Made by a program: the position numbers and the translations under genes | Virus record (IMG/VR): IMGVR_UViG_3300032236_001530 | Coordinates: 1 to 64,000 of that record | Length of the DNA stretch: 64,000 nucleotides | Reading direction: 5' to 3' (one strand) | Source of the DNA: a virus | Notes under the pieces: model-generated | The model's database searches: none | Seen by the model: the letters and a program-made list of their open reading frames with translations, nothing else | What the model was told of the DNA's origin: nothing | Shown: positions 1 through 64,000 of the stretch, one piece after another | Layout: the number at the start of each line of letters is the position of its first letter | How positions within the stretch are numbered: the first letter of the stretch is position 1

Positions 1-359
1 CATCCTTTGACCTTGTTAGTGATACATTAAAAAATGATATCAATGATATTCTTATAGCCATGAAAGATGATGATGATACTATAAGATTCGTTGTTCAAGG
101 GCTACCTCACCCTATCAATAGATTGTCTATTAATATTTATTTTACTGAAGATCCTTATGATACTAATGGTAAAGATAAGATATTAGATACTAATAAATAT
201 GAAGATGAGTTATTAAGATTAAATGATTATTTAGAAATGAATGGTTATACATTCTCTTCTTATAACTATCCAGGTGTAAGTTATGATGAAGTAACAAATG
301 ACTTCAATAAAATATTTGAGATAAAGCCAATCAATGGTTTAAATTTAATTTACAAATGA
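1..359 (+). CDS. Partial (5' truncated) member of the N-tagged paralog family
   Basis: Frame is open from window start (…DINDILIAMKDDD…RLNDYLEMNGY), matching the shared DIxDIxxExxDxG / RIxDY core. Confidence 0.75.
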   Translation, partial: SFDLVSDTLKNDINDILIAMKDDDDTIRFVVQGLPHPINRLSINIYFTEDPYDTNGKDKILDTNKYEDELLRLNDYLEMNGYTFSSYNYPGVSYDEVTNDFNKIFEIKPINGLNLIYK

Positions 360-787
360 GATATCTAAAGACATATAAAGTATTTGAATCTTCTTCTGAT
401 GAGGTTAAACAATATCTAACGGATATCTTCTTAGATATTCAAGATAAAGGAATTGAATTTGTAGGTATCAGTTCAACTACGACTAATGAAGAATTAGATA
501 CTTGCACAGTTATTATTGGTGATAGAAAGACTGCTAGGTTTAGAGCTAGAATGGAACGTAATACTAAAGTATTTCACTTATCAGATGTTTATGATAGTAT
601 TCAAATGGCTAAGAGTTATATGTCTGATGAAGGTTTCTCAGTTAATGATGTTAGAATCATTTCACCAGATAAATATGGTGAATTTGAAGTGTATGATCCT
701 TTATATAGTTTTAGTTTATATGAAAAAGGTAAAGGTGAATTGTTTAAAAAGCCAATTACTTATTTAGAATTAAAGTTCAGTAAATAA
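356..787 (+). CDS. N-tagged family protein (putative capsid-internal)
   Basis: Starts MRYLKTYKVFES; core YLTDIFLDIQDKG. Confidence 0.85.
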   Translation: MRYLKTYKVFESSSDEVKQYLTDIFLDIQDKGIEFVGISSTTTNEELDTCTVIIGDRKTARFRARMERNTKVFHLSDVYDSIQMAKSYMSDEGFSVNDVRIISPDKYGEFEVYDPLYSFSLYEKGKGELFKKPITYLELKFSK

Positions 788-797
788 TATATACACT

Positions 798-1433
798 ATG
801 AGATTTTTAAAAAGAATAAATGAAGGTTGGTCGGATGATTATGTAACAGACTTTTCTGATAATGGATTTACTATAGAAGAAACACCATCTAATATAAAAG
901 GTTCAATAAGTAAAGGTAAGTTTTTAGTAACTGATTTAAATAACTGGTTCACTGAAATGACAGATAAGTTATCAGATGATTATAAAGTCTTATCAGCTAA
1001 AACATTCTTTAATCAAACTACTGGTAATGCTAATTTTGAAATTGTGGTAGCTGAGACTGGCTTAGAAAGTGTTACTATTAATGTAGATGGTGCTGATATC
1101 GAATTTATACCTAAAACAATTATTTATATAAGTCATTATACTGATGTAAGCACTCTTCAATGGGGTGGTTTTTCTGTTAAGGGTAGATTATCAACCGGTC
1201 TAAATAAGACATTCTCAATATCCATTAAATGGAAAGATGATTTCAAAGAAATTAGTTTCTCATTATCGAATAAAGCAAGAGGTGTTACTATAACTAAAGA
1301 AAATATAGAAAAGGTATTCACGTTATTTGATTCAGGTCAAGTTAATTTTTCTAGTGAATTAACTTCTAATATTTATTCATCTAGAAAAGCTTTAGAGGAT
1401 ATTGGAATAATTAGATCAAAACTATCAGAATAA
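798..1433 (+). CDS. N-tagged hypothetical protein
   Basis: Starts MRFLKRINEG; TAATATATAC just upstream. Confidence 0.85.
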   Translation: MRFLKRINEGWSDDYVTDFSDNGFTIEETPSNIKGSISKGKFLVTDLNNWFTEMTDKLSDDYKVLSAKTFFNQTTGNANFEIVVAETGLESVTINVDGADIEFIPKTIIYISHYTDVSTLQWGGFSVKGRLSTGLNKTFSISIKWKDDFKEISFSLSNKARGVTITKENIEKVFTLFDSGQVNFSSELTSNIYSSRKALEDIGIIRSKLSE

Positions 1434-1901
1434 TTATTTAATCCTACAACTGGTTAACATAAAGTCTATCACAAATCTTGGTGTTTGACTTTGACTTTGA
1501 ATAACATCAGGTCCTAAATAATCTTTTAATCTTAAATAAACATCTTCTGATGTTCTGATAAGTTCGGTAGCATTATTTAATGATAGAATACTTGGCTCAC
1601 ACATAACTTCTAATCTTATCGGATGTCTTAATATATCATAACGAGTTTCTTTAACTGTAGCATATGACATAACGTCAGAGTCAAAAGAGTAATTAATTGG
1701 TTCCATTTCACAAGTTACTACTTCACCACTTTCTATCCAGTTATTAAATACTTTATTATCCACACGCCAGCTCATATTATCTAAGTTAACCCATTTGATT
1801 TCAAACTTTTTAGTATCCTCTAACTCTAAAAGAATATCTTCTATAGTTTCTTTATCAGGTAAGTCTTTAGGAAGTCTATTATGTAAATTAAGATTGCCCA
1901 T
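1434..1901 (-). CDS. Hypothetical protein with the family core but no typical N-tag
   Basis: TIEDILLELEDT…RLKDYL core. Confidence 0.75.
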   Translation of the reverse strand: MGNLNLHNRLPKDLPDKETIEDILLELEDTKKFEIKWVNLDNMSWRVDNKVFNNWIESGEVVTCEMEPINYSFDSDVMSYATVKETRYDILRHPIRLEVMCEPSILSLNNATELIRTSEDVYLRLKDYLGPDVIQSQSQTPRFVIDFMLTSCRIK

Positions 1902-2191
1902 TATAATATAGTTTGTAATTTCTTTTCTCTTAATACATCTAAAGGTATTTCTTCAATCACAATATTAATCGCTGAAGAATAATGACCAGTCACTGAGATA
2001 CAAGCAATACCTATAACCTTATGATTAACATAAGGAGCATAACGACCTTGACCTTTAACAACTTCCCACTCCATAGAAACCTCATCCCAATCATTTAAGA
2101 GTATTCTATAACTACCTGGGTTGTCTTTATAAAGGACTCTAACCATTGAGTTACGTTCAATATACTCGTCTATGAATTCTTTTAGTGTCAT
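1901..2191 (-). CDS. C-tagged hypothetical protein
   Basis: Ends LREKKLQTIL. Confidence 0.8.
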   Translation of the reverse strand: MTLKEFIDEYIERNSMVRVLYKDNPGSYRILLNDWDEVSMEWEVVKGQGRYAPYVNHKVIGIACISVTGHYSSAINIVIEEIPLDVLREKKLQTIL

Positions 2192-2478
2192 AATAATTTA
2201 TTTAACTTGTAATTTCTAATTGCTTGTAAAACCTCATCACATTGTGAAAAGTCTAAACCCATATCATCTGTGAATATATTACCTACTAATTTAGTTTCAC
2301 CATCATAATCTTCATTGACCAATTTAGATAGTTCAGCACTATCATATTCATATAACTGTGATTTGAAAAGTGAATATTCATAACCAACCGCATAATACCA
2401 CTTACTATTTAAATAAAGAAATCTTGACCAACTATTTACGGTTTGACCAATATCCCAAACGTCACCATTCTTAATCAT
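2188..2478 (-). CDS. C-tagged hypothetical protein
   Basis: Ends IRNYKLNKLL. Confidence 0.8.
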   Translation of the reverse strand: MIKNGDVWDIGQTVNSWSRFLYLNSKWYYAVGYEYSLFKSQLYEYDSAELSKLVNEDYDGETKLVGNIFTDDMGLDFSQCDEVLQAIRNYKLNKLL

Positions 2479-2807
2479 GTAGTAATATTTCTATTTTAAT
2501 ATCTCTTAGAAAGACTTTCATCTTTTCTTTATCTACTCTTAGTGCGTCACTTGGAATAACATCGTGATGAGTTAACGCATAAGTTAAACCACCACCGTGT
2601 TCTTTATAAGTATACCAAAAGTAATCAGCCTCAGGTTCTCTCAAAAGAATATCTAATATATCTTTTAATGATTCGCCTTCAACATAAAGTCTCATATTGA
2701 TAGTGAGATTCTTCTCCACAAGGACGTGGACCTACTTTAGGGTTATTACTTTTTAATAACCATTGAGTAAAGTCTTCAGTAAAACATTCTCTTAACCTTT
2801 CTATCAT
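2471..2807 (-). pseudogene. Frameshifted paralog of 6397..6720 (pseudogene or +1 recoded gene)
   Basis: ATG at 2807 gives MIERLRECFTEDFTQWLLKSNNPKVGP (matches the paralog N-terminus); the C-terminal match is in the +1 frame; total length 337 nt = 3n+1. Confidence 0.75.
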
Positions 2808-3049
2808 TAATAAGTTGTTAGAATTGATACATCTTGATTAGGAATCCAATACAATTCATCTAATGATTTTACAGTGTCAGTAGAAGCATTAAGATAGTAT
2901 CTACTAAACTTTTCAATAGCCTCTTCTTTAGAATTAGCTTTACAGATAGCGGCATCATCTTGACACCCTGGTAAGAAAGCCGCCATGTGAATATCATCGT
3001 CTTTTGGTTCTACTCGATCACCATAACTGGTGTAAATATAAATGTTCAT
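2807..3049 (-). CDS. Hypothetical protein
   Basis: ORF track; packed within operon. Confidence 0.7.
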   Translation of the reverse strand: MNIYIYTSYGDRVEPKDDDIHMAAFLPGCQDDAAICKANSKEEAIEKFSRYYLNASTDTVKSLDELYWIPNQDVSILTTY

Positions 3050-3148
3050 TATTAAAGGATGTTAAGTTCTACTTCTTTAATTTCTAGTTGATTTAGGATA
3101 AACTCTACTTTTAGGTGCGGTTACTATAATCTTAACCTCGTCACCATT

Positions 3149-3598
3149 TTATTGTTTATTAAAGTGTTTTGAGAAATCGAAGTCTTTTACCAAGACTTTA
3201 TATTTAAGTGAGCCAATACCATTATCAGTTACAATCCATATTAAAGGTTTAATACTCATAATATAATCTACTAAGGCTTCTGGTACTTCACCAAATACTT
3301 CAGTGTATTTAGCTCTAGCATCATCTACTTTTACATAGTATTGATTGCCTTCTATAAATTCGTTTACGGATTTAGTACAGGTGTATAAAGAAACTAAACC
3401 ATTATCAATATCTAAATTGATTCTGGTATCTTCTTCTTCAGCCATCTGGTCTTTAAGATCACCAATCTGATTCTTTAGTTCTTTGATGATATCAGTATGT
3501 TCGGCAATAAGTGATTCATCAATTGAATCTATAAGACTTTGTTTAGCATCAATAGTTTGTGCTTCATCAAAATCTTCTATTAATTGTTCTATATTCAT
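3149..3598 (-). CDS. Acidic coiled-coil hypothetical protein
   Basis: ORF; TACATTTG promoter just upstream. Confidence 0.75.
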   Translation of the reverse strand: MNIEQLIEDFDEAQTIDAKQSLIDSIDESLIAEHTDIIKELKNQIGDLKDQMAEEEDTRINLDIDNGLVSLYTCTKSVNEFIEGNQYYVKVDDARAKYTEVFGEVPEALVDYIMSIKPLIWIVTDNGIGSLKYKVLVKDFDFSKHFNKQ

Positions 3599-3622
3599 AA
3601 TACAAATGTAAGAAATTAATTT

Positions 3623-3847
3623 TTATATTCCTAATTCTTTTAATTTAAATTCTCTTTCCCATTCAATAATATCACTTTCTAAATAACTCTTTAAAATCCT
3701 TTCACGAGGAGTTTGAACAAAATATCTAACTTCACCAGGAACATAATAAGAATCACCGTGATATGGTTTAACTTCTTTTACTATTTTTACTTGTAGAAGC
3801 CGATTGTTTATTTTAATATAAGTGATATCACCTCTTTCATATCTCAT
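3623..3847 (-). CDS. C-tagged hypothetical protein
   Basis: Ends EREFKLKELGI. Confidence 0.8.
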   Translation of the reverse strand: MRYERGDITYIKINNRLLQVKIVKEVKPYHGDSYYVPGEVRYFVQTPRERILKSYLESDIIEWEREFKLKELGI

Positions 3848-4071
3848 AGTATCTTATTTAATTTTTGTTCACGATACTCTTCTAATGATATCCATCTATC
3901 TCTTGAGAGTTTATTAGCACCATTAAATACAAAGGGCCAACTATCACCATTATCATCTCGCACTAAAAAATAAGCGGAATCATCACCATCGGTCATTTTG
4001 ATAAAATCATATATCTTACCTACACTCAATATATCTTCGAGTTGAATATTATTAATACAAACTAATTTCAT
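3844..4071 (-). CDS. C-tagged small beta-barrel-like protein
   Basis: MKLVCINN…LSVGKIY…; ends YREQKLNKIL. Confidence 0.8.
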   Translation of the reverse strand: MKLVCINNIQLEDILSVGKIYDFIKMTDGDDSAYFLVRDDNGDSWPFVFNGANKLSRDRWISLEEYREQKLNKIL

Positions 4072-4310
4072 ATTCCTAGTTTATCTATTTGTTGTTCACG
4101 ATAATCTTCTAAGGTAATAAAGTTATCAGGGTTAACATCCATAGTTGTTTCTAATTTATCGTGGTATATAATAAGATGATCCTCAGTACCCCAAGTTGAT
4201 CTATCATACACTTCAAAGATATCACCTTTACAGTAAGCTCTTTCATAATAAACCCCATTATGATGATGTGGTGAACGAAAAGGCGCATCATTAATAGCAA
4301 TTACTTTCAT
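4068..4310 (-). CDS. C-tagged hypothetical protein
   Basis: Ends YREQQIDKLGI. Confidence 0.8.
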   Translation of the reverse strand: MKVIAINDAPFRSPHHHNGVYYERAYCKGDIFEVYDRSTWGTEDHLIIYHDKLETTMDVNPDNFITLEDYREQQIDKLGI

Positions 4311-4627
4311 AAAAATTTATTTATTTTAATTTCTCTAATAGCTGATTTTAATATATTTTTATATACTTCCCTAAACTCTGATAGTTTACACGAGATATCT
4401 TCACCTATCTCCTTTTTACTATTACCCACATTATCTTCATTGATTCCACAAGATTCATCTAAGATAGTTTTAATTCTAGTACAATTAAAAATAACATCAT
4501 CATTATCTAAAAATTCAATTGATTTTATATAAACATCAATAGCCATTTTATCACCAGTAACAACTGATTTATTAAACTCATATATGTGTTTAACTATAAC
4601 ATCGTTATCCGATTTTGTTAATATCAT
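4307..4627 (-). CDS. C-tagged hypothetical protein
   Basis: Ends IREIKINKFL. Confidence 0.8.
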   Translation of the reverse strand: MILTKSDNDVIVKHIYEFNKSVVTGDKMAIDVYIKSIEFLDNDDVIFNCTRIKTILDESCGINEDNVGNSKKEIGEDISCKLSEFREVYKNILKSAIREIKINKFL

Positions 4628-4872
4628 AGTATCTTGTCTAATTGTTTTTGACGGTATTCTTCTAATGTAATAAAATCATTCTCATTATTTAGGTCAATAA
4701 GATATGATCGACCATCATCACCTATAAAAGAAGTGATGCTTAAATCAACATCAGTAAATGGACATATAGAGACATCCTTGATGAATTCATATACCTTTCC
4801 CTCTGTTAATAATTGCTTATTAACATAATTACTATTAATACAAACCCATTTAGATTTAATTGTGGTATTCAT
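4624..4872 (-). CDS. C-tagged small beta-barrel-like protein (start revised to MNTT)
   Basis: WVCIN…LTEGKVY; ends YRQKQLDKIL; the upstream extension is the promoter. Confidence 0.8.
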   Translation of the reverse strand: MNTTIKSKWVCINSNYVNKQLLTEGKVYEFIKDVSICPFTDVDLSITSFIGDDGRSYLIDLNNENDFITLEEYRQKQLDKIL

Positions 4873-4909
4873 AATGCAAATATACAAAATATTATTTAAT
4901 ATATACTAT
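4873..4909. promoter_or_regulatory. Back-to-back promoters: host-type TAnnTTTG (minus) and AATATATA motif (plus)
   Basis: gcaaatata and taatatatac within 37 nt between divergent ATGs; the same layout recurs about 10 times. Confidence 0.7.
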
Positions 4910-5167
4910 ATGAGAATTAAAAGATTTAACGAAGAGTGGGAATACACTTATAAGGAAGAACCAGATACTTTAAGAGTAATGGGCAATGATGCTTATAAAT
5001 CACCTATAAGTAATTCAGTTATTAAATTATCAGTAACTAAGAATAAAAATGGTAGAACCAATGCTCTTGTTATTCAAACTAATGAAGGTGGTGCTGTTAT
5101 TAATGATCCAGCCGGTATTGATAAGTTAATTGATTGGTTAATGGAATACAAAGATACAATGTATTAA
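4910..5167 (+). CDS. N-tagged protein, paralog of 59217..59474
   Basis: Starts MRIKRFNEE; same length and highly similar to the 59217 ORF. Confidence 0.85.
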   Translation: MRIKRFNEEWEYTYKEEPDTLRVMGNDAYKSPISNSVIKLSVTKNKNGRTNALVIQTNEGGAVINDPAGIDKLIDWLMEYKDTMY

Positions 5168-5391
5168 TTCTTTTCAAACATTACTAAAATAGTTTTAGCT
5201 TCTTCAATTCTAAGAGATAAAACATAAGTATCAATTTGAAAGGCTATTGGATCACCACCAGGTGCTACAAATAGTTTAGTTATTTCAGTTCCCTCAATAC
5301 AACCCATTTCAACTAATCTTTGAGCAAAATTGCTTTGTTGAACTGAATCAATCTTATATGGTTTACCTATTTTTATAGTATCTGCTGTCAT
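5164..5391 (-). CDS. feoA: FeoA-family protein
   Basis: RLVEMGCIEGTEI…APGGDPI…LSLRIEEAKTI is a typical FeoA signature. Confidence 0.85.
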   Translation of the reverse strand: MTADTIKIGKPYKIDSVQQSNFAQRLVEMGCIEGTEITKLFVAPGGDPIAFQIDTYVLSLRIEEAKTILVMFEKN

Positions 5392-5630
5392 AGTATAGAA
5401 CTCAATTTAATATCTCGTTCTTTTTGCTTAAGTCTTGATTCATATTCAGATAAGGGTATGAATATTCTTTCTTCAAATGGTGCTCTGTAAGTAGCAACTA
5501 TAGCTGGTATTGAATTATACTTTTCTCTTAATAGTACATTATCCCAAATCATAAAAGATTTCTTATCTTCTTCTGGTAGGAATTCAAATAGAATATCATA
5601 ATCAAATTTCATATTCTTAATGTATTTCAT
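5388..5630 (-). CDS. C-tagged hypothetical protein
   Basis: Ends ERDIKLSSIL. Confidence 0.8.
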   Translation of the reverse strand: MKYIKNMKFDYDILFEFLPEEDKKSFMIWDNVLLREKYNSIPAIVATYRAPFEERIFIPLSEYESRLKQKERDIKLSSIL

Positions 5631-5947
5631 ATACCTAATGTTTTTAATTTATTATCTCTTACTACAGATTTATAGTTCTCGATTAGTTTATGAACCTCAT
5701 CGGCTTTAATATGTTCATCATTACACAGACACCAATTCATTTGATAACACTCTGCTTGTGCCCAATCATCATCATCTTCAGTTCTATAAATATAACCTAC
5801 ACTATATTTATTACCTAAGATTTCAAATTTGTATTCAGCACCTTGATCGTTGTTGTATTCATCACCTTCAAATATCTCTCGGTGTTTAAATTGGATAGGA
5901 GAATCTTTTAAGTTTCTAATATATCCAAATAGTTCTTCATTATTCAC
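5627..5947 (-). CDS. C-tagged hypothetical protein
   Basis: Ends VRDNKLKTLGI; TATATTTG upstream. Confidence 0.8.
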   Translation of the reverse strand: MNNEELFGYIRNLKDSPIQFKHREIFEGDEYNNDQGAEYKFEILGNKYSVGYIYRTEDDDDWAQAECYQMNWCLCNDEHIKADEVHKLIENYKSVVRDNKLKTLGI

Positions 5948-5992
5948 ATGGCAAATATAAGGAATATATTTCAGTATTTTTATATATACCTT

Positions 5993-6400
5993 ATGAAATA
6001 TTTAAAAAAATTTAATGAAGAATACCTTGATAAAGAAGTATCTGATTACTTAGCAGATATTGGTATTGCTCTTCAAGATATCGGAGTTAAGATGGTGTTT
6101 CAAAATCAAGGTAGCAAAGTAATAATGTATCTAACTGGTGGTATCGGATTTACTTTTACATTAGCCGATATCAGAGAAGAAGTAAATCACATTATACATT
6201 TTATGGAAGCTTCCGGTCATAAGTTATTATCAGCTAGATATAAACCATATAGACAAAATATTATATGGACTATTATGTATGAGGTAGATAGATTAAATAG
6301 ATGGGGTATACCTCAACAAAAAGAAGATATCTTTGATATTCAAGATTTTGATTTAAGTAAAGAAAGAATAGAAAGCTTTGAGTTAAAGTTTTCTAACTAA
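5993..6400 (+). CDS. N-tagged family protein (start revised)
   Basis: MKYLKKFNEE; YLADIGIALQDIG; ends ELKFSN like the 356 ORF. Confidence 0.85.
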   Translation: MKYLKKFNEEYLDKEVSDYLADIGIALQDIGVKMVFQNQGSKVIMYLTGGIGFTFTLADIREEVNHIIHFMEASGHKLLSARYKPYRQNIIWTIMYEVDRLNRWGIPQQKEDIFDIQDFDLSKERIESFELKFSN

Positions 6401-6720
6401 TTTAATAACATTTTTAATTTAATATCTCTTAGAAATACTTTAATCTTTTCTTTATTAACTCTTAGTGCATTAGATGGCACAACATCGTGATGTGGTAAAG
6501 CATAAGTTAAACCACCACCGTGTTCTTTATAAGTATACCAAAAGTAATCAGCCTCAGGTTCTCTTAAAAGAATATCTAATATCTCTCTTAATGATTCACT
6601 TTCAACATCAATTCTCATGTTGGTAAATCTTTGTTCACCTAAATAAGGACCTACCTTTGGATTATTACTTTTTAATAACCAAGTAGTGAAATCTTCTATA
6701 AAGCATTCTTTTAATTTCAT
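6397..6720 (-). CDS. C-tagged hypothetical protein (intact paralog of 2471..2807)
   Basis: Shared EPEADYFWYTYKEHGGGLTYAL; ends LRDIKLKMLLN. Confidence 0.85.
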   Translation of the reverse strand: MKLKECFIEDFTTWLLKSNNPKVGPYLGEQRFTNMRIDVESESLREILDILLREPEADYFWYTYKEHGGGLTYALPHHDVVPSNALRVNKEKIKVFLRDIKLKMLLN

Positions 6721-7007
6721 AGTAATTGATTTAATTTTTCATCACGAAATATTTCAATAATTTCTGATTCTGTTATTCCTAAAAATCCTCTTTTATTGAA
6801 AACAAAGATTTCTTTTTCAGTGGCTAATCTATGTTTGTATTGAGACGTATCAATATAACCAAATATATTATACTTACTTACACCACCTTCGTCATGATAA
6901 TTTTCTAATGAATAAAACATTAAACGATTAGATTTAAATGCTTTACCCATGGTGATATTACCACTAGGCCATATCCTAACTACTAAATCATTTTCTTTCA
7001 TAATCAT
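6717..7007 (-). CDS. C-tagged hypothetical protein
   Basis: Ends FRDEKLNQLL. Confidence 0.8.
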   Translation of the reverse strand: MIMKENDLVVRIWPSGNITMGKAFKSNRLMFYSLENYHDEGGVSKYNIFGYIDTSQYKHRLATEKEIFVFNKRGFLGITESEIIEIFRDEKLNQLL

Positions 7008-7062
7008 TTAATTCATCATCCCGTTATCTAAATCTTTATTATTAAAGGGTATCCACATAGAA

Positions 7063-7308
7063 TTATTCTTTAATTAACCTATATTTACCATAGTACCATG
7101 ATCCGGTAAACACAATAGTTTTATCTTCGGAGTTATTAGTTTTCAACCAGAAGTCATGATCCCATCCATTAGTATTCATATCATCATCAAAAATATATCC
7201 AAATTCTTCGAGTATATTTAGTACGGTATCAGGGATAGCATAGTCTAATGCTAGTTCTTTTTGGTCACTATTAATAAAGTTTTGTATAATTGTTTTCATA
7301 TATTTCAT
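7063..7308 (-). CDS. Hypothetical protein
   Basis: ORF track. Confidence 0.7.
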   Translation of the reverse strand: MKYMKTIIQNFINSDQKELALDYAIPDTVLNILEEFGYIFDDDMNTNGWDHDFWLKTNNSEDKTIVFTGSWYYGKYRLIKE

Positions 7309-7378
7309 ATTAATTTATCAATTTGTAATTCGTTTTAATCTGTTTTAAAGTCTTTTGCATAATTATTTCTTTTTCTTA

Positions 7379-7726
7379 TTATTTTTTTACTACTTTGAAT
7401 AGTGCTTTTTCAATTGAATAACCATTATTAATAAAATATTTTAAACTATCTACATTACAATGTGCATAAATAGTTTTCTCAGAATCTTTTATTTTAGAGT
7501 CACGATAGTTCCAAAGAAGTTTATAAATACCTTTTTCGCGATGCTCTTTTTTAACAAAAGCATGGCATAAGTATATCACAGATGGGTGTTCTACATACGA
7601 AACAATACCTACTAATTCTTCTTTAATAAAACAACCATAGTATGTTGCAAATTCATCTAGTAGGTCAGGTTTAATCTCAGAGAATTCCTGATATACTTCT
7701 TTGTATGTTATTTTTTTTATCTCCAT
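7379..7726 (-). CDS. GNAT-family acetyltransferase (start revised to MEIKK)
   Basis: AFVKKEHREKGIYKLL acetyl-CoA motif A. Confidence 0.75.
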   Translation of the reverse strand: MEIKKITYKEVYQEFSEIKPDLLDEFATYYGCFIKEELVGIVSYVEHPSVIYLCHAFVKKEHREKGIYKLLWNYRDSKIKDSEKTIYAHCNVDSLKYFINNGYSIEKALFKVVKK

Positions 7727-7763
7727 GTTGCAAAAATAAGGAATTAATTTAATAATATAAGGA

Positions 7764-7973
7764 TTAAACCCCAATCAATTTCTTTCTCTTAGAAAAATTA
7801 TACATAACGGCTACAACTAAAACAACGGCTACAAATGATAAGAATAGTGGTATGTAATAATTTTGATGATGTTGAATTGGATAACCAATACCTGGTACCC
7901 ATCTTGATGTATCAACTTGTGCAAATACCGATCCTGATAAAAAGGTAAGAAATATAAATAAAATGTTTTTCAT
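7764..7973 (-). CDS. Small secreted/membrane protein
   Basis: Signal peptide SVFA|Q and C-terminal TM helix. Confidence 0.7.
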   Translation of the reverse strand: MKNILFIFLTFLSGSVFAQVDTSRWVPGIGYPIQHHQNYYIPLFLSFVAVVLVVAVMYNFSKRKKLIGV

Positions 7974-8144
7974 GATGTTTTTTTGCATTTATATAGCTTA
8001 TGATAAAGTATGTTTATTAATTATGATATATAATTAATGTTTATTTATTTAGGGTTTGTATCTACTATAGTGCTTTTGTTTTTAATTGATGTTTTTATAT
8101 TTAAAAAGATTAAGAAATCAAAGTGAGTTATTAATATATATGTT

Positions 8145-8450
8145 ATGGAAAATATTAAAAGTTTTGAAAGTTTCACAAATGAAGGGTTGAAAAGTAAGAT
8201 AGCAACAGGTGCTGTGGCTTTATCTACATTAATGCCTATGTCTGGTAAATCACAAGATAAAGATGGTGATAAAACTGAAGATAAAAAAGAACAAGTTTAT
8301 ACAGCTACTAGAATTGGTAAGTTAAAAAATTATAATGTTGTTTATTTCAAAAGAGATACTAAGTCAAAATTTTCTTTTTATCCAATCTTTATAAAACTAA
8401 AAGACACTACTAGAACCTATAATGTAGGTGATACTATACAAGTACAATAA
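8145..8450 (+). CDS. N-tagged protein with signal-peptide-like segment after the tag
   Basis: MENIKSFESFTNE then GLKSKIATGAVALSTLMPMSGKS|Q. Confidence 0.8.
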   Translation: MENIKSFESFTNEGLKSKIATGAVALSTLMPMSGKSQDKDGDKTEDKKEQVYTATRIGKLKNYNVVYFKRDTKSKFSFYPIFIKLKDTTRTYNVGDTIQVQ

Positions 8451-8451
8451 T

Positions 8452-8805
8452 ATGAAACACTTAAAATCATACAACGAGTCATTTACTTCTGATATTATAC
8501 CAATGGCGGCATCTATGCTTTCTGTATTAGCCTTAGTTACGATACCATTTATACCAGTAGCTTTAGCTGATGCTAAAAAAGATAAAGAAGATAAATTAAA
8601 AAAGATGGCTATCAGAGATAGTGTCATGAGAACTATCTTAGAAAAGATAGGTAGAAACTATCAAGCTCAGGCTTTATTGAACTCTTATAAATTAGGTGAA
8701 ATAAGTATTGAAGAGTTTGCTAATAAGATGAAAAGTATATTAAAACTTATTTTAACACCGACTCAATATGGTTATTGTGAAGATGTTATAGATAGCTTAA
8801 AATAG
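8452..8805 (+). CDS. N-tagged membrane/secreted protein (start revised)
   Basis: MKHLKSYNES then hydrophobic MAASMLSVLALVTIPFIPVALA. Confidence 0.8.
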   Translation: MKHLKSYNESFTSDIIPMAASMLSVLALVTIPFIPVALADAKKDKEDKLKKMAIRDSVMRTILEKIGRNYQAQALLNSYKLGEISIEEFANKMKSILKLILTPTQYGYCEDVIDSLK

Positions 8806-8822
8806 TTTTAATCAATTTTATA

Positions 8823-9224
8823 TTACCATCTTCCTTGTTCTCTTAATCCTTTATATGTTTCTAATTCTTCACCAGTTTTAACCCAGTGATTCCAATTCTT
8901 TCTTAATTTATCAAAATCATAATCTAAAGCCGAACCACCGTGTCTTTTTACATGCGACATAACAGATTCAGATACAATAGAAAAATGGTCGTATTCATTT
9001 TTACCACAACCACAAGCGGTTGACCTGCCGTTGTTATATTCCCAAACTAAAGGTTTAAGATTACAATTAGGACAAACGAGCCACCCATCTAATTTATTAG
9101 GAATTTGGTAAGCAGATATACATTTGTATTTACCACTAATTATATCAATTTTAATATCTCTTACTGATTGTGTGGTATTATCCATACTTTTTATTTGACT
9201 TATTTTATTAATTCTACAAACCAA
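8823..9224 (-). CDS. Zn-ribbon-like hypothetical protein
   Basis: CPNC…CGCG; start uncertain (possibly 9185). Confidence 0.7.
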   Translation of the reverse strand: MVCRINKISQIKSMDNTTQSVRDIKIDIISGKYKCISAYQIPNKLDGWLVCPNCNLKPLVWEYNNGRSTACGCGKNEYDHFSIVSESVMSHVKRHGGSALDYDFDKLRKNWNHWVKTGEELETYKGLREQGRW

Positions 9225-9236
9225 GTATCTTACGCT

Positions 9237-9794
9237 TTAGCATAATATTGAATTTAATTTATAATCTCTAATTGCTAATTCTCTTTCTGCCTTTTCTTCC
9301 CAAATACGATAAGACGTATATTGAGAATCACCTGCCTTCCAAATACCCATCACATCAAACTCATGTGGATTGAAACCAGCTTTGGTTTCATTAAACATAA
9401 CATTGTAAGGAGTATAAATATTCTTTTTAAGACCTTTATACTTACCTTCTGTCTCTACTACATCACCAGGTAAAGTAGCACCTGAATAAGATATCTGACT
9501 TTCACCACACGGAACAAGGGTAATAATACCCTTATTCTTAATCAACTGAACATCTTCTGAACTTGCTGCCGCCCTCATTACACGAACTGATTGCTCAAGA
9601 AAATCAGGATCTGATTTATCCATATTATAAATCTGATAAGAAGCAGAAACATTAGAACCACCAAACATAAAGTAAGGTGCCTCCCAATTCATTCTACCTA
9701 AAAAATCCGTCTTACGATTATAAAAGAACAACCAGTCATGTAATAACTGATTATCATACAACCAAACAGAATATATTTTATAAATTAGATCCAT
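9237..9794 (-). CDS. C-tagged hypothetical protein
   Basis: Ends IRDYKLNSILC. Confidence 0.8.
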   Translation of the reverse strand: MDLIYKIYSVWLYDNQLLHDWLFFYNRKTDFLGRMNWEAPYFMFGGSNVSASYQIYNMDKSDPDFLEQSVRVMRAAASSEDVQLIKNKGIITLVPCGESQISYSGATLPGDVVETEGKYKGLKKNIYTPYNVMFNETKAGFNPHEFDVMGIWKAGDSQYTSYRIWEEKAERELAIRDYKLNSILC

Positions 9795-9978
9795 TGTCTA
9801 ATACCTTTTCGATTTTAGAATCTCTTGTTGACTTTATTCGTTCAAGTTCCATTTGGATTTTAATCAAAGTGACTTCATCACAGACTCTATCCATCTGATT
9901 ATAAACAGATTCAACACCCCGTATATATAACTCTTGTAGGAATGCTAATCTTTTTTCTTTCCTTTCTAAAGTATTCAT
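9778..9978 (-). CDS. C-tagged hypothetical protein
   Basis: TRDSKIEKVL near C-terminus; TATCTTTG upstream. Confidence 0.75.
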   Translation of the reverse strand: MNTLERKEKRLAFLQELYIRGVESVYNQMDRVCDEVTLIKIQMELERIKSTRDSKIEKVLDNGSNL

Positions 9979-10028
9979 TATAATATTTTTAGCAAAGATA
10001 AAGTATTTATTATCAATAAAAAAATAAT

Positions 10029-10673
10029 TTATAAAGATTTAAACATACTTATTGTTTTTATTGGGTCTTCTGTTGAAAAAACAGAATTACCAGCCACAAG
10101 TGCATCAGCACCTGTATCCATTAACAATTTAGCATTACTTAAATTAACACCACCATCTATTTCAATAATAGGATTGACCTTATTAATTTCTATTAAATAT
10201 TTTAATTGTTTTACTTTTTTATAGGTGTTGGTAATGAAACTCTGACCACCAAAGCCAGGATTTACCGACATAATCAAAACTAAATCAACAGCTGAAATAA
10301 TATCTTCTAAAGTATTAATTGGTGTGTGAGGATTAATAGCAACACCAGCTTTCATTCCAGCTGACTTAATAGCAGCAATAGTGCGATGTAAATGTGGTGA
10401 GCATTCGGAATGTATTGTTAAAATATCAGCACCTGCGTCTCTGAATTCATTGATCCATTTCTCTGGTTCAACTATCATAAGATGTGTGTCTAATGTTTTA
10501 TTGGTTAATTTTTTAATGGCTTTAAGTACGGGTAAGCCAAAAGATATGTTCGGTACGAATCTACCATCCATGATATCAATATGTAACCAATCGCATTCGG
10601 ATTGATTAAGCATTTCAATATCTCGCTGTAGATTAGCGAAATCTGCGGATAAAACTGAAGGTGATAGTATCAT
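10029..10673 (-). CDS. rpe: Ribulose-phosphate 3-epimerase
   Basis: SPSVLSADF, HIDIMDGRFVPN, MSVNPGFGGQ, IDGGV motifs. Confidence 0.97.
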   Translation of the reverse strand: MILSPSVLSADFANLQRDIEMLNQSECDWLHIDIMDGRFVPNISFGLPVLKAIKKLTNKTLDTHLMIVEPEKWINEFRDAGADILTIHSECSPHLHRTIAAIKSAGMKAGVAINPHTPINTLEDIISAVDLVLIMSVNPGFGGQSFITNTYKKVKQLKYLIEINKVNPIIEIDGGVNLSNAKLLMDTGADALVAGNSVFSTEDPIKTISMFKSL

Positions 10674-10702
10674 ATGAGTTATATAATAATGTATATGATT
10701 GT

Positions 10703-11461
10703 TTAAATTAAAGACTTAATATTTAATTTTTCATCTTGACTTTGTAACCAAGTATTTACTCTTTTACGATAAGACATATGAATATCAGCTTTTTCAATTT
10801 CTTCTTGAGCTTCTTTTAATTCTTTATCATACTTACCAGGTGTGGATTGTTTATATAACTCAATTAAACGCTTATTTATTGATATCATTTCTTCATCACT
10901 ACCATTACTAATATACTCAATTGATTGTTTTAAGCACTTAGCAATTGTAAGATTTTTTTCATACCAACCTCTACCTTTAACCCAAGCAATTTCATCAGGT
11001 GTTAAAACAATATCTTTTTCTTGGTAAAAATCATCTAAAGCTAACATTTCTTTCAAAGCTTTATTGTTACGAGTCAACCACTCAGAGTAATCTTTCATAA
11101 CTTCTGGATTTTGTAAATAAGTAAGAAGACCTGGCTCAAGTAAACCTTTATTTTCTAAAGTCACTAATCCTAAATACAATCTAACAAAATGTAAGTACCT
11201 TCCTTTATGACGATTATAATCACCATCAGTTCCTTCATCTTCCCACACATTATATCCTTTTGTAGGCATATAAAAAATGTTTGACTCTGGGTGTCCGATT
11301 GACCCACCGGTGTGACAATCTTTAACCAAACCTTCTTGGATAAGTTCATCAAGATATTGGGCATATTCACTTGATTTTACTTTGACAATTCCGGATAATC
11401 CTTGACCACTTTGTTTTTGAATTCTGATTAGACTTTTATAAACTTCTGATTTTGTTACCAT
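10703..11461 (-). CDS. Hypothetical protein (start revised to MVTKS)
   Basis: Long ORF; N-terminus is wHTH-like (LDELIQEGLV). Confidence 0.75.
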   Translation of the reverse strand: MVTKSEVYKSLIRIQKQSGQGLSGIVKVKSSEYAQYLDELIQEGLVKDCHTGGSIGHPESNIFYMPTKGYNVWEDEGTDGDYNRHKGRYLHFVRLYLGLVTLENKGLLEPGLLTYLQNPEVMKDYSEWLTRNNKALKEMLALDDFYQEKDIVLTPDEIAWVKGRGWYEKNLTIAKCLKQSIEYISNGSDEEMISINKRLIELYKQSTPGKYDKELKEAQEEIEKADIHMSYRKRVNTWLQSQDEKLNIKSLI

Positions 11462-11474
11462 TGATATATTTGTT

Positions 11475-11963
11475 TTATTTATTATAAAATATTCTAGCAC
11501 TTATTACATCACAGCAATGACAAAATGCTGCTAAAGGTGACATAACTCTTTCATCTTTTTTATAATCATCACCTTCACCGTGAATATACTTTAGTGCTAA
11601 CTTTTGATCGTTATTTAGTTGGATATTGAAGTGTTTAATTAATTCGGCTCTTATATCATTATCATTTCTAGGCATGGTTGAAAAGAACCAAGGGTATTCT
11701 GATTGAGAATATTTAATAGGCTTTTCTATATCGTGTAGAAAAAGCACTAAGATAGCATCTGATAAATCAATAGGTGGTTTTAATTGAGCATATAAAATAG
11801 TGGCATATTCCATAGTATTTTTAATATGGTCAAAATAGCCACCTTTCCAATTCTGGTGGTTATGTGATGAACCTTTAGCATCAGGGTAGTTATCTAAAAA
11901 GAATTGCCACATCTGTTTACAAGATTCTTTATTATTATCATTAATAAGCTCTAAGTAATTCAT
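11475..11963 (-). CDS. HD-domain phosphohydrolase
   Basis: HQNWKGGYFDH, LHDIEK, H…D motifs. Confidence 0.85.
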   Translation of the reverse strand: MNYLELINDNNKESCKQMWQFFLDNYPDAKGSSHNHQNWKGGYFDHIKNTMEYATILYAQLKPPIDLSDAILVLFLHDIEKPIKYSQSEYPWFFSTMPRNDNDIRAELIKHFNIQLNNDQKLALKYIHGEGDDYKKDERVMSPLAAFCHCCDVISARIFYNK

Positions 11964-11969
11964 ATCTAT

Positions 11970-12215
11970 TTATAAAATTTCAATTACATCTTGTAAGCAC
12001 AATTTAATAAGACTTGCTTTGATTTCAGAATCAGGTAGTTTTTGTACTTCGGCTAACATCTTTAAATTTCTATCTTTATCCGCATTAGCATCTGATATTA
12101 CACTATCTGAGATACTACTTAGATCTCTGAAATATTTGTTATAACTAATGGATTCATAGTCATCTGGATCCGCATTAGATATTAATTTGTTGATTAAATT
12201 TAATGTACTTGTCAT
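11970..12215 (-). CDS. Hypothetical protein
   Basis: ORF; TATCTTTG upstream. Confidence 0.7.
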   Translation of the reverse strand: MTSTLNLINKLISNADPDDYESISYNKYFRDLSSISDSVISDANADKDRNLKMLAEVQKLPDSEIKASLIKLCLQDVIEIL

Positions 12216-12302
12216 TTTAAGATTTTTTAATTTAATTTATTATCATGATTTAGATACAAAGATAAAAAAGGTATTTGATATAACAAAATTAATATATAAA
12301 AT

Positions 12303-12602
12303 ATGAAACATCTAAAAAAATATAATGAAAACAAATCATCTTATAGATTAACTATAGTTGATTTTACTGGAGGTGGTGACGGTGTTACTGCTCTTTATGT
12401 TAATGGCGAATTAGAAAAATATGGTGATTACTACCACGATAAAATTGATGAGTGGATTGAAGGATTTGAAGCCGGTGTTAAAATGACTGGTGCTTTTGTA
12501 GAAGTTGAAAAAGAAGAGTGTAAAGACGCTGATATGATTGAAGCCATATCTGAGTTGGCAGATACACCACCACAATCAATACACGATGTTAGAGGAATAT
12601 GA
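12303..12602 (+). CDS. N-tagged hypothetical protein
   Basis: MKHLKKYNEN; TAATATATA upstream. Confidence 0.85.
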   Translation: MKHLKKYNENKSSYRLTIVDFTGGGDGVTALYVNGELEKYGDYYHDKIDEWIEGFEAGVKMTGAFVEVEKEECKDADMIEAISELADTPPQSIHDVRGI

Positions 12603-13015
12603 AATACTTAAAAACATATAAAATATTTGAATCTAGTAAAGATGCTTATCATGATTTAATGATGGTTCTAAATGATTTATTTGATGAATGGGGTATTATA
12701 TCATATTCTAATGAAAGATTTGGAGATGATGTTGAAGATTATCCTGAACATAAATTCTGGGCATTTAGAGATGGTAGTGGTGATATTATGACTAACAATA
12801 TAGACTCAATAAAAGATGTTAAAGATATAGTTATTTACAATATATCAACTAATGATAAAGATAAATTCATGAGTGACTTAATAAGTTATAAGGAACAAAT
12901 AGAAAAGGTAACTGGTAAAAAGCTTCAAATACAAGAAGAAGAAGTTAATAACTTATTTAATGATTATATACTCAGATTATGGGATTCATACAAGAAAACA
13001 ATAATTCAGTTATAA
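12599..13015 (+). CDS. N-tagged family protein
   Basis: MKYLKTYKIFES. Confidence 0.85.
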   Translation: MKYLKTYKIFESSKDAYHDLMMVLNDLFDEWGIISYSNERFGDDVEDYPEHKFWAFRDGSGDIMTNNIDSIKDVKDIVIYNISTNDKDKFMSDLISYKEQIEKVTGKKLQIQEEEVNNLFNDYILRLWDSYKKTIIQL

Positions 13016-13017
13016 GT

Positions 13018-13440
13018 ATGAGATACTTGAAAACATATAAAATATTTGAATCATCACATGATGAAATGATGAATGTTCGTTATGGTGCTGATGTAGTGCA
13101 AGAATGTGATTCCGTCATTGCTGATATCAAAGATATGTTATTAGAATTAACAGACGTTGGTCTTCACACTTCAGTTGGTTATACACCAATGACATTAGCA
13201 TATCAAGAAAAAACACCTAAAATATGTGTTGAGATATCAACTTATGTTGGTGTAATAACCGCAAGGACAAGGGTTCATACTGCTGGTAAATTTTTAAAAG
13301 GTGATACCGATTACACATCAGAAGTTAGAGAAACTATTGAAAGAATAAAAGAATATGTTAAGTCAAGAGGTTATCTTAAAGGTGATGGTGAGTGGGAAAG
13401 TAATCACAGACAGATATATCAAATGCTAATACAAAAATGA
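13018..13440 (+). CDS. N-tagged family protein (start revised)
   Basis: MRYLKTYKIFES; DIKDMLLELTDVG…ERIKEY. Confidence 0.85.
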   Translation: MRYLKTYKIFESSHDEMMNVRYGADVVQECDSVIADIKDMLLELTDVGLHTSVGYTPMTLAYQEKTPKICVEISTYVGVITARTRVHTAGKFLKGDTDYTSEVRETIERIKEYVKSRGYLKGDGEWESNHRQIYQMLIQK

Positions 13441-14246
13441 GATACTTAAAAACATATAAAATATTTGAATCAACAATATCTAAAACAGAGTTGGTTAACA
13501 AAATTAGATACTATTCTAATTGGTTACATAACTATATGAAAGATGTTAATAAGTACACTACTAGTAATCTTAACTTTGGTTTTTCTTTCAATACTGAATT
13601 AGAGATAAACCAAATATTTAGTGTTACTAATGAATTAAATGACGATTCATCGGATGGTTTGATTACCGCTATCGCAAATGAGTTTATTACATGGTCTAAA
13701 TATTTCACAGAAAATAGATGGGGTTATAGAAAAGAAGATATTATCCGTAGAGGAATGTTTCATGAGTTATTACCTGAAAGTAATATCTACTTTTTTACAG
13801 ACTATGATAACTATACAGATGAATATAAGACAAAGAATAAATATGTTTTGTACACGCAAGAATTAAATCATGATTTATATGTTTATGTTGGTTTAACTAT
13901 TCAAAGATTAATTTCAGGAACTATTTGGGATATTCCTGGAAAGAAACAATTTACAGATATTGATAAAGATTTTATTTTAGATAGTTTAAGATCTGATTAT
14001 GATTTAGATGAAAGTTATATTCTAAAAGCATCTGCTATGATAGATTCTTATAAATTGATACAGAGAAAAGTATCACAAAACAGAGGAATATCTATTAGAT
14101 TACCTTTAATTGGCGAAAGATGGAAACATATTGTAATAGACAACAATTCAGATTTTATGTATAGACTACAATCTTATTTTAATGGTGCTATTTTAATACC
14201 ATCATACTATGATTATTATAAAATATATTTACCATTTTATAAATAA
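13437..14246 (+). CDS. N-tagged hypothetical protein
   Basis: MRYLKTYKIFES. Confidence 0.85.
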   Translation: MRYLKTYKIFESTISKTELVNKIRYYSNWLHNYMKDVNKYTTSNLNFGFSFNTELEINQIFSVTNELNDDSSDGLITAIANEFITWSKYFTENRWGYRKEDIIRRGMFHELLPESNIYFFTDYDNYTDEYKTKNKYVLYTQELNHDLYVYVGLTIQRLISGTIWDIPGKKQFTDIDKDFILDSLRSDYDLDESYILKASAMIDSYKLIQRKVSQNRGISIRLPLIGERWKHIVIDNNSDFMYRLQSYFNGAILIPSYYDYYKIYLPFYK

Positions 14247-14283
14247 AGTACTTATTAATTTAAGAAAGATTAATATATAAAAC

Positions 14284-15378
14284 ATGCCAACTACAAGATT
14301 ATTCGCATATAATTCAGGGTCACCTATTTCTGGTGCAAGTCAGTCTGGAAACTTAGCTATATCAAACTCTTATATTAGTGGTTATAATTGGTGGGTTGGA
14401 CCAGATGAATCTTTAGGTTATGTAATTGCTCATACTGATACCAACACCGGTGTAAGAACCGAAAGAAATCACGCTGCTGTTATAGGTGTCAATGCTGTTG
14501 GCTTTTGGAGAACAGCAACTCAATCAGATTCAGCTTTTCTAACTATGTTTAATAACATATTCAATCAAAACTATGCTACAGCTTCTACTGCTGCCGACTG
14601 GTTGAATAATAATGGTTATTGGACTTCTTATTCAACATCAAGTACATTAGGAACAATAGGTAATCCAGCTGTAAGTGCTCAAGCTATTTATAATTCAGGA
14701 CAAACAACAAGTGGATGGTATTATATTAAAACTTCTAATATGGCTTCTGCTAGACAGATATATTGTAATATGACTGACCAAGGTGGTGGTTGGATGTTAA
14801 TGACTTATAATCCAAATGCTAGTTTAGGTCTTGGTACTCCTTATCCAAATCAATGGTTGGGTGGTACTGGATCATTCACCGCATCAGTTTCAATTGATGC
14901 TAGACAAGTTTGGTATCATAATGGAACTGCTCAATGTACTCAAGTTATGAAGATGGCTTCAACAGCTACCGCTTCTTTAATACCTTTACTTTCTAATGTT
15001 ATAATTGCTAATAAAGTAGTTTATACCAATCCAAGTAACTTACAATTAACAGCTACCTTCTCATCAGGAAGTGCTGTATTTGCTAATAATACACCTATGT
15101 CTGGTACTTGGTCCGCTATTAAAGGTCATACTCAAATGACTGGTCCACTAAATGTAAATGCTCCTGGTGATTGGGTTTATGCAACAACTGGACAATGGTG
15201 GACCGTCTGTGGACCATCTACGGCTTATCCAGATTCTCAAGGTAGAAGTGGTAATGCTCAAGGTTCTGGTTCTTGGGTAAATAATAATAATGCTAGTATA
15301 TATGGTATGGTTGATGTTGCTACAAGCGGTAACTCACTTAGTGCTACTATTAAAACCTATGCTGTTTTTATTAAATAA
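14284..15378 (+). CDS. Putative virion fibre/adhesin with fibrinogen-like domain
   Basis: SGWYYIK…IYCNMTDQGGGWML; N-terminal domain shared with 25471 ORF. Confidence 0.7.
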   Translation: MPTTRLFAYNSGSPISGASQSGNLAISNSYISGYNWWVGPDESLGYVIAHTDTNTGVRTERNHAAVIGVNAVGFWRTATQSDSAFLTMFNNIFNQNYATASTAADWLNNNGYWTSYSTSSTLGTIGNPAVSAQAIYNSGQTTSGWYYIKTSNMASARQIYCNMTDQGGGWMLMTYNPNASLGLGTPYPNQWLGGTGSFTASVSIDARQVWYHNGTAQCTQVMKMASTATASLIPLLSNVIIANKVVYTNPSNLQLTATFSSGSAVFANNTPMSGTWSAIKGHTQMTGPLNVNAPGDWVYATTGQWWTVCGPSTAYPDSQGRSGNAQGSGSWVNNNNASIYGMVDVATSGNSLSATIKTYAVFIK

Positions 15379-15388
15379 TTAATTATAT

Positions 15389-15586
15389 ATGGAAAATCTA
15401 AATAAAGTAAACGATACAGATTACACACCAATTAAAGGTGATAATGTTGTTTTAAATGGTAGATTGGGTTATTTACTAGATAACGATTTTAATCAAATAT
15501 TTTGGACTGATACAGAAGAAATTGAAGATTGGTCAGGTGGTTGGTTATCATTTTTAGACGCTGGTGGTCATTTACTTTTAATTTAA
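15389..15586 (+). CDS. Small hypothetical protein (possible fibre chaperone)
   Basis: Directly follows the fibre-like gene. Confidence 0.6.
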   Translation: MENLNKVNDTDYTPIKGDNVVLNGRLGYLLDNDFNQIFWTDTEEIEDWSGGWLSFLDAGGHLLLI

Positions 15587-16068
15587 ATACCCAACTCATC
15601 TAAAGCTTCTCTACGACTCATATAAGCATTAAATCCTGATCTGAATTCAGGACGAGACATTAAGTGATGATATAAAGAATCAGCATCAACTCTAAATATT
15701 GTATTAGGAAATGTTTCTGTATAGGTAGTTACCCTTGATAAAGAATCCCACTTACTAGTATTCTTTTTAATACACTTAACTACAATAGATTTTTGGTTCT
15801 TTTTTACAAACTCAATAATATCACCACTAATAAAATTAGGTCTATTAAATTCTTTAGAACCTGTTTGTACACCAGTTAGATAAGCATATCCATTAAAAGT
15901 ATAAGTACTACCAATCTCAATGTAATCCATAAGCATTGCTCTTTGTTTACTTTCTTTTATTTCCTCTAATCGAGCATTAGCTTTTAACAACTCAGATGAT
16001 TGATTTTGTAGTTGTTTAACCGTCTCAAGATTAGTATTTATTTGTGCTATTATTTGTGCTATTCTCAT
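15583..16068 (-). CDS. C-tagged hypothetical protein
   Basis: Ends RREALDELGI. Confidence 0.8.
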   Translation of the reverse strand: MRIAQIIAQINTNLETVKQLQNQSSELLKANARLEEIKESKQRAMLMDYIEIGSTYTFNGYAYLTGVQTGSKEFNRPNFISGDIIEFVKKNQKSIVVKCIKKNTSKWDSLSRVTTYTETFPNTIFRVDADSLYHHLMSRPEFRSGFNAYMSRREALDELGI

Positions 16069-16138
16069 ATTTTATTTTATATACAAAGATAGTAAAAGAT
16101 ATTAAATATATACACATGATTAAAAATAATTATTATTA

Positions 16139-17908
16139 ATGCCTACACCTACATTTGATTTCTACCAACGAGCTTATGCTATAAACCAAGCATGGGGTGA
16201 TACCACTAAAATTAGTTTAAGTAGTATTAAGATGGGTGGTACGGGTAATTTAGCTTATCAAGTTACAAAAACTTTTTATGCTGATGCTGCATCAAATAGT
16301 CCAAACTATAATATGATAGCTGGACCAAATTATTACAATAATAACTTCCAATATAACTCAGCTGGTCATACACATAGTGCTTCTTATTTACAATTTACAA
16401 ATGTTGGAAAGCCGGTTCCAGTAGCTGATAGTTTTTTTCAACAACCGTGGGACCAAACATCTAGACCATCCGCTTTAGGTGATTTTTATAGTAGTAATCT
16501 TTTTGGTGATTTAAGAGATGGTTCTTGGGTTGAAACTGGTAGTGATCCAAATATGAGTGGTCAGAATATAATCAATGTTTACAATATTAATGGTTCGAGT
16601 GGTCATATAGACTGGATATCCACTATTATTACCGGTTGTCCTTTTACTGCTGATTGTGCAAACACTAGATTATTTACACATCCAACTTTTAATAGTAATA
16701 GTGTCCCTGGTTACTCATATCCATCAAGTTTATCATTAATAGCTTATTTTGCTTGGGATGGTAGTGGTCAATTATACTACGAGCTATTTGGTTTTGATTA
16801 TACAGGTAATTCTTTGTACTCATTAACTAATTTAAATTTGCCTTTTTATGATGAGTTTCAATACCAAGGAAAACATGATATTTTTTTCTTACCAAATAGT
16901 ATGAATGGTTGTTTATTGATTTGGGGTCCTAATGCTGGTGGTCATCCTCAGATTTACGAAATCGACCTAAATGGTAGTATAATTAACAATGCTGATGCTG
17001 ATGCTGTTAGTTACTCATACGCACTAGATGTAATTTGCTGGGGTGATAATCACAGTTCGCTTATTTGGACAGCAGTTAGTAGTAGCACTAATCAGATAAA
17101 TAGTACATTAGCTTCTCATTGTAATTTATTTGATTGTGATTGTAATGATTATATTGAGGGTATTAATGGTCCACATAATGACACTTTCTATTTTGGAGAT
17201 GATCAAACAACTCATGGTTATATATATGGTTGGGCGATTAGTGTTGACGGTGGGGGTAATATAATAGGGGCTATTTCAGAGAGAAATTCACTTAGTGGTT
17301 TAAGTCTACCTGTGCTTAAAAGAGTTGTTGCAATTGCTCCATTTTCAATGGTTATTGGTGGTGATGGAATACACACCACAACACAAGTACTAGCAAGAAT
17401 ATCGTGCAAAAATAGTTGGTATACAGCAGTAAGATCTGGTAGTACTAATTGTTATGCTTATCCTACTACTTCACATCATACAGACTTTTTAGCTATGGAT
17501 CATAGCTATTGTCGTGATATTTATGGTGGTTATGACTCAACTGGTTTTTATACTTCTGGTCGTGAAACTGGATTACCTGTTGGTGCTGGTAATCAACATA
17601 TATTTAGTATAGATTCTGGGTTGAATAATTACTTTTTTTCAAATAACTATGTGAGTCAATATCAAAACCAAAACCAAACCGCCGTATCATATTCCTCTAT
17701 ACAAAATAACCTAATTTATTTAGGTCCTGCAAATTGGACTAATTCCAGTGGGTTGTCTTATGTTTATCTATCAATAACTAGTGGTGGTGCCGCATACCCT
17801 TTTAGTACACCCGCTGGTGCATCACCAGGTGTTGGTACAGGTGTTAGTTTTGTGGCTAGTTTTACAGCGAACGCTGGAGTTTTATTACTAACATTCTTTT
17901 ATGGTTAA
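16139..17908 (+). CDS. Large Gly/Ser/Asn-rich putative virion structural protein
   Basis: 589 aa, beta-rich composition, AATATATA upstream. Confidence 0.7.
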   Translation: MPTPTFDFYQRAYAINQAWGDTTKISLSSIKMGGTGNLAYQVTKTFYADAASNSPNYNMIAGPNYYNNNFQYNSAGHTHSASYLQFTNVGKPVPVADSFFQQPWDQTSRPSALGDFYSSNLFGDLRDGSWVETGSDPNMSGQNIINVYNINGSSGHIDWISTIITGCPFTADCANTRLFTHPTFNSNSVPGYSYPSSLSLIAYFAWDGSGQLYYELFGFDYTGNSLYSLTNLNLPFYDEFQYQGKHDIFFLPNSMNGCLLIWGPNAGGHPQIYEIDLNGSIINNADADAVSYSYALDVICWGDNHSSLIWTAVSSSTNQINSTLASHCNLFDCDCNDYIEGINGPHNDTFYFGDDQTTHGYIYGWAISVDGGGNIIGAISERNSLSGLSLPVLKRVVAIAPFSMVIGGDGIHTTTQVLARISCKNSWYTAVRSGSTNCYAYPTTSHHTDFLAMDHSYCRDIYGGYDSTGFYTSGRETGLPVGAGNQHIFSIDSGLNNYFFSNNYVSQYQNQNQTAVSYSSIQNNLIYLGPANWTNSSGLSYVYLSITSGGAAYPFSTPAGASPGVGTGVSFVASFTANAGVLLLTFFYG

Positions 17909-18396
17909 AATAATAACTTTCCAATTCTTTTAGCCTTTTCTACAAACTCTTGATAAGTACCATTATTCTCAATAACAATATCAGCATCTGATTTGTTTAT
18001 ATTAAATGATGTAGTTGGTTCCGAAGGTAGTCTATCAGAAGCATCTACCCAGATAATTAAATCAAATAACCCCTGTTTAACACATTCATCAAACTCCATT
18101 TTATCTCTCATACCAACATAACAATCAGTACGGCTTAAAATATCTTGAGCCAATCTAGCACGATTATCTTTATTATAATCACAAATGGCTAAGTACCATT
18201 CATCGCGATGATTAACACGATCGTTAAAGCATTCGTCTGGTGTTTTATAACCATACTTGTCTTTTAACTGATCATATAAAAAGAAATCAACTGATGCTTG
18301 TGAAGAAGACATAAAGGTTAAGCCAAAATGTTCTTGGAACAATTCAGCCAAAGTGTCTTTACCATGACGTGCATTCCCTAAGATTAATATTTTCAT
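17905..18396 (-). CDS. Deoxynucleoside monophosphate kinase-like P-loop protein
   Basis: ILILGNARHGKDT; D-x-x-I-x-N-N-G-T C-terminal motif. Confidence 0.75.
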   Translation of the reverse strand: MKILILGNARHGKDTLAELFQEHFGLTFMSSSQASVDFFLYDQLKDKYGYKTPDECFNDRVNHRDEWYLAICDYNKDNRARLAQDILSRTDCYVGMRDKMEFDECVKQGLFDLIIWVDASDRLPSEPTTSFNINKSDADIVIENNGTYQEFVEKAKRIGKLLF

Positions 18397-18779
18397 TGTA
18401 TAATTTCGTTTAACTTTTCTTGCCTAGTATAGCCAATTGGAAGTCTAGCTCCAAATCCACTTCTAATATCTTTTAAATTTTGCTCATGTGATTTTAAATA
18501 CTCAATCGCATCTGAAAAATATTCATAATGAGCTTTTGTTATATTGTCGTTTGATATATGAATATTAATATATTGGTAGTAATCATCTTCAATTAAGAAG
18601 TGTGTATTATTTTTCTTATAAGTAATTTTAGAGGAATATTTACCATCCCATATAATAAGTGATATACCTTCATTACCAAGCGGATTATCCTTTTTGGGTT
18701 TATCAGTATAATCATATTTAGTTACTTTAGAAAAACGAGTCAATATCTGATATCCGTAATCTGGATTTAGTATGTCCAT
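18393..18779 (-). CDS. C-tagged hypothetical protein
   Basis: Ends TRQEKLNEIIQ. Confidence 0.8.
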   Translation of the reverse strand: MDILNPDYGYQILTRFSKVTKYDYTDKPKKDNPLGNEGISLIIWDGKYSSKITYKKNNTHFLIEDDYYQYINIHISNDNITKAHYEYFSDAIEYLKSHEQNLKDIRSGFGARLPIGYTRQEKLNEIIQ

Positions 18780-18982
18780 TAGTTTAATATTTTATTAATT
18801 TTTCTATCTCTTAATTCATCAACAGGTATAATTTCTTCACAATGGTTTTTTGGTACTTCAATTACATAAGTGCCATAAACAGAAGAGTGTACGCCTTTGT
18901 AGGTGTTCTCTTTTTCTTCACAATCTTGTATTACAGAACCTTCCCAAAGTCCGTGGTATTCTTTAATAACTCTTACATTCAT
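18779..18982 (-). CDS. C-tagged hypothetical protein (start revised to MNVRV)
   Basis: Ends LRDRKINKILN. Confidence 0.8.
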   Translation of the reverse strand: MNVRVIKEYHGLWEGSVIQDCEEKENTYKGVHSSVYGTYVIEVPKNHCEEIIPVDELRDRKINKILN

Positions 18983-19060
18983 ACAAGCAAAGATATAAAA
19001 TATATTGATTTTTTCCAATTGTATAGGTATAAAAATAATATATAAAAATAAAAAGTAAAA

Positions 19061-19276
19061 ATGACTATAACAGAATTACAAACTAATTTACAAAGTGCTA
19101 CATTAAGAGGTGGTGGAAGCTACACAATAACATCTATTGAATGTAATCTTTCAGGAATTCCTATGAAAGTTGTTGGTAAAATAGGCACAGCTGATGCTTC
19201 ATGGAATGTGAATGGTTTATATATTACTAACACGCAAGATAGAACCAAAGATCTTATTATTGTACATACTACTTAA
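19061..19276 (+). CDS. Hypothetical protein
   Basis: ORF with TAATATATA upstream. Confidence 0.7.
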   Translation: MTITELQTNLQSATLRGGGSYTITSIECNLSGIPMKVVGKIGTADASWNVNGLYITNTQDRTKDLIIVHTT

Positions 19277-19294
19277 TATCATTTACTCTTGCAT

Positions 19295-19480
19295 TTAATT
19301 TATTTTATAATGATAAATCTTTAATGAGTCTACTAAAGTAGAATCTGGATGATTTATTGCTGCTTCTATTGAATCTGCTCTATCTGTTTCAATTGATTTT
19401 TTAACACTATATTTATACAAGCTATAGTAAAATAAAGATAAAACAGCTAACATAACAACTATTAATAGCTTAACTTTCAT
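19295..19480 (-). CDS. Small membrane-anchored protein
   Basis: N-terminal TM helix. Confidence 0.65.
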   Translation of the reverse strand: MKVKLLIVVMLAVLSLFYYSLYKYSVKKSIETDRADSIEAAINHPDSTLVDSLKIYHYKIN

Positions 19481-19525
19481 ATATTATTTAAATTTTTTAT
19501 CTACTTGGTAAATCCAAATAGGTAA

Positions 19526-19741
19526 TTAGTGCCTATGACCACCATAACCACCATGATATCCGCCACCTGGACGAGCGTATCCTGGGCGACCATAATATCC
19601 ATAATGAGGCATTGGTCTATAAAGAGGCATTGGTCTGTACCCATAGACTGGACGGTGATAATTATATGCGTAAGGCTCAATCATACAAGATTGTAAACTT
19701 AACAATAAAATCATTGACAATAGGAAAATTAACTTTTTCAT
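19526..19741 (-). CDS. Small lipoprotein with Tyr/Arg/Pro/Gly-rich tail (start revised)
   Basis: MKKLIFLLSMILLLSLQS|C; YRPMP repeats, GGYHGGYGGHRH. Confidence 0.75.
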   Translation of the reverse strand: MKKLIFLLSMILLLSLQSCMIEPYAYNYHRPVYGYRPMPLYRPMPHYGYYGRPGYARPGGGYHGGYGGHRH

Positions 19742-19770
19742 AGGATTTTTATTTTTATATATTAAAATTT

Positions 19771-20019
19771 TTATAATAAATCTTCTAATCTTTTTTCTCT
19801 CCACTCCTGTAGTGAAACAAATGCTTCTAATGGGTAAATATATTCGCTATTAATATCATCACCCCAAACTATACATCTTTTAAATTTTGGATTTTCATCC
19901 ATCTCATCTCCTTCTGGTACCGGTGTAGGTAATACAGAAATACTATATTGCTTACCAATAGTAAGATTACTAACGGTACCACCAACAACATTTAACTTCT
20001 TAACACAAATAACTATCAT
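19771..20019 (-). CDS. C-tagged small beta-barrel-like protein
   Basis: MIVICV…LTIGKQY; ends WREKRLEDLL. Confidence 0.8.
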   Translation of the reverse strand: MIVICVKKLNVVGGTVSNLTIGKQYSISVLPTPVPEGDEMDENPKFKRCIVWGDDINSEYIYPLEAFVSLQEWREKRLEDLL

Positions 20020-20429
20020 TTGCTCAATATTCTTTTTGCTTCAATATACTCTTCTTCTGAAAAGCCAATCCAGCCTCTACATCTTACAATATTGGGTAAA
20101 CCAAAAGATTGTATATCTCTTACATTATCATCTATTATAATAAATTTATTATAAGAGTTGCTAAATAACCAGCTTTCTATCTCGGCGCCTCTACCTTCAT
20201 CTGGAAAAATTGGCGTGAAATCAAAAATAGGTACAACTATACCTTGTTCTGTAAATATCTTTTGTAGTTGTTGTTTTGTATGATTTGTCCGCCAAGTTGA
20301 TGTAATAACCGGCTTTAAATCAAATTCTAAGCACAGCTTATTATACAAATCAACAGAAGTTTTATTCCATTGATTTCTATTAATTGTGTTTAAAACACCA
20401 TCTATATCTGTGAATATAAAATTATTCAT
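20016..20429 (-). CDS. HAD-superfamily protein (Swiss-army-knife RNA-repair type)
   Basis: DIDGVLN, ITSTWR, RGAEI, IIDD. Confidence 0.8.
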   Translation of the reverse strand: MNNFIFTDIDGVLNTINRNQWNKTSVDLYNKLCLEFDLKPVITSTWRTNHTKQQLQKIFTEQGIVVPIFDFTPIFPDEGRGAEIESWLFSNSYNKFIIIDDNVRDIQSFGLPNIVRCRGWIGFSEEEYIEAKRILSK

Positions 20430-20439
20430 TTTTACCTCC

Positions 20440-21138
20440 TTATTTTACAATTTCAAAATATCTTTCTCTTAATAACTTAAAGTAGTCATAATTGTTAATA
20501 CCATAATTACCAATAGCCCACATATCATTATACTCAACAACTACATTATCACCATTTTCTAACACACCAATATCAATTGTATAAGCAATTGGAAATTTAG
20601 ACTTATTAGAATTGATAACAGATTCTAAATATTCTTTACTTGGTGCTGTGAAAAAATCACCTGAGTAATTGTGAATATCAACAACTTTATCACGATGTAT
20701 ATAACAACGCCACTCACTTTTAATTGGACTCGGAAATACATCATACACCATCACCATTGTATCATCTGGTATATTAGATATTGAAGTATGTATCATTTTA
20801 TCAAGAACAAAACCTGTGAATAATTTAATATCAAAAGGTTTAATGAATACATCACCAATACTCTTAGCTTCACCTAAAGTCATTACTTTACATTCACGAT
20901 TTGAATTTTGTGGAACTCTAACATCAGTCTTTCCTACTTTAGAAAAAACTTCTTTCATAAATTCAACTGAACCAATAAAAACATTTGACTTAATCAATTG
21001 ATTAAACTTACCAGATTGAACCTCATCAAATGTTGTTAAACGAATATCTTGTGCATTATCTAATGCACCATAAAGACCACAAGCACAATCAAAGTGATGT
21101 GGTAGTTTTCTTTCGTTATCGGATTGTATGTATACCAT
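20440..21138 (-). CDS. ATP-grasp domain protein (DUF4343-like; start revised)
   Basis: VFIKP…KLFTGFV, SEWRCYI, YTIDIG, VVEYND. Confidence 0.75.
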   Translation of the reverse strand: MVYIQSDNERKLPHHFDCACGLYGALDNAQDIRLTTFDEVQSGKFNQLIKSNVFIGSVEFMKEVFSKVGKTDVRVPQNSNRECKVMTLGEAKSIGDVFIKPFDIKLFTGFVLDKMIHTSISNIPDDTMVMVYDVFPSPIKSEWRCYIHRDKVVDIHNYSGDFFTAPSKEYLESVINSNKSKFPIAYTIDIGVLENGDNVVVEYNDMWAIGNYGINNYDYFKLLRERYFEIVK

Positions 21139-21192
21139 ATAATGACAAATATACAAATAAGTTTCCAGAATGTCAAAATAATATATACTCTA

Positions 21193-22407
21193 ATGAAATA
21201 CTTAAAATCATATAAGATGTTTGAATCACTTTCATATAATGCTGATTGGAAAAAACACGATAGTGCTATTAGAGCTGAGTTGGAAAGAGATTTAAATGAT
21301 ATTCTTTTAGAGATTACGGATTTAGGATTCCGCTCACATATATCTGGTTGGACCAAAGGTCCTGAAGGTATGTCACATTTCAGCCATCCTTATGTTTGGA
21401 TTAGATCAACATCTAAAACACCGGTTCCTATGATTGAACACACAGAAGACGTAATTGAAAGAATTAAAGATTACCTATCTGGAAAGGGATATCAAACAAA
21501 AGTTAGATTTTTTAATGAAGGCAAATCTTCTATGCAGATTTATATTTACTTTGATTTAGATCTTAAAGATATTAATGAATCTGTTAATCCAGAAGATTTA
21601 GATTACAATCTCATTGAAGATGTAAAAGATATATTACTTCCTTTTTCTGATATGGGTATGAAAGTTAGTTGCGATTATACTAGTAAAGGTGATAGTATTG
21701 CAATTAATGTAATGACATCAAAAGAAAAAGCATTTGATATTAATGAGTATAAAGATGATATAGATTCACTTCTTTCTTATATGAAAGAAAATAACTGGGG
21801 TATATTGAACTTCAATTTAGGTATTGTTGAAAAGAAAGAAGATTGGTCAGGTACTCACTTATTACCAAGGAGTCAACAAATTATATCTTACCCAAATGGT
21901 CCTCTTCAATATGATAAAGTTAAGAATCCTACATTTTGGATAACTGCTGAATTTGTAAAGATTGTTTATACAAAAGTAAAAAGTGTTAAAGAGTCAGTAG
22001 AATCAGATACGGTTAAAAAAGATATTGAAGAAATATGTTATGAATTAACAGATTATGGTAAATTTAGAGTTGATATTAGACAAAATGTAAAATATTCTAG
22101 ATCCGCTTTCACCACTGGCAAAGAAGAGAAAGAATGGGTGGTGATTATATCACTTGATGATCATATGGATTATGATGGATTCTTACTAAGTGAAGTAGAA
22201 GATACTCTTATGAGAATAAAGTCATATCTTGGTTTAGGAAGATTTATGAGATGTGATGTACTTTTAGTTGGTGAACAAGATAGGAAACCACTTAATTATA
22301 TATCGGATGAAGATAGGAAAAATAATATAAACTTTCCATCTCCAAGAGGAATAGATAAATTAACCGATGAAAGAATAACAAATATAATTATTCACTACAC
22401 ATTATGA
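21193..22407 (+). CDS. N-tagged family protein with three tandem family units (start revised)
   Basis: MKYLKSYKMFES; three DIxxExxDxG cores separated by DINESV and VKESVES. Confidence 0.85.
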   Translation: MKYLKSYKMFESLSYNADWKKHDSAIRAELERDLNDILLEITDLGFRSHISGWTKGPEGMSHFSHPYVWIRSTSKTPVPMIEHTEDVIERIKDYLSGKGYQTKVRFFNEGKSSMQIYIYFDLDLKDINESVNPEDLDYNLIEDVKDILLPFSDMGMKVSCDYTSKGDSIAINVMTSKEKAFDINEYKDDIDSLLSYMKENNWGILNFNLGIVEKKEDWSGTHLLPRSQQIISYPNGPLQYDKVKNPTFWITAEFVKIVYTKVKSVKESVESDTVKKDIEEICYELTDYGKFRVDIRQNVKYSRSAFTTGKEEKEWVVIISLDDHMDYDGFLLSEVEDTLMRIKSYLGLGRFMRCDVLLVGEQDRKPLNYISDEDRKNNINFPSPRGIDKLTDERITNIIIHYTL

Positions 22408-22865
22408 GATACTTAAAATCATATAAATTATTTGAAGCCAGATTTGTAGAATTTAGAGAAATTGTTTCTACGATTAAAGATATCTGTCAAGAGTTTGAAG
22501 ATAATAATTGTAGATGTGAAATAGAACCAAAAGATGATATTCAATTAAATATTATATCACTTAAAAGTAGAGGACATCTTAGTAGTTTAACAATACCTTT
22601 TTATCTTGAAATAAATATTGATAGAATAATAATTAAACAAGATGATAATAGAAGTGGGTTTGGTGAATTTCCAGAATGGTTTATAGAGACATGTAGAAGA
22701 ATAGAAGATTTTATGTTATCTGAAGGTTTCAAAACTTTACCATCAGTTAGATATACCGTTGATTGGGAAAACTTTGATACAATTGATGAGTTAGAAGAAC
22801 AAACTGGATTAATATCAAAAGTAAAATTAGAATTTATACCTAATGAAGTACCTAAAGAAATATAA
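22404..22865 (+). CDS. N-tagged family protein
   Basis: MRYLKSYKLFEA; IKDICQEFED. Confidence 0.85.
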   Translation: MRYLKSYKLFEARFVEFREIVSTIKDICQEFEDNNCRCEIEPKDDIQLNIISLKSRGHLSSLTIPFYLEINIDRIIIKQDDNRSGFGEFPEWFIETCRRIEDFMLSEGFKTLPSVRYTVDWENFDTIDELEEQTGLISKVKLEFIPNEVPKEI

Positions 22866-23235
22866 GCTATTTGAATCCTATAAAGAAATACTAGATAACA
22901 TCGAAGATATCTTTCGTGAGATAGAAGATGTTGGATTTAGAATTGAATATAACAAAGGTGGAGTTGATGAAATAACTAAAATCTATATTGAGAAATTTGA
23001 TGCTAATAATGATTCAATACCTTATATACCAAATCAAGATTTTGTACTGGCTTTACAACATTTAATTTCATACCTCAGTAAAGATTATGATATTGAAATA
23101 GAAACTATACACCAATCACAATGTGTTGATTTTTTAAGCACAAAAGATGGCTTAACCGAAAAAGACGCTACAATCATAGGTGATTATAAAGCACCTATTG
23201 ATTATATTAGAATTGTAATAAGTAATAAAGATTAG
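22843..23235 (+). CDS. N-tagged family protein
   Basis: MKYLKKYKLFES; IEDIFREIEDVG. Confidence 0.85.
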   Translation: MKYLKKYKLFESYKEILDNIEDIFREIEDVGFRIEYNKGGVDEITKIYIEKFDANNDSIPYIPNQDFVLALQHLISYLSKDYDIEIETIHQSQCVDFLSTKDGLTEKDATIIGDYKAPIDYIRIVISNKD

Positions 23236-23237
23236 TA

Positions 23238-23615
23238 TTAGTATATACCTTGTCCAAATGAATCGTGTTTAATTGATTCCTTACAATATAAATCCCAAAT
23301 TAAAAGTGCAGTACAATTAGTATTTTGTATAATCAATTCACATTCTTCCGGAACATCATCATAGTGAATATCAATTTCTAATTCTTTTATCTTACTCCAT
23401 TTCCAAGCACCTTCAGTGAAGTAAATATTTTCTTCTGGTATATTTAACCTCTTAGCAACCGAATAAACATCTGGGTTTTTTTGATCCGAACAACGAGCCG
23501 TGATGATAAAAACATTACAAGCTTCAGCCGATTTAAGCAATAAATTAGCTTTACACTGGATGATATCCTCACCCAGAGTACAATCAAAATCAAAGCTAAT
23601 TTTTAACGGTTTCAT
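23238..23615 (-). CDS. HAD-like phosphatase (start revised)
   Basis: SFDFDCTL, IITAR, HYDD. Confidence 0.75.
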   Translation of the reverse strand: MKPLKISFDFDCTLGEDIIQCKANLLLKSAEACNVFIITARCSDQKNPDVYSVAKRLNIPEENIYFTEGAWKWSKIKELEIDIHYDDVPEECELIIQNTNCTALLIWDLYCKESIKHDSFGQGIY

Positions 23616-24121
23616 AATAAATATTCTAATACTGATTTCCAATTTGGAAACTTATCAGTTGCAAAGTGAATGTGTTCTCCTTTAAATTCTGTTACCCCAT
23701 ATTTCTTTCTATCATCAATTAAAGCTCTACCTGTAAATAAACTTTTATCATTTGATAGAATCAATCTTTTATAAGCTACTTCACCTAAATACTTTTCAAC
23801 CCATATTCTTTTATCTGTATAACAAGAAACATTTTCCCAACAAGGTGCTGATAAAATATAAACTTCATATTTTTCTGATAACTTCTTAAAGGCTTCAATA
23901 GCACCTTCAACTGGTGGTAAATCAATATAAAACCCTTGAGTATGATAAAACTTCTTTTTGAATAAATCATCAACTGATAATCCTAACTTATCAGACCAAA
24001 CTTTCATACCGGCTTCAGCGTCAGCAAGTACGCCATCCATATCAATAAATAAAAGCTCTTTAGGATTTTTTAGATATCCATAAACTGGATCCTTTTCGCT
24101 ATTTCCATATAACTCACTCAT
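23612..24121 (-). CDS. 5'(3')-deoxyribonucleotidase (NT5C-type HAD)
   Basis: DMDGVLAD, LPPVEGA, KRIWV, LIDD. Confidence 0.85.
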   Translation of the reverse strand: MSELYGNSEKDPVYGYLKNPKELLFIDMDGVLADAEAGMKVWSDKLGLSVDDLFKKKFYHTQGFYIDLPPVEGAIEAFKKLSEKYEVYILSAPCWENVSCYTDKRIWVEKYLGEVAYKRLILSNDKSLFTGRALIDDRKKYGVTEFKGEHIHFATDKFPNWKSVLEYLL

Positions 24122-24157
24122 ATCACAAATATATGGATATTATATGAGAAATCAAAG

Positions 24158-24667
24158 TTATAGTTTCATTTCAATTCTTAAACTTGAAAAAGAAATATAA
24201 TCACCTATACCATTAAAATCATCTGGTTTATACCAACCTATACCAAACTCAATACCACTATTAAACATTCTAAAAGGTGAGTTAGTATTGTATTTAATTC
24301 CTATTTTAGCAAGTTCTTGAGCGGTTTTACCACTAATACCTGGTGTTAATTCATTACCAGAGTAATCATAATACCAATCATTTAATCTAATGATGGCATC
24401 TTTAACTTCTTTCCATAAAAATAAACTACCAGGATATTTACCACCAGGAGGAGCTGGAACATTTGGTATAACTCTGTCAGGAGATCCCCAGGGTCTCTGA
24501 ATACGGATTTCTAAATAAATATCTGAATGTTTTTTACCTTCAACATCTTTTCTTAATCTAGAAGTTTCGACTTGAAGACCATTATCTTCTACTTCAACAA
24601 GGATGTCTCTTACCTCATTTTCCAATTCATCTATATTAAATGACTCAAACAACTTTAGATATTTCAT
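24158..24667 (-). CDS. N-tagged family protein
   Basis: MKYLKLFES; VRDILVEVEDNG. Confidence 0.85.
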   Translation of the reverse strand: MKYLKLFESFNIDELENEVRDILVEVEDNGLQVETSRLRKDVEGKKHSDIYLEIRIQRPWGSPDRVIPNVPAPPGGKYPGSLFLWKEVKDAIIRLNDWYYDYSGNELTPGISGKTAQELAKIGIKYNTNSPFRMFNSGIEFGIGWYKPDDFNGIGDYISFSSLRIEMKL

Positions 24668-24700
24668 AGGATTATATATTTATTTTAATATATACTTTTA

Positions 24701-25096
24701 ATGAGATACTTAAAACTATTTGAATCATTCACATCTATTGGTGATTTAGTACAAGATGCTAAAGATATCTGTTTAGAATTAAATGATGATGGTATAACAA
24801 CCAAATGTTATTATAATCCACCTTACGTTATTAATAGTAATATTCATCCTGAGTTTATATCCATTGGAATGGAAAGACTTGTAAGTGATGAAAATGATTA
24901 TTATGATGTTTTAAGTTGGGGTGAGATTAATGAAGTAATTGATAGATTAATTTATTACTTTGAATCAAATAATTGGAAATTATCAAGTATTTTAATAGAT
25001 GGTGATAATTTAATTAACCCTAAAGAATGGATAGAATCACTTAGAAAAAAAGTTCATTATTCTTTTACTGGAATAACAATTAATTTCTCAAAATAA
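24701..25096 (+). CDS. N-tagged family protein
   Basis: MRYLKLFES; AKDICLELNDDG. Confidence 0.85.
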   Translation: MRYLKLFESFTSIGDLVQDAKDICLELNDDGITTKCYYNPPYVINSNIHPEFISIGMERLVSDENDYYDVLSWGEINEVIDRLIYYFESNNWKLSSILIDGDNLINPKEWIESLRKKVHYSFTGITINFSK

Positions 25097-25122
25097 TATA
25101 TAAGAAAAATAATCACTACGAA

Positions 25123-25233
25123 ATGGCAAGAGCAAGTAAAAAAGGTAAAAAAGGTAAATCTAGAAAAAGTTTTTTAAAAGATTTAAAGAGAGCTAAACAA
25201 AATGATATTGTTATTAAGTCTTTATCTAAATAA
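25123..25233 (+). CDS. Small basic peptide (36 aa), not in ORF track
   Basis: MARASKKGKKGKSRKSFLKDLKRAKQNDIVIKSLSK; TAATATATA upstream, terminator downstream. Confidence 0.65.
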   Translation: MARASKKGKKGKSRKSFLKDLKRAKQNDIVIKSLSK

Positions 25234-25236
25234 CTG

Positions 25237-25262
25237 AAAACCCACCATAAGGTGGGTTTTTT
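25237..25262. terminator. Bidirectional intrinsic terminator
   Basis: aaaacccacc-ataa-ggtgggtttt between convergent genes. Confidence 0.85.
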
Positions 25263-25384
25263 TAATACTTTGATATGCCGTGTGTTAATATGTTGTAAAT
25301 TACCAACGCGACAAAAGTCGCCATAACTAGTACCATAAGTATCGTACTTTTGTTTCTTAAAATTTTACTACCAATTGTTCTCAT
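25262..25384 (-). CDS. Small membrane protein (40 aa), not in ORF track
   Basis: MRTIGSKILRNKSTILMVLVMATFVALVIYNILTHGISKY; TATCTTTG upstream. Confidence 0.6.
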   Translation of the reverse strand: MRTIGSKILRNKSTILMVLVMATFVALVIYNILTHGISKY

Positions 25385-25470
25385 ATATAAATTATTTTAT
25401 TGTTGTAGTGATTAGTATTACAAAGATAAGTAATTTATTTTAATTTGCAAAATTTAATATATAATTTTAT

Positions 25471-26466
25471 ATGAGTTCAAGATTATATGCTTATAACACG
25501 GGTGCTACCGTTTCGGGTGCTAGTCAGTCAGGAAACCTAGCAATTTCTAATGACTTAAAGGGAGGTGGTGCTGTTCAATGGTGGTATGGCCCAGACGAAA
25601 CATCAGGGTATGTTATCGCTTATCCAGATACTTCAGGTAAAAGAAAGTCAAATGGAGTTACTATTAGTAATGCCGTTGGTTTCAGAAGAACATCAACTAA
25701 AACAGATGCTGAATTTATATCACTTGCTAATAGCATCACTGGTCAAGGATTTGCATCAGCATCCATAGCAGTCAATTGGTTAAACACAAATGGTTATTAT
25801 ACATCATATGCAATTGCATCAATAGTCACTTCAGGGTTGGTAATGAATTTAGACGCTGGTGATTTATCATCATATCCAGGTAGTGGACTAACATGGTCAA
25901 GTCTTGTTAATGGTTATAAAGGCACATTAGGAACTGGTGTAGGATTCACATCAAGTAATGGAGGTGCATTGACATTTAATGGTGGTGCTGCAGCATATGT
26001 AAATATGTACTCATCAGCTAGTGGTTTAGCTTCAGTAACTAATAATATCTCTGTTGAAGCTTGGTATCAAAGTACTAACAACCATCCGGCAATTTTGCGT
26101 ACGGGTATTAGTAGTTCGGGTTTTGTATTTGGATATTATAGTGGAACTGGCACCTCTTGGAAAACTACAAAATACGGTGTTATAGATCTAAACGCTGGTG
26201 CAATTCCGCAAAATACATCTTGGCATCAAGTTGTATTAACATATTCAAGTACAACAGGAACCAGAATTTATATCGACGGGGTTCTAAGCAGTCCAACCTC
26301 AGCAAATACTAGTAATATAGCAGCTGGTACTGAATTTTCTATAGGTAGAAGTGAAGACATACAACACGTTGGTAATATTGCTATATTCCGTTGGTATAGC
26401 TCTGTATTATCAGCCACTGATGTATTGCAAAACTTTAATGCTGTAAAATCAAGATTTGGATTATAA
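25471..26466 (+). CDS. Putative virion fibre/adhesin with LamG-like jellyroll
   Basis: GLVMNLDAG…SYPGSG, WHQVVLTY…IYIDGV, LSATDVLQNFNAVKSRFGL; N-terminal domain shared with 14284 ORF. Confidence 0.75.
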   Translation: MSSRLYAYNTGATVSGASQSGNLAISNDLKGGGAVQWWYGPDETSGYVIAYPDTSGKRKSNGVTISNAVGFRRTSTKTDAEFISLANSITGQGFASASIAVNWLNTNGYYTSYAIASIVTSGLVMNLDAGDLSSYPGSGLTWSSLVNGYKGTLGTGVGFTSSNGGALTFNGGAAAYVNMYSSASGLASVTNNISVEAWYQSTNNHPAILRTGISSSGFVFGYYSGTGTSWKTTKYGVIDLNAGAIPQNTSWHQVVLTYSSTTGTRIYIDGVLSSPTSANTSNIAAGTEFSIGRSEDIQHVGNIAIFRWYSSVLSATDVLQNFNAVKSRFGL

Positions 26467-26493
26467 GACTGACATAGTATGAATATATAACTT

Positions 26494-27027
26494 ATGTCAA
26501 GAAAATCAAGTATTAAAAAGATTAAAAGAAATAACTCTGAATCAAAAAACATAGAAGCTGCACTTTCTATGTATCTGTATGAAAAACAACACTCACCGAT
26601 TACAACAAGATTTACTGGCTATGGTTTAGCTGAATGTGATGTAATATCCATCAGTAAGTCAGATTATATTTATGAGTATGAAATTAAAATTTCTCGTTCT
26701 GATTTTAGAGCTGATTTCAATAAAGACAAGCATAAATTAATGCTTGAAAGAAAGGGAACTAAAACCAGAATGATTAAAGAAAATAATCAAATGGTTAAAG
26801 ATACTTTATACCTAACATGTAATTACTTTAACTTTGTTGTACCAACTGGATTAGTAACAGCGGAAGAAGTTCCAGAATATGCTGGTTTAATTTATATGGA
26901 TGAAAATTTGAATTTTGAGATAATAAAAAAAGCCCCTCTTTTGCACAAAGAGAAGGCTACTTATAATTTTATAAGACAACTATCACATAACTTAACTTGT
27001 AAGTTAGTATTCAAAAAGGTAAGTTAA
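26494..27027 (+). CDS. PD-(D/E)XK nuclease-like protein (MmcB-like)
   Basis: ECDVI…EYEIKISRSDFRAD…NYFNFVVP…EVPEYAGLI. Confidence 0.7.
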   Translation: MSRKSSIKKIKRNNSESKNIEAALSMYLYEKQHSPITTRFTGYGLAECDVISISKSDYIYEYEIKISRSDFRADFNKDKHKLMLERKGTKTRMIKENNQMVKDTLYLTCNYFNFVVPTGLVTAEEVPEYAGLIYMDENLNFEIIKKAPLLHKEKATYNFIRQLSHNLTCKLVFKKVS

Positions 27028-27425
27028 GAGATAGGGTTTTGTTTTATCTCGAATATACTATATTCGTGTTCTTTTTTACCGTGATAAAACTTTTCTAAAG
27101 CCACTTTCATATTCTTAGCATGGAAGTAAGATTTATAAGTTTTACCCTCACCTATCTTTGACCAATTGATGGTGTAAGATGTTTCTGTTTGTGTGTGATA
27201 TCTAACCCAATTTAAAGCTTCTGTTAGACCATCTAAGACATCACTACAAGTAATATCAACTAACAAAAACTCTTCTTTTTTCATAGGATTATATGTAATC
27301 ACTGAAATTGATTTAAGTGTTTCATCTTCGTTTTTATTATACTCGAAGTGAGTGTGACAACCATTATCAAATTTAATTAATTTTGATATTTCAGATTCTA
27401 AGGATAATTGCTTTTCCATATACAA
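27024..27425 (-). CDS. Hypothetical protein
   Basis: ORF; TATATTTG upstream. Confidence 0.75.
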   Translation of the reverse strand: MYMEKQLSLESEISKLIKFDNGCHTHFEYNKNEDETLKSISVITYNPMKKEEFLLVDITCSDVLDGLTEALNWVRYHTQTETSYTINWSKIGEGKTYKSYFHAKNMKVALEKFYHGKKEHEYSIFEIKQNPIS

Positions 27426-27489
27426 TAGATTTTATATACAAATATAAGATTAATTTAATTAATATATACAATCAAATTAAATATTTTTT

Positions 27490-27846
27490 ATGAAAAAACT
27501 AACCGAAATGATCAATGAACAAGTAAATGTTGGTGTACAACCACTTAATACCGAATTACTATTCATTACTAAAGGCGAACAACAAGTAGGTAGTTTACTT
27601 TTAATCTATAATGAAAATAAAGCTTCTATTTATTCGGTAGAAGTACTTAATAATCACCGTGGTCACGGCTATGGTAAGAGATTAGTTGAAAATGCTATCG
27701 CTAGATGTAAGCAAAGAATGTGTGAGTCGATTGAGTTAAACACTGAAATCGACAATACGATTGCTAACAATCTTTATAGATCAATGGGATTTGAATTAAG
27801 AGGCTTAAAAGATAGCTTTAATAACTATATTAAACCTCTTAATTAA
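27490..27846 (+). CDS. GNAT acetyltransferase with N-tag variant
   Basis: MKKLTEMINEQ; VLNNHRGHGYGKRL; NTIANNLYRSMGF. Confidence 0.85.
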   Translation: MKKLTEMINEQVNVGVQPLNTELLFITKGEQQVGSLLLIYNENKASIYSVEVLNNHRGHGYGKRLVENAIARCKQRMCESIELNTEIDNTIANNLYRSMGFELRGLKDSFNNYIKPLN

Positions 27847-28068
27847 TTATTGATGTTTGATAGTGTCTCCTACGTTGTATAAATCGCAAGGTGCGTTAAA
27901 GACATTCATACCACGATTCCAGTAGTAAACACATTCGGTGTCTACTTCATATTTTTCAACAACCATCCATTTGCTGAATTTATACTTTGATGGTATCTTA
28001 CCAAATTTCGGAGAGCAACTAAGTGCAGTGATTGCTACAATAGTAAGAGCAATAAAAATTCTTTTCAT
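27847..28068 (-). CDS. Small lipoprotein
   Basis: …AITALS|C lipobox. Confidence 0.7.
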   Translation of the reverse strand: MKRIFIALTIVAITALSCSPKFGKIPSKYKFSKWMVVEKYEVDTECVYYWNRGMNVFNAPCDLYNVGDTIKHQ

Positions 28069-28102
28069 TTAATAAATTTTATATAAAGTTAAGATAATTT
28101 AT

Positions 28103-28510
28103 TTAATTAAACAAATCATTTATTATAAAGTCTCGTTGAATTGCTTTAGGAAATAATCTTATAATATCTTTTTTACTATCTAAAATAATAGAGCCGTGTT
28201 TATAGGACTCGTATATTTCTTCTACACCATCTTTGACTATATTTCCTTCTAAATAAATAGTTAGTATTTGACCATTATTTACATCAACCCAAATGTTAAT
28301 AAGATCATTAAATTTCAATTTATAAAACATCCTCCACTTAGGGTGGGTTTTTTTAACCTCGACAAGCACACTTTTTCTATTAACGGTTTGATACTTTGTT
28401 TCATGTGTATCCGGAACCATTTTATATGGTTCATTCCACTTATCAGAGTGCTTTCTATGTGGCTCACATTTTTTGAACCCCATACTCAATAATTTTTTAT
28501 GTGTATTCAC
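28103..28510 (-). CDS. C-tagged hypothetical protein
   Basis: Ends QRDFIINDLFN. Confidence 0.75.
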   Translation of the reverse strand: MNTHKKLLSMGFKKCEPHRKHSDKWNEPYKMVPDTHETKYQTVNRKSVLVEVKKTHPKWRMFYKLKFNDLINIWVDVNNGQILTIYLEGNIVKDGVEEIYESYKHGSIILDSKKDIIRLFPKAIQRDFIINDLFN

Positions 28511-28569
28511 ATGGGCAAATATAAGTATTTAAAATAAAAAACCTCATTTAAGAGGGTTAATATTTTAAT

Positions 28570-29313
28570 CTATTTTCTTTTTTTAAGAAACTCTTTTGTT
28601 TTATCTAATAAATATTTAGGTAAAGCATTACCAACAAGTGCGTATTTATTCTTAATATCTCTACCTAATTCTTTAGCACTAAAGAAATTACCAGATAATT
28701 TAACTTCATATTTTTTGCCTCTGTATGTAACGGTAATTAAGTATTTATAAAAATCAGAATCCGATGGCTCAACATTTATAACTTTAATTAATTCTATTTC
28801 TTTGAAAGCTCTTGTGATTAGTTCTGACTTTTCTTTAGTCATTTTTTCTTGATATTCCATCATTGCTAATTTAGCTTCATCTGGAATAGATTTAATTCTA
28901 TCTACAATTTCTCTTTTCTCTTCTGATTGCCAATCTATGTAGAATGGATCATCGTTGTTTCTTGGTCTAAAAACATCATAATATAATTTTTCACCATCTA
29001 CCACACCACCTTGACCCCAGTGTGTTCCACCAGAATAAGAACCTAATTCAGATGCTTCTTGAGGAATATAATCCCAAGTTAATCTTAGTTTGTAACCATC
29101 TTTGAAATTAATACGGTACATATTAGCAGTTTTATTATGACCATAGAAACGACCAGGGTTAGTTGAACACCAGTTAGTATCTTTGTTTTGTTGCTTAACA
29201 GAATCAAATGTCTTAGACACCTTAACTTCAAGATTATCATCTTTGTAAAGAGTAGGTGTGTTTTGTGATGTTTCAACAAACTCAAATAATTTATATGTTA
29301 TTAAATATTTCAT
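28570..29313 (-). CDS. N-tagged hypothetical protein
   Basis: MKYLITYKLFEF; TNWCST motif; TAATATATA upstream on minus strand. Confidence 0.8.
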   Translation of the reverse strand: MKYLITYKLFEFVETSQNTPTLYKDDNLEVKVSKTFDSVKQQNKDTNWCSTNPGRFYGHNKTANMYRINFKDGYKLRLTWDYIPQEASELGSYSGGTHWGQGGVVDGEKLYYDVFRPRNNDDPFYIDWQSEEKREIVDRIKSIPDEAKLAMMEYQEKMTKEKSELITRAFKEIELIKVINVEPSDSDFYKYLITVTYRGKKYEVKLSGNFFSAKELGRDIKNKYALVGNALPKYLLDKTKEFLKKRK

Positions 29314-29316
29314 TGA

Positions 29317-30405
29317 TTATATATTATTTCTCAACCAATTAATTTTTGATTCGTGTAGTAATAAACAAGGGCTTGTTGTAAAGAATTCAAATCCAAATTG
29401 CTTTGCTTTATTAAACCTACCTAATTTAGAAGTATCTCTAATTACTTCAAGTTCCTTAGGTACTTCAAAACCCTTTGAATACTTGGTCATAATAAATAAA
29501 TCATCTGTAAACTCTTGATCTATCTTTGACCAAAGTGCTAAGTCAGGTGAGCCAGCAAATACAATTTGTGAATTATCAAATGGTATTACTAAATAATTAT
29601 CAGAGCCAGAACCAAAGTAGTTGGCTCCTTCTTTTGTAGTAGAGCCAATTAAACTTTTATATCTTGGAACTGGATAATCTTTTCTTAAATCAAAAAATGT
29701 TTTATAATTGTACTTTCCAATAGTTCCTTTTCTTTCCTTTTCTAAGAATAAACCTAATTGACCAAAATCTCTACCTGATTTTCGCCAGAGTTGGTCATTC
29801 ATAAAAGAAAAGTTTTTACAATTCTCTTTTAATATTTTTAAGAATTCTTCTTCACTTATTTTTTTGGTTCTTGATGTAGAATCTCTTGAAACTAAAGTAT
29901 CAACCGATTCATTTATAGTAAGTAATTCCTCACATCTATTTAAATTATCCATTTGAAAATCAGACATTCTATCAGATGAGAATATTTGTTTTGCTTCTTC
30001 TAATGTAACCCATTTCCACTCATCAACTTCTGGAAAGACTGGCTTACCATTTCTGATAACCATTGAATCACAATGTAAATTAAAACCAGAAAGATCTTCT
30101 TCAACTTTAACAAAAAATCCTTTCAGATATTTGTTAGAATCTTTGTATTTAAGCTCATTAAAATCTCCCTGGTGGACGATCGTTAACTCATCCAATACAA
30201 TACCTGTTTCTTCAAATAACTCTCTTTTTGCTACTTCAAATTGGTTAGTTTCACCTTTATCTGCTCTACCTTTAGGAACTCCCCAAACGGTAGATCTAAA
30301 TCCTGTTGGATGTTGTATCAATAACAAATTATTAGCATCAAATAGATAGATACCACAAGTTATTCTTTTCTCTAAAGATTCGTTATATGTTTTTAAGTAT
30401 CTCAT
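29317..30405 (-). CDS. N-tagged Nudix hydrolase fused to a second domain
   Basis: MRYLKTYNES; PKGRADKGE…AKRELFEETG Nudix box; internal TINESV junction. Confidence 0.85.
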   Translation of the reverse strand: MRYLKTYNESLEKRITCGIYLFDANNLLLIQHPTGFRSTVWGVPKGRADKGETNQFEVAKRELFEETGIVLDELTIVHQGDFNELKYKDSNKYLKGFFVKVEEDLSGFNLHCDSMVIRNGKPVFPEVDEWKWVTLEEAKQIFSSDRMSDFQMDNLNRCEELLTINESVDTLVSRDSTSRTKKISEEEFLKILKENCKNFSFMNDQLWRKSGRDFGQLGLFLEKERKGTIGKYNYKTFFDLRKDYPVPRYKSLIGSTTKEGANYFGSGSDNYLVIPFDNSQIVFAGSPDLALWSKIDQEFTDDLFIMTKYSKGFEVPKELEVIRDTSKLGRFNKAKQFGFEFFTTSPCLLLHESKINWLRNNI

Positions 30406-31012
30406 CTATTTTATTCGCCAATTGATAGTCTAACTCTGTGATTTTATCACCAGCATCATGTGTTGATAAAGTAAGTTCTATTTTGTTATATACCCAATTA
30501 ATTTCTGGATGATGATTCATCGATTCACAGATAGTAGCAAGTCTATTAATAAAAGCTAAAGCCTCGTTAAAATCTTTGAATTCAAATTTTCTTTTTAACT
30601 TATCATTCTTTTCAATCCATTTGAGTTCATTTTTATCAAAGATAAAAGCTATTTCATATATCATATTATTTTGAACAAACTCAGAATCACTAACAAATTG
30701 TCTAAAGTAATTCCAACCCGAACCTGAAAAGTTTTGAGACATATGGTGACGACTCTTTTGTGGATAATAGTTAAGAACTATTTTACCTAATCTCCAGTTA
30801 TCACTAATAACATCTAAAGATCTTTCAAAGTAATCTTTAACATCTGACCAATTAAATAATTTATCACGAGAAACATCAATAGAAACCATTTCTAGACCCT
30901 GTGGTCTAATATCCACATCAACATCATATCCATCGTCCTTTAACTCAAGGAATATGTCCTCAACGTCTTGTTCTAAAGATTCAAATAGTTTATATTTCTT
31001 TAAGTATTTCAT
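30383..31012 (-). CDS. N-tagged family unit fused to a pterin-4a-carbinolamine dehydratase domain
   Basis: MKYLKKYKLFES; FEFKDFNEALAF…NHHPEI…LSTHDAG…ITELD. Confidence 0.85.
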   Translation of the reverse strand: MKYLKKYKLFESLEQDVEDIFLELKDDGYDVDVDIRPQGLEMVSIDVSRDKLFNWSDVKDYFERSLDVISDNWRLGKIVLNYYPQKSRHHMSQNFSGSGWNYFRQFVSDSEFVQNNMIYEIAFIFDKNELKWIEKNDKLKRKFEFKDFNEALAFINRLATICESMNHHPEINWVYNKIELTLSTHDAGDKITELDYQLANKIDEILKNI

Positions 31013-31389
31013 TAAAAAGGATATTCAGTTTTTTCAGCACCTGGTATTCTAAAAGATATATGAATCCTATTATCCACAGAGACCATTAATTTACCTTCAA
31101 TTTTTAATTCATCACATGCTCTTTTGTAGCAAACACTAATATCTTTAACCAATTCAAGATACTTTTCATATCTTTCAACCATTTGTTCGGGTGTCATTTT
31201 AGAACCCAGTGGTTGTTCTTTAGTCCAAGGTTTTATTGTAACTTGATATTCAATATCATTTGAATCCAAAGAAAATTCAACTTGAATTGTAGTATCATCT
31301 ATTAATTCAGCAAATATATCTTTAAGTATCTTATCCATTTCAAGACACTTCTCAGCTAAACTCTCATTGAATTTTTTTAAGTATTTCAT
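31012..31389 (-). CDS. N-tagged family protein
   Basis: MKYLKKFNES; LKDIFAELIDD. Confidence 0.85.
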   Translation of the reverse strand: MKYLKKFNESLAEKCLEMDKILKDIFAELIDDTTIQVEFSLDSNDIEYQVTIKPWTKEQPLGSKMTPEQMVERYEKYLELVKDISVCYKRACDELKIEGKLMVSVDNRIHISFRIPGAEKTEYPF

Positions 31390-31456
31390 ATAATATATAT
31401 TAAAATTAATATTTTGAAAATAAAAATCAATATATAATCAAAATTAATTTTATCTT

Positions 31457-31687
31457 ATGAGTGAAAACTTAGGAACCATTAAAATTATGGAAGGTAGAAT
31501 CATTACTAAAAAAAATGATGTAACCGAAGTTTGGAGTCGAGGTGGTGGAGACCCAAATAACTACATAGTTTATAACGGATCTACATACCGACTATTAAAT
31601 AACAAAGAGCAAGAAAAAGAATTGAAAAAGAAATACGAGGAAATCGAAGACGACCTTGATATCTTCGATGATAATGCTCCTTTTTAA
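31457..31687 (+). CDS. Hypothetical protein with acidic SSB-like tail
   Basis: Ends DDLDIFDDNAPF. Confidence 0.7.
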   Translation: MSENLGTIKIMEGRIITKKNDVTEVWSRGGGDPNNYIVYNGSTYRLLNNKEQEKELKKKYEEIEDDLDIFDDNAPF

Positions 31688-31691
31688 AATA

Positions 31692-31720
31692 AAAAACCTC
31701 AGATTTCTCTGAGGTTTCTT
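31692..31720. terminator. Intrinsic terminator
   Basis: aaacctcag-atttct-ctgaggttt. Confidence 0.8.
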
Positions 31721-31721
31721 T

Positions 31722-32255
31722 TTATCTTTTATTTCTTATCTTTTTACCTAAAACATCTTTCTGACTTGATGTGCCTTTTCTAATATGTTTAATTATTACT
31801 TTAAGTTGCACATTACCATCTGTTGTTGTATAAGTCTTTCCACCATACTTAATCACACCGATACCTCTATTCCAATTCTTAGCCAAAAGTGTATATGTAT
31901 CATCGCTACTTACACCAAATGGTAAAACCTTATTAGCACCATCCTCAAATCGAAATAAATAAACACCATCTGCGGCCTGACCTTCAAATAAACAAGGTGT
32001 GCCTTTTTTAATAACAATTTTATCATAGTTATTTATATCTGATAAAATGATTTCACCGTTGGATGTAAAAGAAGCATCTTGATCGTCGGATGACCTTTCA
32101 AGGAAAATTGTTTCTGAAACCCAAAACTGAACATTACCCAGTGTGTTGGAATCCAGATTATATGTTTTTCTAACGGTGTCTGTGAATAAAACTTTTTTAC
32201 TAGAGCCACAAGATGCTAGTAAAATTAAAGATAGGATAAATAGTAAATTTTTCAT
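31722..32255 (-). CDS. Lipoprotein
   Basis: MKNLLFILSLILLAS|CG. Confidence 0.8.
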   Translation of the reverse strand: MKNLLFILSLILLASCGSSKKVLFTDTVRKTYNLDSNTLGNVQFWVSETIFLERSSDDQDASFTSNGEIILSDINNYDKIVIKKGTPCLFEGQAADGVYLFRFEDGANKVLPFGVSSDDTYTLLAKNWNRGIGVIKYGGKTYTTTDGNVQLKVIIKHIRKGTSSQKDVLGKKIRNKR

Positions 32256-32256
32256 A

Positions 32257-32679
32257 TTATAATTTGTGATTGTTTTTTAAGAAGTCGACAATAAAGATTA
32301 TAGCACAACCTGTTATAACAGCACCTAACTTTTTTGTATTTTTTTGGCGCATATTATACTCTTCAATTGGGTTAAGTTTAACTTTGTAACTTTGTGAGTT
32401 ATAAATTCTTGTATTAGAATAAGCCTTATATTCTGAATACTCACTCTTTGGTTGATTTGATTTATAATTAGAAAAATCAACTTTTGACTGAGTTGGTTTG
32501 TAATCTGAATAATTAGTAGTTGTGTTAACAGAATATTCTGTTTTAAGTGAGTCTAATGTTTGTGCTTTAGCTTTTGTTGCTAATACAAATATAATGGCTA
32601 GTATCATTAATAGCCAAAGTAACTTTTTGAGGAATTTAAAAAGTAGATAAACTACTACCAAGAATATTAATATTTTCAT
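32257..32679 (-). CDS. Membrane/secreted protein
   Basis: Hydrophobic N-terminus AKA|Q, YSxYK repeats, C-terminal TM helix. Confidence 0.7.
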   Translation of the reverse strand: MKILIFLVVVYLLFKFLKKLLWLLMILAIIFVLATKAKAQTLDSLKTEYSVNTTTNYSDYKPTQSKVDFSNYKSNQPKSEYSEYKAYSNTRIYNSQSYKVKLNPIEEYNMRQKNTKKLGAVITGCAIIFIVDFLKNNHKL

Positions 32680-32731
32680 ATAGTGGTTATTTTATAACAC
32701 AAATATACAAAGTGTTTTTTATAAAACCAAA

Positions 32732-33409
32732 TTATATTCCTAAATTATCTAATTTTCTTCTACGAATTTCTGTTTTTATTAGAGCTTGTAATTTTTCTTT
32801 TTTTGATTCAGTATAACCTTGAACAGATATTTCACCATGTTCATCTTGTTTAGCATATCTTTTTAATTCTTCTGCGTAAAAGTAATTAATAAACGTAGTA
32901 TCATATTCAAAATTACTTAACTCTTCTACCAACTCTTTAGTTTGAAATTCAACCTTCTTAAAATTCAAAATAATCAAATCAACATCTATATAAATTATCT
33001 TATCGGTATACTTATCAATCAAATCTGAATAAAATAGATTCATATACTCAACCACATAAGGTGATTGAATTTTCATATAAAGTGAGTTACAATGAACTTT
33101 CCATTTTTGATATTCACCAGAATCACCAGAAACACTAGATAATAATTTTAAATCTTTTTTGTTTTTAAGAAACCATCTAACCCTTTCAATATCTTCTTTC
33201 CATTTTTCATCTATCAAACCAGCATCAAACAAACCAATTAGTAAAGATGGAAAAAGTGCGTTCAAATCTATTTGAACTACATCTTCATATAGATTACCTC
33301 TACTGAAATCACCTAAATGATGTATTCTTTTATCTCTAACAACCCAATTATTAAAACTAAGACCTTCTAATTTTTTTAGACGTTCTATATAATCCTGTCT
33401 TAGTTTCAT
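32732..33409 (-). CDS. Miniature family-B DNA polymerase palm-like protein, C-tagged
   Basis: IDLNALFPSLL (motif A), KVHCNSLY (motif B), IIYIDVD (motif C) in order; ends RRRKLDNLGI. Confidence 0.65.
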   Translation of the reverse strand: MKLRQDYIERLKKLEGLSFNNWVVRDKRIHHLGDFSRGNLYEDVVQIDLNALFPSLLIGLFDAGLIDEKWKEDIERVRWFLKNKKDLKLLSSVSGDSGEYQKWKVHCNSLYMKIQSPYVVEYMNLFYSDLIDKYTDKIIYIDVDLIILNFKKVEFQTKELVEELSNFEYDTTFINYFYAEELKRYAKQDEHGEISVQGYTESKKEKLQALIKTEIRRRKLDNLGI

Positions 33410-33861
33410 ATTCCTAATTCTTTTAACTTTTCTTCACGAACTTCTGATAAAAATCCTTTTGGATAAAACTGAACAATAAAACGATATCCTTGATTAGTCA
33501 TATAATCAACTCTACTATTCTCAAACTTTGTTTCACCTGAGTTAGAACCGGCTCTTGGCATAACTTCATCTGATGGATCCCAAAACATATTAACGAATCT
33601 ATATTCTAATGTTTTGCGCCATTTATCTTTAGCATTATCAATGTAAGGGTTTGTATTATTTTGATCGTAGATTGAATTAGAAATACCATCTTCAAAATTA
33701 AATGTAACTTTGTAACAGAACTCAATTTCTGGATAACCAGTGTAATATTTATCCATTCTGAATAAATTAACAGATTCTACTTTACGAGAGTGACCATCAA
33801 CTTTAATTGATTCAATTACCTCTTTCCACTTATCAGTTAATATTTTAGAAAATACATCCAT
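33406..33861 (-). CDS. C-tagged hypothetical protein
   Basis: Ends VREEKLKELGI. Confidence 0.8.
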   Translation of the reverse strand: MDVFSKILTDKWKEVIESIKVDGHSRKVESVNLFRMDKYYTGYPEIEFCYKVTFNFEDGISNSIYDQNNTNPYIDNAKDKWRKTLEYRFVNMFWDPSDEVMPRAGSNSGETKFENSRVDYMTNQGYRFIVQFYPKGFLSEVREEKLKELGI

Positions 33862-34196
33862 TACAATCCTAATTCTTTTAATCTTTGTTCTCTTACTTCT
33901 TGTATAGAAGGTAATTTAACTCTGGTTGATTTACCTTTTGTACCATCTGATAATGTAGGCGCATATTTACCTGCCTTTGATATACCAGATGTACGAGAAA
34001 ATAGTTTCTTTTCTTTAATTGGAAGAAATCCCTTCATAGATGAAAATTGAGCTTGTGTTATTTCAATTATCTCATGATGTAAATATTTTCTACAATCATC
34101 ACTTTCACCTACCCAACGAGCAAGCAAATGAAGATGGTACTGACCATTATTCTCAGTTATATAATCACCACTATTTGAGTTTATCCAATAATTCAT
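33861..34196 (-). CDS. C-tagged hypothetical protein
   Basis: Ends VREQRLKELGL. Confidence 0.8.
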   Translation of the reverse strand: MNYWINSNSGDYITENNGQYHLHLLARWVGESDDCRKYLHHEIIEITQAQFSSMKGFLPIKEKKLFSRTSGISKAGKYAPTLSDGTKGKSTRVKLPSIQEVREQRLKELGL

Positions 34197-34197
34197 A

Positions 34198-34563
34198 TTA
34201 TACTAATCTACAAGGTATTTCTAAATCTTCTGATAGGTAATAAATAGCACATACTCTGTGATACCCATCAGCTATAATTAAGCGATTTTCACTTCTAACT
34301 AAAAGCACAGGTGATAACATTTCACCTTTCTTTACTTTCTTTAAATTCTTTTTAACATGGATATTATCCTTAGGTAACATCGGTAATCGAGAAGCTCGCA
34401 AAACATCTTTTGCTTTCTTTTTAGTTGTATCTGCTTCCCTTAAAGACTTAACAATCTTAGTTACTTTTGCTTCATTAAAATGTAGGTCTAAGTAGTCTGA
34501 TGCTGCCGGAAAATCATGTTCCTCTGGATTTTCTAACCAGATTGCTTTTTTACTTTTCTTCAT
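34198..34563 (-). CDS. ParB/sulfiredoxin-like domain protein
   Basis: SPVLLVR…LIIADGYHRV. Confidence 0.7.
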   Translation of the reverse strand: MKKSKKAIWLENPEEHDFPAASDYLDLHFNEAKVTKIVKSLREADTTKKKAKDVLRASRLPMLPKDNIHVKKNLKKVKKGEMLSPVLLVRSENRLIIADGYHRVCAIYYLSEDLEIPCRLV

Positions 34564-34939
34564 TTAATTTATCTTTTATGAATTTTTTACATTTTTTATA
34601 ATACTTATTTTCAAACTCTCTGGCTTGAACCTCAAATGGATTTAAGTCATATCCCCATTCTTCATCTAATTTACAATAAATTCTATTATCAGGAAGTGAA
34701 GGCATTTGGAGAAAATGACAATATTCATGAATGATTGTTTTTATTATATCTTTTTTTGTTTTACAATTTAATGGGAAAACTTTAATAACTCTATTAACAT
34801 AAGAGCCATAGTATCTTTTATATCTTCTATCATAAGAAATAACAAGGTCACAATCTTTGGTTTTCAAAGGTGAGCCCCATTTTAATTGACACCATTTAAA
34901 TGCTAATTCTGCTACCTTAGTGGATTTATCTTGAGTCAT
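34550..34939 (-). CDS. Zincin-like metallopeptidase (start revised)
   Basis: TIIHEYCHFLQ…YDLNPFEVQAR. Confidence 0.75.
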   Translation of the reverse strand: MTQDKSTKVAELAFKWCQLKWGSPLKTKDCDLVISYDRRYKRYYGSYVNRVIKVFPLNCKTKKDIIKTIIHEYCHFLQMPSLPDNRIYCKLDEEWGYDLNPFEVQAREFENKYYKKCKKFIKDKLNEEK

Positions 34940-34990
34940 GTTACAAAGATACAAAAATTATTTACAATAAACAAATTAATATATACAATT

Positions 34991-36127
34991 ATGATTAAGA
35001 AATTTAATGATTTTAGTGAATCTTTATTAGAAAGTTTGCTTAATGAGTCTATTCTTTATTTTTCACCAGACTTTAGAAATAAATTAAAGATGATGAAGAA
35101 TAAAACAACAAGTTTAGTTATAAATAACATAACTAATGACTTGTTGAATTTAGAAGGTGAAAACCTTGACTCTGATGTAACATTTATTGATTTATCAAAA
35201 GATGAAGGATTTCTACACTTTATGCCTATGGCTAAAGCAATTGATAAAATACACACAAAGTTTCCAACAACTAAAGGTGTTGATGGCTTAGACGTTCAAG
35301 TAGATACCTACACCAATGACCTGTTGTATGATAGAGAAATGGATGGTTGGAACATTGGCATTTATAAAGGAACTAACTCAATTAAAGTTGGTAAGTTTAT
35401 CCAAAAAGTAATGCCTGGTAAATATAATGATAAACAAATTGAGGAATTTGTAAATAATCTAAAATCTATTCAAAGTAATAATCAAGAAAAAATAAGTCTT
35501 GTAAAAGGAGAAGATATTAAATATTGGTATAATAAGGATAATTACTTATCACAATCAGGAAGTTTAGGTAATTCTTGTATGGCTGATAAAGACTTTTTTG
35601 ATATCTACGTTAAAAACCCAGATGTTTGTAGATTGTTAATAATGACTATTGGTGATAAACTAATAGGTAGAGCACTTGTTTGGAAGATAAATTCTTGTGA
35701 ATATGCCACGCTCCCGATTGATGGTGATGATTTAAATTTTGAATATTATATCGATAGAGTTTATACTAGCAAAGATTATCAAATAAACATAATAAAAGAT
35801 TATGCAAGAAATCAAAGGTGGGCTCTTCGTTCGTCTAACGGATATTCAAGTGGACAAGGTATTGAATATAAAGGCAAAGAAATAGAGGTTAAAATGTCTG
35901 TTAAGATTAATAGTAAGATAAAATATAAATCTTATCCCTATATGGATACTTTTGTAAGATATGATTATGTAACTGGTTTACTTTGGAATGATGATAGAAA
36001 AGATAGGAATACAAGAGGTCATATTCTTAGATCAACTCAAGGTGATTACTTAGAAGGTTATCCAAGAGGATATATTAGAAGATTTGGTGATTACTTTGGA
36101 TTAAATCTTCCACCATTCGGAGAATAA
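34991..36127 (+). CDS. N-tagged hypothetical protein (start revised)
   Basis: MIKKFNDFSESLLESLLNES; SLGNSCM, GRALVW, YIDRVY, YPYMDT motifs. Confidence 0.85.
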   Translation: MIKKFNDFSESLLESLLNESILYFSPDFRNKLKMMKNKTTSLVINNITNDLLNLEGENLDSDVTFIDLSKDEGFLHFMPMAKAIDKIHTKFPTTKGVDGLDVQVDTYTNDLLYDREMDGWNIGIYKGTNSIKVGKFIQKVMPGKYNDKQIEEFVNNLKSIQSNNQEKISLVKGEDIKYWYNKDNYLSQSGSLGNSCMADKDFFDIYVKNPDVCRLLIMTIGDKLIGRALVWKINSCEYATLPIDGDDLNFEYYIDRVYTSKDYQINIIKDYARNQRWALRSSNGYSSGQGIEYKGKEIEVKMSVKINSKIKYKSYPYMDTFVRYDYVTGLLWNDDRKDRNTRGHILRSTQGDYLEGYPRGYIRRFGDYFGLNLPPFGE

Positions 36128-36131
36128 TAAT

Positions 36132-36162
36132 AAAAAACCCACTCAAATGAGTGGGTTTTTTT
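36132..36162. terminator. Bidirectional intrinsic terminator
   Basis: aaaaaacccactca-aa-tgagtgggtttttt. Confidence 0.85.
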
Positions 36163-37700
36163 TATTTAATTTGAAACAAATCTTTATATGTAGTGATAGT
36201 TGATTTATCTATTCTAACATTAATATGACTAGGATCTAACTTATCAGTTGTATCAACTCCCATAGCCGCCATAACTTCTTTAACCTCGTGTATAATAGCT
36301 TTGTGATAGTTATAAACACGAACTCTTTTTTCAGCTGGATTAAGACCTTTAACTAAGTGAGGATTTTGAGTAGCAATACCAACAGGACAAGTATTCTTAT
36401 TACATTCTCTTGCTTGAATACAACCTAAACTCAACATAAAAGCTCTAGCAGCATTTACGCAATCCGCACCAATTGATAACAATTTAACGATATCAAAGCT
36501 TGTAGAAGCTTTACCAGAAGCAATAATTTTAACTTGGTCTCTTAAACCATTTAATTTCAATTGTTGATCAATAAAAACTAAAGCATCTACTAATGGTGTA
36601 CCAATACTATTTGTGAAAACAATTGGAGCAGCACCAGTTCCACCTTCACCACCATCAATTGTGATAAAGTCTGGGAAGGTGTTAATTTTTTTCATATGGG
36701 CAATTAACTCAGCTACTTCTTGTTCATCACCTAAGCACATTTTAATACCAATAGGTTTGCCGTTACTTAATTGACGAAGTTTCTTTACGAAACGTAACAT
36801 ACTATCTGGGTTATTAAAAGCGGTATGATAAGGAGGACTCATTACATCAACGCCTGGTTCAACACCGCGAATTTCAGCAATTTCTTTTGTATTCTTTTTA
36901 GCAGGTAAGATACCACCATGACCAGGCTTAGCACCTTGAGATAATTTAATCTCAATCATTTTAACTTGCGGTAACATAGCATTTCTTTTGAAAGCAGCAT
37001 CGTCAAAAACTCTAACACCTTTTTCAGTTTTACCAGCACCAAAATAACCTGTACCTATTTGAAAACAAAGGTCACCACCTTCTTCTTTGTGATAAGGAGA
37101 TAAACCGCCTTCACCTGTGTTTTGATAAAAGTTACCTAATTTAGCACCACCATTGATGGCTTTAACAGCAGCATCAGAAAGAGCACCATAACTCATAGCA
37201 CTTACATTAAATATACTGGCACTATAAGGTCGAGTGCAGAATTTAGAACCGATTGTAACTCGTGGTTCTGTTATTTGTTTAATATCTTTAGGATACATTG
37301 AGTGTTTAACAAACTCATATCCTTTTTCATAAACATCTAATTGAGTACCAAAAGGAGTTGTATTAATATCACCTTTTGCTTTTTGATAAACATCAGAACG
37401 AGCCTCACGATTGTAAGGAGTACCGTTGGTATCATCTTCAATAAAATATTGTTGAATTTTACTTCTTTCATGCTCAAATACCCAACGAAGTCTACCGATT
37501 AAAGGGTAGTTTCTAAGAAGTGAGTGTTGGGTTTGTATAATATCATGTATAACTACCCCAAGACCGATACCGGTCAGGATAGTTATAAACAATGATATTT
37601 CAAAAGAAGTTGTACTTTTTGATAGGAATGTTAATGTGGCAAATAAAGCAGTCAATATAATAAAGATTGCTAAAATCTTACCTCTTGTTAATTTGCTCAT
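36162..37700 (-). CDS. FMN-binding glutamate synthase family protein with N-terminal TM helices
   Basis: SAMSYGALS, NTGEGG, EIKLSQGAKPGHGG, DGGEGGTGAAP, GCIQARECNKNTCPVG. Confidence 0.92.
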   Translation of the reverse strand: MSKLTRGKILAIFIILTALFATLTFLSKSTTSFEISLFITILTGIGLGVVIHDIIQTQHSLLRNYPLIGRLRWVFEHERSKIQQYFIEDDTNGTPYNREARSDVYQKAKGDINTTPFGTQLDVYEKGYEFVKHSMYPKDIKQITEPRVTIGSKFCTRPYSASIFNVSAMSYGALSDAAVKAINGGAKLGNFYQNTGEGGLSPYHKEEGGDLCFQIGTGYFGAGKTEKGVRVFDDAAFKRNAMLPQVKMIEIKLSQGAKPGHGGILPAKKNTKEIAEIRGVEPGVDVMSPPYHTAFNNPDSMLRFVKKLRQLSNGKPIGIKMCLGDEQEVAELIAHMKKINTFPDFITIDGGEGGTGAAPIVFTNSIGTPLVDALVFIDQQLKLNGLRDQVKIIASGKASTSFDIVKLLSIGADCVNAARAFMLSLGCIQARECNKNTCPVGIATQNPHLVKGLNPAEKRVRVYNYHKAIIHEVKEVMAAMGVDTTDKLDPSHINVRIDKSTITTYKDLFQIK

Positions 37701-37750
37701 GATTATGATTTTTAATACACAAATATACGAAAGTTTTTGATATTGTGAAA

Positions 37751-38458
37751 TTATTTCTGGTTAAATTTGAAACCTGTTGCTTTTTCAATATCTTCTTTCT
37801 TAACTTTCCAGTGGTCTAAACCTACTGGTTTATCAGCTGTGTTGTCAAAAATATAATACTCATAAGTTTTTGTTTTCTTAATATAAATAACTTTCCAACA
37901 TTTAGTAGGGATATGTAAACCATCAATTATTGTTGCTGTTCCAAATGAACCACACCAAACATATACTGAATCATATTGTAAAGCTAATTCTCTTGTTCTT
38001 TCTTCTAATTTTTTCCAATCACCTGCATTTAATGAGTGATATTGTGGAGCCATATTAGTAAAATAAAAACACTCAGTTAATACTTTTTGAGCATCAACTT
38101 TTTTACCAGCTACCGTAATCGGACATTCATTATCCGCTGCAGGACACATATGGCCTCTATCAAAACCTTTTAATGATTTAGCTTTTTGTGCTTGGTTAGC
38201 AGCATCATACTCTTTTTGAATATCTGAACTTTTCTCAACAATTGGATCAGGTCCAAATTGGTCTTTTCTTTCTATTTGGTCACAACCACATCTTTCTTTT
38301 GTGTCCCACCATTGAACTAAAAGAGGGTAATCTAATGTAGGACTCCAAAGTGTTGTATAGCCACTATGTTTAATTGTAACCGTGTCTTTTGGAATCTGAG
38401 CCAACGCTTGACCTACCACGAAGAATAATGTGATAAGCGATAATAATAGTTTTTTCAT
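37751..38458 (-). CDS. Secreted DNA/RNA non-specific endonuclease
   Basis: Signal ALA|Q; FDRGHMCPAAD, TNMAPQ, LNAGDWKKLE. Confidence 0.92.
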   Translation of the reverse strand: MKKLLLSLITLFFVVGQALAQIPKDTVTIKHSGYTTLWSPTLDYPLLVQWWDTKERCGCDQIERKDQFGPDPIVEKSSDIQKEYDAANQAQKAKSLKGFDRGHMCPAADNECPITVAGKKVDAQKVLTECFYFTNMAPQYHSLNAGDWKKLEERTRELALQYDSVYVWCGSFGTATIIDGLHIPTKCWKVIYIKKTKTYEYYIFDNTADKPVGLDHWKVKKEDIEKATGFKFNQK

Positions 38459-38508
38459 ACTGAATTTAATTTTAGATATATATTAAATTCTTCTGATTTC
38501 GTGGGTTT

Positions 38509-38853
38509 TTATTTCCAAATTATCTGTACTGCTAGAATTCCAGCGGCCAAACATAGACATACTATAGTTTTTGGCGTGAATGGTTCTTTCATTATAAATG
38601 ATGATAATAAAGCAAATACGATAGCACCAACAGCAAATCCAATAAGTCGTCCAGGCCAAACCTCACCATTAAATGCTAAAGCACAATATTTAGTAAAATA
38701 AATTAGTAAAAGTGAAATCGGAAATCCAAAAATAAAAGCCATTGAAATAGGGTGATTCTTAGCCCAAGTCCAAAAGAATTGACTTTGTAATTGTAAGTAA
38801 GCCAACGATTGTGCAATAGTAACAATTACCAATGATATTATAAAGTTTTTCAT
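38509..38853 (-). CDS. Small 4-TM membrane protein (DMT/SMR-like)
   Basis: Four hydrophobic helices; xKEP before the last helix. Confidence 0.7.
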   Translation of the reverse strand: MKNFIISLVIVTIAQSLAYLQLQSQFFWTWAKNHPISMAFIFGFPISLLLIYFTKYCALAFNGEVWPGRLIGFAVGAIVFALLSSFIMKEPFTPKTIVCLCLAAGILAVQIIWK

Positions 38854-39368
38854 AATCCTAAATTTTCTAATTTAACTCTTCTATCAAATGCCACTTCATC
38901 AACTAAATGATACTCATTTTTATCCATATTAAAACCTTTCATAAAAGAATCGATATTAAAATGATTGTTCATACTATCCAATAATGATTTACATTCATCA
39001 AGTATAGTTTGTTCAGTATCACCATCTTGGAATGGTCTAAATATCGAGTAACTAATTGGTCTGTCACCATTTATGTATTCAACATCACCACAATCTAATT
39101 CAATTCTCCATTTATTTCCGTGTTCCCAATATCTTCTATTAATGGATCTTACGAGAAAAAATAACCCTTCTTGTGTACATTCTTCGATATGTAAGAATAT
39201 TAAAAGACCATACCATCCACTTTTCATTTTATTAAATGATTTGTCTAATGTTGTACTTTGTACATGAACTCCTGGTAAAGCTTGAATAGCCATTAACAAA
39301 TCTTTATACTCTTTCTTGAGTTTATATCTGTTGATATCTGGTGTTTCTTTTCTTAAAATCATTCCCAT
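38850..39368 (-). CDS. C-tagged hypothetical protein
   Basis: Ends DRRVKLENLGL. Confidence 0.8.
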   Translation of the reverse strand: MGMILRKETPDINRYKLKKEYKDLLMAIQALPGVHVQSTTLDKSFNKMKSGWYGLLIFLHIEECTQEGLFFLVRSINRRYWEHGNKWRIELDCGDVEYINGDRPISYSIFRPFQDGDTEQTILDECKSLLDSMNNHFNIDSFMKGFNMDKNEYHLVDEVAFDRRVKLENLGL

Positions 39369-39562
39369 ATTTGTTCAATTTTTTTATTTCTTTCTTCATC
39401 AACTGGGTAAAATAGTTCTTTTGTATACCAAAGATTTCTCAATTCATCATCAACAATTTTAAATCCAATATTATCAATATCAGTTACCACATAAGATTTA
39501 TCAATAGTTAGACCTTTAAGTTTACCAACCGAATCATTATCTGATTTACATCTAACTATCAT
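39359..39562 (-). CDS. C-tagged small beta-barrel-like protein
   Basis: MIVRC…LTIDKSY; ends ERNKKIEQIWE. Confidence 0.8.
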   Translation of the reverse strand: MIVRCKSDNDSVGKLKGLTIDKSYVVTDIDNIGFKIVDDELRNLWYTKELFYPVDEERNKKIEQIWE

Positions 39563-39900
39563 ACTCCAATCTTATTTAATTTAACTTCTCTTAGAAATGG
39601 TGTGATAATCTTATATGTCAATTCAATCATTGAGTTTTCAGATGTGTATATTTGATTATCAACCTCAACATGAATTTTATAATTTATTATATCAAACTCA
39701 CCAGTATCTGACCACATTTGAACTACACTATAATTCTTTTCAATTCTTATTTGTGTTGAAATATCATCTTGTTTATAATAATAATAAAGTAAATAGTGAT
39801 TATCTTGAGAGACAATAATCAAATCATCTATTAATAATCTCGAACTGAAGTTAAACCCATCATAAATAAGTTTAATATCTTTCCAAAGTTTTTCTAACAT
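39559..39900 (-). CDS. C-tagged hypothetical protein
   Basis: Ends LREVKLNKIGV. Confidence 0.8.
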   Translation of the reverse strand: MLEKLWKDIKLIYDGFNFSSRLLIDDLIIVSQDNHYLLYYYYKQDDISTQIRIEKNYSVVQMWSDTGEFDIINYKIHVEVDNQIYTSENSMIELTYKIITPFLREVKLNKIGV

Positions 39901-40295
39901 AATATTGTTTCAATTTTTTTATCTCTTTCAAATGATTTAGTTACATCTGTGAATAACCAACTTTTATTTTCAACCTTTCCTGTATCTAAGTTCTTTTCAA
40001 TTAGACCTTTTGATATAATACTTTCTGTTTTATACTCAGTGATATCACCATTGTTATAAACAACTCTTTCAAGATAAGCATATGCCTCTGATGTTGGTGA
40101 TGATTTGAAAAAGCGAACAACTACTACATCACCTTTAGACAATTCAATAGTATCAGTTTCATCCCAATCACTAATATCTCTCATATCACCACATCTTTTA
40201 TCTCTACAATTTGACCATGAAATATCATTATTAACTAAAAAGAAATTCTCTTTTTGTAATTTCTCATGTATTTGACCAGGTATATAATTCATCAT
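39894..40295 (-). CDS. C-tagged hypothetical protein
   Basis: Ends ERDKKIETILC. Confidence 0.8.
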   Translation of the reverse strand: MMNYIPGQIHEKLQKENFFLVNNDISWSNCRDKRCGDMRDISDWDETDTIELSKGDVVVVRFFKSSPTSEAYAYLERVVYNNGDITEYKTESIISKGLIEKNLDTGKVENKSWLFTDVTKSFERDKKIETILC

Positions 40296-40579
40296 ACTAA
40301 TTGGTTTAATTTGTATTCTCTTATAAGAGGTTTAATATAATTTATATCATCTTCTCTAAAGCACCTATTATTTAAGAAACCAGGTGATGTTATAAACTTT
40401 TCTGTTTTAATAACATCTTCTGGTTTAGAATCCGGTTTAATTTGTAAAGCAATAGTACTTATATAACCATATGCTTCTAGATTACCAACTTTAGAAGTAT
40501 AATATTGTATTTCTCTAACGAGGTTACCAACTCTTAGATATAATCTATCTTCAGGGTATTTTATGTAGTCATATCTCAT
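40292..40579 (-). CDS. C-tagged hypothetical protein
   Basis: Ends IREYKLNQLV. Confidence 0.8.
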   Translation of the reverse strand: MRYDYIKYPEDRLYLRVGNLVREIQYYTSKVGNLEAYGYISTIALQIKPDSKPEDVIKTEKFITSPGFLNNRCFREDDINYIKPLIREYKLNQLV

Positions 40580-40884
40580 GATAATAAATTTTCTAATTGT
40601 GAATCCCTCATTGCATTATTTAATAAAGGAATTATCTTCTCGGCATAAGGATTTCCATTGCTAATAACTTTTTTATCAATTAATAAAATTCCTAAATTTT
40701 TATCTTTATGATATAAACTAAATCCTTGTTTTTCGATTTTCCAATCAAACTCATTTATAACTGGAGCCAATGAATACTTATCTCGTAAATATTCTAAATC
40801 ATCCGAAAACTCATAACTAATCAAATCTCTATCAGGATTTGATATAGCATGACTTCCTTTATATTCTATTACAACATATCTCAT
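40576..40884 (-). CDS. C-tagged hypothetical protein
   Basis: Ends MRDSQLENLLS. Confidence 0.8.
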   Translation of the reverse strand: MRYVVIEYKGSHAISNPDRDLISYEFSDDLEYLRDKYSLAPVINEFDWKIEKQGFSLYHKDKNLGILLIDKKVISNGNPYAEKIIPLLNNAMRDSQLENLLS

Positions 40885-41462
40885 TTTAATAACCTTTCCA
40901 ATTGTAAATTTCTCAATTCATCAGTAGTTCTATGAAACCACCAAGTTCTTTCATAAGCTTGTCTTAATTGTCGCCAATTAGGCATTGAATCCCAAACACC
41001 ATATATCAAAAGATAATCGTGCCACATTGGTAGTCGTTGAATTTCTGTTTCAACTTCACCCATATAATGGTGATATTTCTTACCTTCGTATTTATATTCA
41101 TACTTAACTTGCCACTCCCAAGTTCTACGACAATCTACCCACTCAAGTTCTACGGTTTGATCACAAGGTAAAGAATTTAGATAAAGACCTAACTTTGGAT
41201 AAAACAACTCGTGGTCATGTGGTACATTAGATTTGTATCTACCATCCATCAGTTTCTCATAAAGAAAAAACTGACCTATTTTTTGAGGTCTATTTGTATC
41301 AAAGTAGTTATACTTATCAAAATGATTCTTAAATAGAGTTTTGTCAACTAATTGAACATCAGAATTGACTTCTGAAAACTGCAACGTAATATGTTGATCT
41401 TTTTCAATTTCTCTAATGTAAATTGACTTTTCCTTACTCTTTAAAATTTCTTCTTTTGTCAT
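40881..41462 (-). CDS. C-tagged hypothetical protein
   Basis: Ends LRNLQLERLLK. Confidence 0.8.
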   Translation of the reverse strand: MTKEEILKSKEKSIYIREIEKDQHITLQFSEVNSDVQLVDKTLFKNHFDKYNYFDTNRPQKIGQFFLYEKLMDGRYKSNVPHDHELFYPKLGLYLNSLPCDQTVELEWVDCRRTWEWQVKYEYKYEGKKYHHYMGEVETEIQRLPMWHDYLLIYGVWDSMPNWRQLRQAYERTWWFHRTTDELRNLQLERLLK

Positions 41463-42094
41463 AATTTAATTTCCTCAACTACCTCATTAAGAAGTTTAAA
41501 TTTCTTATAAATTCTACTATATCTATACTGGTCGTCACATTCAACATAATATTTTTTATCACCAATAGAAATGGTTGAAATGCGAGGAGCTTCTTTTTCT
41601 TTGTAAATAAATCTTAATTTACTCTCTATCATTTCTGATAGAATTTCTCTCACACGAAGATGATAATGTTTAGTGTTACCTTGTAAAGATTGATACAATT
41701 CACCAAGTTCAAATGCCTTCTCATTGGAAAGTAAAAATTCTAATTTTTCATTTCTATTGTTAATTGTTTTTTCAGTATTGAATTTAACTAAATCAGCCGA
41801 ACGAATTCCCCAAGAATCATACTCCGAATTCTTACTTAACTCTCTTTGATAAATTTTACCTTCTCGGTTGAAATAAACTTTTCTTTTATCCTTTTCAAAT
41901 TCTTGTACTTCACTAACAATTCTATCAACACAATCAATAACAAGTTTTTGTCTATTTGAATGTCTTTCAAAAGCTTTGAGATATAGTTCATGAACCTCAT
42001 CAATAGTCCAAGCCTTTGGTTCACGTTTGAACTTCAATTTGAAAAGGTCTGAGTTTCCCCAAAATCTCTGATAATTTAAATGATTATATCCCAT
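41459..42094 (-). CDS. Hypothetical protein with internal copy of the C-tag (start revised)
   Basis: Internal NRNEKLEFLLS. Confidence 0.8.
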   Translation of the reverse strand: MGYNHLNYQRFWGNSDLFKLKFKREPKAWTIDEVHELYLKAFERHSNRQKLVIDCVDRIVSEVQEFEKDKRKVYFNREGKIYQRELSKNSEYDSWGIRSADLVKFNTEKTINNRNEKLEFLLSNEKAFELGELYQSLQGNTKHYHLRVREILSEMIESKLRFIYKEKEAPRISTISIGDKKYYVECDDQYRYSRIYKKFKLLNEVVEEIKL

Positions 42095-42153
42095 ATAATG
42101 GCAAATATACAAAATAGTTTAATAAATCCAAAATCAAATTTAATATATAGGGT

Positions 42154-45100
42154 ATGGCTATTAAATACATTATAGATAACTCAGATAACTCATTAGGTAC
42201 TCAAAGTATAAATGGTACCGTTTCCGTTGGCAACTTAACAATAACCGATATACAATCAACCACCGGTCTAACAAACTATGTAGTTGTTGATAGTGATGGT
42301 AATACTTTCTATCAAACAGGTGGTGGAGGTGGAACAAGTAGTCCTATTTTAGGAACATCACACTCTGTTCCTATGTATAACACTAATGGTATTGGATTAA
42401 CAGATAGCGTTGCTTACATTTTCCCAGCTAAATATAATAACACTGCATCAAATGGCTACTCAAATCCTATACCGGATACTTTAATAGTTGGTGGTACTAA
42501 AATTGGCGCTTCAACAAATTATCCACAAACGGTTGGTGTTATTGATAATGGTACAACAGCAAATGGTTTAGCTAGATATCCACAACTTATGGTAATCGCG
42601 GGTACAGCTTACCCTGGTGGTTACACAGCTGGTGTTGCTGCTATTAGTGCTATGGTTATTGATGGTGTTAAAAATAGAAGAGCAACTTTATTTTATAACT
42701 ACAATGATGGAGTTTGGGGCTTATCAGATACAGGGTCTACTGGGGGTGACACATTTGCTTTGTTTCAATCAACAAAAAGAGTGATGTCTGTTTTTAGTAC
42801 AGGTCATGTTAACTTTCAAAATGGTGGTACACATTCAGATTCTGGTAATTTCTTTACCATTGTTGGTACTTCATCTTTCACTGGTGGCAAATTAGAAATA
42901 GGAACAGATTCTGGAATACAACTTTTGGGTTTAACTTCAGGTACTCCTACTTCAACTGGTCAGGCAATTGGTGTTGATGCGTCAGGTAATATTATTACGG
43001 TAGTTGGTGGGGGTGGTAGCACGGGCTCATCTGGATCTAGTGGTTCCTCTGGATCTAGTGGTACATCAGGGTTTAACGGTTCAAGTGGATCTTCCGGATC
43101 TTCTGGTACTTCAGGTAATAGTGGATCTTCGGGTACTTCAGGTAATAGCGGATCTTCTGGTTCCTCAGGCTCATCTGGTTTAAGTGGTTCTTCAGGATCA
43201 TCCGGTGTAAATGGTACATTTATGGGATCTAGTGGTACATCTGGTGTTAGTGGATCATCAGGTTCAAGTGGTATATCAGGTTCTTCTGGATCAAATGGGT
43301 CTTCAGGTACATCTGGTATATCGGGGTCTTCTGGATCAAGCGGATCTTCAGGTTCCTCTGGATCGAGCGGTTCATCTGGTATATCGGGTTCTTCTGGATC
43401 AAATGGGTCTTCAGGTACATCTGGTTTATCCGGTTCTTCTGGGTTAAGTGGATCTTCAGGTTCCTCTGGATCAAGCGGTTCAAGTGGTATTAATGGATCT
43501 AGTGGTTCATCTGGCTTATCAGGATCTAGTGGCTCATCTGGATATAGTGGATCTTCAGGTTCCTCTGGAACAAGTGGTTCTTCTGGGTTATCAGGATCAA
43601 GTGGATCTTCGGGTATTGATGGATCAAGTGGATCATCTGGCTTATCAGGATCTAGTGGCTCTTCAGGTTTATCTGGATCAAGTGGTTCATCTGGCTTATC
43701 TGGATCAAGTGGATCTTCGGGTATTGATGGATCAAGTGGCTCTTCAGGTTTATCTGGATCAAGTGGCTCTTCAGGTTTATCTGGATCAAGTGGATCTTCG
43801 GGTTTATCTGGATCAAGTGGATCTTCGGGTTTATCTGGATCAAGTGGCTCTTCAGGTTTATCTGGATCAAGTGGATCTTCGGGTATTGATGGATCAAGTG
43901 GCTCTTCAGGTTTATCTGGATCAAGTGGATCTTCGGGTTTATCTGGATCAAGTGGATCATCTGGCTTATCAGGATCAAGTGGATCATCTGGTTCATCGGG
44001 ATCAAGTGGTTCAAGTGGTAACTCAGGTTCTTCAGGATCAAGTGGTTCATCTGGCTTATCAGGATCGAGCGGTTCATCTGGATTATCTGGATCGAGCGGT
44101 TCATCAGGTTTATCTGGCTCAAGTGGATCTTCGGGTATTGATGGATCAAGTGGATCTTCAGGTCTATCAGGATCAAGTGGCTCATCCGGATTATCAGGAT
44201 CAAGTGGTTCATCAGGTTTATCAGGATCGAGTGGTTCTTCCGGGTTATCTGGATCAAGTGGTTCCTCTGGGTTTGGTGGATCAAGTGGCTCATCCGGATT
44301 ATCAGGATCAAGTGGCTCATCTGGATTATCAGGATCAAGTGGCTCATCAGGTCTATCAGGATCAAGTGGATCTTCGGGTTTATCAGGATCAAGTGGCTCA
44401 TCTGGGGTTGATGGATCGAGCGGTTCATCGGGTTTATCAGGATCAAGTGGCTCATCAGGTTTATCAGGATCAAGTGGATCATCTGGCTTATCAGGATCAA
44501 GTGGATCATCTGGCTTATCAGGATCAAGCGGCTCATCTGGCTTATCAGGATCAAGTGGATCTTCGGGTTTATCAGGATCAAGTGGCTCTTCAGGAAACTC
44601 TGGTTCCAGTGGATCAAGTGGCACATCTGGATTATCTGGTTCTAGTGGATCATCCGGTACATCGGGTAGTAGTGGCTCAAGTGGTACATCCGGTTCACAT
44701 GGTTCATCTGGATCAAGTGGAACTTCTGGATCAAGTGGCTCATCTGGATCAAGTGGAACATCAGGTGTTAACGGTTATTCAGGAGTTGATGGTACATCTG
44801 GATCTTCAGGATCTTCTGGTAACTCCGGTTCAAGTGGTTCATCAGGTAACTCCGGTTCAAGTGGTTCATCAGGTAATTCTGGATCAAGTGGCTCATCGGG
44901 TAACTCTGGTAGCAGTGGTTCATCAGGATCTTCTGGTAGTTCAGGATTGAGTGGATCTTCTGGTAGTAGTGGAACATCGGGTAAAGATGGTCCATTAAAT
45001 GGTCCTTATTCTAATCCAAATGGTCCGGTTACTGGTGGTTATCTTGGTCAATTATATTTTGGTTCAGATGGTAGTGTTTGGAATTGGAATGGTAGTAGCT

Positions 45101-45654
45101 GGTTATATAGTGGTAACATATCTGGTTCTTCTGGATCAAGTGGTTCATCTGGTGTTAATGGATATGGTTCATCAGGATCTTCGGGTGTCAGTGGATCAAG
45201 TGGGTCATCAGGTGTTTCTGGATCATCAGGATCTTCAGGTGTTAGTGGATCATCAGGTGTTTCTGGATCAAGCGGCTCTTCTGGTGTTAATGGATCAGGA
45301 TCAAGTGGGTCATCTGGTATTAGCGGTTCATCTGGATCAAGTGGTTCATCCGGTGTTAATGGTTCTGGATCAAGTGGATCAAGTGGGTCATCAGGAACTG
45401 ATGGATCAAGTGGTTCATCCGGTGTATCTGGATCAAGTGGTTCATCCGGTGTTAGTGGTGGTGTGACTAATGCAGGTGCTTTAGCCACTGCTTGGGGTCT
45501 ACCAGGTGATTTAAAAAATGGTAATTGCCAACCTCTTGATGGTGATGGTAACCCAATAGGACCCGCGGGTATATGGGTATTTAGATATGATGGTGATCCA
45601 GATGCAACCTATGGTCCTTGTTTTAAACTTAAAATATGTTGTGAATTACCTTAA
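42154..45654 (+). CDS. Gly-X-Y (GSS) repeat protein, putative virion fibre/glycoprotein
   Basis: 1166 aa; beta-rich N-terminal ~285 aa then long (GSS/GLS/GTS/GID) repeats; TAATATATA upstream. Confidence 0.9.
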   Translation: MAIKYIIDNSDNSLGTQSINGTVSVGNLTITDIQSTTGLTNYVVVDSDGNTFYQTGGGGGTSSPILGTSHSVPMYNTNGIGLTDSVAYIFPAKYNNTASNGYSNPIPDTLIVGGTKIGASTNYPQTVGVIDNGTTANGLARYPQLMVIAGTAYPGGYTAGVAAISAMVIDGVKNRRATLFYNYNDGVWGLSDTGSTGGDTFALFQSTKRVMSVFSTGHVNFQNGGTHSDSGNFFTIVGTSSFTGGKLEIGTDSGIQLLGLTSGTPTSTGQAIGVDASGNIITVVGGGGSTGSSGSSGSSGSSGTSGFNGSSGSSGSSGTSGNSGSSGTSGNSGSSGSSGSSGLSGSSGSSGVNGTFMGSSGTSGVSGSSGSSGISGSSGSNGSSGTSGISGSSGSSGSSGSSGSSGSSGISGSSGSNGSSGTSGLSGSSGLSGSSGSSGSSGSSGINGSSGSSGLSGSSGSSGYSGSSGSSGTSGSSGLSGSSGSSGIDGSSGSSGLSGSSGSSGLSGSSGSSGLSGSSGSSGIDGSSGSSGLSGSSGSSGLSGSSGSSGLSGSSGSSGLSGSSGSSGLSGSSGSSGIDGSSGSSGLSGSSGSSGLSGSSGSSGLSGSSGSSGSSGSSGSSGNSGSSGSSGSSGLSGSSGSSGLSGSSGSSGLSGSSGSSGIDGSSGSSGLSGSSGSSGLSGSSGSSGLSGSSGSSGLSGSSGSSGFGGSSGSSGLSGSSGSSGLSGSSGSSGLSGSSGSSGLSGSSGSSGVDGSSGSSGLSGSSGSSGLSGSSGSSGLSGSSGSSGLSGSSGSSGLSGSSGSSGLSGSSGSSGNSGSSGSSGTSGLSGSSGSSGTSGSSGSSGTSGSHGSSGSSGTSGSSGSSGSSGTSGVNGYSGVDGTSGSSGSSGNSGSSGSSGNSGSSGSSGNSGSSGSSGNSGSSGSSGSSGSSGLSGSSGSSGTSGKDGPLNGPYSNPNGPVTGGYLGQLYFGSDGSVWNWNGSSWLYSGNISGSSGSSGSSGVNGYGSSGSSGVSGSSGSSGVSGSSGSSGVSGSSGVSGSSGSSGVNGSGSSGSSGISGSSGSSGSSGVNGSGSSGSSGSSGTDGSSGSSGVSGSSGSSGVSGGVTNAGALATAWGLPGDLKNGNCQPLDGDGNPIGPAGIWVFRYDGDPDATYGPCFKLKICCELP
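43015..45456 (+). repeat. Coding tandem repeat (9/27-nt period) encoding Gly-Ser-Ser triplets, in two blocks
   Basis: ggatcaagt/ggatcttct-type units, interrupted around 44985-45120 by a YFGSDGSVWNWNGSSW segment. Confidence 0.95.
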
Positions 45655-45655
45655 T

Positions 45656-45684
45656 AAAAAACCCACTCATTTGAGTGGGTTTTA
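45656..45684. terminator. Bidirectional intrinsic terminator
   Basis: aaaacccactca-tt-tgagtgggtttt; reverse complement of the hairpin at 36132. Confidence 0.85.
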
Positions 45685-45690
45685 TTTTTG

Positions 45691-45806
45691 TACAAGAGGA
45701 TGGATTCGCACCAACACGATTTAGTTACCTATCAATCAACCTCATTAAAAGGTCACGTCTGCTAATTACATTTCGCTAGCAAAATGTTTATTTCCGCCAC
45801 TCTTGT
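45691..45806 (-). tRNA. Aberrant tRNA-Leu(UAA)-like gene with D-loop hairpin insert
   Basis: Acceptor ACAAGAG/CTCTTGT+A; TGGCGGAA…AGACG D-arm; ACCT-TTTAATG-AGGT; long variable arm; GTTGG-TGCGAAT-CCATC. Confidence 0.65.
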
Positions 45807-46456
45807 TAGTCGTAAAGTTTTATAAAATCTTTACCATATTTTTCTATTACATAATTTAGAAAAGGTTTAATTCTATCTTTATCTATTAGCTCTATTTTAT
45901 TTTTAAATCCTTCCAACTTGGATACTGACTGATCCGTTATATAACCTTTTATCTCAAAAAAAGTATCATCTATTTTGAAATCTGGGTAATATTTATGTTC
46001 TTTTCCTTGGAAAATATATTTAAATGATTCAAAATTTCTTTCAAATTTAATACCATGGTCTATATTATAGATTACCCATGCCAATTCCCAGCTACTATCA
46101 CACCAATATCCTTTATATCTACCTTTCTTACCTCTACCACTACCTTTTCTATAACCACCACCAACTTCTTTCATTTTTTTGGATATCTTATCTCTTCTTG
46201 ATTCTTCGTTGATTTCTTTTCTATCACCTCTATTATATGACTCTTTTATACCTTTTGATAACTTATCAACATAATCATTATACCAATCAAGTCCAAACTT
46301 ATCAATATAATTTATACCTTTATTCCAACCACCTGCTTTCCCTCTTTTAATTTTTCTCCTTGGACCTCTACCATCACAAGAATTAATATGTTTTTCAATG
46401 GATGATTTTATATAAAAGTTACATTTTGGGCAAATATGGTTAATCTCGTTTTTCAT
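45806..46456 (-). CDS. Freestanding PD-(D/E)XK homing-endonuclease-like protein
   Basis: CPKC Zn knuckle, WNKG motif, DSSWELA…YYPDF…EIKG; stop codon abuts the tRNA-like gene. Confidence 0.7.
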   Translation of the reverse strand: MKNEINHICPKCNFYIKSSIEKHINSCDGRGPRRKIKRGKAGGWNKGINYIDKFGLDWYNDYVDKLSKGIKESYNRGDRKEINEESRRDKISKKMKEVGGGYRKGSGRGKKGRYKGYWCDSSWELAWVIYNIDHGIKFERNFESFKYIFQGKEHKYYPDFKIDDTFFEIKGYITDQSVSKLEGFKNKIELIDKDRIKPFLNYVIEKYGKDFIKLYD

Positions 46457-46495
46457 ATAGTATATATAAAAATCAAGACTACCTCTTTATACCAC

Positions 46496-46645
46496 TTATT
46501 CATCCATATCAACATCAGAAACTATATGTTTTCTACAAAATTTAGCCATTTTTGAATTTGGGTAATGATTGTATAAAAACTCAGATACTAAAATAGGAAA
46601 GCCTAATAAAGATAAAGATATCAAAAATATTATTATAATATTCAT
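46496..46645 (-). CDS. Small membrane protein (49 aa), not in ORF track
   Basis: MNIIIIFLISLSLLGFPILV…; start overlaps the upstream stop. Confidence 0.55.
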   Translation of the reverse strand: MNIIIIFLISLSLLGFPILVSEFLYNHYPNSKMAKFCRKHIVSDVDMDE

Positions 46646-46911
46646 TACTTAAAAGTAAATACTTTATATGGTGCTAAAATTGTTACTTTAGAACCATTAG
46701 AATTATAATACCAAATAGAGTCTGAGTTTTGACCATAAATGGTATCTGTTATTGCAATAGCTGGCTTATAGTCAGTATCACTTACTTGATTACCTACATA
46801 AGAGTATTTTCTACTCTCTACCTTAACAAGACCTTCTATTTTATATTTATACTCCTTTTGTTTACAAGAAAAGAGACAAATACTTAAAAGTATAAAAATA
46901 TATTTTTTCAT
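46645..46911 (-). CDS. Lipoprotein
   Basis: MKKYIFILLSICLFS|CK. Confidence 0.8.
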   Translation of the reverse strand: MKKYIFILLSICLFSCKQKEYKYKIEGLVKVESRKYSYVGNQVSDTDYKPAIAITDTIYGQNSDSIWYYNSNGSKVTILAPYKVFTFK

Positions 46912-46912
46912 A

Positions 46913-47272
46913 TTATTTGTTTTTAATTTTTATCATATCGTTTGCAACACGATCAACATTTTTTTGGTCTAAGTAACCCATTTTATTACATATATCCATA
47001 ATAAATTTTTTAGACGGTTTACCATATATAGTACCTAAAATCACGCCTGTCTTTGTGTGCTTTATTAAAGTAACATTTTCATCATTTTCTGAACGACTTG
47101 CAATTATTACAAAGTTACAACAAAATTCATTATCAGATCTCATACTAACAAAATGAGTTGTATCTGATGAGTTTTTATATTTATACTCAATTGTAATAGA
47201 TGGTGTATTTTCGGCTTTGACTAATTGACTCCCAGTCAATATAATCAATAATATTAATGCTAACTTTTTCAT
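46913..47272 (-). CDS. Secreted hypothetical protein
   Basis: Signal peptide …VKA|E; TATATTTG upstream. Confidence 0.75.
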   Translation of the reverse strand: MKKLALILLIILTGSQLVKAENTPSITIEYKYKNSSDTTHFVSMRSDNEFCCNFVIIASRSENDENVTLIKHTKTGVILGTIYGKPSKKFIMDICNKMGYLDQKNVDRVANDMIKIKNK

Positions 47273-47300
47273 AAAACAAATATAATAAAAAAAATTTAAA

Positions 47301-48413
47301 TTAAAAATTATTAACAGAATTAATTATTAAATCTACTTCATCAGTTGTTAAAAAAGGATGAATTGGTAATGAAACAATTCTATCGGCCCATTCATCAGTT
47401 ACCTTACTTGAATACACAATATCCATAGAACTATCAAAGATAGCTGTTTTATGAATTGGAATAGGGTAGTGAATAATTGTTGTGATACCATTAGAAGCCA
47501 TATGTTTTTCAAATGTTTGTCTATCATCAACCATTACACAAAAAATATGATATGAATGTAAAGTACAATCTCCATAAACTTTTGGTAAAGTAACCTTATC
47601 ATTATTCATTTCATTTAGAAATCTTGTAACAATCTCATTCTTAGTCATAGTCCAAGATTTCAAGTGCTTTAACTTCTCAGAAAGAATAATTGCTTGCATT
47701 GAATCTAATCTATGATTGTTACCCAACTCATCATAGTAATACTTAACTTTAGAGCCATAGTTTCTAAGTGATTTTAATCTTGTATTTAACTCTTCTGAAT
47801 TTGTAGTAATAATACCAGCATCACCAGCAGCACCTAAGTTTTTACCGGGATATAAAGAGTAAACAGCCATATCACCATAAGAACCTAAGTGATTACCTTT
47901 ATATCTTGTTTCGTGTGATTGAGAACAATCTTCTAAAATACCAAAGTTGTATTTCTTAGACAAATCTACAATTTTATCCATATCACAAGCTTGTCCATAT
48001 AAGTGAACAGGAATAACAACAACTTTACCATAAACACCTCTCCATTTTTCTAAGAAAGATTCTAAACTATTAACATCAATAGTAAAGTATTCATTTTGGT
48101 CAACTAAAGCCACCTTTGGTTTATCACCTGGTAGATTCTTAACAGCTAAATAATCAGCGATAAATGTGTTAGCCGGTATAATAACTAAGTCATTTGATTT
48201 CAAATCATATGTTTGTAAAGCTAATTTCAGACCGTCTGTACCGTTTGAAACACCAACTGCGTATTTAACTCCAAAGTATTCAGCAAATTGTTGCTCAAAC
48301 TCTGCTACTGATTTTCCATTTATATAAGAGCCTTCGTGTCCTAACTTGTCTATTTTTTCAAGAACCACTTCTCTAATTGTTTGCCATTGTTTTCCTAAAT
48401 CGTTAAATTGCAT
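47301..48413 (-). CDS. DegT/DnrJ/EryC1/StrS sugar aminotransferase
   Basis: VSNGTDGL, PVHLYGQ, EDCSQSH, SLYPGKNLGAAGDAG. Confidence 0.95.
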   Translation of the reverse strand: MQFNDLGKQWQTIREVVLEKIDKLGHEGSYINGKSVAEFEQQFAEYFGVKYAVGVSNGTDGLKLALQTYDLKSNDLVIIPANTFIADYLAVKNLPGDKPKVALVDQNEYFTIDVNSLESFLEKWRGVYGKVVVIPVHLYGQACDMDKIVDLSKKYNFGILEDCSQSHETRYKGNHLGSYGDMAVYSLYPGKNLGAAGDAGIITTNSEELNTRLKSLRNYGSKVKYYYDELGNNHRLDSMQAIILSEKLKHLKSWTMTKNEIVTRFLNEMNNDKVTLPKVYGDCTLHSYHIFCVMVDDRQTFEKHMASNGITTIIHYPIPIHKTAIFDSSMDIVYSSKVTDEWADRIVSLPIHPFLTTDEVDLIINSVNNF

Positions 48414-49221
48414 ATTCTAAATTCATTGTTATTTTTAATGTTATATTCTTATTTTCTATAAAGTTATCTGATGTAAAAAAGTAATCCATAGCTAAATGTA
48501 AAGGTGATTTTGTGTTAGATAAATCCTCTAAACCTTTACCACTTACAATTGTTTTTTTAACATCATCGAATACAATAATCTCATCATCTTCTGTTATAAA
48601 TAAAGCGACTCTGTTTTTAGTTTTATGTTGCCAAGAAGAGTTAATAATAACTTGTAAGCCATCTTTATAATACCAACTAATATTAGATCCAAATTCTTCA
48701 TTTGACTTAATTGAGAATTCATTCCAAGTAAAGTCAAAATTATCTAAACCAAAGATGTAGTAAAGTATTGATAAATCATGTGATGATAAATCAGGTATAG
48801 AACCACAATCATGTCTAACTGGACCATCATTAGTTCTATTAAGAATAACTTGTTTGATTTTCTTTTTAGATACTATTTTTTTAACTCTATCAATACAAGG
48901 ATTAAAAGTATAAACCCAATCAACAAATAACATATTGTTATTTTTATCCATCAGTGAGTAAATATCATTAGCTTCTTTTGATGTTAGTGCTAAAGGTTTC
49001 TCGCACCAAATTCTTTTGTTTTTATATTGACCAATTTTACTTAAAACTTCATGATGTGAAGTGAAAGGCGTTATAACAAAATAGTAGTCATAAGTATCAT
49101 CTAACTCATTAAAGTTATCCAAAACTATATCAATTATTTTAACATCATCATATCCCAATGACATTAAGTTTTTATGGATTATTTTACCCCAATATCCATA
49201 TCCTATTAAGCAAATTCTCAT
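48403..49221 (-). CDS. Gfo/Idh/MocA NAD-dependent oxidoreductase
   Basis: IGYGYWG, WCEKP, DLSSHDL. Confidence 0.9.
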   Translation of the reverse strand: MRICLIGYGYWGKIIHKNLMSLGYDDVKIIDIVLDNFNELDDTYDYYFVITPFTSHHEVLSKIGQYKNKRIWCEKPLALTSKEANDIYSLMDKNNNMLFVDWVYTFNPCIDRVKKIVSKKKIKQVILNRTNDGPVRHDCGSIPDLSSHDLSILYYIFGLDNFDFTWNEFSIKSNEEFGSNISWYYKDGLQVIINSSWQHKTKNRVALFITEDDEIIVFDDVKKTIVSGKGLEDLSNTKSPLHLAMDYFFTSDNFIENKNITLKITMNLEYAI

Positions 49222-49652
49222 ATTTGTCTTGTTATTTTTGCTGGGTTACCATAAGCAACACAATTATCTGGTATGTCTTTAGTAACAACAGAACCAGCAC
49301 CAATTATTACATTATTTCCTATTTTAACAGGTAAAATTGTTGAATTTGAACCAATTCTAACTCTATCACCAACTATTGTTTCCTTCATTTTCCAACTTTC
49401 AATTAAGTCAGAATCGAATATATCATTAGTAAACATCACACCATGTCCAATGAATGTGTTTTTACCTATCTTAACACCTGATGGTATAAATGAATGAGAG
49501 CTAATAATTGAGTATTCACCGACTTCAGCATCTTTTTGTATTTCTACAAATGGTCCAATTTTAACATTATCACCAATAGTACAACCATATAAATTAACTG
49601 GTTCTACAATTGATACATTTTCACCTAAGTTTATATTTTTAATTCCTGCCAT
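49218..49652 (-). CDS. Hexapeptide-repeat sugar N-acyltransferase
   Basis: Left-handed beta-helix repeats; GVMFTND, GAGSVVTKD, GNPAK. Confidence 0.92.
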   Translation of the reverse strand: MAGIKNINLGENVSIVEPVNLYGCTIGDNVKIGPFVEIQKDAEVGEYSIISSHSFIPSGVKIGKNTFIGHGVMFTNDIFDSDLIESWKMKETIVGDRVRIGSNSTILPVKIGNNVIIGAGSVVTKDIPDNCVAYGNPAKITRQI

Positions 49653-49656
49653 ATTT

Positions 49657-50709
49657 TTATTTTATTTTTAAGTGTATTTTTTCTTCATGTATTAAGATGT
49701 TATTCTCATATGCTTTTATTAAAAAACTATAAAAATTATCTTCTGTATTATATGAAGGTGCCATGAAGTAGTTTATATCTTTAGCTAAACTGATAGGTGT
49801 TGCATAAATTAAAAACCCATCATCGCTGTTGTAAATTTCAAACACCAAATTCATATCTCTTTGTACTTTTGTTATCTTAAAAGCGTTATCATATCTTGTA
49901 AAATTCAATGTAAAATCATGACTAAAAACTGATAGCTCTTCGTGTAAACAAGGTATCTCAACACCTCTTCCTTTATGAAAAGCCTCACTAAATTCAAGTT
50001 TATCCTTTTCTTCATTCCAATTATAAGTACACCTTAAATCAACTGGTATACTACCATCATATCCACAATATCTAAACCTTTGATATACTATTTTATCTTT
50101 AGACCTAATATCACTACTTAGCCAAGAATTGTGTTTTATATGAGCTACATTTTTTGGAATCTCTAAACCATTAGCATCACTTAATAAAACACCATTGTTA
50201 TAAGTGAATTGATTATCAAAGTAAAAGGAACTTATACCTCCATTTCTATCAGTTCTTATAATTCTTTCATGAGTGTAATCTTGGAATAGGTTTTCTTCTA
50301 TTGTTAAATTTTTAAAGTTAACAGAATACCAATCATTTTCAGGATTTTTGTTTATGAAGTCTATAATATTTAATATTTGCTCTTTTGTATAACATTCATC
50401 ACCATCCAATACCCATATTAAATCACAATTTTGTTTATTAAGTAAATTCAAACAAAGATTTCTACTCTCATCTTCTCCTAATAGATTTTTACCTTTTGTT
50501 GTTATTAAAAAGTCAATATCATATTCTGATAATATTTTAAGTGTTTCTTGATTTCTAAATGGTATACCTAATTTATAGTAGTCAGAAAACATACCGCTAT
50601 TGGCTGCTATCACAATCTCATTATCTTGCTTTAGTTCAAACCAAGGATCTAAACAATCTTTTATATACTTTTCGCAGTTATAAACCGTGAGTAATACTCC
50701 TATCTTCAT
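49657..50709 (-). CDS. GT-A fold (GT2-like) glycosyltransferase
   Basis: LLTVYNCEKYI…RN…WVLDGDE. Confidence 0.8.
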   Translation of the reverse strand: MKIGVLLTVYNCEKYIKDCLDPWFELKQDNEIVIAANSGMFSDYYKLGIPFRNQETLKILSEYDIDFLITTKGKNLLGEDESRNLCLNLLNKQNCDLIWVLDGDECYTKEQILNIIDFINKNPENDWYSVNFKNLTIEENLFQDYTHERIIRTDRNGGISSFYFDNQFTYNNGVLLSDANGLEIPKNVAHIKHNSWLSSDIRSKDKIVYQRFRYCGYDGSIPVDLRCTYNWNEEKDKLEFSEAFHKGRGVEIPCLHEELSVFSHDFTLNFTRYDNAFKITKVQRDMNLVFEIYNSDDGFLIYATPISLAKDINYFMAPSYNTEDNFYSFLIKAYENNILIHEEKIHLKIK

Positions 50710-50723
50710 ATAAAGTTTTTATT

Positions 50724-51488
50724 TTATTCTTTCCAAAAGTTTACGGTTCTTAAATCACCATTGCCTAAAAAAAGTACAAAGCTTTTGAATCCAAGTCTGT
50801 TCATTCTATTAACAAAATTCTCTTGAAAAGCATCAAAGTGTTCGTTTAGTTTGTGAAACTCACAAGATAAACATCTAAGTGATGACAAGTTTTCATCAGT
50901 AATTGCTGTTAAAACATCAACTTCACCACCTTCTATATCCATCTTCATGAAATCAATTTTATCAGAAAATGTACCAAATAAATCGTTTATACCAACTACA
51001 TAAGCTTTTTCTTGATGTATTACTGGTCTATTATTTACCGCTTCATCTTTTGATGAACCACCACCAATGTGAGTATAATCGGTATGAATTTTAAAATCTA
51101 CCCATTTATTTTGAGCACCTACCGCCATTTTATAAACTAATGTTTTAGGTCCTCTATTCTTAATTAGACAATTAAAGGTTGGAGTTAAAGGTTCGAATGA
51201 TATAACTTTAGAAGCGCCTCTAAATTCAGCTCTATGTGCGAATATACCAATGTTACCACCGATATCTAATACAACATCACCTTCTTTAATAAAACAACCA
51301 TATCTTTCATAATCACAACCATTATCATCATAAACGAAATTAGTAAACATTTCATGCCACATGTAATTGTTTCCATCAAACTCACCAGCGTGATATTTTT
51401 CTAGTGTAAAATTTTTATTTTCTTCTGATAAATCTCTTAGAACTTCATTTCCTTCTTTATCTAAAGTCCATATTTTTTTGTTTCCCAT
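50724..51488 (-). CDS. FkbM-family methyltransferase
   Basis: VLDIGGNIG, SFEP, IDFMKMDIEGGE. Confidence 0.9.
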   Translation of the reverse strand: MGNKKIWTLDKEGNEVLRDLSEENKNFTLEKYHAGEFDGNNYMWHEMFTNFVYDDNGCDYERYGCFIKEGDVVLDIGGNIGIFAHRAEFRGASKVISFEPLTPTFNCLIKNRGPKTLVYKMAVGAQNKWVDFKIHTDYTHIGGGSSKDEAVNNRPVIHQEKAYVVGINDLFGTFSDKIDFMKMDIEGGEVDVLTAITDENLSSLRCLSCEFHKLNEHFDAFQENFVNRMNRLGFKSFVLFLGNGDLRTVNFWKE

Positions 51489-51489
51489 A

Positions 51490-52161
51490 CTATCTTTTTT
51501 TAATTATTATTTTAATGTTTTCACCAACTCTGTGATTACTTATTAAATCCCAATCAGTATTTTCTTTTTGACACCAATGATATATCATAGAACCTTTACC
51601 AACTATATCATATGTGATATCAATTCTTTTAGATTCACCTGTATATTCACCATTTGATAGTTCGCTCCAATTAACCCAGGTTCCTTTAAGGAAGTTATCA
51701 TCAACTATCACTATTGAACCAGATGGCATTTTATCTTTTATAGCTACAAATTCAAGCCAACCATGCAACATGGAAGGAACCGGATTCATTAAATCTAAGT
51801 CACATGAATCTAAATGAACTAAATTTGGAGTACCATTATAACCTTCTAAAAACTTAACCGAGTCTGATACATAATGGTATATTTTTAATCCAGGTATATA
51901 CTTATCAAAAATTTCTTTACTTCTATTTACTATATCTTCGTAGATATCAACAGAGTGGTAAACCCCATATGTTGATTCAGTTATTTTTGCTAAATACAAT
52001 CCAAAACACCCATCTTCTAAATTTTGACTAGCGCCTGTCTCAATACACTCTACTTTATCAAAGTTAAAATGTTCTTTCAAAGCCAAATAAACATCATTTG
52101 ATTGGTTTATTCTTTTATCTGATATTGATTGGTAAAAGTCTAATTCTTTTTTAGTATCCAT
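51490..52161 (-). CDS. Class I SAM-dependent methyltransferase-like protein (start revised to MDTKK)
   Basis: IETG, SVDI, DSVKFL, LVHLDS, IVIVDD. Confidence 0.75.
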   Translation of the reverse strand: MDTKKELDFYQSISDKRINQSNDVYLALKEHFNFDKVECIETGASQNLEDGCFGLYLAKITESTYGVYHSVDIYEDIVNRSKEIFDKYIPGLKIYHYVSDSVKFLEGYNGTPNLVHLDSCDLDLMNPVPSMLHGWLEFVAIKDKMPSGSIVIVDDNFLKGTWVNWSELSNGEYTGESKRIDITYDIVGKGSMIYHWCQKENTDWDLISNHRVGENIKIIIKKR

Positions 52162-54038
52162 TATATCTTGTAAAAGTTTTCTATCTGTTGCATAACAGAT
52201 TCTGGTGTAATTGCTTTTGTACAAATGAATCTTCTTGCTTCATCATTTCTATAGACTGGGCACCATAACCAATCATTCGCATTAAATGGGTATTTATGAA
52301 AACAACCATGGCAAACTGATTCCTCATAGATTCTCAATGTTTTATCATCGATATATTCATTATCTTTTGATGTAGCATTTGAAATAATAACCGTTGGTTT
52401 ACCTAAACCTTGAGCAACCCAAGTCAAACCACTACTCAGACCAATAAACATTTCAGCGTGTTGAAGATAATTTAAAACTTCATTAAAAGGAAGACCTATT
52501 TTTCTAACCGCTTTACTTGGTACTTCATTCATATGACCCGGTATACCAAAAGAAAAATCTTTTTCTACAACAACAGGTGTTAAACCTTTCTTTCTTAACA
52601 TTTTACAAAGTTCATCCCAAGCACCTGGGTGGTTCCAGTATTTACATTGTGCTGTACTATGTACACCAATACAAACATACTTAGCTTTTATTGGTCTTTC
52701 GCCATTTGGTTTGTCTACTTTTAATACCGTGCCTTTATCACTTATATTAAAGTCTTTAGCATAACCTTCTAAAAGAGGAACATCAAATTTATATGTTGTT
52801 AAAATCTTCTCATTATGAGCTATGTTATTAACATACCAAATACCTTCTTCTGGTGTGAATTTAATATTAGCTTCATCCTTTTTATAAATCATTAGGTTAG
52901 GATATGAAGCTCTGAATAGTTCAGGTAATTTACAAATAACTGAAACATCTTTACCTGATTCCTGTCTCCACTTTTCTATAATAGCCATTGCACCAACACT
53001 ATCTCCTAAAGCATTACTTTGAATCTCAACTAATGTTCTTGGTTTAGTTATTTGTCTTTCTACCTTTATAACATCATTTGTTTTACCCCAAACATTTTTT
53101 ATTTCTTCCAGTACTGGAACATAAGATGGGTTACATTCAAAAGATGGTTTCTTTTCTAAACAAGTTGATATTAAAGTAACAGCTTGTATATGACCCCAAT
53201 CTCTTAAAGAGTATTTAAGATCTGATGCGCAGTGTAACTGACAACCACCAACAACATAAGAATATTTATATTGCTGTGAGCTTTTTCTCCAAGGTGCTCT
53301 ATACTCGGATTTAATAGAACTACCTAATTGGATTATATTTACATCTGTTGTACCGGCTAAATGTAATATACCAGAATCCATTGTGATAACACAATTCGAT
53401 TTGTTAATAATGTGCCAAGATTGGTCTAGTGTTGTCTTATTAGTCAAGTCTAAACCATTTTTAATATCTAATTTGAATACTGGTTTTAAAGTTGTTCCAC
53501 TATAATCAGATTCTTCTTTAGCATCTTTACCAATACTAACTACTGGTATACCTAACTCTTCAAGTGATATAATAAGTGCTTGCCAATTATATTTACTCCA
53601 AGTTCTTGAATCCCAAGATTGAGCTGGGTGAATAACAACATATTTTTCTGGTAGCTGAATTCCTGATAAACAAGACTCGTCTGATTGTGGAAAATAATCA
53701 CAATTCATTTCATCTGGGGTTAACATAAACCCTAAATCTTTTGCGTGGAACTGACGAATGTCACACATAGCATGTTTGAATTCGATACCACGAGAATCTG
53801 TTTTACCTAATAAAAAGAATGTTTTATGAAGGTTATATTTTTCAGATAGTTGTTCTTCTGTATATTGATTAAAGTCTAAGCTTTCATCTACATAAGGACA
53901 ATTCTTAAAAAGATAAGGATGATTTGATATAACCGTTATTGGTGATTGAAAAATTTGAGATAGCTTCTTTATTGTTGGTGTTGCTGATATAAGATCACCC
54001 ATAGCACCAGCTGAAGAATAAAATGCTTGTTTTTTCAT
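52161..54038 (-). CDS. Two-module glycosyltransferase: GT9-like plus TibC/Aah-like heptosyltransferase
   Basis: N-half MGD…VVIHP…TMDSGILHLA; C-half LGD…YVCIGVHSTAQCKYWN…IGLSSGLTWVA…VCHGC…WCP…FICTKAITP. Confidence 0.85.
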   Translation of the reverse strand: MKKQAFYSSAGAMGDLISATPTIKKLSQIFQSPITVISNHPYLFKNCPYVDESLDFNQYTEEQLSEKYNLHKTFFLLGKTDSRGIEFKHAMCDIRQFHAKDLGFMLTPDEMNCDYFPQSDESCLSGIQLPEKYVVIHPAQSWDSRTWSKYNWQALIISLEELGIPVVSIGKDAKEESDYSGTTLKPVFKLDIKNGLDLTNKTTLDQSWHIINKSNCVITMDSGILHLAGTTDVNIIQLGSSIKSEYRAPWRKSSQQYKYSYVVGGCQLHCASDLKYSLRDWGHIQAVTLISTCLEKKPSFECNPSYVPVLEEIKNVWGKTNDVIKVERQITKPRTLVEIQSNALGDSVGAMAIIEKWRQESGKDVSVICKLPELFRASYPNLMIYKKDEANIKFTPEEGIWYVNNIAHNEKILTTYKFDVPLLEGYAKDFNISDKGTVLKVDKPNGERPIKAKYVCIGVHSTAQCKYWNHPGAWDELCKMLRKKGLTPVVVEKDFSFGIPGHMNEVPSKAVRKIGLPFNEVLNYLQHAEMFIGLSSGLTWVAQGLGKPTVIISNATSKDNEYIDDKTLRIYEESVCHGCFHKYPFNANDWLWCPVYRNDEARRFICTKAITPESVMQQIENFYKI

Positions 54039-54083
54039 TAACTAATTAAAAATTTATAGTTATATGTTACAAGTATCAATTTG

Positions 54084-54842
54084 TTACAATAAATTAAAAT
54101 TATCTTTGTCTTTTATAAAAGGTAATTGTGTTCTTACCTTGTTTAATTCAAGCTTAGATAGTGTTGTAGTAAAAACATCCTCACTTTGTGAACTTATATA
54201 AAGCGTTTCACCTAAAGCATTTACTAAAGAAGTATCACCGTTATATGATAAATTATTACCGTCTTCACCAATTCTATTAACACCAATTACATAACATTGA
54301 TTCTCAATAGCTCTTGCTACTAATAAACTTCTCCAAGCCAATTTTCTTTTATTTGGCCAGTTAGCCACATAAATTAAAACATCATAATCTTCTACGTTTC
54401 TAGACCAAACAGGAAATCTTAAATCATAACAAATCAGTGGACAGATTTTCCAATCTTTATATTCAATAATTAATTTTGAATTACCTGGTGTATAATGTTC
54501 GTCTTCACCAGCAAATGAGAAAAGATGTCTTTTATCATAATGATGAATAGAACCATCAGGATTGACCCAAATAAATCGGTTGAAGTATTTACCTTCTTCT
54601 TCAATTATAATTGAACCACATATCGCTAAATCTTTCTCAGAGGCATTCTGCTTCATCCATTGAGTAGTTTTGCCGTCCATTTTTTCTGCATGTGGTTTTG
54701 GGTTCATTGTGAATCCAGTAGTAAACATTTCAGGTAAGATAATTAAATCAGATTCTATATTATCAATTTTACTTTGATAATTTTTAAGATTGGAATCTAT
54801 ATCTTCCCAGATTATATTAGTTTGTATTGTTGTTATGTTCAT
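54084..54842 (-). CDS. Nitrilase-family amidohydrolase (YafV/omega-amidase-like; start revised)
   Basis: LPEMFTTGF, YDKRHLF, ICYDLRFP, ARAIENQ. Confidence 0.9.
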   Translation of the reverse strand: MNITTIQTNIIWEDIDSNLKNYQSKIDNIESDLIILPEMFTTGFTMNPKPHAEKMDGKTTQWMKQNASEKDLAICGSIIIEEEGKYFNRFIWVNPDGSIHHYDKRHLFSFAGEDEHYTPGNSKLIIEYKDWKICPLICYDLRFPVWSRNVEDYDVLIYVANWPNKRKLAWRSLLVARAIENQCYVIGVNRIGEDGNNLSYNGDTSLVNALGETLYISSQSEDVFTTTLSKLELNKVRTQLPFIKDKDNFNLL

Positions 54843-55165
54843 TATATAGAAAAGGACTGACCGCAACCACAATTTCTTGAGGCATTGGGATTGTTAAATG
54901 TAAAACCTTTACCGTTAAGACCACCAGAGTAATCTAATTCTGTTCCAAATAAATAAAGAAAGCTTTTTTTATCACAAACAATCTTTACACCTTTGTCTTC
55001 AAATTCTTGATCGCCTTCACTTAATTTATCATCAAATGAAAGATCATAAGATAATCCAGAGCAACCACCACCTTTAACACCAACACGAATGAATGGATTG
55101 ATGAGGTCTTCTTCTTTCATTAATTTAATAGCTTGTTCTTTGGCAGACTCAGTTATAGTTATCAT
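54842..55165 (-). CDS. iscA: IscA/HesB A-type Fe-S carrier
   Basis: GGGCSGLSY, FNNPNASRNCGCGQSF. Confidence 0.93.
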   Translation of the reverse strand: MITITESAKEQAIKLMKEEDLINPFIRVGVKGGGCSGLSYDLSFDDKLSEGDQEFEDKGVKIVCDKKSFLYLFGTELDYSGGLNGKGFTFNNPNASRNCGCGQSFSI

Positions 55166-55179
55166 AATTAGTTATAATA

Positions 55180-55205
55180 AAAAAACCCCAAAAAGATGGG
55201 GTTTA
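55180..55205 (-). terminator. Intrinsic terminator
   Basis: aaacccca-aaaga-tggggttt with A-tract. Confidence 0.7.
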
Positions 55206-55224
55206 TTTTTATTTTTTATAAAAT

Positions 55225-55566
55225 TTATTTTAATTCTTCTGTAATTTCTTTAGCAATTTCTTTAGGGTCTTTATCAGGATTTGCAGCAATTGTATCAGCG
55301 ATTCTTTTATTAACCGCATCTTTTTTCTCTTTACTGAACTTTAAGTAGGATGGTAAAAAAGCACCACCTACTAAACCTAAAGCACCAAGTACACCCGATA
55401 CCGTTTCCCAGTTATAAACTAAGTCGTGAGTACCATCATAATGTGATTGTTGTAACCATTGTACAAAGTTATTATATATGTCAGATACAGCAGCAAAGTC
55501 GAATTCTTCGTTAACTTTAACTTCTTGTTTTTCTGAATAAGATTCAAATCTTTTAAGATGTTTCAT
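55225..55566 (-). CDS. N-tagged membrane protein (start revised)
   Basis: MKHLKRFESYSE…VNEE; TM helix VSGVLGALGLVGGAFL. Confidence 0.8.
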   Translation of the reverse strand: MKHLKRFESYSEKQEVKVNEEFDFAAVSDIYNNFVQWLQQSHYDGTHDLVYNWETVSGVLGALGLVGGAFLPSYLKFSKEKKDAVNKRIADTIAANPDKDPKEIAKEITEELK

Positions 55567-55660
55567 AATTAATATTTTTAATTTTATATACATTATATAT
55601 TAATTATGAAAATTACATTTTAATACTGAACTTTATTCATTAAAATTCATATTAAATATT

Positions 55661-55855
55661 ATAAAAAAATTCCTAATACTCACACTGGTATTATCTTTGG
55701 TTATATCTTCCTGTAAGAAAGAAAATACGGTTTTACCAAAACAAAATATTATTAAAGTAGATTCGTTGAAGGTGAATATACCACAAAAGGCAAAGCCAAG
55801 TACAAAAAAGAAAAGATGTCGTAGGATATTAAAACTACTACATCTTAAACATTAA
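55661..55855 (+). CDS. Lipoprotein-like ORF with ATA start (or start-loss pseudogene)
   Basis: (I)KKFLILTLVLSLVISS|CKKEN…; no in-frame ATG/GTG/TTG upstream. Confidence 0.5.
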   Translation: MKKFLILTLVLSLVISSCKKENTVLPKQNIIKVDSLKVNIPQKAKPSTKKKRCRRILKLLHLKH

Positions 55856-55857
55856 TA

Positions 55858-56217
55858 CTATTTTAGTATTTCATCTATTTTATTATCTCTTTTTATGTCT
55901 TTGTTATTAGATAGAAATTGACTCCAGGATTGCAGTAAACCATCATTCTTTCTAAGTTTTATTTGCTTTCTAACATTTATTTTTATAAGAAAAATTAAAA
56001 TAAATTGTAATATTTTATTTATACCGATTGATCTTAGCTCATAGAATTTACTATCTGTGTTTAACTTAAAGTACCAAACTTCACCATCAAAATCTTTTTT
56101 AATTGTTAAATACTTATTTGAGTAGAAGTCAGTTCTACCTTCGGTAGACCATTTACTATCTTTGCTAATTATTTCTCTTATAATAAATCTTCTTAAATCC
56201 TTAATTGAATTATCCAT
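55858..56217 (-). CDS. C-tagged hypothetical protein
   Basis: Ends KRDNKIDEILK. Confidence 0.8.
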   Translation of the reverse strand: MDNSIKDLRRFIIREIISKDSKWSTEGRTDFYSNKYLTIKKDFDGEVWYFKLNTDSKFYELRSIGINKILQFILIFLIKINVRKQIKLRKNDGLLQSWSQFLSNNKDIKRDNKIDEILK

Positions 56218-56237
56218 GTAAATATTAATTATTTTGT

Positions 56238-56498
56238 TTACTTTGATTTTTTCAACTCTTTTCTTGCAATCATTTTTAATTTAAGATTGTAGATTTCATG
56301 GTCTGTTAAACCAATAAATGAGTCAATTACTATTGTTTCTTCTTTTCCCTTAAAAGGTCTTTCTTTATATTCATCACTTAATTCATCATCATTTGTTTTT
56401 ACAACAATGACTTTTTTTAAAGTATCTGTTTTACTTACGGTTTGAGAAAAAGTAAATAAAGGTAATATAAATAAGGTTAGTGTGAATATTTTCTTCAT
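56238..56498 (-). CDS. Secreted hypothetical protein
   Basis: Signal TFS|Q; TATATTTG upstream. Confidence 0.75.
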   Translation of the reverse strand: MKKIFTLTLFILPLFTFSQTVSKTDTLKKVIVVKTNDDELSDEYKERPFKGKEETIVIDSFIGLTDHEIYNLKLKMIARKELKKSK

Positions 56499-56521
56499 AT
56501 AACAAATATAGTTAATTTTTA

Positions 56522-56722
56522 TCAGTCTTCAAAATTATTATCATCTTCATTTAAAAAATCTTCATAAATCTGAAACTCTTCTAATCTCCATAACATCTTA
56601 CCCGCTTCATCCAATTCATCAAACTTTTCCCAATCTCTATTTCTTCTAGCATAAAATATTTGTTGCATAGTTAGCTTTTCGGAAATTTTAATTAAATTAT
56701 AATTTAAAAGATCTTTATTCAT
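56522..56722 (-). CDS. Hypothetical protein
   Basis: ORF; AATATATA upstream on minus strand. Confidence 0.65.
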   Translation of the reverse strand: MNKDLLNYNLIKISEKLTMQQIFYARRNRDWEKFDELDEAGKMLWRLEEFQIYEDFLNEDDNNFED

Positions 56723-56769
56723 AATTATTTTATATATTTAAACTTAAATTTCTAAAAAAGTATAATAGT

Positions 56770-56910
56770 ATGCAAAATTTAATTTACAAGATTCAAAGAT
56801 GGTTCGACTTAAATTTATCTTGGTTCTTCATCAATGCTCGTAAACAAGAAGCTTGGTGTGAACATCTTAAAGAAAAGTATCCTGAAGATTACCAAAAAAG
56901 TATTAAATAA
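56770..56910 (+). CDS. Small hypothetical protein (46 aa), not in ORF track
   Basis: MQNLIYKIQRWFDLNLSWFFINARKQEAWCEHLKEKY…. Confidence 0.6.
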   Translation: MQNLIYKIQRWFDLNLSWFFINARKQEAWCEHLKEKYPEDYQKSIK

Positions 56911-56925
56911 ATTAAAATAAAAAAT

Positions 56926-57111
56926 ATGATAGAATCTATGGGAGACGCAGAAATGTCAGCAGCACCAAGTTATCGTTGGGAAAATCAACAATACTTGTTG
57001 AAAACGATTATGAACCAATTAGGAATGACTGAACAAGATTTAGAAAAAGATCCTTCTTGGGTTAAAGCCAAAGTAAGAGAATCTAATATTGATAAAGTAT
57101 TAGAAAACTAA
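56926..57111 (+). CDS. C-tagged small protein (only plus-strand member)
   Basis: Ends VRESNIDKVLEN. Confidence 0.75.
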   Translation: MIESMGDAEMSAAPSYRWENQQYLLKTIMNQLGMTEQDLEKDPSWVKAKVRESNIDKVLEN

Positions 57112-57115
57112 AAAT

Positions 57116-57142
57116 AAAACCTCTCAATTGAGAGGTTTTTTT
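57116..57142. terminator. Bidirectional intrinsic terminator
   Basis: aaaacctctcaa-ttgagaggtttt. Confidence 0.8.
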
Positions 57143-57536
57143 ATTTTAACTTGTGCCAGAACTTTTCAGGTAAATGGATATTTTCAACATTGATAGCTTC
57201 CATAAAAAGAGGAGCTATATCTTTTGGTTTATAACCAGCCAATCCACAACCAATCTCAGTAACTAAAAATATCAAATTAGGATTATTTTTAGCAAATTCA
57301 ATAAACTCATCAACAAAGGGTTTAATCTCTGTTATTGTTAATGTTCTTTTAATAGAAGCATCTTTTGTAGGTATACCATAAGTTCTACCTTGTAGACCAG
57401 CGGCTTGACCCCACTTAGCACCCCAACCTAAAGCAGTTTTAGCAGCACCTTTTCCATGTCGACCTGATAGATTTGAACCAAAAACAAATATGTTTCCAGT
57501 CTCAAGCTTCTTTATATTATCTGGTGTTATTCTCAT
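57141..57536 (-). CDS. Conserved phage macrodomain-like protein (A1S_2505-type)
   Basis: IFVFGSNLSGRHGKGAA, YGIPTK, VTEIGCGLAG. Confidence 0.75.
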   Translation of the reverse strand: MRITPDNIKKLETGNIFVFGSNLSGRHGKGAAKTALGWGAKWGQAAGLQGRTYGIPTKDASIKRTLTITEIKPFVDEFIEFAKNNPNLIFLVTEIGCGLAGYKPKDIAPLFMEAINVENIHLPEKFWHKLK

Positions 57537-57596
57537 TTTAGTTGTATTAATTAAATTAAATTTGTTTTTTCGAGTTGTTAATTAAATATATAGAGT

Positions 57597-58511
57597 ATGA
57601 AGCATATAAAAGAATTTAGTCTTTTTGAATCAGTTCATGAGAATTCTTGGGATTATAATGAATTAATGGGTAGACTTTTACACCTATATGGTTCTATTCC
57701 AGTTCCTAAAGAAAAATCATCTGTTGTTATAAGTAAAATTATTCAATCATCAATGGGTGAGTTATTTACTCTTGGTGAAAATGTTGATATTAACTTTTGT
57801 AAAGTACATGATAAAATTAGATTTAGTGACTATTTTGATTCTTTACTTGAAGATAAAGATGTAAGAGGTCATAACTTTGAAGGTCTTGTATGTGGTCTTT
57901 TTGGTGGTAGACTATCAACAAGAGGTGCTAAATACGACTTAACAATTGATAGTCAAAGATATAGTGTGAAATTCGTAGACCATAAAAATAAAGCACCTGA
58001 AATTGGCAGATTCAAAAGTATTATAACAACTAAGAAAAATGTAAACCAAGCCGTTATAGATGGTGGTGGTTTAACAAATGTTTTCAGAGGCACTGATACT
58101 AGATTAAAAAGAAAAATATGGAACGCTATTACTCCTGAAATTGATGGCTGGATTTTAGCTTACCCGGATAATATTGATAACCCCACAAACATTGTATTAA
58201 ATGTTGTTGATAAACCAGAAATGTTTAGAATTATAAATGAAGGTTTTGTTGTGGCACCAAAAGGCGGTTATAATGATATTTACTCACTTGCTTTAAGTTC
58301 AAGATATATTAATGAAGGTGATTATATAAAAAGTGTTATTAAAATTCCTCAAGTTTCTTTTGCTGAATTAAAAGAAGAATATAAAACAATTCAAGATGAA
58401 AACTGGGCAGTGAGTGTATTTGGTAATATGGGTTATAAAATGAGACCCGATGTTCTTAGATATATTAGAATGAATAAAGAAACAATTATTAAAAGGCTTA
58501 GTGAAATTTAA
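57597..58511 (+). CDS. N-tagged protein, possible restriction-endonuclease-like fold
   Basis: MKHIKEFSLFES; RGHNFEGLV…KYDL…YSVK resembles a PD-(D/E)XK variant. Confidence 0.7.
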   Translation: MKHIKEFSLFESVHENSWDYNELMGRLLHLYGSIPVPKEKSSVVISKIIQSSMGELFTLGENVDINFCKVHDKIRFSDYFDSLLEDKDVRGHNFEGLVCGLFGGRLSTRGAKYDLTIDSQRYSVKFVDHKNKAPEIGRFKSIITTKKNVNQAVIDGGGLTNVFRGTDTRLKRKIWNAITPEIDGWILAYPDNIDNPTNIVLNVVDKPEMFRIINEGFVVAPKGGYNDIYSLALSSRYINEGDYIKSVIKIPQVSFAELKEEYKTIQDENWAVSVFGNMGYKMRPDVLRYIRMNKETIIKRLSEI

Positions 58512-58519
58512 TTAGTAAT

Positions 58520-58552
58520 AAAAAAGCCTCAGATTTCTCTGAGGCTTTTTTT
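58520..58552. terminator. Bidirectional intrinsic terminator
   Basis: aaaaagcctcag-atttct-ctgaggcttttt; same core as 31692. Confidence 0.85.
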
Positions 58553-59156
58553 ATTTAAAATAACCAAGTTCTTTTAATGATAAATAAGCAAAATAAACAC
58601 CAAATATACCCATAATAAGACTCATTGTATATACCGCATATACCACAATTAAGGCTGAGAATGATACCGATAACCAAGAAGCAATTCTTCTATTTTTATA
58701 TCGATTTTTAGAAAGATTTGCTATACTTCTAACAATCTGACCACCATCCATTGGATATATTGGTAAAATATTAAATATAAATAAAAACAAATTAATATTA
58801 TACATATCATTAACAAATTCATGTATTGGTCCAACCGGACAATAAGGCTCTATAAAATAACACAATAAAGAAAGAATTAGTGTACTTATAGGACCAGCCG
58901 CTGTAATTGGAATTGAATCCCTGTCGTGCATATTTGAATCTATTGCAGCAGCACCAGAAATCATATCAATTGTGATTCCATAAACTTTATAACCTTTTTG
59001 ATTAGCCATCCAAGCATGACCCAATTCATGTATTAGAACTGAAACAAAGACCGCGCCGACTGCAATTGGTGGTAGCATTAAAAATAATAGGAAGAACCAA
59101 ATACTAACTGATACTGGTGCTCCTCGGAAATTAAATAATTTAAACGATTGTTTCAT
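58551..59156 (-). CDS. Site-2 protease (peptidase M50)
   Basis: HELGH, AAGP, FNILPIYPMDGG. Confidence 0.92.
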   Translation of the reverse strand: MKQSFKLFNFRGAPVSVSIWFFLLFLMLPPIAVGAVFVSVLIHELGHAWMANQKGYKVYGITIDMISGAAAIDSNMHDRDSIPITAAGPISTLILSLLCYFIEPYCPVGPIHEFVNDMYNINLFLFIFNILPIYPMDGGQIVRSIANLSKNRYKNRRIASWLSVSFSALIVVYAVYTMSLIMGIFGVYFAYLSLKELGYFK

Positions 59157-59216
59157 GTGTATATTTTTTACAAATGTAAGGAATATTATTAAATAATAAA
59201 ATTAAATATATACTTT

Positions 59217-59474
59217 ATGAGAATTAAAAGATTTAACGAGGATTGGGAATATACAATTACTGAAAAAGATGATGAGTTAAGTATTTTGGGTAGTGATGCT
59301 TACAAATCACCACATTCAAACTCGGTTGTTAAACTATCAACTACTAAGAATAAAAACGGTAGAACCGAAGCAATCATTATTCAAACTAATCAACACGGAA
59401 CAATTATTAATGACCCAGCTGGAATTGATAAGATAATAGATTGGTTAATGGAATACAAAGATAGAATGTATTAA
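59217..59474 (+). CDS. N-tagged protein, paralog of 4910..5167
   Basis: MRIKRFNED…INDPAGIDK.IDWLMEYKD. Confidence 0.85.
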   Translation: MRIKRFNEDWEYTITEKDDELSILGSDAYKSPHSNSVVKLSTTKNKNGRTEAIIIQTNQHGTIINDPAGIDKIIDWLMEYKDRMY

Positions 59475-59491
59475 TCAAAACTATTTAAAAT

Positions 59492-59520
59492 AAAAAAGAC
59501 CAAGATAAATCTTGGTCTTA
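59492..59520 (-). terminator. Terminator closing the ncRNA cassette
   Basis: aagaccaagat-aa-atcttggtctt with U-tract on minus strand. Confidence 0.75.
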
Positions 59521-59529
59521 AAAATAAAA

Positions 59530-60445
59530 CGCTGAGATTACACGTTCAGTGTGGCATCTTTGACTGGATTATTGTTTCCCAGTTTTATCCACCATCTTTT
59601 GAATGGTATCACCACAGTGACGGTTAGTTTGACTAACCACTTCTTGAGTTACTGAATACTCTCCACTTACTCTGCTTACTCAACCCTCGCAGGCTGATTC
59701 GGGATTCGACCCCCTATAAGTTTTTCGATGAAATCACATCCGCCTTTCGAGCTTATGTGGCTATGGACATCCCATAACTAAGTAGTCACCTTTCTATCAG
59801 TAACTAGGTAACACTTTCGATTTAAGTTTTAATTTTTACGTCAAAAAGTAAATTTTAGTGCTTGTAGATTGTGTCGAAGTAGTGGTCACCTCTCAGCTCC
59901 CAAAGCTTTTGGCCTCAAGAATACTGGACTACTCCGTGTGATGCCTCCATCACAACTCTTTAAGATATCTTCACCACGATTCACCTTACGGCTCACCTAC
60001 ACCCTTGGTAGAGTGATTAGTGTTCATTAACAGCACCACCTGTACAATGAATTGTCTTTCGACTTTGAGACACCTCTCAAGTTGAAACTCGCGATGATAA
60101 TAACTGGTGGGTCACCATTTCTCGCAAAATTTCTACAGGTTATTCTTATTGCTCTTCCGAACTCAACTGAACAATCTACACTTGCCCAGTCACCAATCCA
60201 TTTCCCTACGGAGTTACCCTCAGTACTTCAGGATTAGTGATATCCTGCTTGCTTACTCGACCTTGGTTACCCAAGACGCAAACACAATTCGCAGTTGTGT
60301 TCACTTTATCCCCCTTTCAAGGTTTATTTAACGACTATAAGCGGCCGTTGTCTTCACATTAGCCGAAGCTAATGATTCAACATATCATTCAAGGATTAAT
60401 AGACCTCACTGTCTATCAACTTACGTCTCTTGTGAGAGAACCTTT
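59530..60445 (-). ncRNA. Large structured ncRNA, GOLLD-like (~900 nt)
   Basis: GC-richer, no credible ORF, many GNRA/UUCG hairpins, 10-bp long-range helix (59863-59872 with 60171-60180), downstream of tRNAs; family assignment from size, context and recalled motifs; boundaries approximate. Confidence 0.7.
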
Positions 60446-60447
60446 AA

Positions 60448-60460
60448 TTTCAAAGAACTT
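60448..60460 (-). promoter_or_regulatory. boxA-like antitermination element
   Basis: AAGTTCTTTGAAA, identical copy at 61095-61107. Confidence 0.6.
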
Positions 60461-60514
60461 TATTTATAGTTTTTATTTTTACTTTGTTTAGAAAAATAAA
60501 AAATATTTTTTCTG

Positions 60515-60586
<72 letters not shown>

Positions 60587-60594
60587 ATTTGTAG

Positions 60595-60754
60595 TAGCCC
60601 GTAGAGGATTCGAACACTCTGTTTTCTAACCGAAAAGTTAGACGTCCTAAACATCAGGTCACGACTTGAGAGGATTGGCACCTTCTCATAACCCACCTTG
60701 GAGTCGTTTTGTTGACCGTCTGTTTCTCTTGCGAGTCCAGTAGACGAACGGGCC
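60595..60754 (-). tRNA. tRNA-Glu-like gene with ~85-nt D-loop insert and 8-nt anticodon loop
   Basis: GGCCCGT/ACGGGCT+A; TTCGTCTACTGG…TTTAGGAC; TCTAA-CTTTTCGG-TTAGA; TTCGAATCCTCT. Confidence 0.75.
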
Positions 60755-60813
60755 AAATAATTACCTAACATTGAACTTTTTGCCATATAGGACTTAGTCA
60801 AGTTAGGATTTTG

Positions 60814-60887
60814 TAGCGTGTAGAGGATTCGAACCTCTGTTCTTCGGGCGAAAACCCGACCGTCCTGAGCCGCTAGACGAACACGCC
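60814..60887 (-). tRNA. tRNA-Glu-like gene with 8-nt anticodon loop
   Basis: GGCGTGT/ACACGCT+A; GTC-TAGCGGCTCAG-GAC; GTCGG-GTTTTCGC-CCGAA; AGAGG-TTCGAAT-CCTCT. Confidence 0.8.
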
Positions 60888-60904
60888 ATTTGTTTTTTGT
60901 TTCA

Positions 60905-61298
60905 CAAAGATAAGAAGAATTTTTTAATCTACCAAATCTTTTTTCAATTTTTTTTATCTCGATTTAGTTGTTTACCTCCTTTCTGCCTGTAATCGGGAGG
61001 ATTACTGTATAATCAGGCTATTAACTTCTAAACCGATTTTGTTTTACAAAGATAAGGAGACTTTTTCATTTCACCAAATCTTTTTTTATTTTTTTTTCAA
61101 AGAACTTATCAGACGTTTCTGATTTGTTTTACAAAGATAAGGACACTTTTTTAATCTACCAAATCTTTTTCAAAAAAAGGGTTATGATTTTATCCTTCGT
61201 GATGGGGAGCGCTTATCATAATTAAGTTTTGCGTATTATACCAACACCCTTTGTTTCAATTGTGAATACAAAGATAGTATATTATTTTTAATTACAAA
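60905..61298 (-). promoter_or_regulatory. Four tandem Bacteroidota consensus promoters
   Basis: TATCTTTG at 60905, 61047, 61132, 61269, each with TTTG 20, 20, 20 and 18 nt upstream. Confidence 0.85.
61095..61123 (-). promoter_or_regulatory. boxB-like hairpin followed by boxA-like element
   Basis: ATCAGA-AACG-TCTGAT immediately before AAGTTCTTTGAAA. Confidence 0.55.
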
Positions 61299-61333
61299 AG
61301 TTTTTCTAAAATAATTTTTCAATATATAATTTT

Positions 61334-62182
61334 ATGAAGAAGATAATTACTTATATATGTTTTTTAACCTTAATAACATCTTGTGGTTTGTTTAAAAACC
61401 ATGTTAAAAGTGTTGATAATATTAAAAATACTTCTACAGATACACTATATGTAAACTCAATTAATATAGACTCTGTAAAAGAAATAAAAACAGAGGAGAT
61501 GAAACCTGATGAAGATGGAGAAGGCGTTGTTGATGTTGCTGATGGCTTGGCTGGTATGGGTAGTAATGAACACTCAAGAAAGGCTAATAGAAGACCAAGT
61601 AGTATAGAAGATAAACCAATAGAAGATAAGACTACACAAGACCAAATAATTAATCCAAATTTAGGTCTTGTTGCTTATTCTGTTCCATTAGAAATGATTG
61701 TAGGCAAAACTTATACAGCTAAACTAAGAATATCTAAAGAAAAAAATAAAATTGAATTGATAGGAGGTGATGGTGATCCTATAAGTGATGTTACAATAGA
61801 TTCAAAGATTACAATTGCTTCTATTAGGGTTGAACCTATTATGTCATCATCGTTAATATCAGATAGCTCAAAAATGGTAATACAAAATATATCATCACAA
61901 ACACAGGATATTGACAAAGATGGGTTTACTGAGTGGGAATGGAGATTAACACCGATAAAAGGCGGTGATGTTTTGTTAAGAATTGTTGTTGATGTTATTG
62001 ATCCAGCTACTAAGGTTAAGAAAGACATACCCGTTTATGATAAAGTTATAAAAGTTAAATCAAACTTAATATACGATATGGGTTGTTTTGTTAAAGATTA
62101 CTGGCAATGGCTTATAACTACAATAGTACTTCCATTTATTATTTGGTTTTATAATAAAAGAAGAAAAGAAAAAGAATCGTAA
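61334..62182 (+). CDS. Lipoprotein with C-terminal TM helix
   Basis: …LITS|CG; TEWEWRLTP; WQWLITTIVLPFIIWFY. Confidence 0.8.
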   Translation: MKKIITYICFLTLITSCGLFKNHVKSVDNIKNTSTDTLYVNSINIDSVKEIKTEEMKPDEDGEGVVDVADGLAGMGSNEHSRKANRRPSSIEDKPIEDKTTQDQIINPNLGLVAYSVPLEMIVGKTYTAKLRISKEKNKIELIGGDGDPISDVTIDSKITIASIRVEPIMSSSLISDSSKMVIQNISSQTQDIDKDGFTEWEWRLTPIKGGDVLLRIVVDVIDPATKVKKDIPVYDKVIKVKSNLIYDMGCFVKDYWQWLITTIVLPFIIWFYNKRRKEKES

Positions 62183-62301
62183 AATATTTATAACCATCTA
62201 AACCTTGGTTGGTACTAAATTATACCTCAATTTTATCATTTTTTGATGATCTTTTTACATTTTAAAACTTAATATATAAAGAAAATTAAGAATTAACCAC
62301 T

Positions 62302-64000
62302 ATGAAATTACTTAAATTTATAAGTAGCGCTTTGCTTCTTATGATCATTTCCTTACCAGCTTTCTCACAAACTGGTCCCCCAGCGCCTTCGTCCGGTAAC
62401 TGGGCTATTATCGATACCAACTATACAGTAGGTACAAACACTTTAGGTGTTACTAAAGCAAGAATCACTTTACAAAACACAACAGTTACAAAAACAACTG
62501 GCGTTCAGTTTAGAGTATTCTATGATAAAACAGCATTTGCTGCTGCAAGTGTTGCTTTAGTTGGCACACCTCCAAATTTATATCTACAATATGTAGATAA
62601 CAATGCAAATGGTTATGTTACTGTTACACTAGTTTATACTGGTTCAAGTAGTACATACTCACTATCAAATGGTCAAATGTTTGAAATAACATTTACGCAT
62701 GTTACTGCGACAACATTTGAGACATTATCATCAATTGGTAATCTAACTTGGACAGGAGCTTATCCTTATACTCAAGTAGCTTCAGCTCAATCTGGTATGG
62801 ATACCGTATTATCACTTTATAACTATGGTGGTAACTTTATCTTACCTCATCTATCATATCATGGTAGATTTGTTAACGTTACTGGTTCAGGTGCTAAAAA
62901 CTTAACATTAGCTCTACAAAAGAAACCTAAAACTGGTTCAACTTGGACAAATGTTAATACTTATGTAACAGATACTGCTGGTAGATTCTCATTCAATGAG
63001 ATTGTAGATACTACTTACTATAATGCTCGTTTAGCCGTTCAAGGTGATACAATGGGTGTTGGTAGTGTAATATCTGTAGCTGACGCACAATTAATTAACC
63101 AATGGGTTATTGGTGGTTCTACACCAACTGCTTGGAACTTCTACACAGGTGATGTAAATGGTGATAATAACCTAACTATCTCTGATGCTTATGGTGTTTT
63201 TGGTAGAATTGCTGGTAGATTCACTACTTGGCCAAATTCAGTTAAAGATATTAAATTCTTTACAGATGCTGAATACAACACAGTTGTTACATCACCATCA
63301 ACAAATATGACATCAACTGTTCCAGGTGTTACGAATTTCACATTTGATATCTTACCTGGTAATCCGGATTCAGTTATTTACCATGTATTAGTTCCGGGTG
63401 ATGCTAATAGCACAGGTTATCATATGGCTCGTCTAACTCCAATTGATATTATTAATCCAGTAAATGCTCCTAATCATTTAATTGATGAAACTGTTCAATA
63501 TGATTTTGTTGCACCTACTATTGAAGTAAATGTTCCTAATCTAACTGTTGAAGAAGGTAACTTAGTAAAACTTCCTGTTAAAGTATTTACAGGTGGCAGT
63601 AAAGTAGGATCTTTACAACTAGCCCTTAAATTTGATGGTAACTTATTAGAATTCAAACAAGTTATTAATAGTGAAAAAGCTATGAATTGGATGTCTTTTA
63701 TTAATCCAATGGATAGTGTTGTTGAGTGGGGTGGATATGATAGAACTAATGGTGAGAATCTATTCATCGATGGTGAAACAGTATTTACATTAGACTTCTT
63801 AGCTAAATCACCTAAAGACCAATGGGGTAAGTCACCTCTTTATACAACAAGAAAATTTGTTGGTGATGAAAGTTCTGGTGATATGAATTGTAAACCTACA
63901 AATGGTATCTATGCTGTCTATAAAATGGCAAATACATCAGTACCATTAAAATTAAATGAGATTTTAGTTTATCCTAATCCAACAACTGGTGAGGTTACAA
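62302..64000 (+). CDS. Partial secreted protein with cohesin/dockerin-like modules and T9SS sorting domain (runs off window)
   Basis: Open frame from ATG 62302; signal PAFS|Q; GDVNGDNNLTISDA; VGSLQLALKFDGNLLEF; ends ILVYPNPTTGEVT. Confidence 0.8.
   Translation, partial: MKLLKFISSALLLMIISLPAFSQTGPPAPSSGNWAIIDTNYTVGTNTLGVTKARITLQNTTVTKTTGVQFRVFYDKTAFAAASVALVGTPPNLYLQYVDNNANGYVTVTLVYTGSSSTYSLSNGQMFEITFTHVTATTFETLSSIGNLTWTGAYPYTQVASAQSGMDTVLSLYNYGGNFILPHLSYHGRFVNVTGSGAKNLTLALQKKPKTGSTWTNVNTYVTDTAGRFSFNEIVDTTYYNARLAVQGDTMGVGSVISVADAQLINQWVIGGSTPTAWNFYTGDVNGDNNLTISDAYGVFGRIAGRFTTWPNSVKDIKFFTDAEYNTVVTSPSTNMTSTVPGVTNFTFDILPGNPDSVIYHVLVPGDANSTGYHMARLTPIDIINPVNAPNHLIDETVQYDFVAPTIEVNVPNLTVEEGNLVKLPVKVFTGGSKVGSLQLALKFDGNLLEFKQVINSEKAMNWMSFINPMDSVVEWGGYDRTNGENLFIDGETVFTLDFLAKSPKDQWGKSPLYTTRKFVGDESSGDMNCKPTNGIYAVYKMANTSVPLKLNEILVYPNPTTGEVT

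Follow-up and report, generated by a model that had tools for sequence, protein, structure and literature searches.

The 64,000-nt stretch of phage DNA analysed here (the window) carries on its minus strand two tRNA-Glu-like genes whose anticodon arms are each one nucleotide longer than normal. This raises the question of whether such RNAs read codons, either three or four bases at a time, or serve a purpose other than decoding. The window belongs to a 155-kb phage contig of 31% G+C, which is related to the 630–640-kb "uncultured phage" genomes LR745206, LR756502 and LR756504 (hereafter W01, W02 and W03).

Anatomy and operon context of the two genes

The first gene, W2 (74 nt, positions 60887–60814, minus strand), was located using ARAGORN, Rfam and the family model R1. 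ARAGORN reported it as "tRNA-??? anticodon (tt)", in which the 2-nt anticodon denotes a 6-nt loop. Against the Rfam tRNA model RF00005 it gave 47.1 bits (threshold 29) and formed a cloverleaf with a deletion in the loop, and against R1 it gave 88.9 bits. The acceptor stem is composed of GGCGUGU and ACACGCU, includes G1·U72, and is followed by the discriminator A. The D arm is of the Glu type, the variable region has 4 nt, the T arm is normal, and CCA is not encoded. The anticodon arm (60860–60843, minus strand), delineated from the sequence and from the pair counts of the alignment A4 described below, reads GTCGG (60860–60856), G (60855), TTTTCG (60854–60849), C (60848) and CCGAA (60847–60843). 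G60855 and C60848 make up a closing pair that carries a hexaloop (60854–60849), and position 27–43 is occupied by a G·A mismatch.

The second gene, W1 (160 nt, 60754–60595, minus strand), was parsed manually and with R1. Its acceptor stem (GGCCCGU/ACGGGCU), discriminator A, Glu-type D stem and normal T loop were assigned by hand, and its T stem pairs AGAGUG with CCUCU, the 5′ strand of 6 nt containing a bulged U at 60616. The anticodon arm (60642–60625, minus strand), read from the sequence, consists of TCTAA (60642–60638), C (60637), TTTTCG (60636–60631), G (60630) and TTAGA (60629–60625), which places a hexaloop (60636–60631) on the closing pair C60637–G60630. A first-pass annotation of this DNA had quoted both arms as bearing one extra nucleotide, and both were found exactly in the sequence, on the minus strand. 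In W1, a D-loop expansion of ~87 nt (about 60735–60649, minus strand) follows G18, G19 and N20; it opens with a CUC-GCAA-GAG hairpin, continues with AAAC, and gave no Rfam match. W1 is hence composed of a tRNA-Glu body, a D-loop insertion and an altered anticodon arm, and it lies adjacent to the GOLLD RNA; W2 is free of the D-loop insertion. The insertion and the T-stem bulge of W1 were absent from the first-pass annotation. Neither ARAGORN nor the Rfam tRNA model called W1. Its absence from the Rfam output is due to the D-loop insertion; its parts do align both by hand and to R1, the latter matching the 3′ part with 44.8 bits. Because tRNA finders mislabel or miss hexaloop genes, annotations undercount them.

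Four tandem promoters of the Bacteroidota-type pattern TTTG-N18-20-TAnnTTTG were located upstream of W2 by a pattern scan (61298–61269, 61163–61132, 61078–61047 and 60936–60905, minus strand), the last of which ends 18 nt before the gene. They represent 4 of the 20 matches to this pattern in the 64-kb window. A Bacteroidota host is suggested by these promoters together with the GluRS of the related phages, which is closest to PDB 6brl, a structure that we take to come from a Bacteroidota species. A similar repeated TTTG...TAnnTTTG motif was read from the sequence upstream of the homologues in L001. On the other side of the two genes, ARAGORN called a canonical tRNA-Met (CAU) at 60586–60514 (minus strand; 62.9 bits with Rfam), which starts 8 nt past W1. 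This is followed by GOLLD RNA (60346–59529, minus strand), identified with Rfam RF02032 and blastn. The 3′ domain (59936–59529) scored 269.8 bits against a threshold of 150 (E = 3e-77), and the 5′ part is conserved to about 60346 with LR745206 and LR756502 (blastn, 76–79% identity over 60346–59532). An intrinsic terminator with a 10-bp stem and a T run was detected by a terminator scan 10 nt past the GOLLD 3′ end (59519–59496, minus strand). The promoters, W2, W1, tRNA-Met, GOLLD and terminator therefore constitute a protein-free operon. GOLLD has been described in phages and prophages near tRNA islands, where it is located downstream of tRNA-Met and sometimes holds tRNAs itself (bioRxiv 10.1101/2024.12.08.627333, PMC12990946, PMC6582537).

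Distribution and conservation of the hexaloop

The same arm was sought in related phages, as the first-pass annotation had proposed, and was recovered from several genomes, giving 25 distinct arms. Three hexaloop genes were found in W01, two identical copies of which flank tRNA-Met and GOLLD; two were found in W02, and another two in the IMG/VR contig G001, 14 nt and about 170 nt past GOLLD. W03 contains about ten, which form tandem pairs at five loci, none of them near a GOLLD. The arm was also detected in the distant phage contigs L033, L037, L351, L356 and L175. When a strict pattern was applied to IMG/VR, the hexaloop form was obtained from about ten contigs representing at least five lineages. 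A further IMG/VR scan, anchored on the D arm alone, yielded about 75 true Glu-type tRNAs, almost all of which have 7-nt YUUUCAN loops (UUUUCAU, CUUUCAC, CUUUCAA, UUUUCAA), showing that the hexaloop form is rare.

These positions bear on the idea that the genes are merely cis-acting punctuation of the GOLLD operon. mascRNA is released from MALAT1 by RNase P. Given that mascRNA exemplifies a tRNA-like RNA derived from a longer, non-coding transcript (PMC9976931), the tRNA shapes of W2 and W1 might recruit RNase P and RNase Z to excise tRNA-Met and GOLLD, the freed RNA being functionless. W2 and W1 indeed precede tRNA-Met and GOLLD in the window, and in W01, W02 and G001 a hexaloop gene begins 10–14 nt after the GOLLD 3′ end. 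However, the window GOLLD ends at a terminator and not at a tRNA-like gene, and the approximately ten copies of W03 are remote from any GOLLD. Furthermore, the anticodon arm is dispensable to RNase P, yet the hexaloop, closing pair and Glu core are the most conserved elements. We accordingly regard punctuation as improbable.

D-loop insertions of the relatives range from 15 to 121 nt and share one site, all of them after position 20, which faces away from the L-shaped tRNA body. These insertions and the T-stem bulges appear and vanish among orthologues, while the hexaloop is retained. The GNRA-like hairpin of the W1 insert is common to G001b (CCC-GUAA-GGG) and W03_402c, and it covaries. An intron was considered for W1 and rejected on account of the location of the insert at 20/21, its size range of 15–121 nt in the relatives, the missing Rfam match, and a length insufficient for group I. 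CCA is encoded in the hexaloop genes of L033, L175, L356 and G011, and the canonical tRNA-Glu of G011 encodes it too. Class II tRNA-like genes, in which the anticodon arm forms a closed 8–9-bp hairpin, are further members of the GOLLD operons in W01 and G001. The close relative L127 shares the acceptor and bulged T stem of W01a but has no anticodon loop. Among such tRNA-Glu-like relatives with closed or missing anticodon arms, W1 and W2 look like the least derived forms, because they keep the Glu triplet in a half-closed arm.

To characterize the arm, the 25 distinct +1 sequences were aligned without gaps (A4) and their pairs were counted. The closing pair is pairable in every arm (C-G in 18, U-A in 5, G-C in 1 and U-G in 1), with six double changes, which makes it the best-paired position of the helix; U·U is tolerated at the inner pairs and mismatches occur at 27–43. 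The whole helix is 89% paired as compared with 55% in shuffled sequences, and none of 500 shuffles attained the observed value. Sliding the 3′ strand along the 5′ strand reduced the pairing to 45% or less. Compensation is evident between orthologues, since C-G of W1 corresponds to U-A of G001b, and G-C of W2 to C-G of W03_136b. The pairing and covariation of the loop ends indicate that the apparent 8-nt loop is a hexaloop on a stem extended by one pair, as had been suggested from the two window copies alone. That the shared anomaly reflects selection and not decay, another suggestion of the first-pass annotation, is likewise borne out, because the closing pair covaries and is never unpaired. 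The extra-nucleotide arm recurs in 25 distinct sequences and is neither a chance feature nor a homopolymer error.

Within the loop, U35 and C36 are invariant over the 25 arms, and position 34 is U in 23 of them and C in the other two, the resulting CUC also being a Glu anticodon. Position 37 is always a purine (A in 12 arms, G in 13), both window copies having G37. Position 33 varies among U, A and C across the family, and nucleotide 38 is missing. The rebuilt pattern of the hexaloop is U-N-U-U-C-R, and the loop of L175 reads CCCUCA with a CUC anticodon. Instead of the 7-nt loop with U33 on a 5-bp stem that characterizes elongator tRNAs, a hexaloop is thus present in all 25 relatives. Two tighter folds were examined and rejected. 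A C(UUCG)G tetraloop does not apply, as UUCG is flanked by U and by G or C instead of C and G, and in half of the family the loop reads UUUUCA. An additional pair between U1 and R6 of the loop, which would leave a UUUC tetraloop, is unsupported, as L175 has C...A at these positions.

Slippage from TTT to TTTT is an easy event, and simple 8-nt forms with unpaired loop ends do occur elsewhere (L227, CUUUUCAU; L297, CUUUUCAC), from which one may suppose that W2 and W1 are decaying tRNA-Glu pseudogenes generated in the T run. Against this, many compensatory changes preserve the cloverleaf across the 25 distinct sequences, which come from several phage lineages and two bacterial phyla, the Glu core and loop are invariant, and the window genes are placed behind four promoters. 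Decay is so disfavoured by the compensatory changes and the invariant core that we give it hardly any credence.

The hexaloop genes do not stand in for ordinary tRNA-Glu. The related phage genomes possess 41–63 tRNA genes, which include canonical tRNA-Glu with a 7-nt loop. In W01 these are located at 365746, 365427 and 365267 (UUC) and at 365344 (CUC), and others were found in G001 (at 14020), W02 (at 389355) and L033 (1876–1948). The hexaloop arm was also present in bacterial chromosomes, namely those of several Pirellulales (Novipirellula, Mariniblastus and MAGs) and two Campylobacterales genomes. Canonical tRNA-Glu(UUC) accompanies it in four of the five bacterial genomes checked (G007, G008, G010 and G011), and was not found in the fifth, the incomplete MAG G009. 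Owing to this coexistence, the hexaloop form is an additional Glu species and not the sole one. W1 and W2 belong to a conserved family of tRNA-Glu-derived paralogues and, as the design recurs beside normal tRNA-Glu, probably do not act as ordinary codon readers.

The bacterial copies follow clpP1-clpP2 in two Pirellulales and lie beside leuA in two others, and these shared neighbours indicate that they are chromosomal and vertically inherited among close relatives. The only conserved protein neighbour in bacteria was clpP1P2, in two related Pirellulales, and it offered no functional clue. An order-wide bacterial trait was rejected, as the arm was present in 1 of 121 and 2 of 121 genomes sampled from Pirellulales and Campylobacterales, respectively. 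The copies in these two orders show that the design is specific neither to phages nor to GOLLD.

Decoding and mimicry as possible roles

The first-pass annotation had also proposed that the two genes encode natural quadruplet decoders, in which the arm opens to an 8-nt loop and UUUC reads GAAA (or GAAR) with a +1 shift. sufD and sufJ are laboratory +1 suppressors with a lengthened anticodon arm, and the present arms similarly exceed the normal length by one nucleotide. If the closing pair is taken as 32–38, the layout becomes U33, UUUC and R37, for which AUUC and CCUC exist as variants. An efficient GAAA/GAAG reader, however, would strike about 1400 in-frame sites of the 155-kb contig. The 171 long ORFs of this contig contain 2113 in-frame GAA codons; the next base is A for 34.3% of them and G for 33.1%, matching the values for AAA and CAA and the overall first-base frequencies; no depletion of GAA-A (about 725 sites) or GAA-G (about 700) was observed in the contig. 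Of its 30 adjacent ORF pairs in the +1 register, 29 possess an ATG of their own no more than about 30 nt from the junction, the 2-nt overlap of the exceptional pair lacks a GAR quadruplet, and no GAAR-dependent target of +1 frameshifting was found. Moreover, the loop is not the open one of at least 8 nt that is expected of a frameshift suppressor, as its ends can pair in each of the 25 arms and change in a compensatory manner as a Watson-Crick pair. Some members have A or C in place of U33, and the elbow insertion of W1 would be hard to accommodate in the ribosome. The quadruplet proposal was therefore not sustained; with canonical tRNA-Glu coexisting, no avoidance of the quadruplet and no +1 target found, it is very unlikely to be correct.

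The identity elements gave a different picture. The identity set of E. coli GluRS consists of U11-A24, U13·G22··A46 and the absence of nucleotide 47, together with U34, U35, C36 and A37 (PMC9976931). The core part of this set (U11-A24, U13·G22, A46 and no nucleotide 47) was found in W2, W1 and nearly all relatives, where it takes the form of a GUCU...AGGAC D arm and a 4-nt variable region of GAAC or AAAC. This Glu core stays constant, while the acceptor and anticodon stems drift by compensatory substitutions. UUC is presented in the hexaloop, and is followed by G in both window copies and by A in about half of the relatives.

On this basis we tentatively propose, with a probability of roughly 0.45, that the hexaloop RNAs are matured, non-decoding mimics of tRNA-Glu, which would be recognized via the Glu core and the UUC-purine loop. 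The first-pass annotation had named a decoy, a nuclease-resistant tRNA and a non-ribosomal Glu-tRNA mimic as further options, of which the mimic agrees best with the observations. What the family has kept is the acceptor and T arms, the "augmented D helix", and the Glu anticodon followed by a purine; what it has changed is the anticodon arm, through the extra closing pair and hexaloop, and in W1 also the elbow, through a large domain and a bulged T stem. From the observed anatomy, conservation, covariation, operon context and coexistence with canonical tRNA-Glu, we infer how these RNAs would be processed, partnered, charged and kept off the ribosome. The strong tandem promoters would drive a W2-W1-tRNAMet-GOLLD transcript, from which RNase P and 3′ processing would release the tRNA-shaped RNAs. 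These would then engage a tRNA-Glu-specific factor by way of the Glu core and UUC-purine loop. The likeliest partner is GluRS, which may charge the RNAs, as hinted only indirectly by the encoded CCA of L033, L175, L356 and G011 and by the phage GluRS of W01, W02, W03 and G001; EF-Tu and the ribosome would accept them poorly. Such a mimic would act on a tRNA-Glu-dependent step of the infection by titrating, occupying or feeding it.

Several observations count against this reading. G37 of the window copies differs from the determinant A37 of E. coli GluRS, and G1·U72 and G2-C71 deviate from the weak acceptor determinants of that enzyme. The retained Glu anticodon and purine are equally expected of a decoder, and W2, whose elbow and T stem are normal, might in principle gain access to the ribosome. 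As to the presumed partner, GluRS is encoded in W01, W02, W03 and G001, and GlnRS also in W01 and W02. The phage GluRS is an ordinary full-length bacterial enzyme (TIGR00464; 409 bits to PDB 6brl), and none was found in the 155-kb contig of the window or in G002–G006; an unusual phage GluRS acting as an orthogonal partner was rejected on both grounds. Among users of Glu-tRNA, GluTR (PF05201) was not found in G000, G001 and W01–W03. A search of the phages for LanB (PF04738) gave no match and carries little weight, as its control also gave none in any genome.

Much the same features could be read as those of a triplet decoder of GAA and GAG, whose altered arm resists a nuclease or host factor that acts on the tRNA-Glu loop, or tunes decoding, so that the RNA serves as a back-up Glu tRNA in infection. 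The Glu anticodon and purine are never lost, CCA is retained in several CCA-encoding genomes, and the cloverleaf of W2 is otherwise normal. We know of no bacterial nuclease specific for tRNA-Glu, however, and the phages already have canonical tRNA-Glu genes. Yeast mitochondrial tRNA-Thr1 reads triplets with an 8-nt loop (PMC3113583), and it has been proposed that phage tRNAs evade anticodon nucleases by loop changes (PMC10264068). In the hexaloop family, by contrast, no more than six loop bases remain inside the covarying Watson-Crick closing pair, U33 is variable, and elbow insertions of up to 121 nt are tolerated along with T-stem bulges. Triplet decoding is hence a rather doubtful alternative, albeit one to be kept in mind.

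The four tandem promoters, which predict high expression, may instead point to decoys that are not substrates. Abundant tRNA-Glu-shaped RNAs would then soak up a defence or toxin recognizing tRNA-Glu or tRNA ends, such as an anticodon nuclease, a Cas13-type collateral RNase or tRNA 3′-end modifying enzymes. A U-rich, exposed loop on a conserved tRNA body would suit this purpose, as would the existence of relatives without any anticodon. A stoichiometric sponge, however, copes poorly with a multiple-turnover enzyme, the strict UUC/CUC with purine and the closing pair exceed the needs of a generic decoy, and copies reside on bacterial chromosomes. We consider a decoy unlikely.

More speculatively, and with low confidence, the mimics may form an off-ribosome pool of Glu-tRNA-like RNAs that is recognized and perhaps charged by GluRS (which in the largest relatives would be phage-encoded) for a non-translational role, and that some Pirellulales and Campylobacterales would have come to use independently or through gene transfer. 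If this holds, glutamate donation, control of GluRS or stress signalling, and service as cargo or adaptor of the GOLLD nanocage are conceivable roles.

Comparison with known systems

Like canonical tRNA-Glu (UUC/CUC), the RNAs have a 7-bp acceptor, a GUCU...AGGAC D arm, a 4-nt variable region, a UUCGAAU T loop and UUC, and the backbone of the hexaloop genes is close to canonical Glu tRNAs of IMG/VR phages. They differ in having a 6-nt loop on a covarying pair instead of a 7-nt loop with unpaired 32/38, as well as G37 in the window copies, an unfixed U33, D-loop insertions and T-stem bulges. The laboratory +1 suppressors sufD, sufA6 and sufJ share the extra anticodon-arm nucleotide, an easy product of slippage in a base run. 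In contrast, the phage genes are natural, conserved and multi-copy, their loop ends are paired, and neither target sites nor codon-context adaptation was found.

Yeast mitochondrial tRNA-Thr1(UAG) is a natural and selected tRNA with one extra anticodon-arm nucleotide (PMC3113583, PMC7609411). It reads triplets as the sole decoder of its codon family, whereas the phage genes exist beside canonical Glu tRNAs; its loop is enlarged to 8 nt, whereas the extra nucleotide of the phage RNAs is taken up in an additional base pair. Extended anticodon stems, there of 6 bp, are found on the L-shaped tRNA-Pyl and mammalian mitochondrial tRNA-Ser(UCN), in which the 7-nt loop is kept and shorter connectors compensate (PMC7609411), unlike the six-base loop of the phage RNAs. 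A tRNA-shaped RNA adjoining a large structured non-coding RNA is known from another domain of life. It has no homology to the phage RNAs, which retain the Glu anticodon triplet and in the window lie upstream of GOLLD. By analogy, an RNA with an altered anticodon arm beside GOLLD may exert its effect via a synthetase.

The present operon resembles published GOLLD loci, where the RNA is part of a tRNA island, follows tRNA-Met and has odd or "pseudo" tRNAs joined to it (bioRxiv 10.1101/2024.12.08.627333, PMC12990946, PMC6582537); the Glu-derived hexaloop family is not described in those papers, and hexaloop genes also occur without GOLLD, as in W03, L033, L037 and the bacteria. No published description of a hexaloop tRNA-Glu family was found in the literature on GOLLD-linked tRNAs, altered anticodon loops and tRNA-Glu. 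Non-canonical tRNAs and tRNA mimics in general are already known. What appears to be new is a conserved tRNA-Glu paralogue with paired 32/38 and a six-base loop that accompanies normal Glu tRNAs in giant phages and in a small number of bacteria. To this the window adds a form that keeps the Glu triplet, a quantified covariation of the closing pair, and a lead to rare copies in two bacterial phyla. The family offers a natural test case for how anticodon-loop size relates to charging, EF-Tu binding and decoding, and a defined RNA partner to be tested with GOLLD, whose cage structure is solved.

A protein-free operon and closed-arm tRNA mimics

A complete operon free of protein genes was located on the minus strand of the window (59496-61298). 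Four tandem promoters of the Bacteroidota type precede two tRNA-Glu-like genes (60887-60814 and 60754-60595), a tRNA-Met and a GOLLD RNA of approximately 820 nt, and the unit ends in a terminator with a 10-bp stem.

An imperfect hairpin of approximately 32 nt (CCUGAUUAUACAGUAAUCC...GAUUACAGG; 60985-61035, minus strand) was also observed between promoters three and four, which is followed by GGAGG.

In two related phages, LR745206 and the IMG/VR contig G001, class II-like tRNA-shaped genes (L001:2401-2488 and L078:237-323, respectively) lie upstream of tRNA-Met and GOLLD. Both possess a long variable arm, and their anticodon arm is a closed hairpin of 8-9 bp capped with a tetraloop. Comparison of the two phages shows covariation in the stems. 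These genes represent a second family of anticodon-less tRNA mimics.

GluRS-related genes and chromosomal counterparts

LR745206 encodes a full GluRS, a GlnRS and a 285-aa paralogue of the GluRS catalytic domain (L054:901-1758, approximately 23.5-24.2 kb), which is devoid of the anticodon-binding domain. This paralogue is GluQRS-like, yet it scored below the family cut-off for GluQRS.

Chromosomal hexaloop tRNA-Glu-like genes were found in two Pirellulales, Novipirellula (L345, G007:C2:690352-702425) and G010 (L348), immediately downstream of a clpP1-clpP2 pair in each; canonical tRNA-Glu is located elsewhere in both genomes. A 16-gene tRNA array on the Novipirellula chromosome (G007:C1, approximately 2.425 Mb) further contains a 91-nt "tRNA-???" (L336:2540-2630) with an anticodon call of 2 nt (ct); canonical tRNA-Glu genes with UUC and CUC anticodons lie beside it.

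Other altered anticodon loops of tRNA-Glu

In many CPR bacteria (Patescibacteria; L205, L208, L219, L230, L241, L252 and about 25 more genome-contig loci), the tRNA-Glu anticodon loop holds an insertion of approximately 31 nt capable of forming a hairpin, placed directly after UUUUUCA near position 37/38. A group I intron would be far longer.

Plain 8-nt loops were detected in Glu tRNA genes of Flavobacterium sp. (L227:60-90) and at L297, a form expected of simple T-run slippage or homopolymer assembly error. Their loop ends are unable to pair (CUUUUCAU, CUUUUCAC), in contrast to the hexaloop family, in which the arm is closed.

Follow-up and report, generated by a model that had tools for sequence, protein, structure and literature searches.

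The window (the whole 64,000-nt stretch analysed here, part of a 155-kb phage record that is 83% complete) contains a compact cassette of structured RNA genes on its minus strand. All units share one orientation and follow one another in this order:

60814-60887, minus strand: tRNA-Glu-like RNA no. 1, 74 nt, acceptor GGCGUGU, 9-nt D-loop, 6-nt UUUUCG loop, no insert
60595-60754, minus strand: tRNA-Glu-like RNA no. 2, 160 nt, 107.9 bits with covariance model R1
60515-60586, minus strand: tRNA-Met (CAU); the 155-kb record has no other canonical tRNA
59529-59936, minus strand: conserved 3' domain of GOLLD RNA (Rfam RF02032, 269.8 bits)
59496-59519, minus strand: intrinsic terminator closing the cassette, the sole strong terminator call

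The two tRNA-Glu look-alikes, one tRNA-Met and one GOLLD are the only RNA genes of these kinds in the record. The variable 5' domain of GOLLD presumably fills 59937-60514; a weak 5-bp terminator site is found within this region (60117-60105) and none among the tRNA-like units. Look-alike no. 2 lies about 660 nt upstream of the Rfam GOLLD match, beyond tRNA-Met, and is a neighbour of GOLLD, not a part of it. Promoter-like sites are seen upstream of the cassette, and in the leader (61037-61340, minus strand) they are overlapped by a unit of about 48 nt (61123-61170) that BLAST detects in two or three repeats in the leaders of syntenic relatives; these repeated units may be tandem promoters. Directly downstream of the GOLLD terminator lies a gene for an M50-family membrane metalloprotease (58551-59156, minus strand), which is syntenic in all fetched relatives; its homologs in phage-like contigs number more than 400. 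The succession of look-alike no. 1, look-alike no. 2 (always with an insert), tRNA-Met, GOLLD and M50 protease is preserved in 13 of 13 syntenic relatives; in cassettes of this kind, spacers of 4-15 nt separate units that share one strand. Genes for glutamyl-tRNA synthetase (GluRS), CCA-adding enzyme, RtcB, Rnl1 and Rnl2 were searched for in the phage record, and none was found.

Look-alike no. 2 reads, from 5' to 3', GGCCCGU, UC, the D-stem strand GUCU, ACUGGA, an insert of 87 nt, A, GGAC and G, followed by UCUAAC-UUUUCG-GUUAGA, AAAC, AGAG(U)G-UUCGAAU-CCUCU, ACGGGCU and A. It is thus bounded by the acceptor stem GGCCCGU/ACGGGCU with discriminator A, and CCA is not encoded. ARAGORN does not call this gene, RF00005 does not match it even at E <= 10, and the sole match of look-alike no. 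2 alone to Rfam at permissive thresholds is noise. When positions 60652-60736 are deleted in silico, ARAGORN reports a tRNA-?(Lys|Glu) of 76 nt whose anticodon has only two bases, 'tt', so that the insert evidently interrupts a tRNA-shaped gene. The first-pass annotation had placed the insert inside the D-loop of a tRNA; the location holds, with the correction that the interrupted gene is not a canonical tRNA.

Much of the body of a canonical tRNA is nevertheless present: a 7-bp acceptor stem, U8, A14, G18 G19, A21, a 4-bp D stem of tRNA-Glu type (GUCU/GGAC), a 4-nt variable loop, and a T arm, GUUCGAAUC, with a 5-bp stem containing one bulged U and a 7-nt loop of GUUCRANYC type. The stems covary in the family, and the RNA retains the features needed for the L-shape and for recognition by enzymes that read the top half of tRNA. 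The anticodon arm is different. A canonical tRNA has here a 7-nt loop with the triplet between U33 and purine 37, and look-alike no. 2 has the 6-nt loop UUUUCG. The pair that closes this loop covaries in the family (C-G in 25 sequences, U-A in 8 and G-C in one, alignment A3), which shows that the loop has six bases and not eight.

The closest ordinary relatives are the tRNA-Glu(UUC) genes of phages, many of which are identical to look-alike no. 2 in the acceptor stem and D arm. The shared features are GGCCCGU/ACGGGCU with G1.U72, the D arm UC-GUCU...AGGAC, the 4-nt variable loop, a T arm of GUUCGAAUC type and discriminator A, and they recur in dozens of ordinary 71-nt genes. Unlike these genes, which have a 7-nt anticodon loop on a 5-bp stem and a D-loop of 8-9 nt, look-alike no. 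2 has a 6-nt loop on a 6-bp stem and a D-loop of 94 nt, and is missed by tRNA detectors. Judged from these sequence comparisons, the RNA that hosts the insert is a derivative of tRNA-Glu that cannot decode. An overlapping ORF of 74 amino acids (60577-60801, minus strand) was considered as a coding alternative and rejected, as it suffers +1 and -1 indels among homologs.

The anticodon arm and the parts of the insert are as follows:

60625-60642, minus strand: anticodon arm, 6-bp stem UCUAAC/GUUAGA with the 6-nt loop UUUUCG at 60631-60636
60649-60735, minus strand: D-loop insert, 87 nt, between G18 G19 A20 and A21
60726-60735, minus strand: hairpin 1, CUC-GCAA-GAG with a GNRA loop, covarying
60718-60725, minus strand: base of hairpin 2, 5' strand AAACAGAC, in which AAACA pairs with UGUUU, followed by tandem G.A/A.G
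60649-60656, minus strand: base of hairpin 2, 3' strand UGAUGUUU
60654-60718, minus strand: distal extension, with GGUC/GACC, the bulge AACAAA and a three-way junction
60714-60717 and 60657-60660, minus strand: GGUC/GACC helix, invariant in long forms
60702-60707 and 60661-60666, minus strand: junction helix ACGACU/AGUCGU, with double changes in L547
60689-60701, minus strand: linker CCAAGGUGGGUUA with the mini-hairpin CCA-AGG-UGG, nearly invariant in four distinct long forms
60667-60688, minus strand: T-arm-like hairpin UGAGAAGG-UGCCAAU-CCUCUCA, 5' strand UGAG(A)AGG

All helices listed in the first-pass annotation are present in the minus-strand sequence, and the minimum-free-energy fold reproduces every one of them. 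Its limits for the insert, 60652-60736, differ by a few bases from the structural borders, which we place at 60649-60735 because the base of the long hairpin is made of AAACA/UGUUU and the tandem G.A/A.G. The folding energy is no better than that of shuffled sequence (insert, z = -0.21; whole gene, z = -0.85), so thermodynamics alone is no proof of the insert structure.

Comparison of homologs is more informative. Hairpin 1 covaries between CUC/GAG and CCC/GGG; two of its three pairs have changes in both strands, and pairing holds in 98% of cells. In the base helix of hairpin 2, all seven pairs have been changed on both sides somewhere in the family, including replacement of A-U by U-A in L096 and L358. 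The helix GGUC/GACC is invariant in the long forms, and comparison is therefore silent on it. The T-arm-like hairpin has GAAAGG/CCUUUC in L368 and L439, a double change of one G-C pair to A-U, and in L547 it becomes UUGGG-AGCGUCA-CCCAA, alike in shape and different in sequence. The CCA...UGG mini-hairpin is also predicted in L547.

A T-loop motif consists of a reverse-Hoogsteen pair between U1 and A5 of the loop together with an intercalation gap. The loop UGCCAAU has U1 and A5 and does not vary among four distinct long forms; in L547 the loop is AGCGUCA. The suggestion that the insert is itself partly tRNA-like is consistent with the 7-nt loop and with the direct stacking of the hairpin on a 6-bp helix, in the manner of a T arm on the acceptor stem; given the replacement of UGCCAAU by AGCGUCA in L547, and the fact that no tRNA model detects the domain, it stands as a resemblance only.

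Two other pairings of the insert may be mentioned. RNAalifold, given three sequences, prefers to pair the D-stem 5' strand UCGUCU (60742-60747, minus strand) with AGACGG of the insert (60716-60721, minus strand). This fold was rejected as an alternative, having no double changes and being broken in L096 and L358; the modelled UCGUCU/AGACGG pairing may serve as a conformational switch in the long forms. The insert segment GGUUAUGAG (60685-60693, minus strand), which displays AUG, is a perfect 9-nt complement of CUCAUAACC (60548-60556, minus strand), the anticodon loop of the adjacent tRNA-Met. The complementarity is not kept in L368, L439 or L547, and the match is therefore probably due to chance or specific to the lineage.

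Relatives of look-alike no. 2 were gathered by exact-pattern scans of IMG/VR and JGI metagenomes, from contigs reached through the neighbouring M50 protease, and by running covariance model R1 over the fetched loci. The main alignment, A3, contains at least about 45 distinct family members, and later R1 searches have added further ones. Across these relatives the insert varies from 0 to 112 nt at a single site, giving D-loops of 8-9 nt (no insert), 20-25, 30, 35, 41-42, 49-53, 67, 94 and about 120 nt. Inserts of 12-112 nt occupy the identical site in at least about 30 related genes; in every insert-bearing gene it follows A-N-N-G-G-(N) and precedes A-GGAC. This is the length-variable pocket at position 20, beside the elbow contacts of G18 G19.

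In A3, 94.6% of pair cells are standard and 22 of the 32 pairs have been changed on both sides, counts that are inflated because the sequences in this alignment, as in A6, are related and fitted to the model. None of 500 shuffles equals this level of pairing, and slid controls reach 32-49%. Compensatory changes are found in the insert helices. The annotation's first option, an appended RNA domain, agrees well with these results: the insert is conserved, structured and covarying, and sits at one fixed site in many tRNA-like genes.

BLAST of the insert against GenBank phages gave no match; an exact pattern for the distal domain retrieved only chance coding matches in IMG/VR and nothing in 185k prokaryote genomes, where a pattern for the whole family gave 39 chance matches and no tRNA-like gene. 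About 100 of the 120 metagenome matches listed (most of L322-L441) belong to a repeat of moss-associated contigs beginning with CTACCTTTCGTCTAATGGACTCTCTGGTCCCAAACGGACGTAAAATTGTAAACAGTAAAC, which is unrelated to the insert and looks like a dispersed eukaryote repeat.

Several members depart from the arrangement seen in the window. The acceptor types GGCGUGU and GGCCCGU recur, paired and with tRNA-Met, in distant jumbo phages (L002/LR756504, L537 and L541), and insert-free look-alike pairs occur in jumbo phages that have no GOLLD. At L541:394-579 (minus strand) there is a type-A look-alike with acceptor GGCGUGU, a UUUUCG loop and a 112-nt insert of unrelated sequence; its phage (G003) is complete, 348 kb long, and has GOLLD nowhere. 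Upstream of GOLLD in L187, L294, L300 and L308 the look-alikes form arrays, with two to six seen per locus. Nearly all array units have the acceptor GGUCUGU, a similar T arm and a UUCG-capped hairpin in the D-loop, and their anticodon arms are diverse, with tetraloops, 7-nt loops such as CUUCGAA, or loops of 20-30 nt.

The distal part of the insert has its own history. At least five distinct long forms are known: that of the window (the same as L553), L559, L368, L439 and L547 (the same as L548), and there are probably more. Four of them are nearly identical, with 91-92% identity in the insert, 48-64% in the flanks and 75-87% in the 3' tRNA core. L553 has an identical 160-nt module, yet its neighbouring protease is just 75% identical. 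The fifth form, L547, replaces the junction helix ACGACU/AGUCGU by AUACUU/AAGUAU, so that four of six pairs are changed on both sides and all remain paired; enclosed by this helix are the CCA...UGG mini-hairpin and, beyond a spacer, a hairpin of 5 bp capped by a 7-nt loop. The same plan is thus kept with other sequence, which marks the distal domain as a three-way junction that keeps its shape as the sequence turns over.

Syntenic relatives with proteins 66-88% identical to those of the window have a UUUA loop in place of the distal domain, and the BLAST breakpoints against three of them (L549, L554 and L557) fall exactly at 60719 and 60653. Since close syntenic relatives have the UUUA loop only, the distal segment of about 64 nt is a lineage-variable indel. 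Ordered by identity of the protease to that of the window, the relatives have the following inserts:

82% protease identity: long insert, variant junction (L547)
79% protease identity: short insert
75% protease identity: long insert
72% protease identity: short insert
71% protease identity: long insert
67% protease identity: short insert

The interleaving of the two states points to repeated gain, loss or exchange of the distal domain.

Taken together, these observations make it highly probable that the insert is a retained structural expansion of a non-decoding, tRNA-like RNA. It would be an extra arm kept in the mature molecule, a lineage-variable graft in the D-loop pocket, made of three parts: the GNRA hairpin, a long helix with tandem G.A pairs, and the distal three-way junction. 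The graft site, after G18 G19 N20 and before A21, should leave the L-shape intact. A fuller scenario, to which we assign a probability of roughly 0.55, combines such a retained D-loop arm on a non-decoding tRNA-Glu mimic with processing of the cassette and a role for the mimic. The cassette would be a single transcript, from which RNase P and RNase Z of the uncultured host would cut out the tRNA-shaped units, thereby trimming the ends of GOLLD. The released RNA would be a mimic of tRNA-Glu, with its UUUUCR loop read by a protein rather than by the ribosome, and the arm would project from the elbow as an accessory surface for binding or blocking.

Which protein might read such a mimic is a more speculative matter, and a role of the look-alike as mimic or decoy is put forward tentatively. 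Candidate readers would be a tRNA-targeting immune nuclease, for which the RNA could act as a decoy, or GluRS. Among the targets that activated Cas13a prefers is tRNA-Glu(UUC) (PMC11042736), and evasion of anticodon nucleases has been suggested for phage tRNAs whose anticodon loops are altered (PMC10264068). Against either role is the content of the phage record, where no GluRS, CCA-adding enzyme or RNA ligase hints at a pathway. A still bolder generalization, and a doubtful one at present, is that the look-alikes form a new class of phage non-coding RNA, typically a type A / type B pair with tRNA-Met and often in a GOLLD cassette, that might mimic tRNA against a tRNA-directed system of the host, for instance as decoys that an anticodon nuclease or a Cas13-like effector cannot cleave, with the fast-evolving D-loop arm under arms-race selection. 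Were this true, the mimic class would be the first functional handle on the purpose of GOLLD cassettes.

The proximity of GOLLD suggests another role for the arm, namely that of an adaptor through which the look-alike would dock with the GOLLD nanocage, on its surface or inside it, or with a protein that binds both RNAs, the two then making one particle. GNRA loops are classic docking elements, and hairpin 1 is usually GNRA-capped. Look-alikes retrieved from tRNA-like patterns alone, with no GOLLD bait, lie about 0.1-2.5 kb from GOLLD on the same strand at nearly all loci, and each GOLLD-linked locus with look-alikes has at least one insert-bearing copy. The window shows exactly the context that has been published for GOLLD, which is found near tRNA islands, often after tRNA-Met, and whose linker can hold a tRNA or pseudo-tRNA (bioRxiv 10.1101/2024.12.08.627333; PMC12990946; PMC6582537; PMC5737381); tRNAs have also been proposed as GOLLD cargo from cryo-EM (bioRxiv 10.1101/2024.12.08.627333). 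Unlike those tRNAs and pseudo-tRNAs (RF02032), however, the look-alikes are outside the Rfam GOLLD match, and some belong to phages without GOLLD, such as G003 with its 112-nt insert. Moreover, among 82 loci with the GOLLD motif look-alikes occur at only about 6, the insert loops, when compared with GOLLD, showed no conserved complementarity to it, and close relatives with the same GOLLD do without the distal domain. We consider such docking unlikely.

Equally improbable is a purely passive function in the manner of MALAT1 and mascRNA, in which the look-alikes serve only as punctuation, supplying RNase P and RNase Z sites for the ends of GOLLD, the anticodon arm and D-loop are free to drift, and the insert is tolerated baggage. 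The top half of the molecule (acceptor stem, T arm and elbow) is indeed conserved, and in the arrays of L187, L294, L300 and L308 both the D-loop and the anticodon arm are highly variable; in L096, L239 and L282, the look-alike abuts GOLLD, beginning 9-15 nt past its 3' end. On the other hand, distant phages, some of them without GOLLD, have conserved both the UUUUCR loop and the two acceptor types, GGCGUGU and GGCCCGU. The insert is also more conserved than its flanks and keeps its shape through sequence turnover, so it is not neutral.

Removal of the insert after transcription, by an endonuclease and ligase or by self-cleavage, would leave a tRNA-like RNA of about 75 nt, and in-silico removal does restore a D-loop of normal size and detection by ARAGORN. 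A new type of excised element had been the other option of the first-pass annotation, and it fares poorly on several counts. The product would keep the non-decoding 6-nt anticodon loop; the inserts of 12-27 nt at the same site are simple hairpins too small for a ribozyme; Rfam detects no intron or ribozyme family; the record encodes none of the ligases RtcB, Rnl1 and Rnl2; and purifying selection acts on the sequence and helices of the insert as a folded domain, which is unexpected for a discarded spacer. Group I introns of bacterial tRNAs interrupt the anticodon loop, are about 200 nt or longer and have a P1-P9 core, so the earlier judgement that this insert is too short for a group I intron and in the wrong place remains correct: it has 87 nt, lies in the D-loop and matches no intron in Rfam. 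Where exon and intron meet, an intron of bulge-helix-bulge (BHB) type has two bulges of 3 nt with a 4-bp helix between them. Archaeal D-loop introns of this type resemble the insert in lying within the D-loop of a tRNA-shaped gene, but the present case concerns a bacterial phage and a conserved folded domain, and its junctions have no BHB motif; on inspection of the supported structure, the borders are in an open D-loop beside hairpins made entirely of insert. Excision is accordingly given little credence.

An odd working tRNA, in which counting a 5-bp stem gives an 8-nt loop N-UUUUCR-N' containing UUUC for quadruplet or frameshift decoding, is extremely improbable, as the flanking N and N' change together in the way of paired bases (C-G, U-A, G-C), and neither a 94-nt D-loop nor the tetraloop-capped or 20-30-nt anticodon arms of the arrays are compatible with decoding.

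Retention of the arm in a tRNA-like RNA thus remains the preferred reading, and since the gene departs from a canonical tRNA in anticodon-loop size, D-loop size and detection by tRNA models, lacks the marks of a group I or BHB intron and is outside the Rfam GOLLD match, we classify it as a tRNA-like RNA. Among known systems, partial parallels can be drawn with three. MALAT1/mascRNA reportedly contains a tRNA-like processing module; there, as here, a tRNA-shaped unit without a working anticodon loop stands beside a long structured non-coding RNA, with which it would in our case be co-transcribed, and an RNase P site would set the end of the long RNA. The units of the window are on the same strand, have short spacers and are followed by their only strong terminator after GOLLD, an arrangement consistent with a common transcript. 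mascRNA differs in being eukaryotic, in having no D-loop arm and in being a single unit. The variable arm of class II tRNAs and the expansion segments of rRNA likewise add a helix at an exposed, length-variable site, with length depending on lineage; the look-alike arm is in the D-loop (position 20 region) and not in the variable region, and extends to 87-112 nt, with a three-way junction at its end. Finally, the bacterial Y RNA YrlA, said to be a fusion of a tRNA-like domain with another module, also joins a tRNA mimic to a further structured module, but in it the tRNA-like part sits internally on a Ro-binding stem, whereas here a full tRNA body with acceptor stem has the module inserted in its D-loop; look-alike no. 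2 has no match to YrlA in Rfam.

The D-loop pocket of a natural tRNA fold can apparently hold a folded domain of about 90-110 nt, and we found no description of such a D-loop domain in the literature searched, for either tRNAs or tRNA-like RNAs. The GOLLD papers cited above and a review of non-canonical tRNAs (PMC7609411) contain no tRNA-Glu-derived family with a 6-nt loop and no D-loop expansions; in the literature searched, the look-alike family is undescribed. The comparison thus delimits a family of tRNA-Glu mimics that recurs in large freshwater phages and is supported by covariation, and ties it to the cassette of GOLLD, an RNA whose function is a long-standing question though the structure of its nanocage is known.

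One more element of these cassettes may be noted. In L237 and L238, a structured element beginning with GUUUUCGUAGUGGUUAACUU, which has no Rfam family at the gathering threshold, is conserved in the roughly 80 nt that directly precede the look-alike, between it and GOLLD or tRNA-Met. It contains the hairpins GUCUGUC...GACAG and GGUGGGUAC...CCCACAC.
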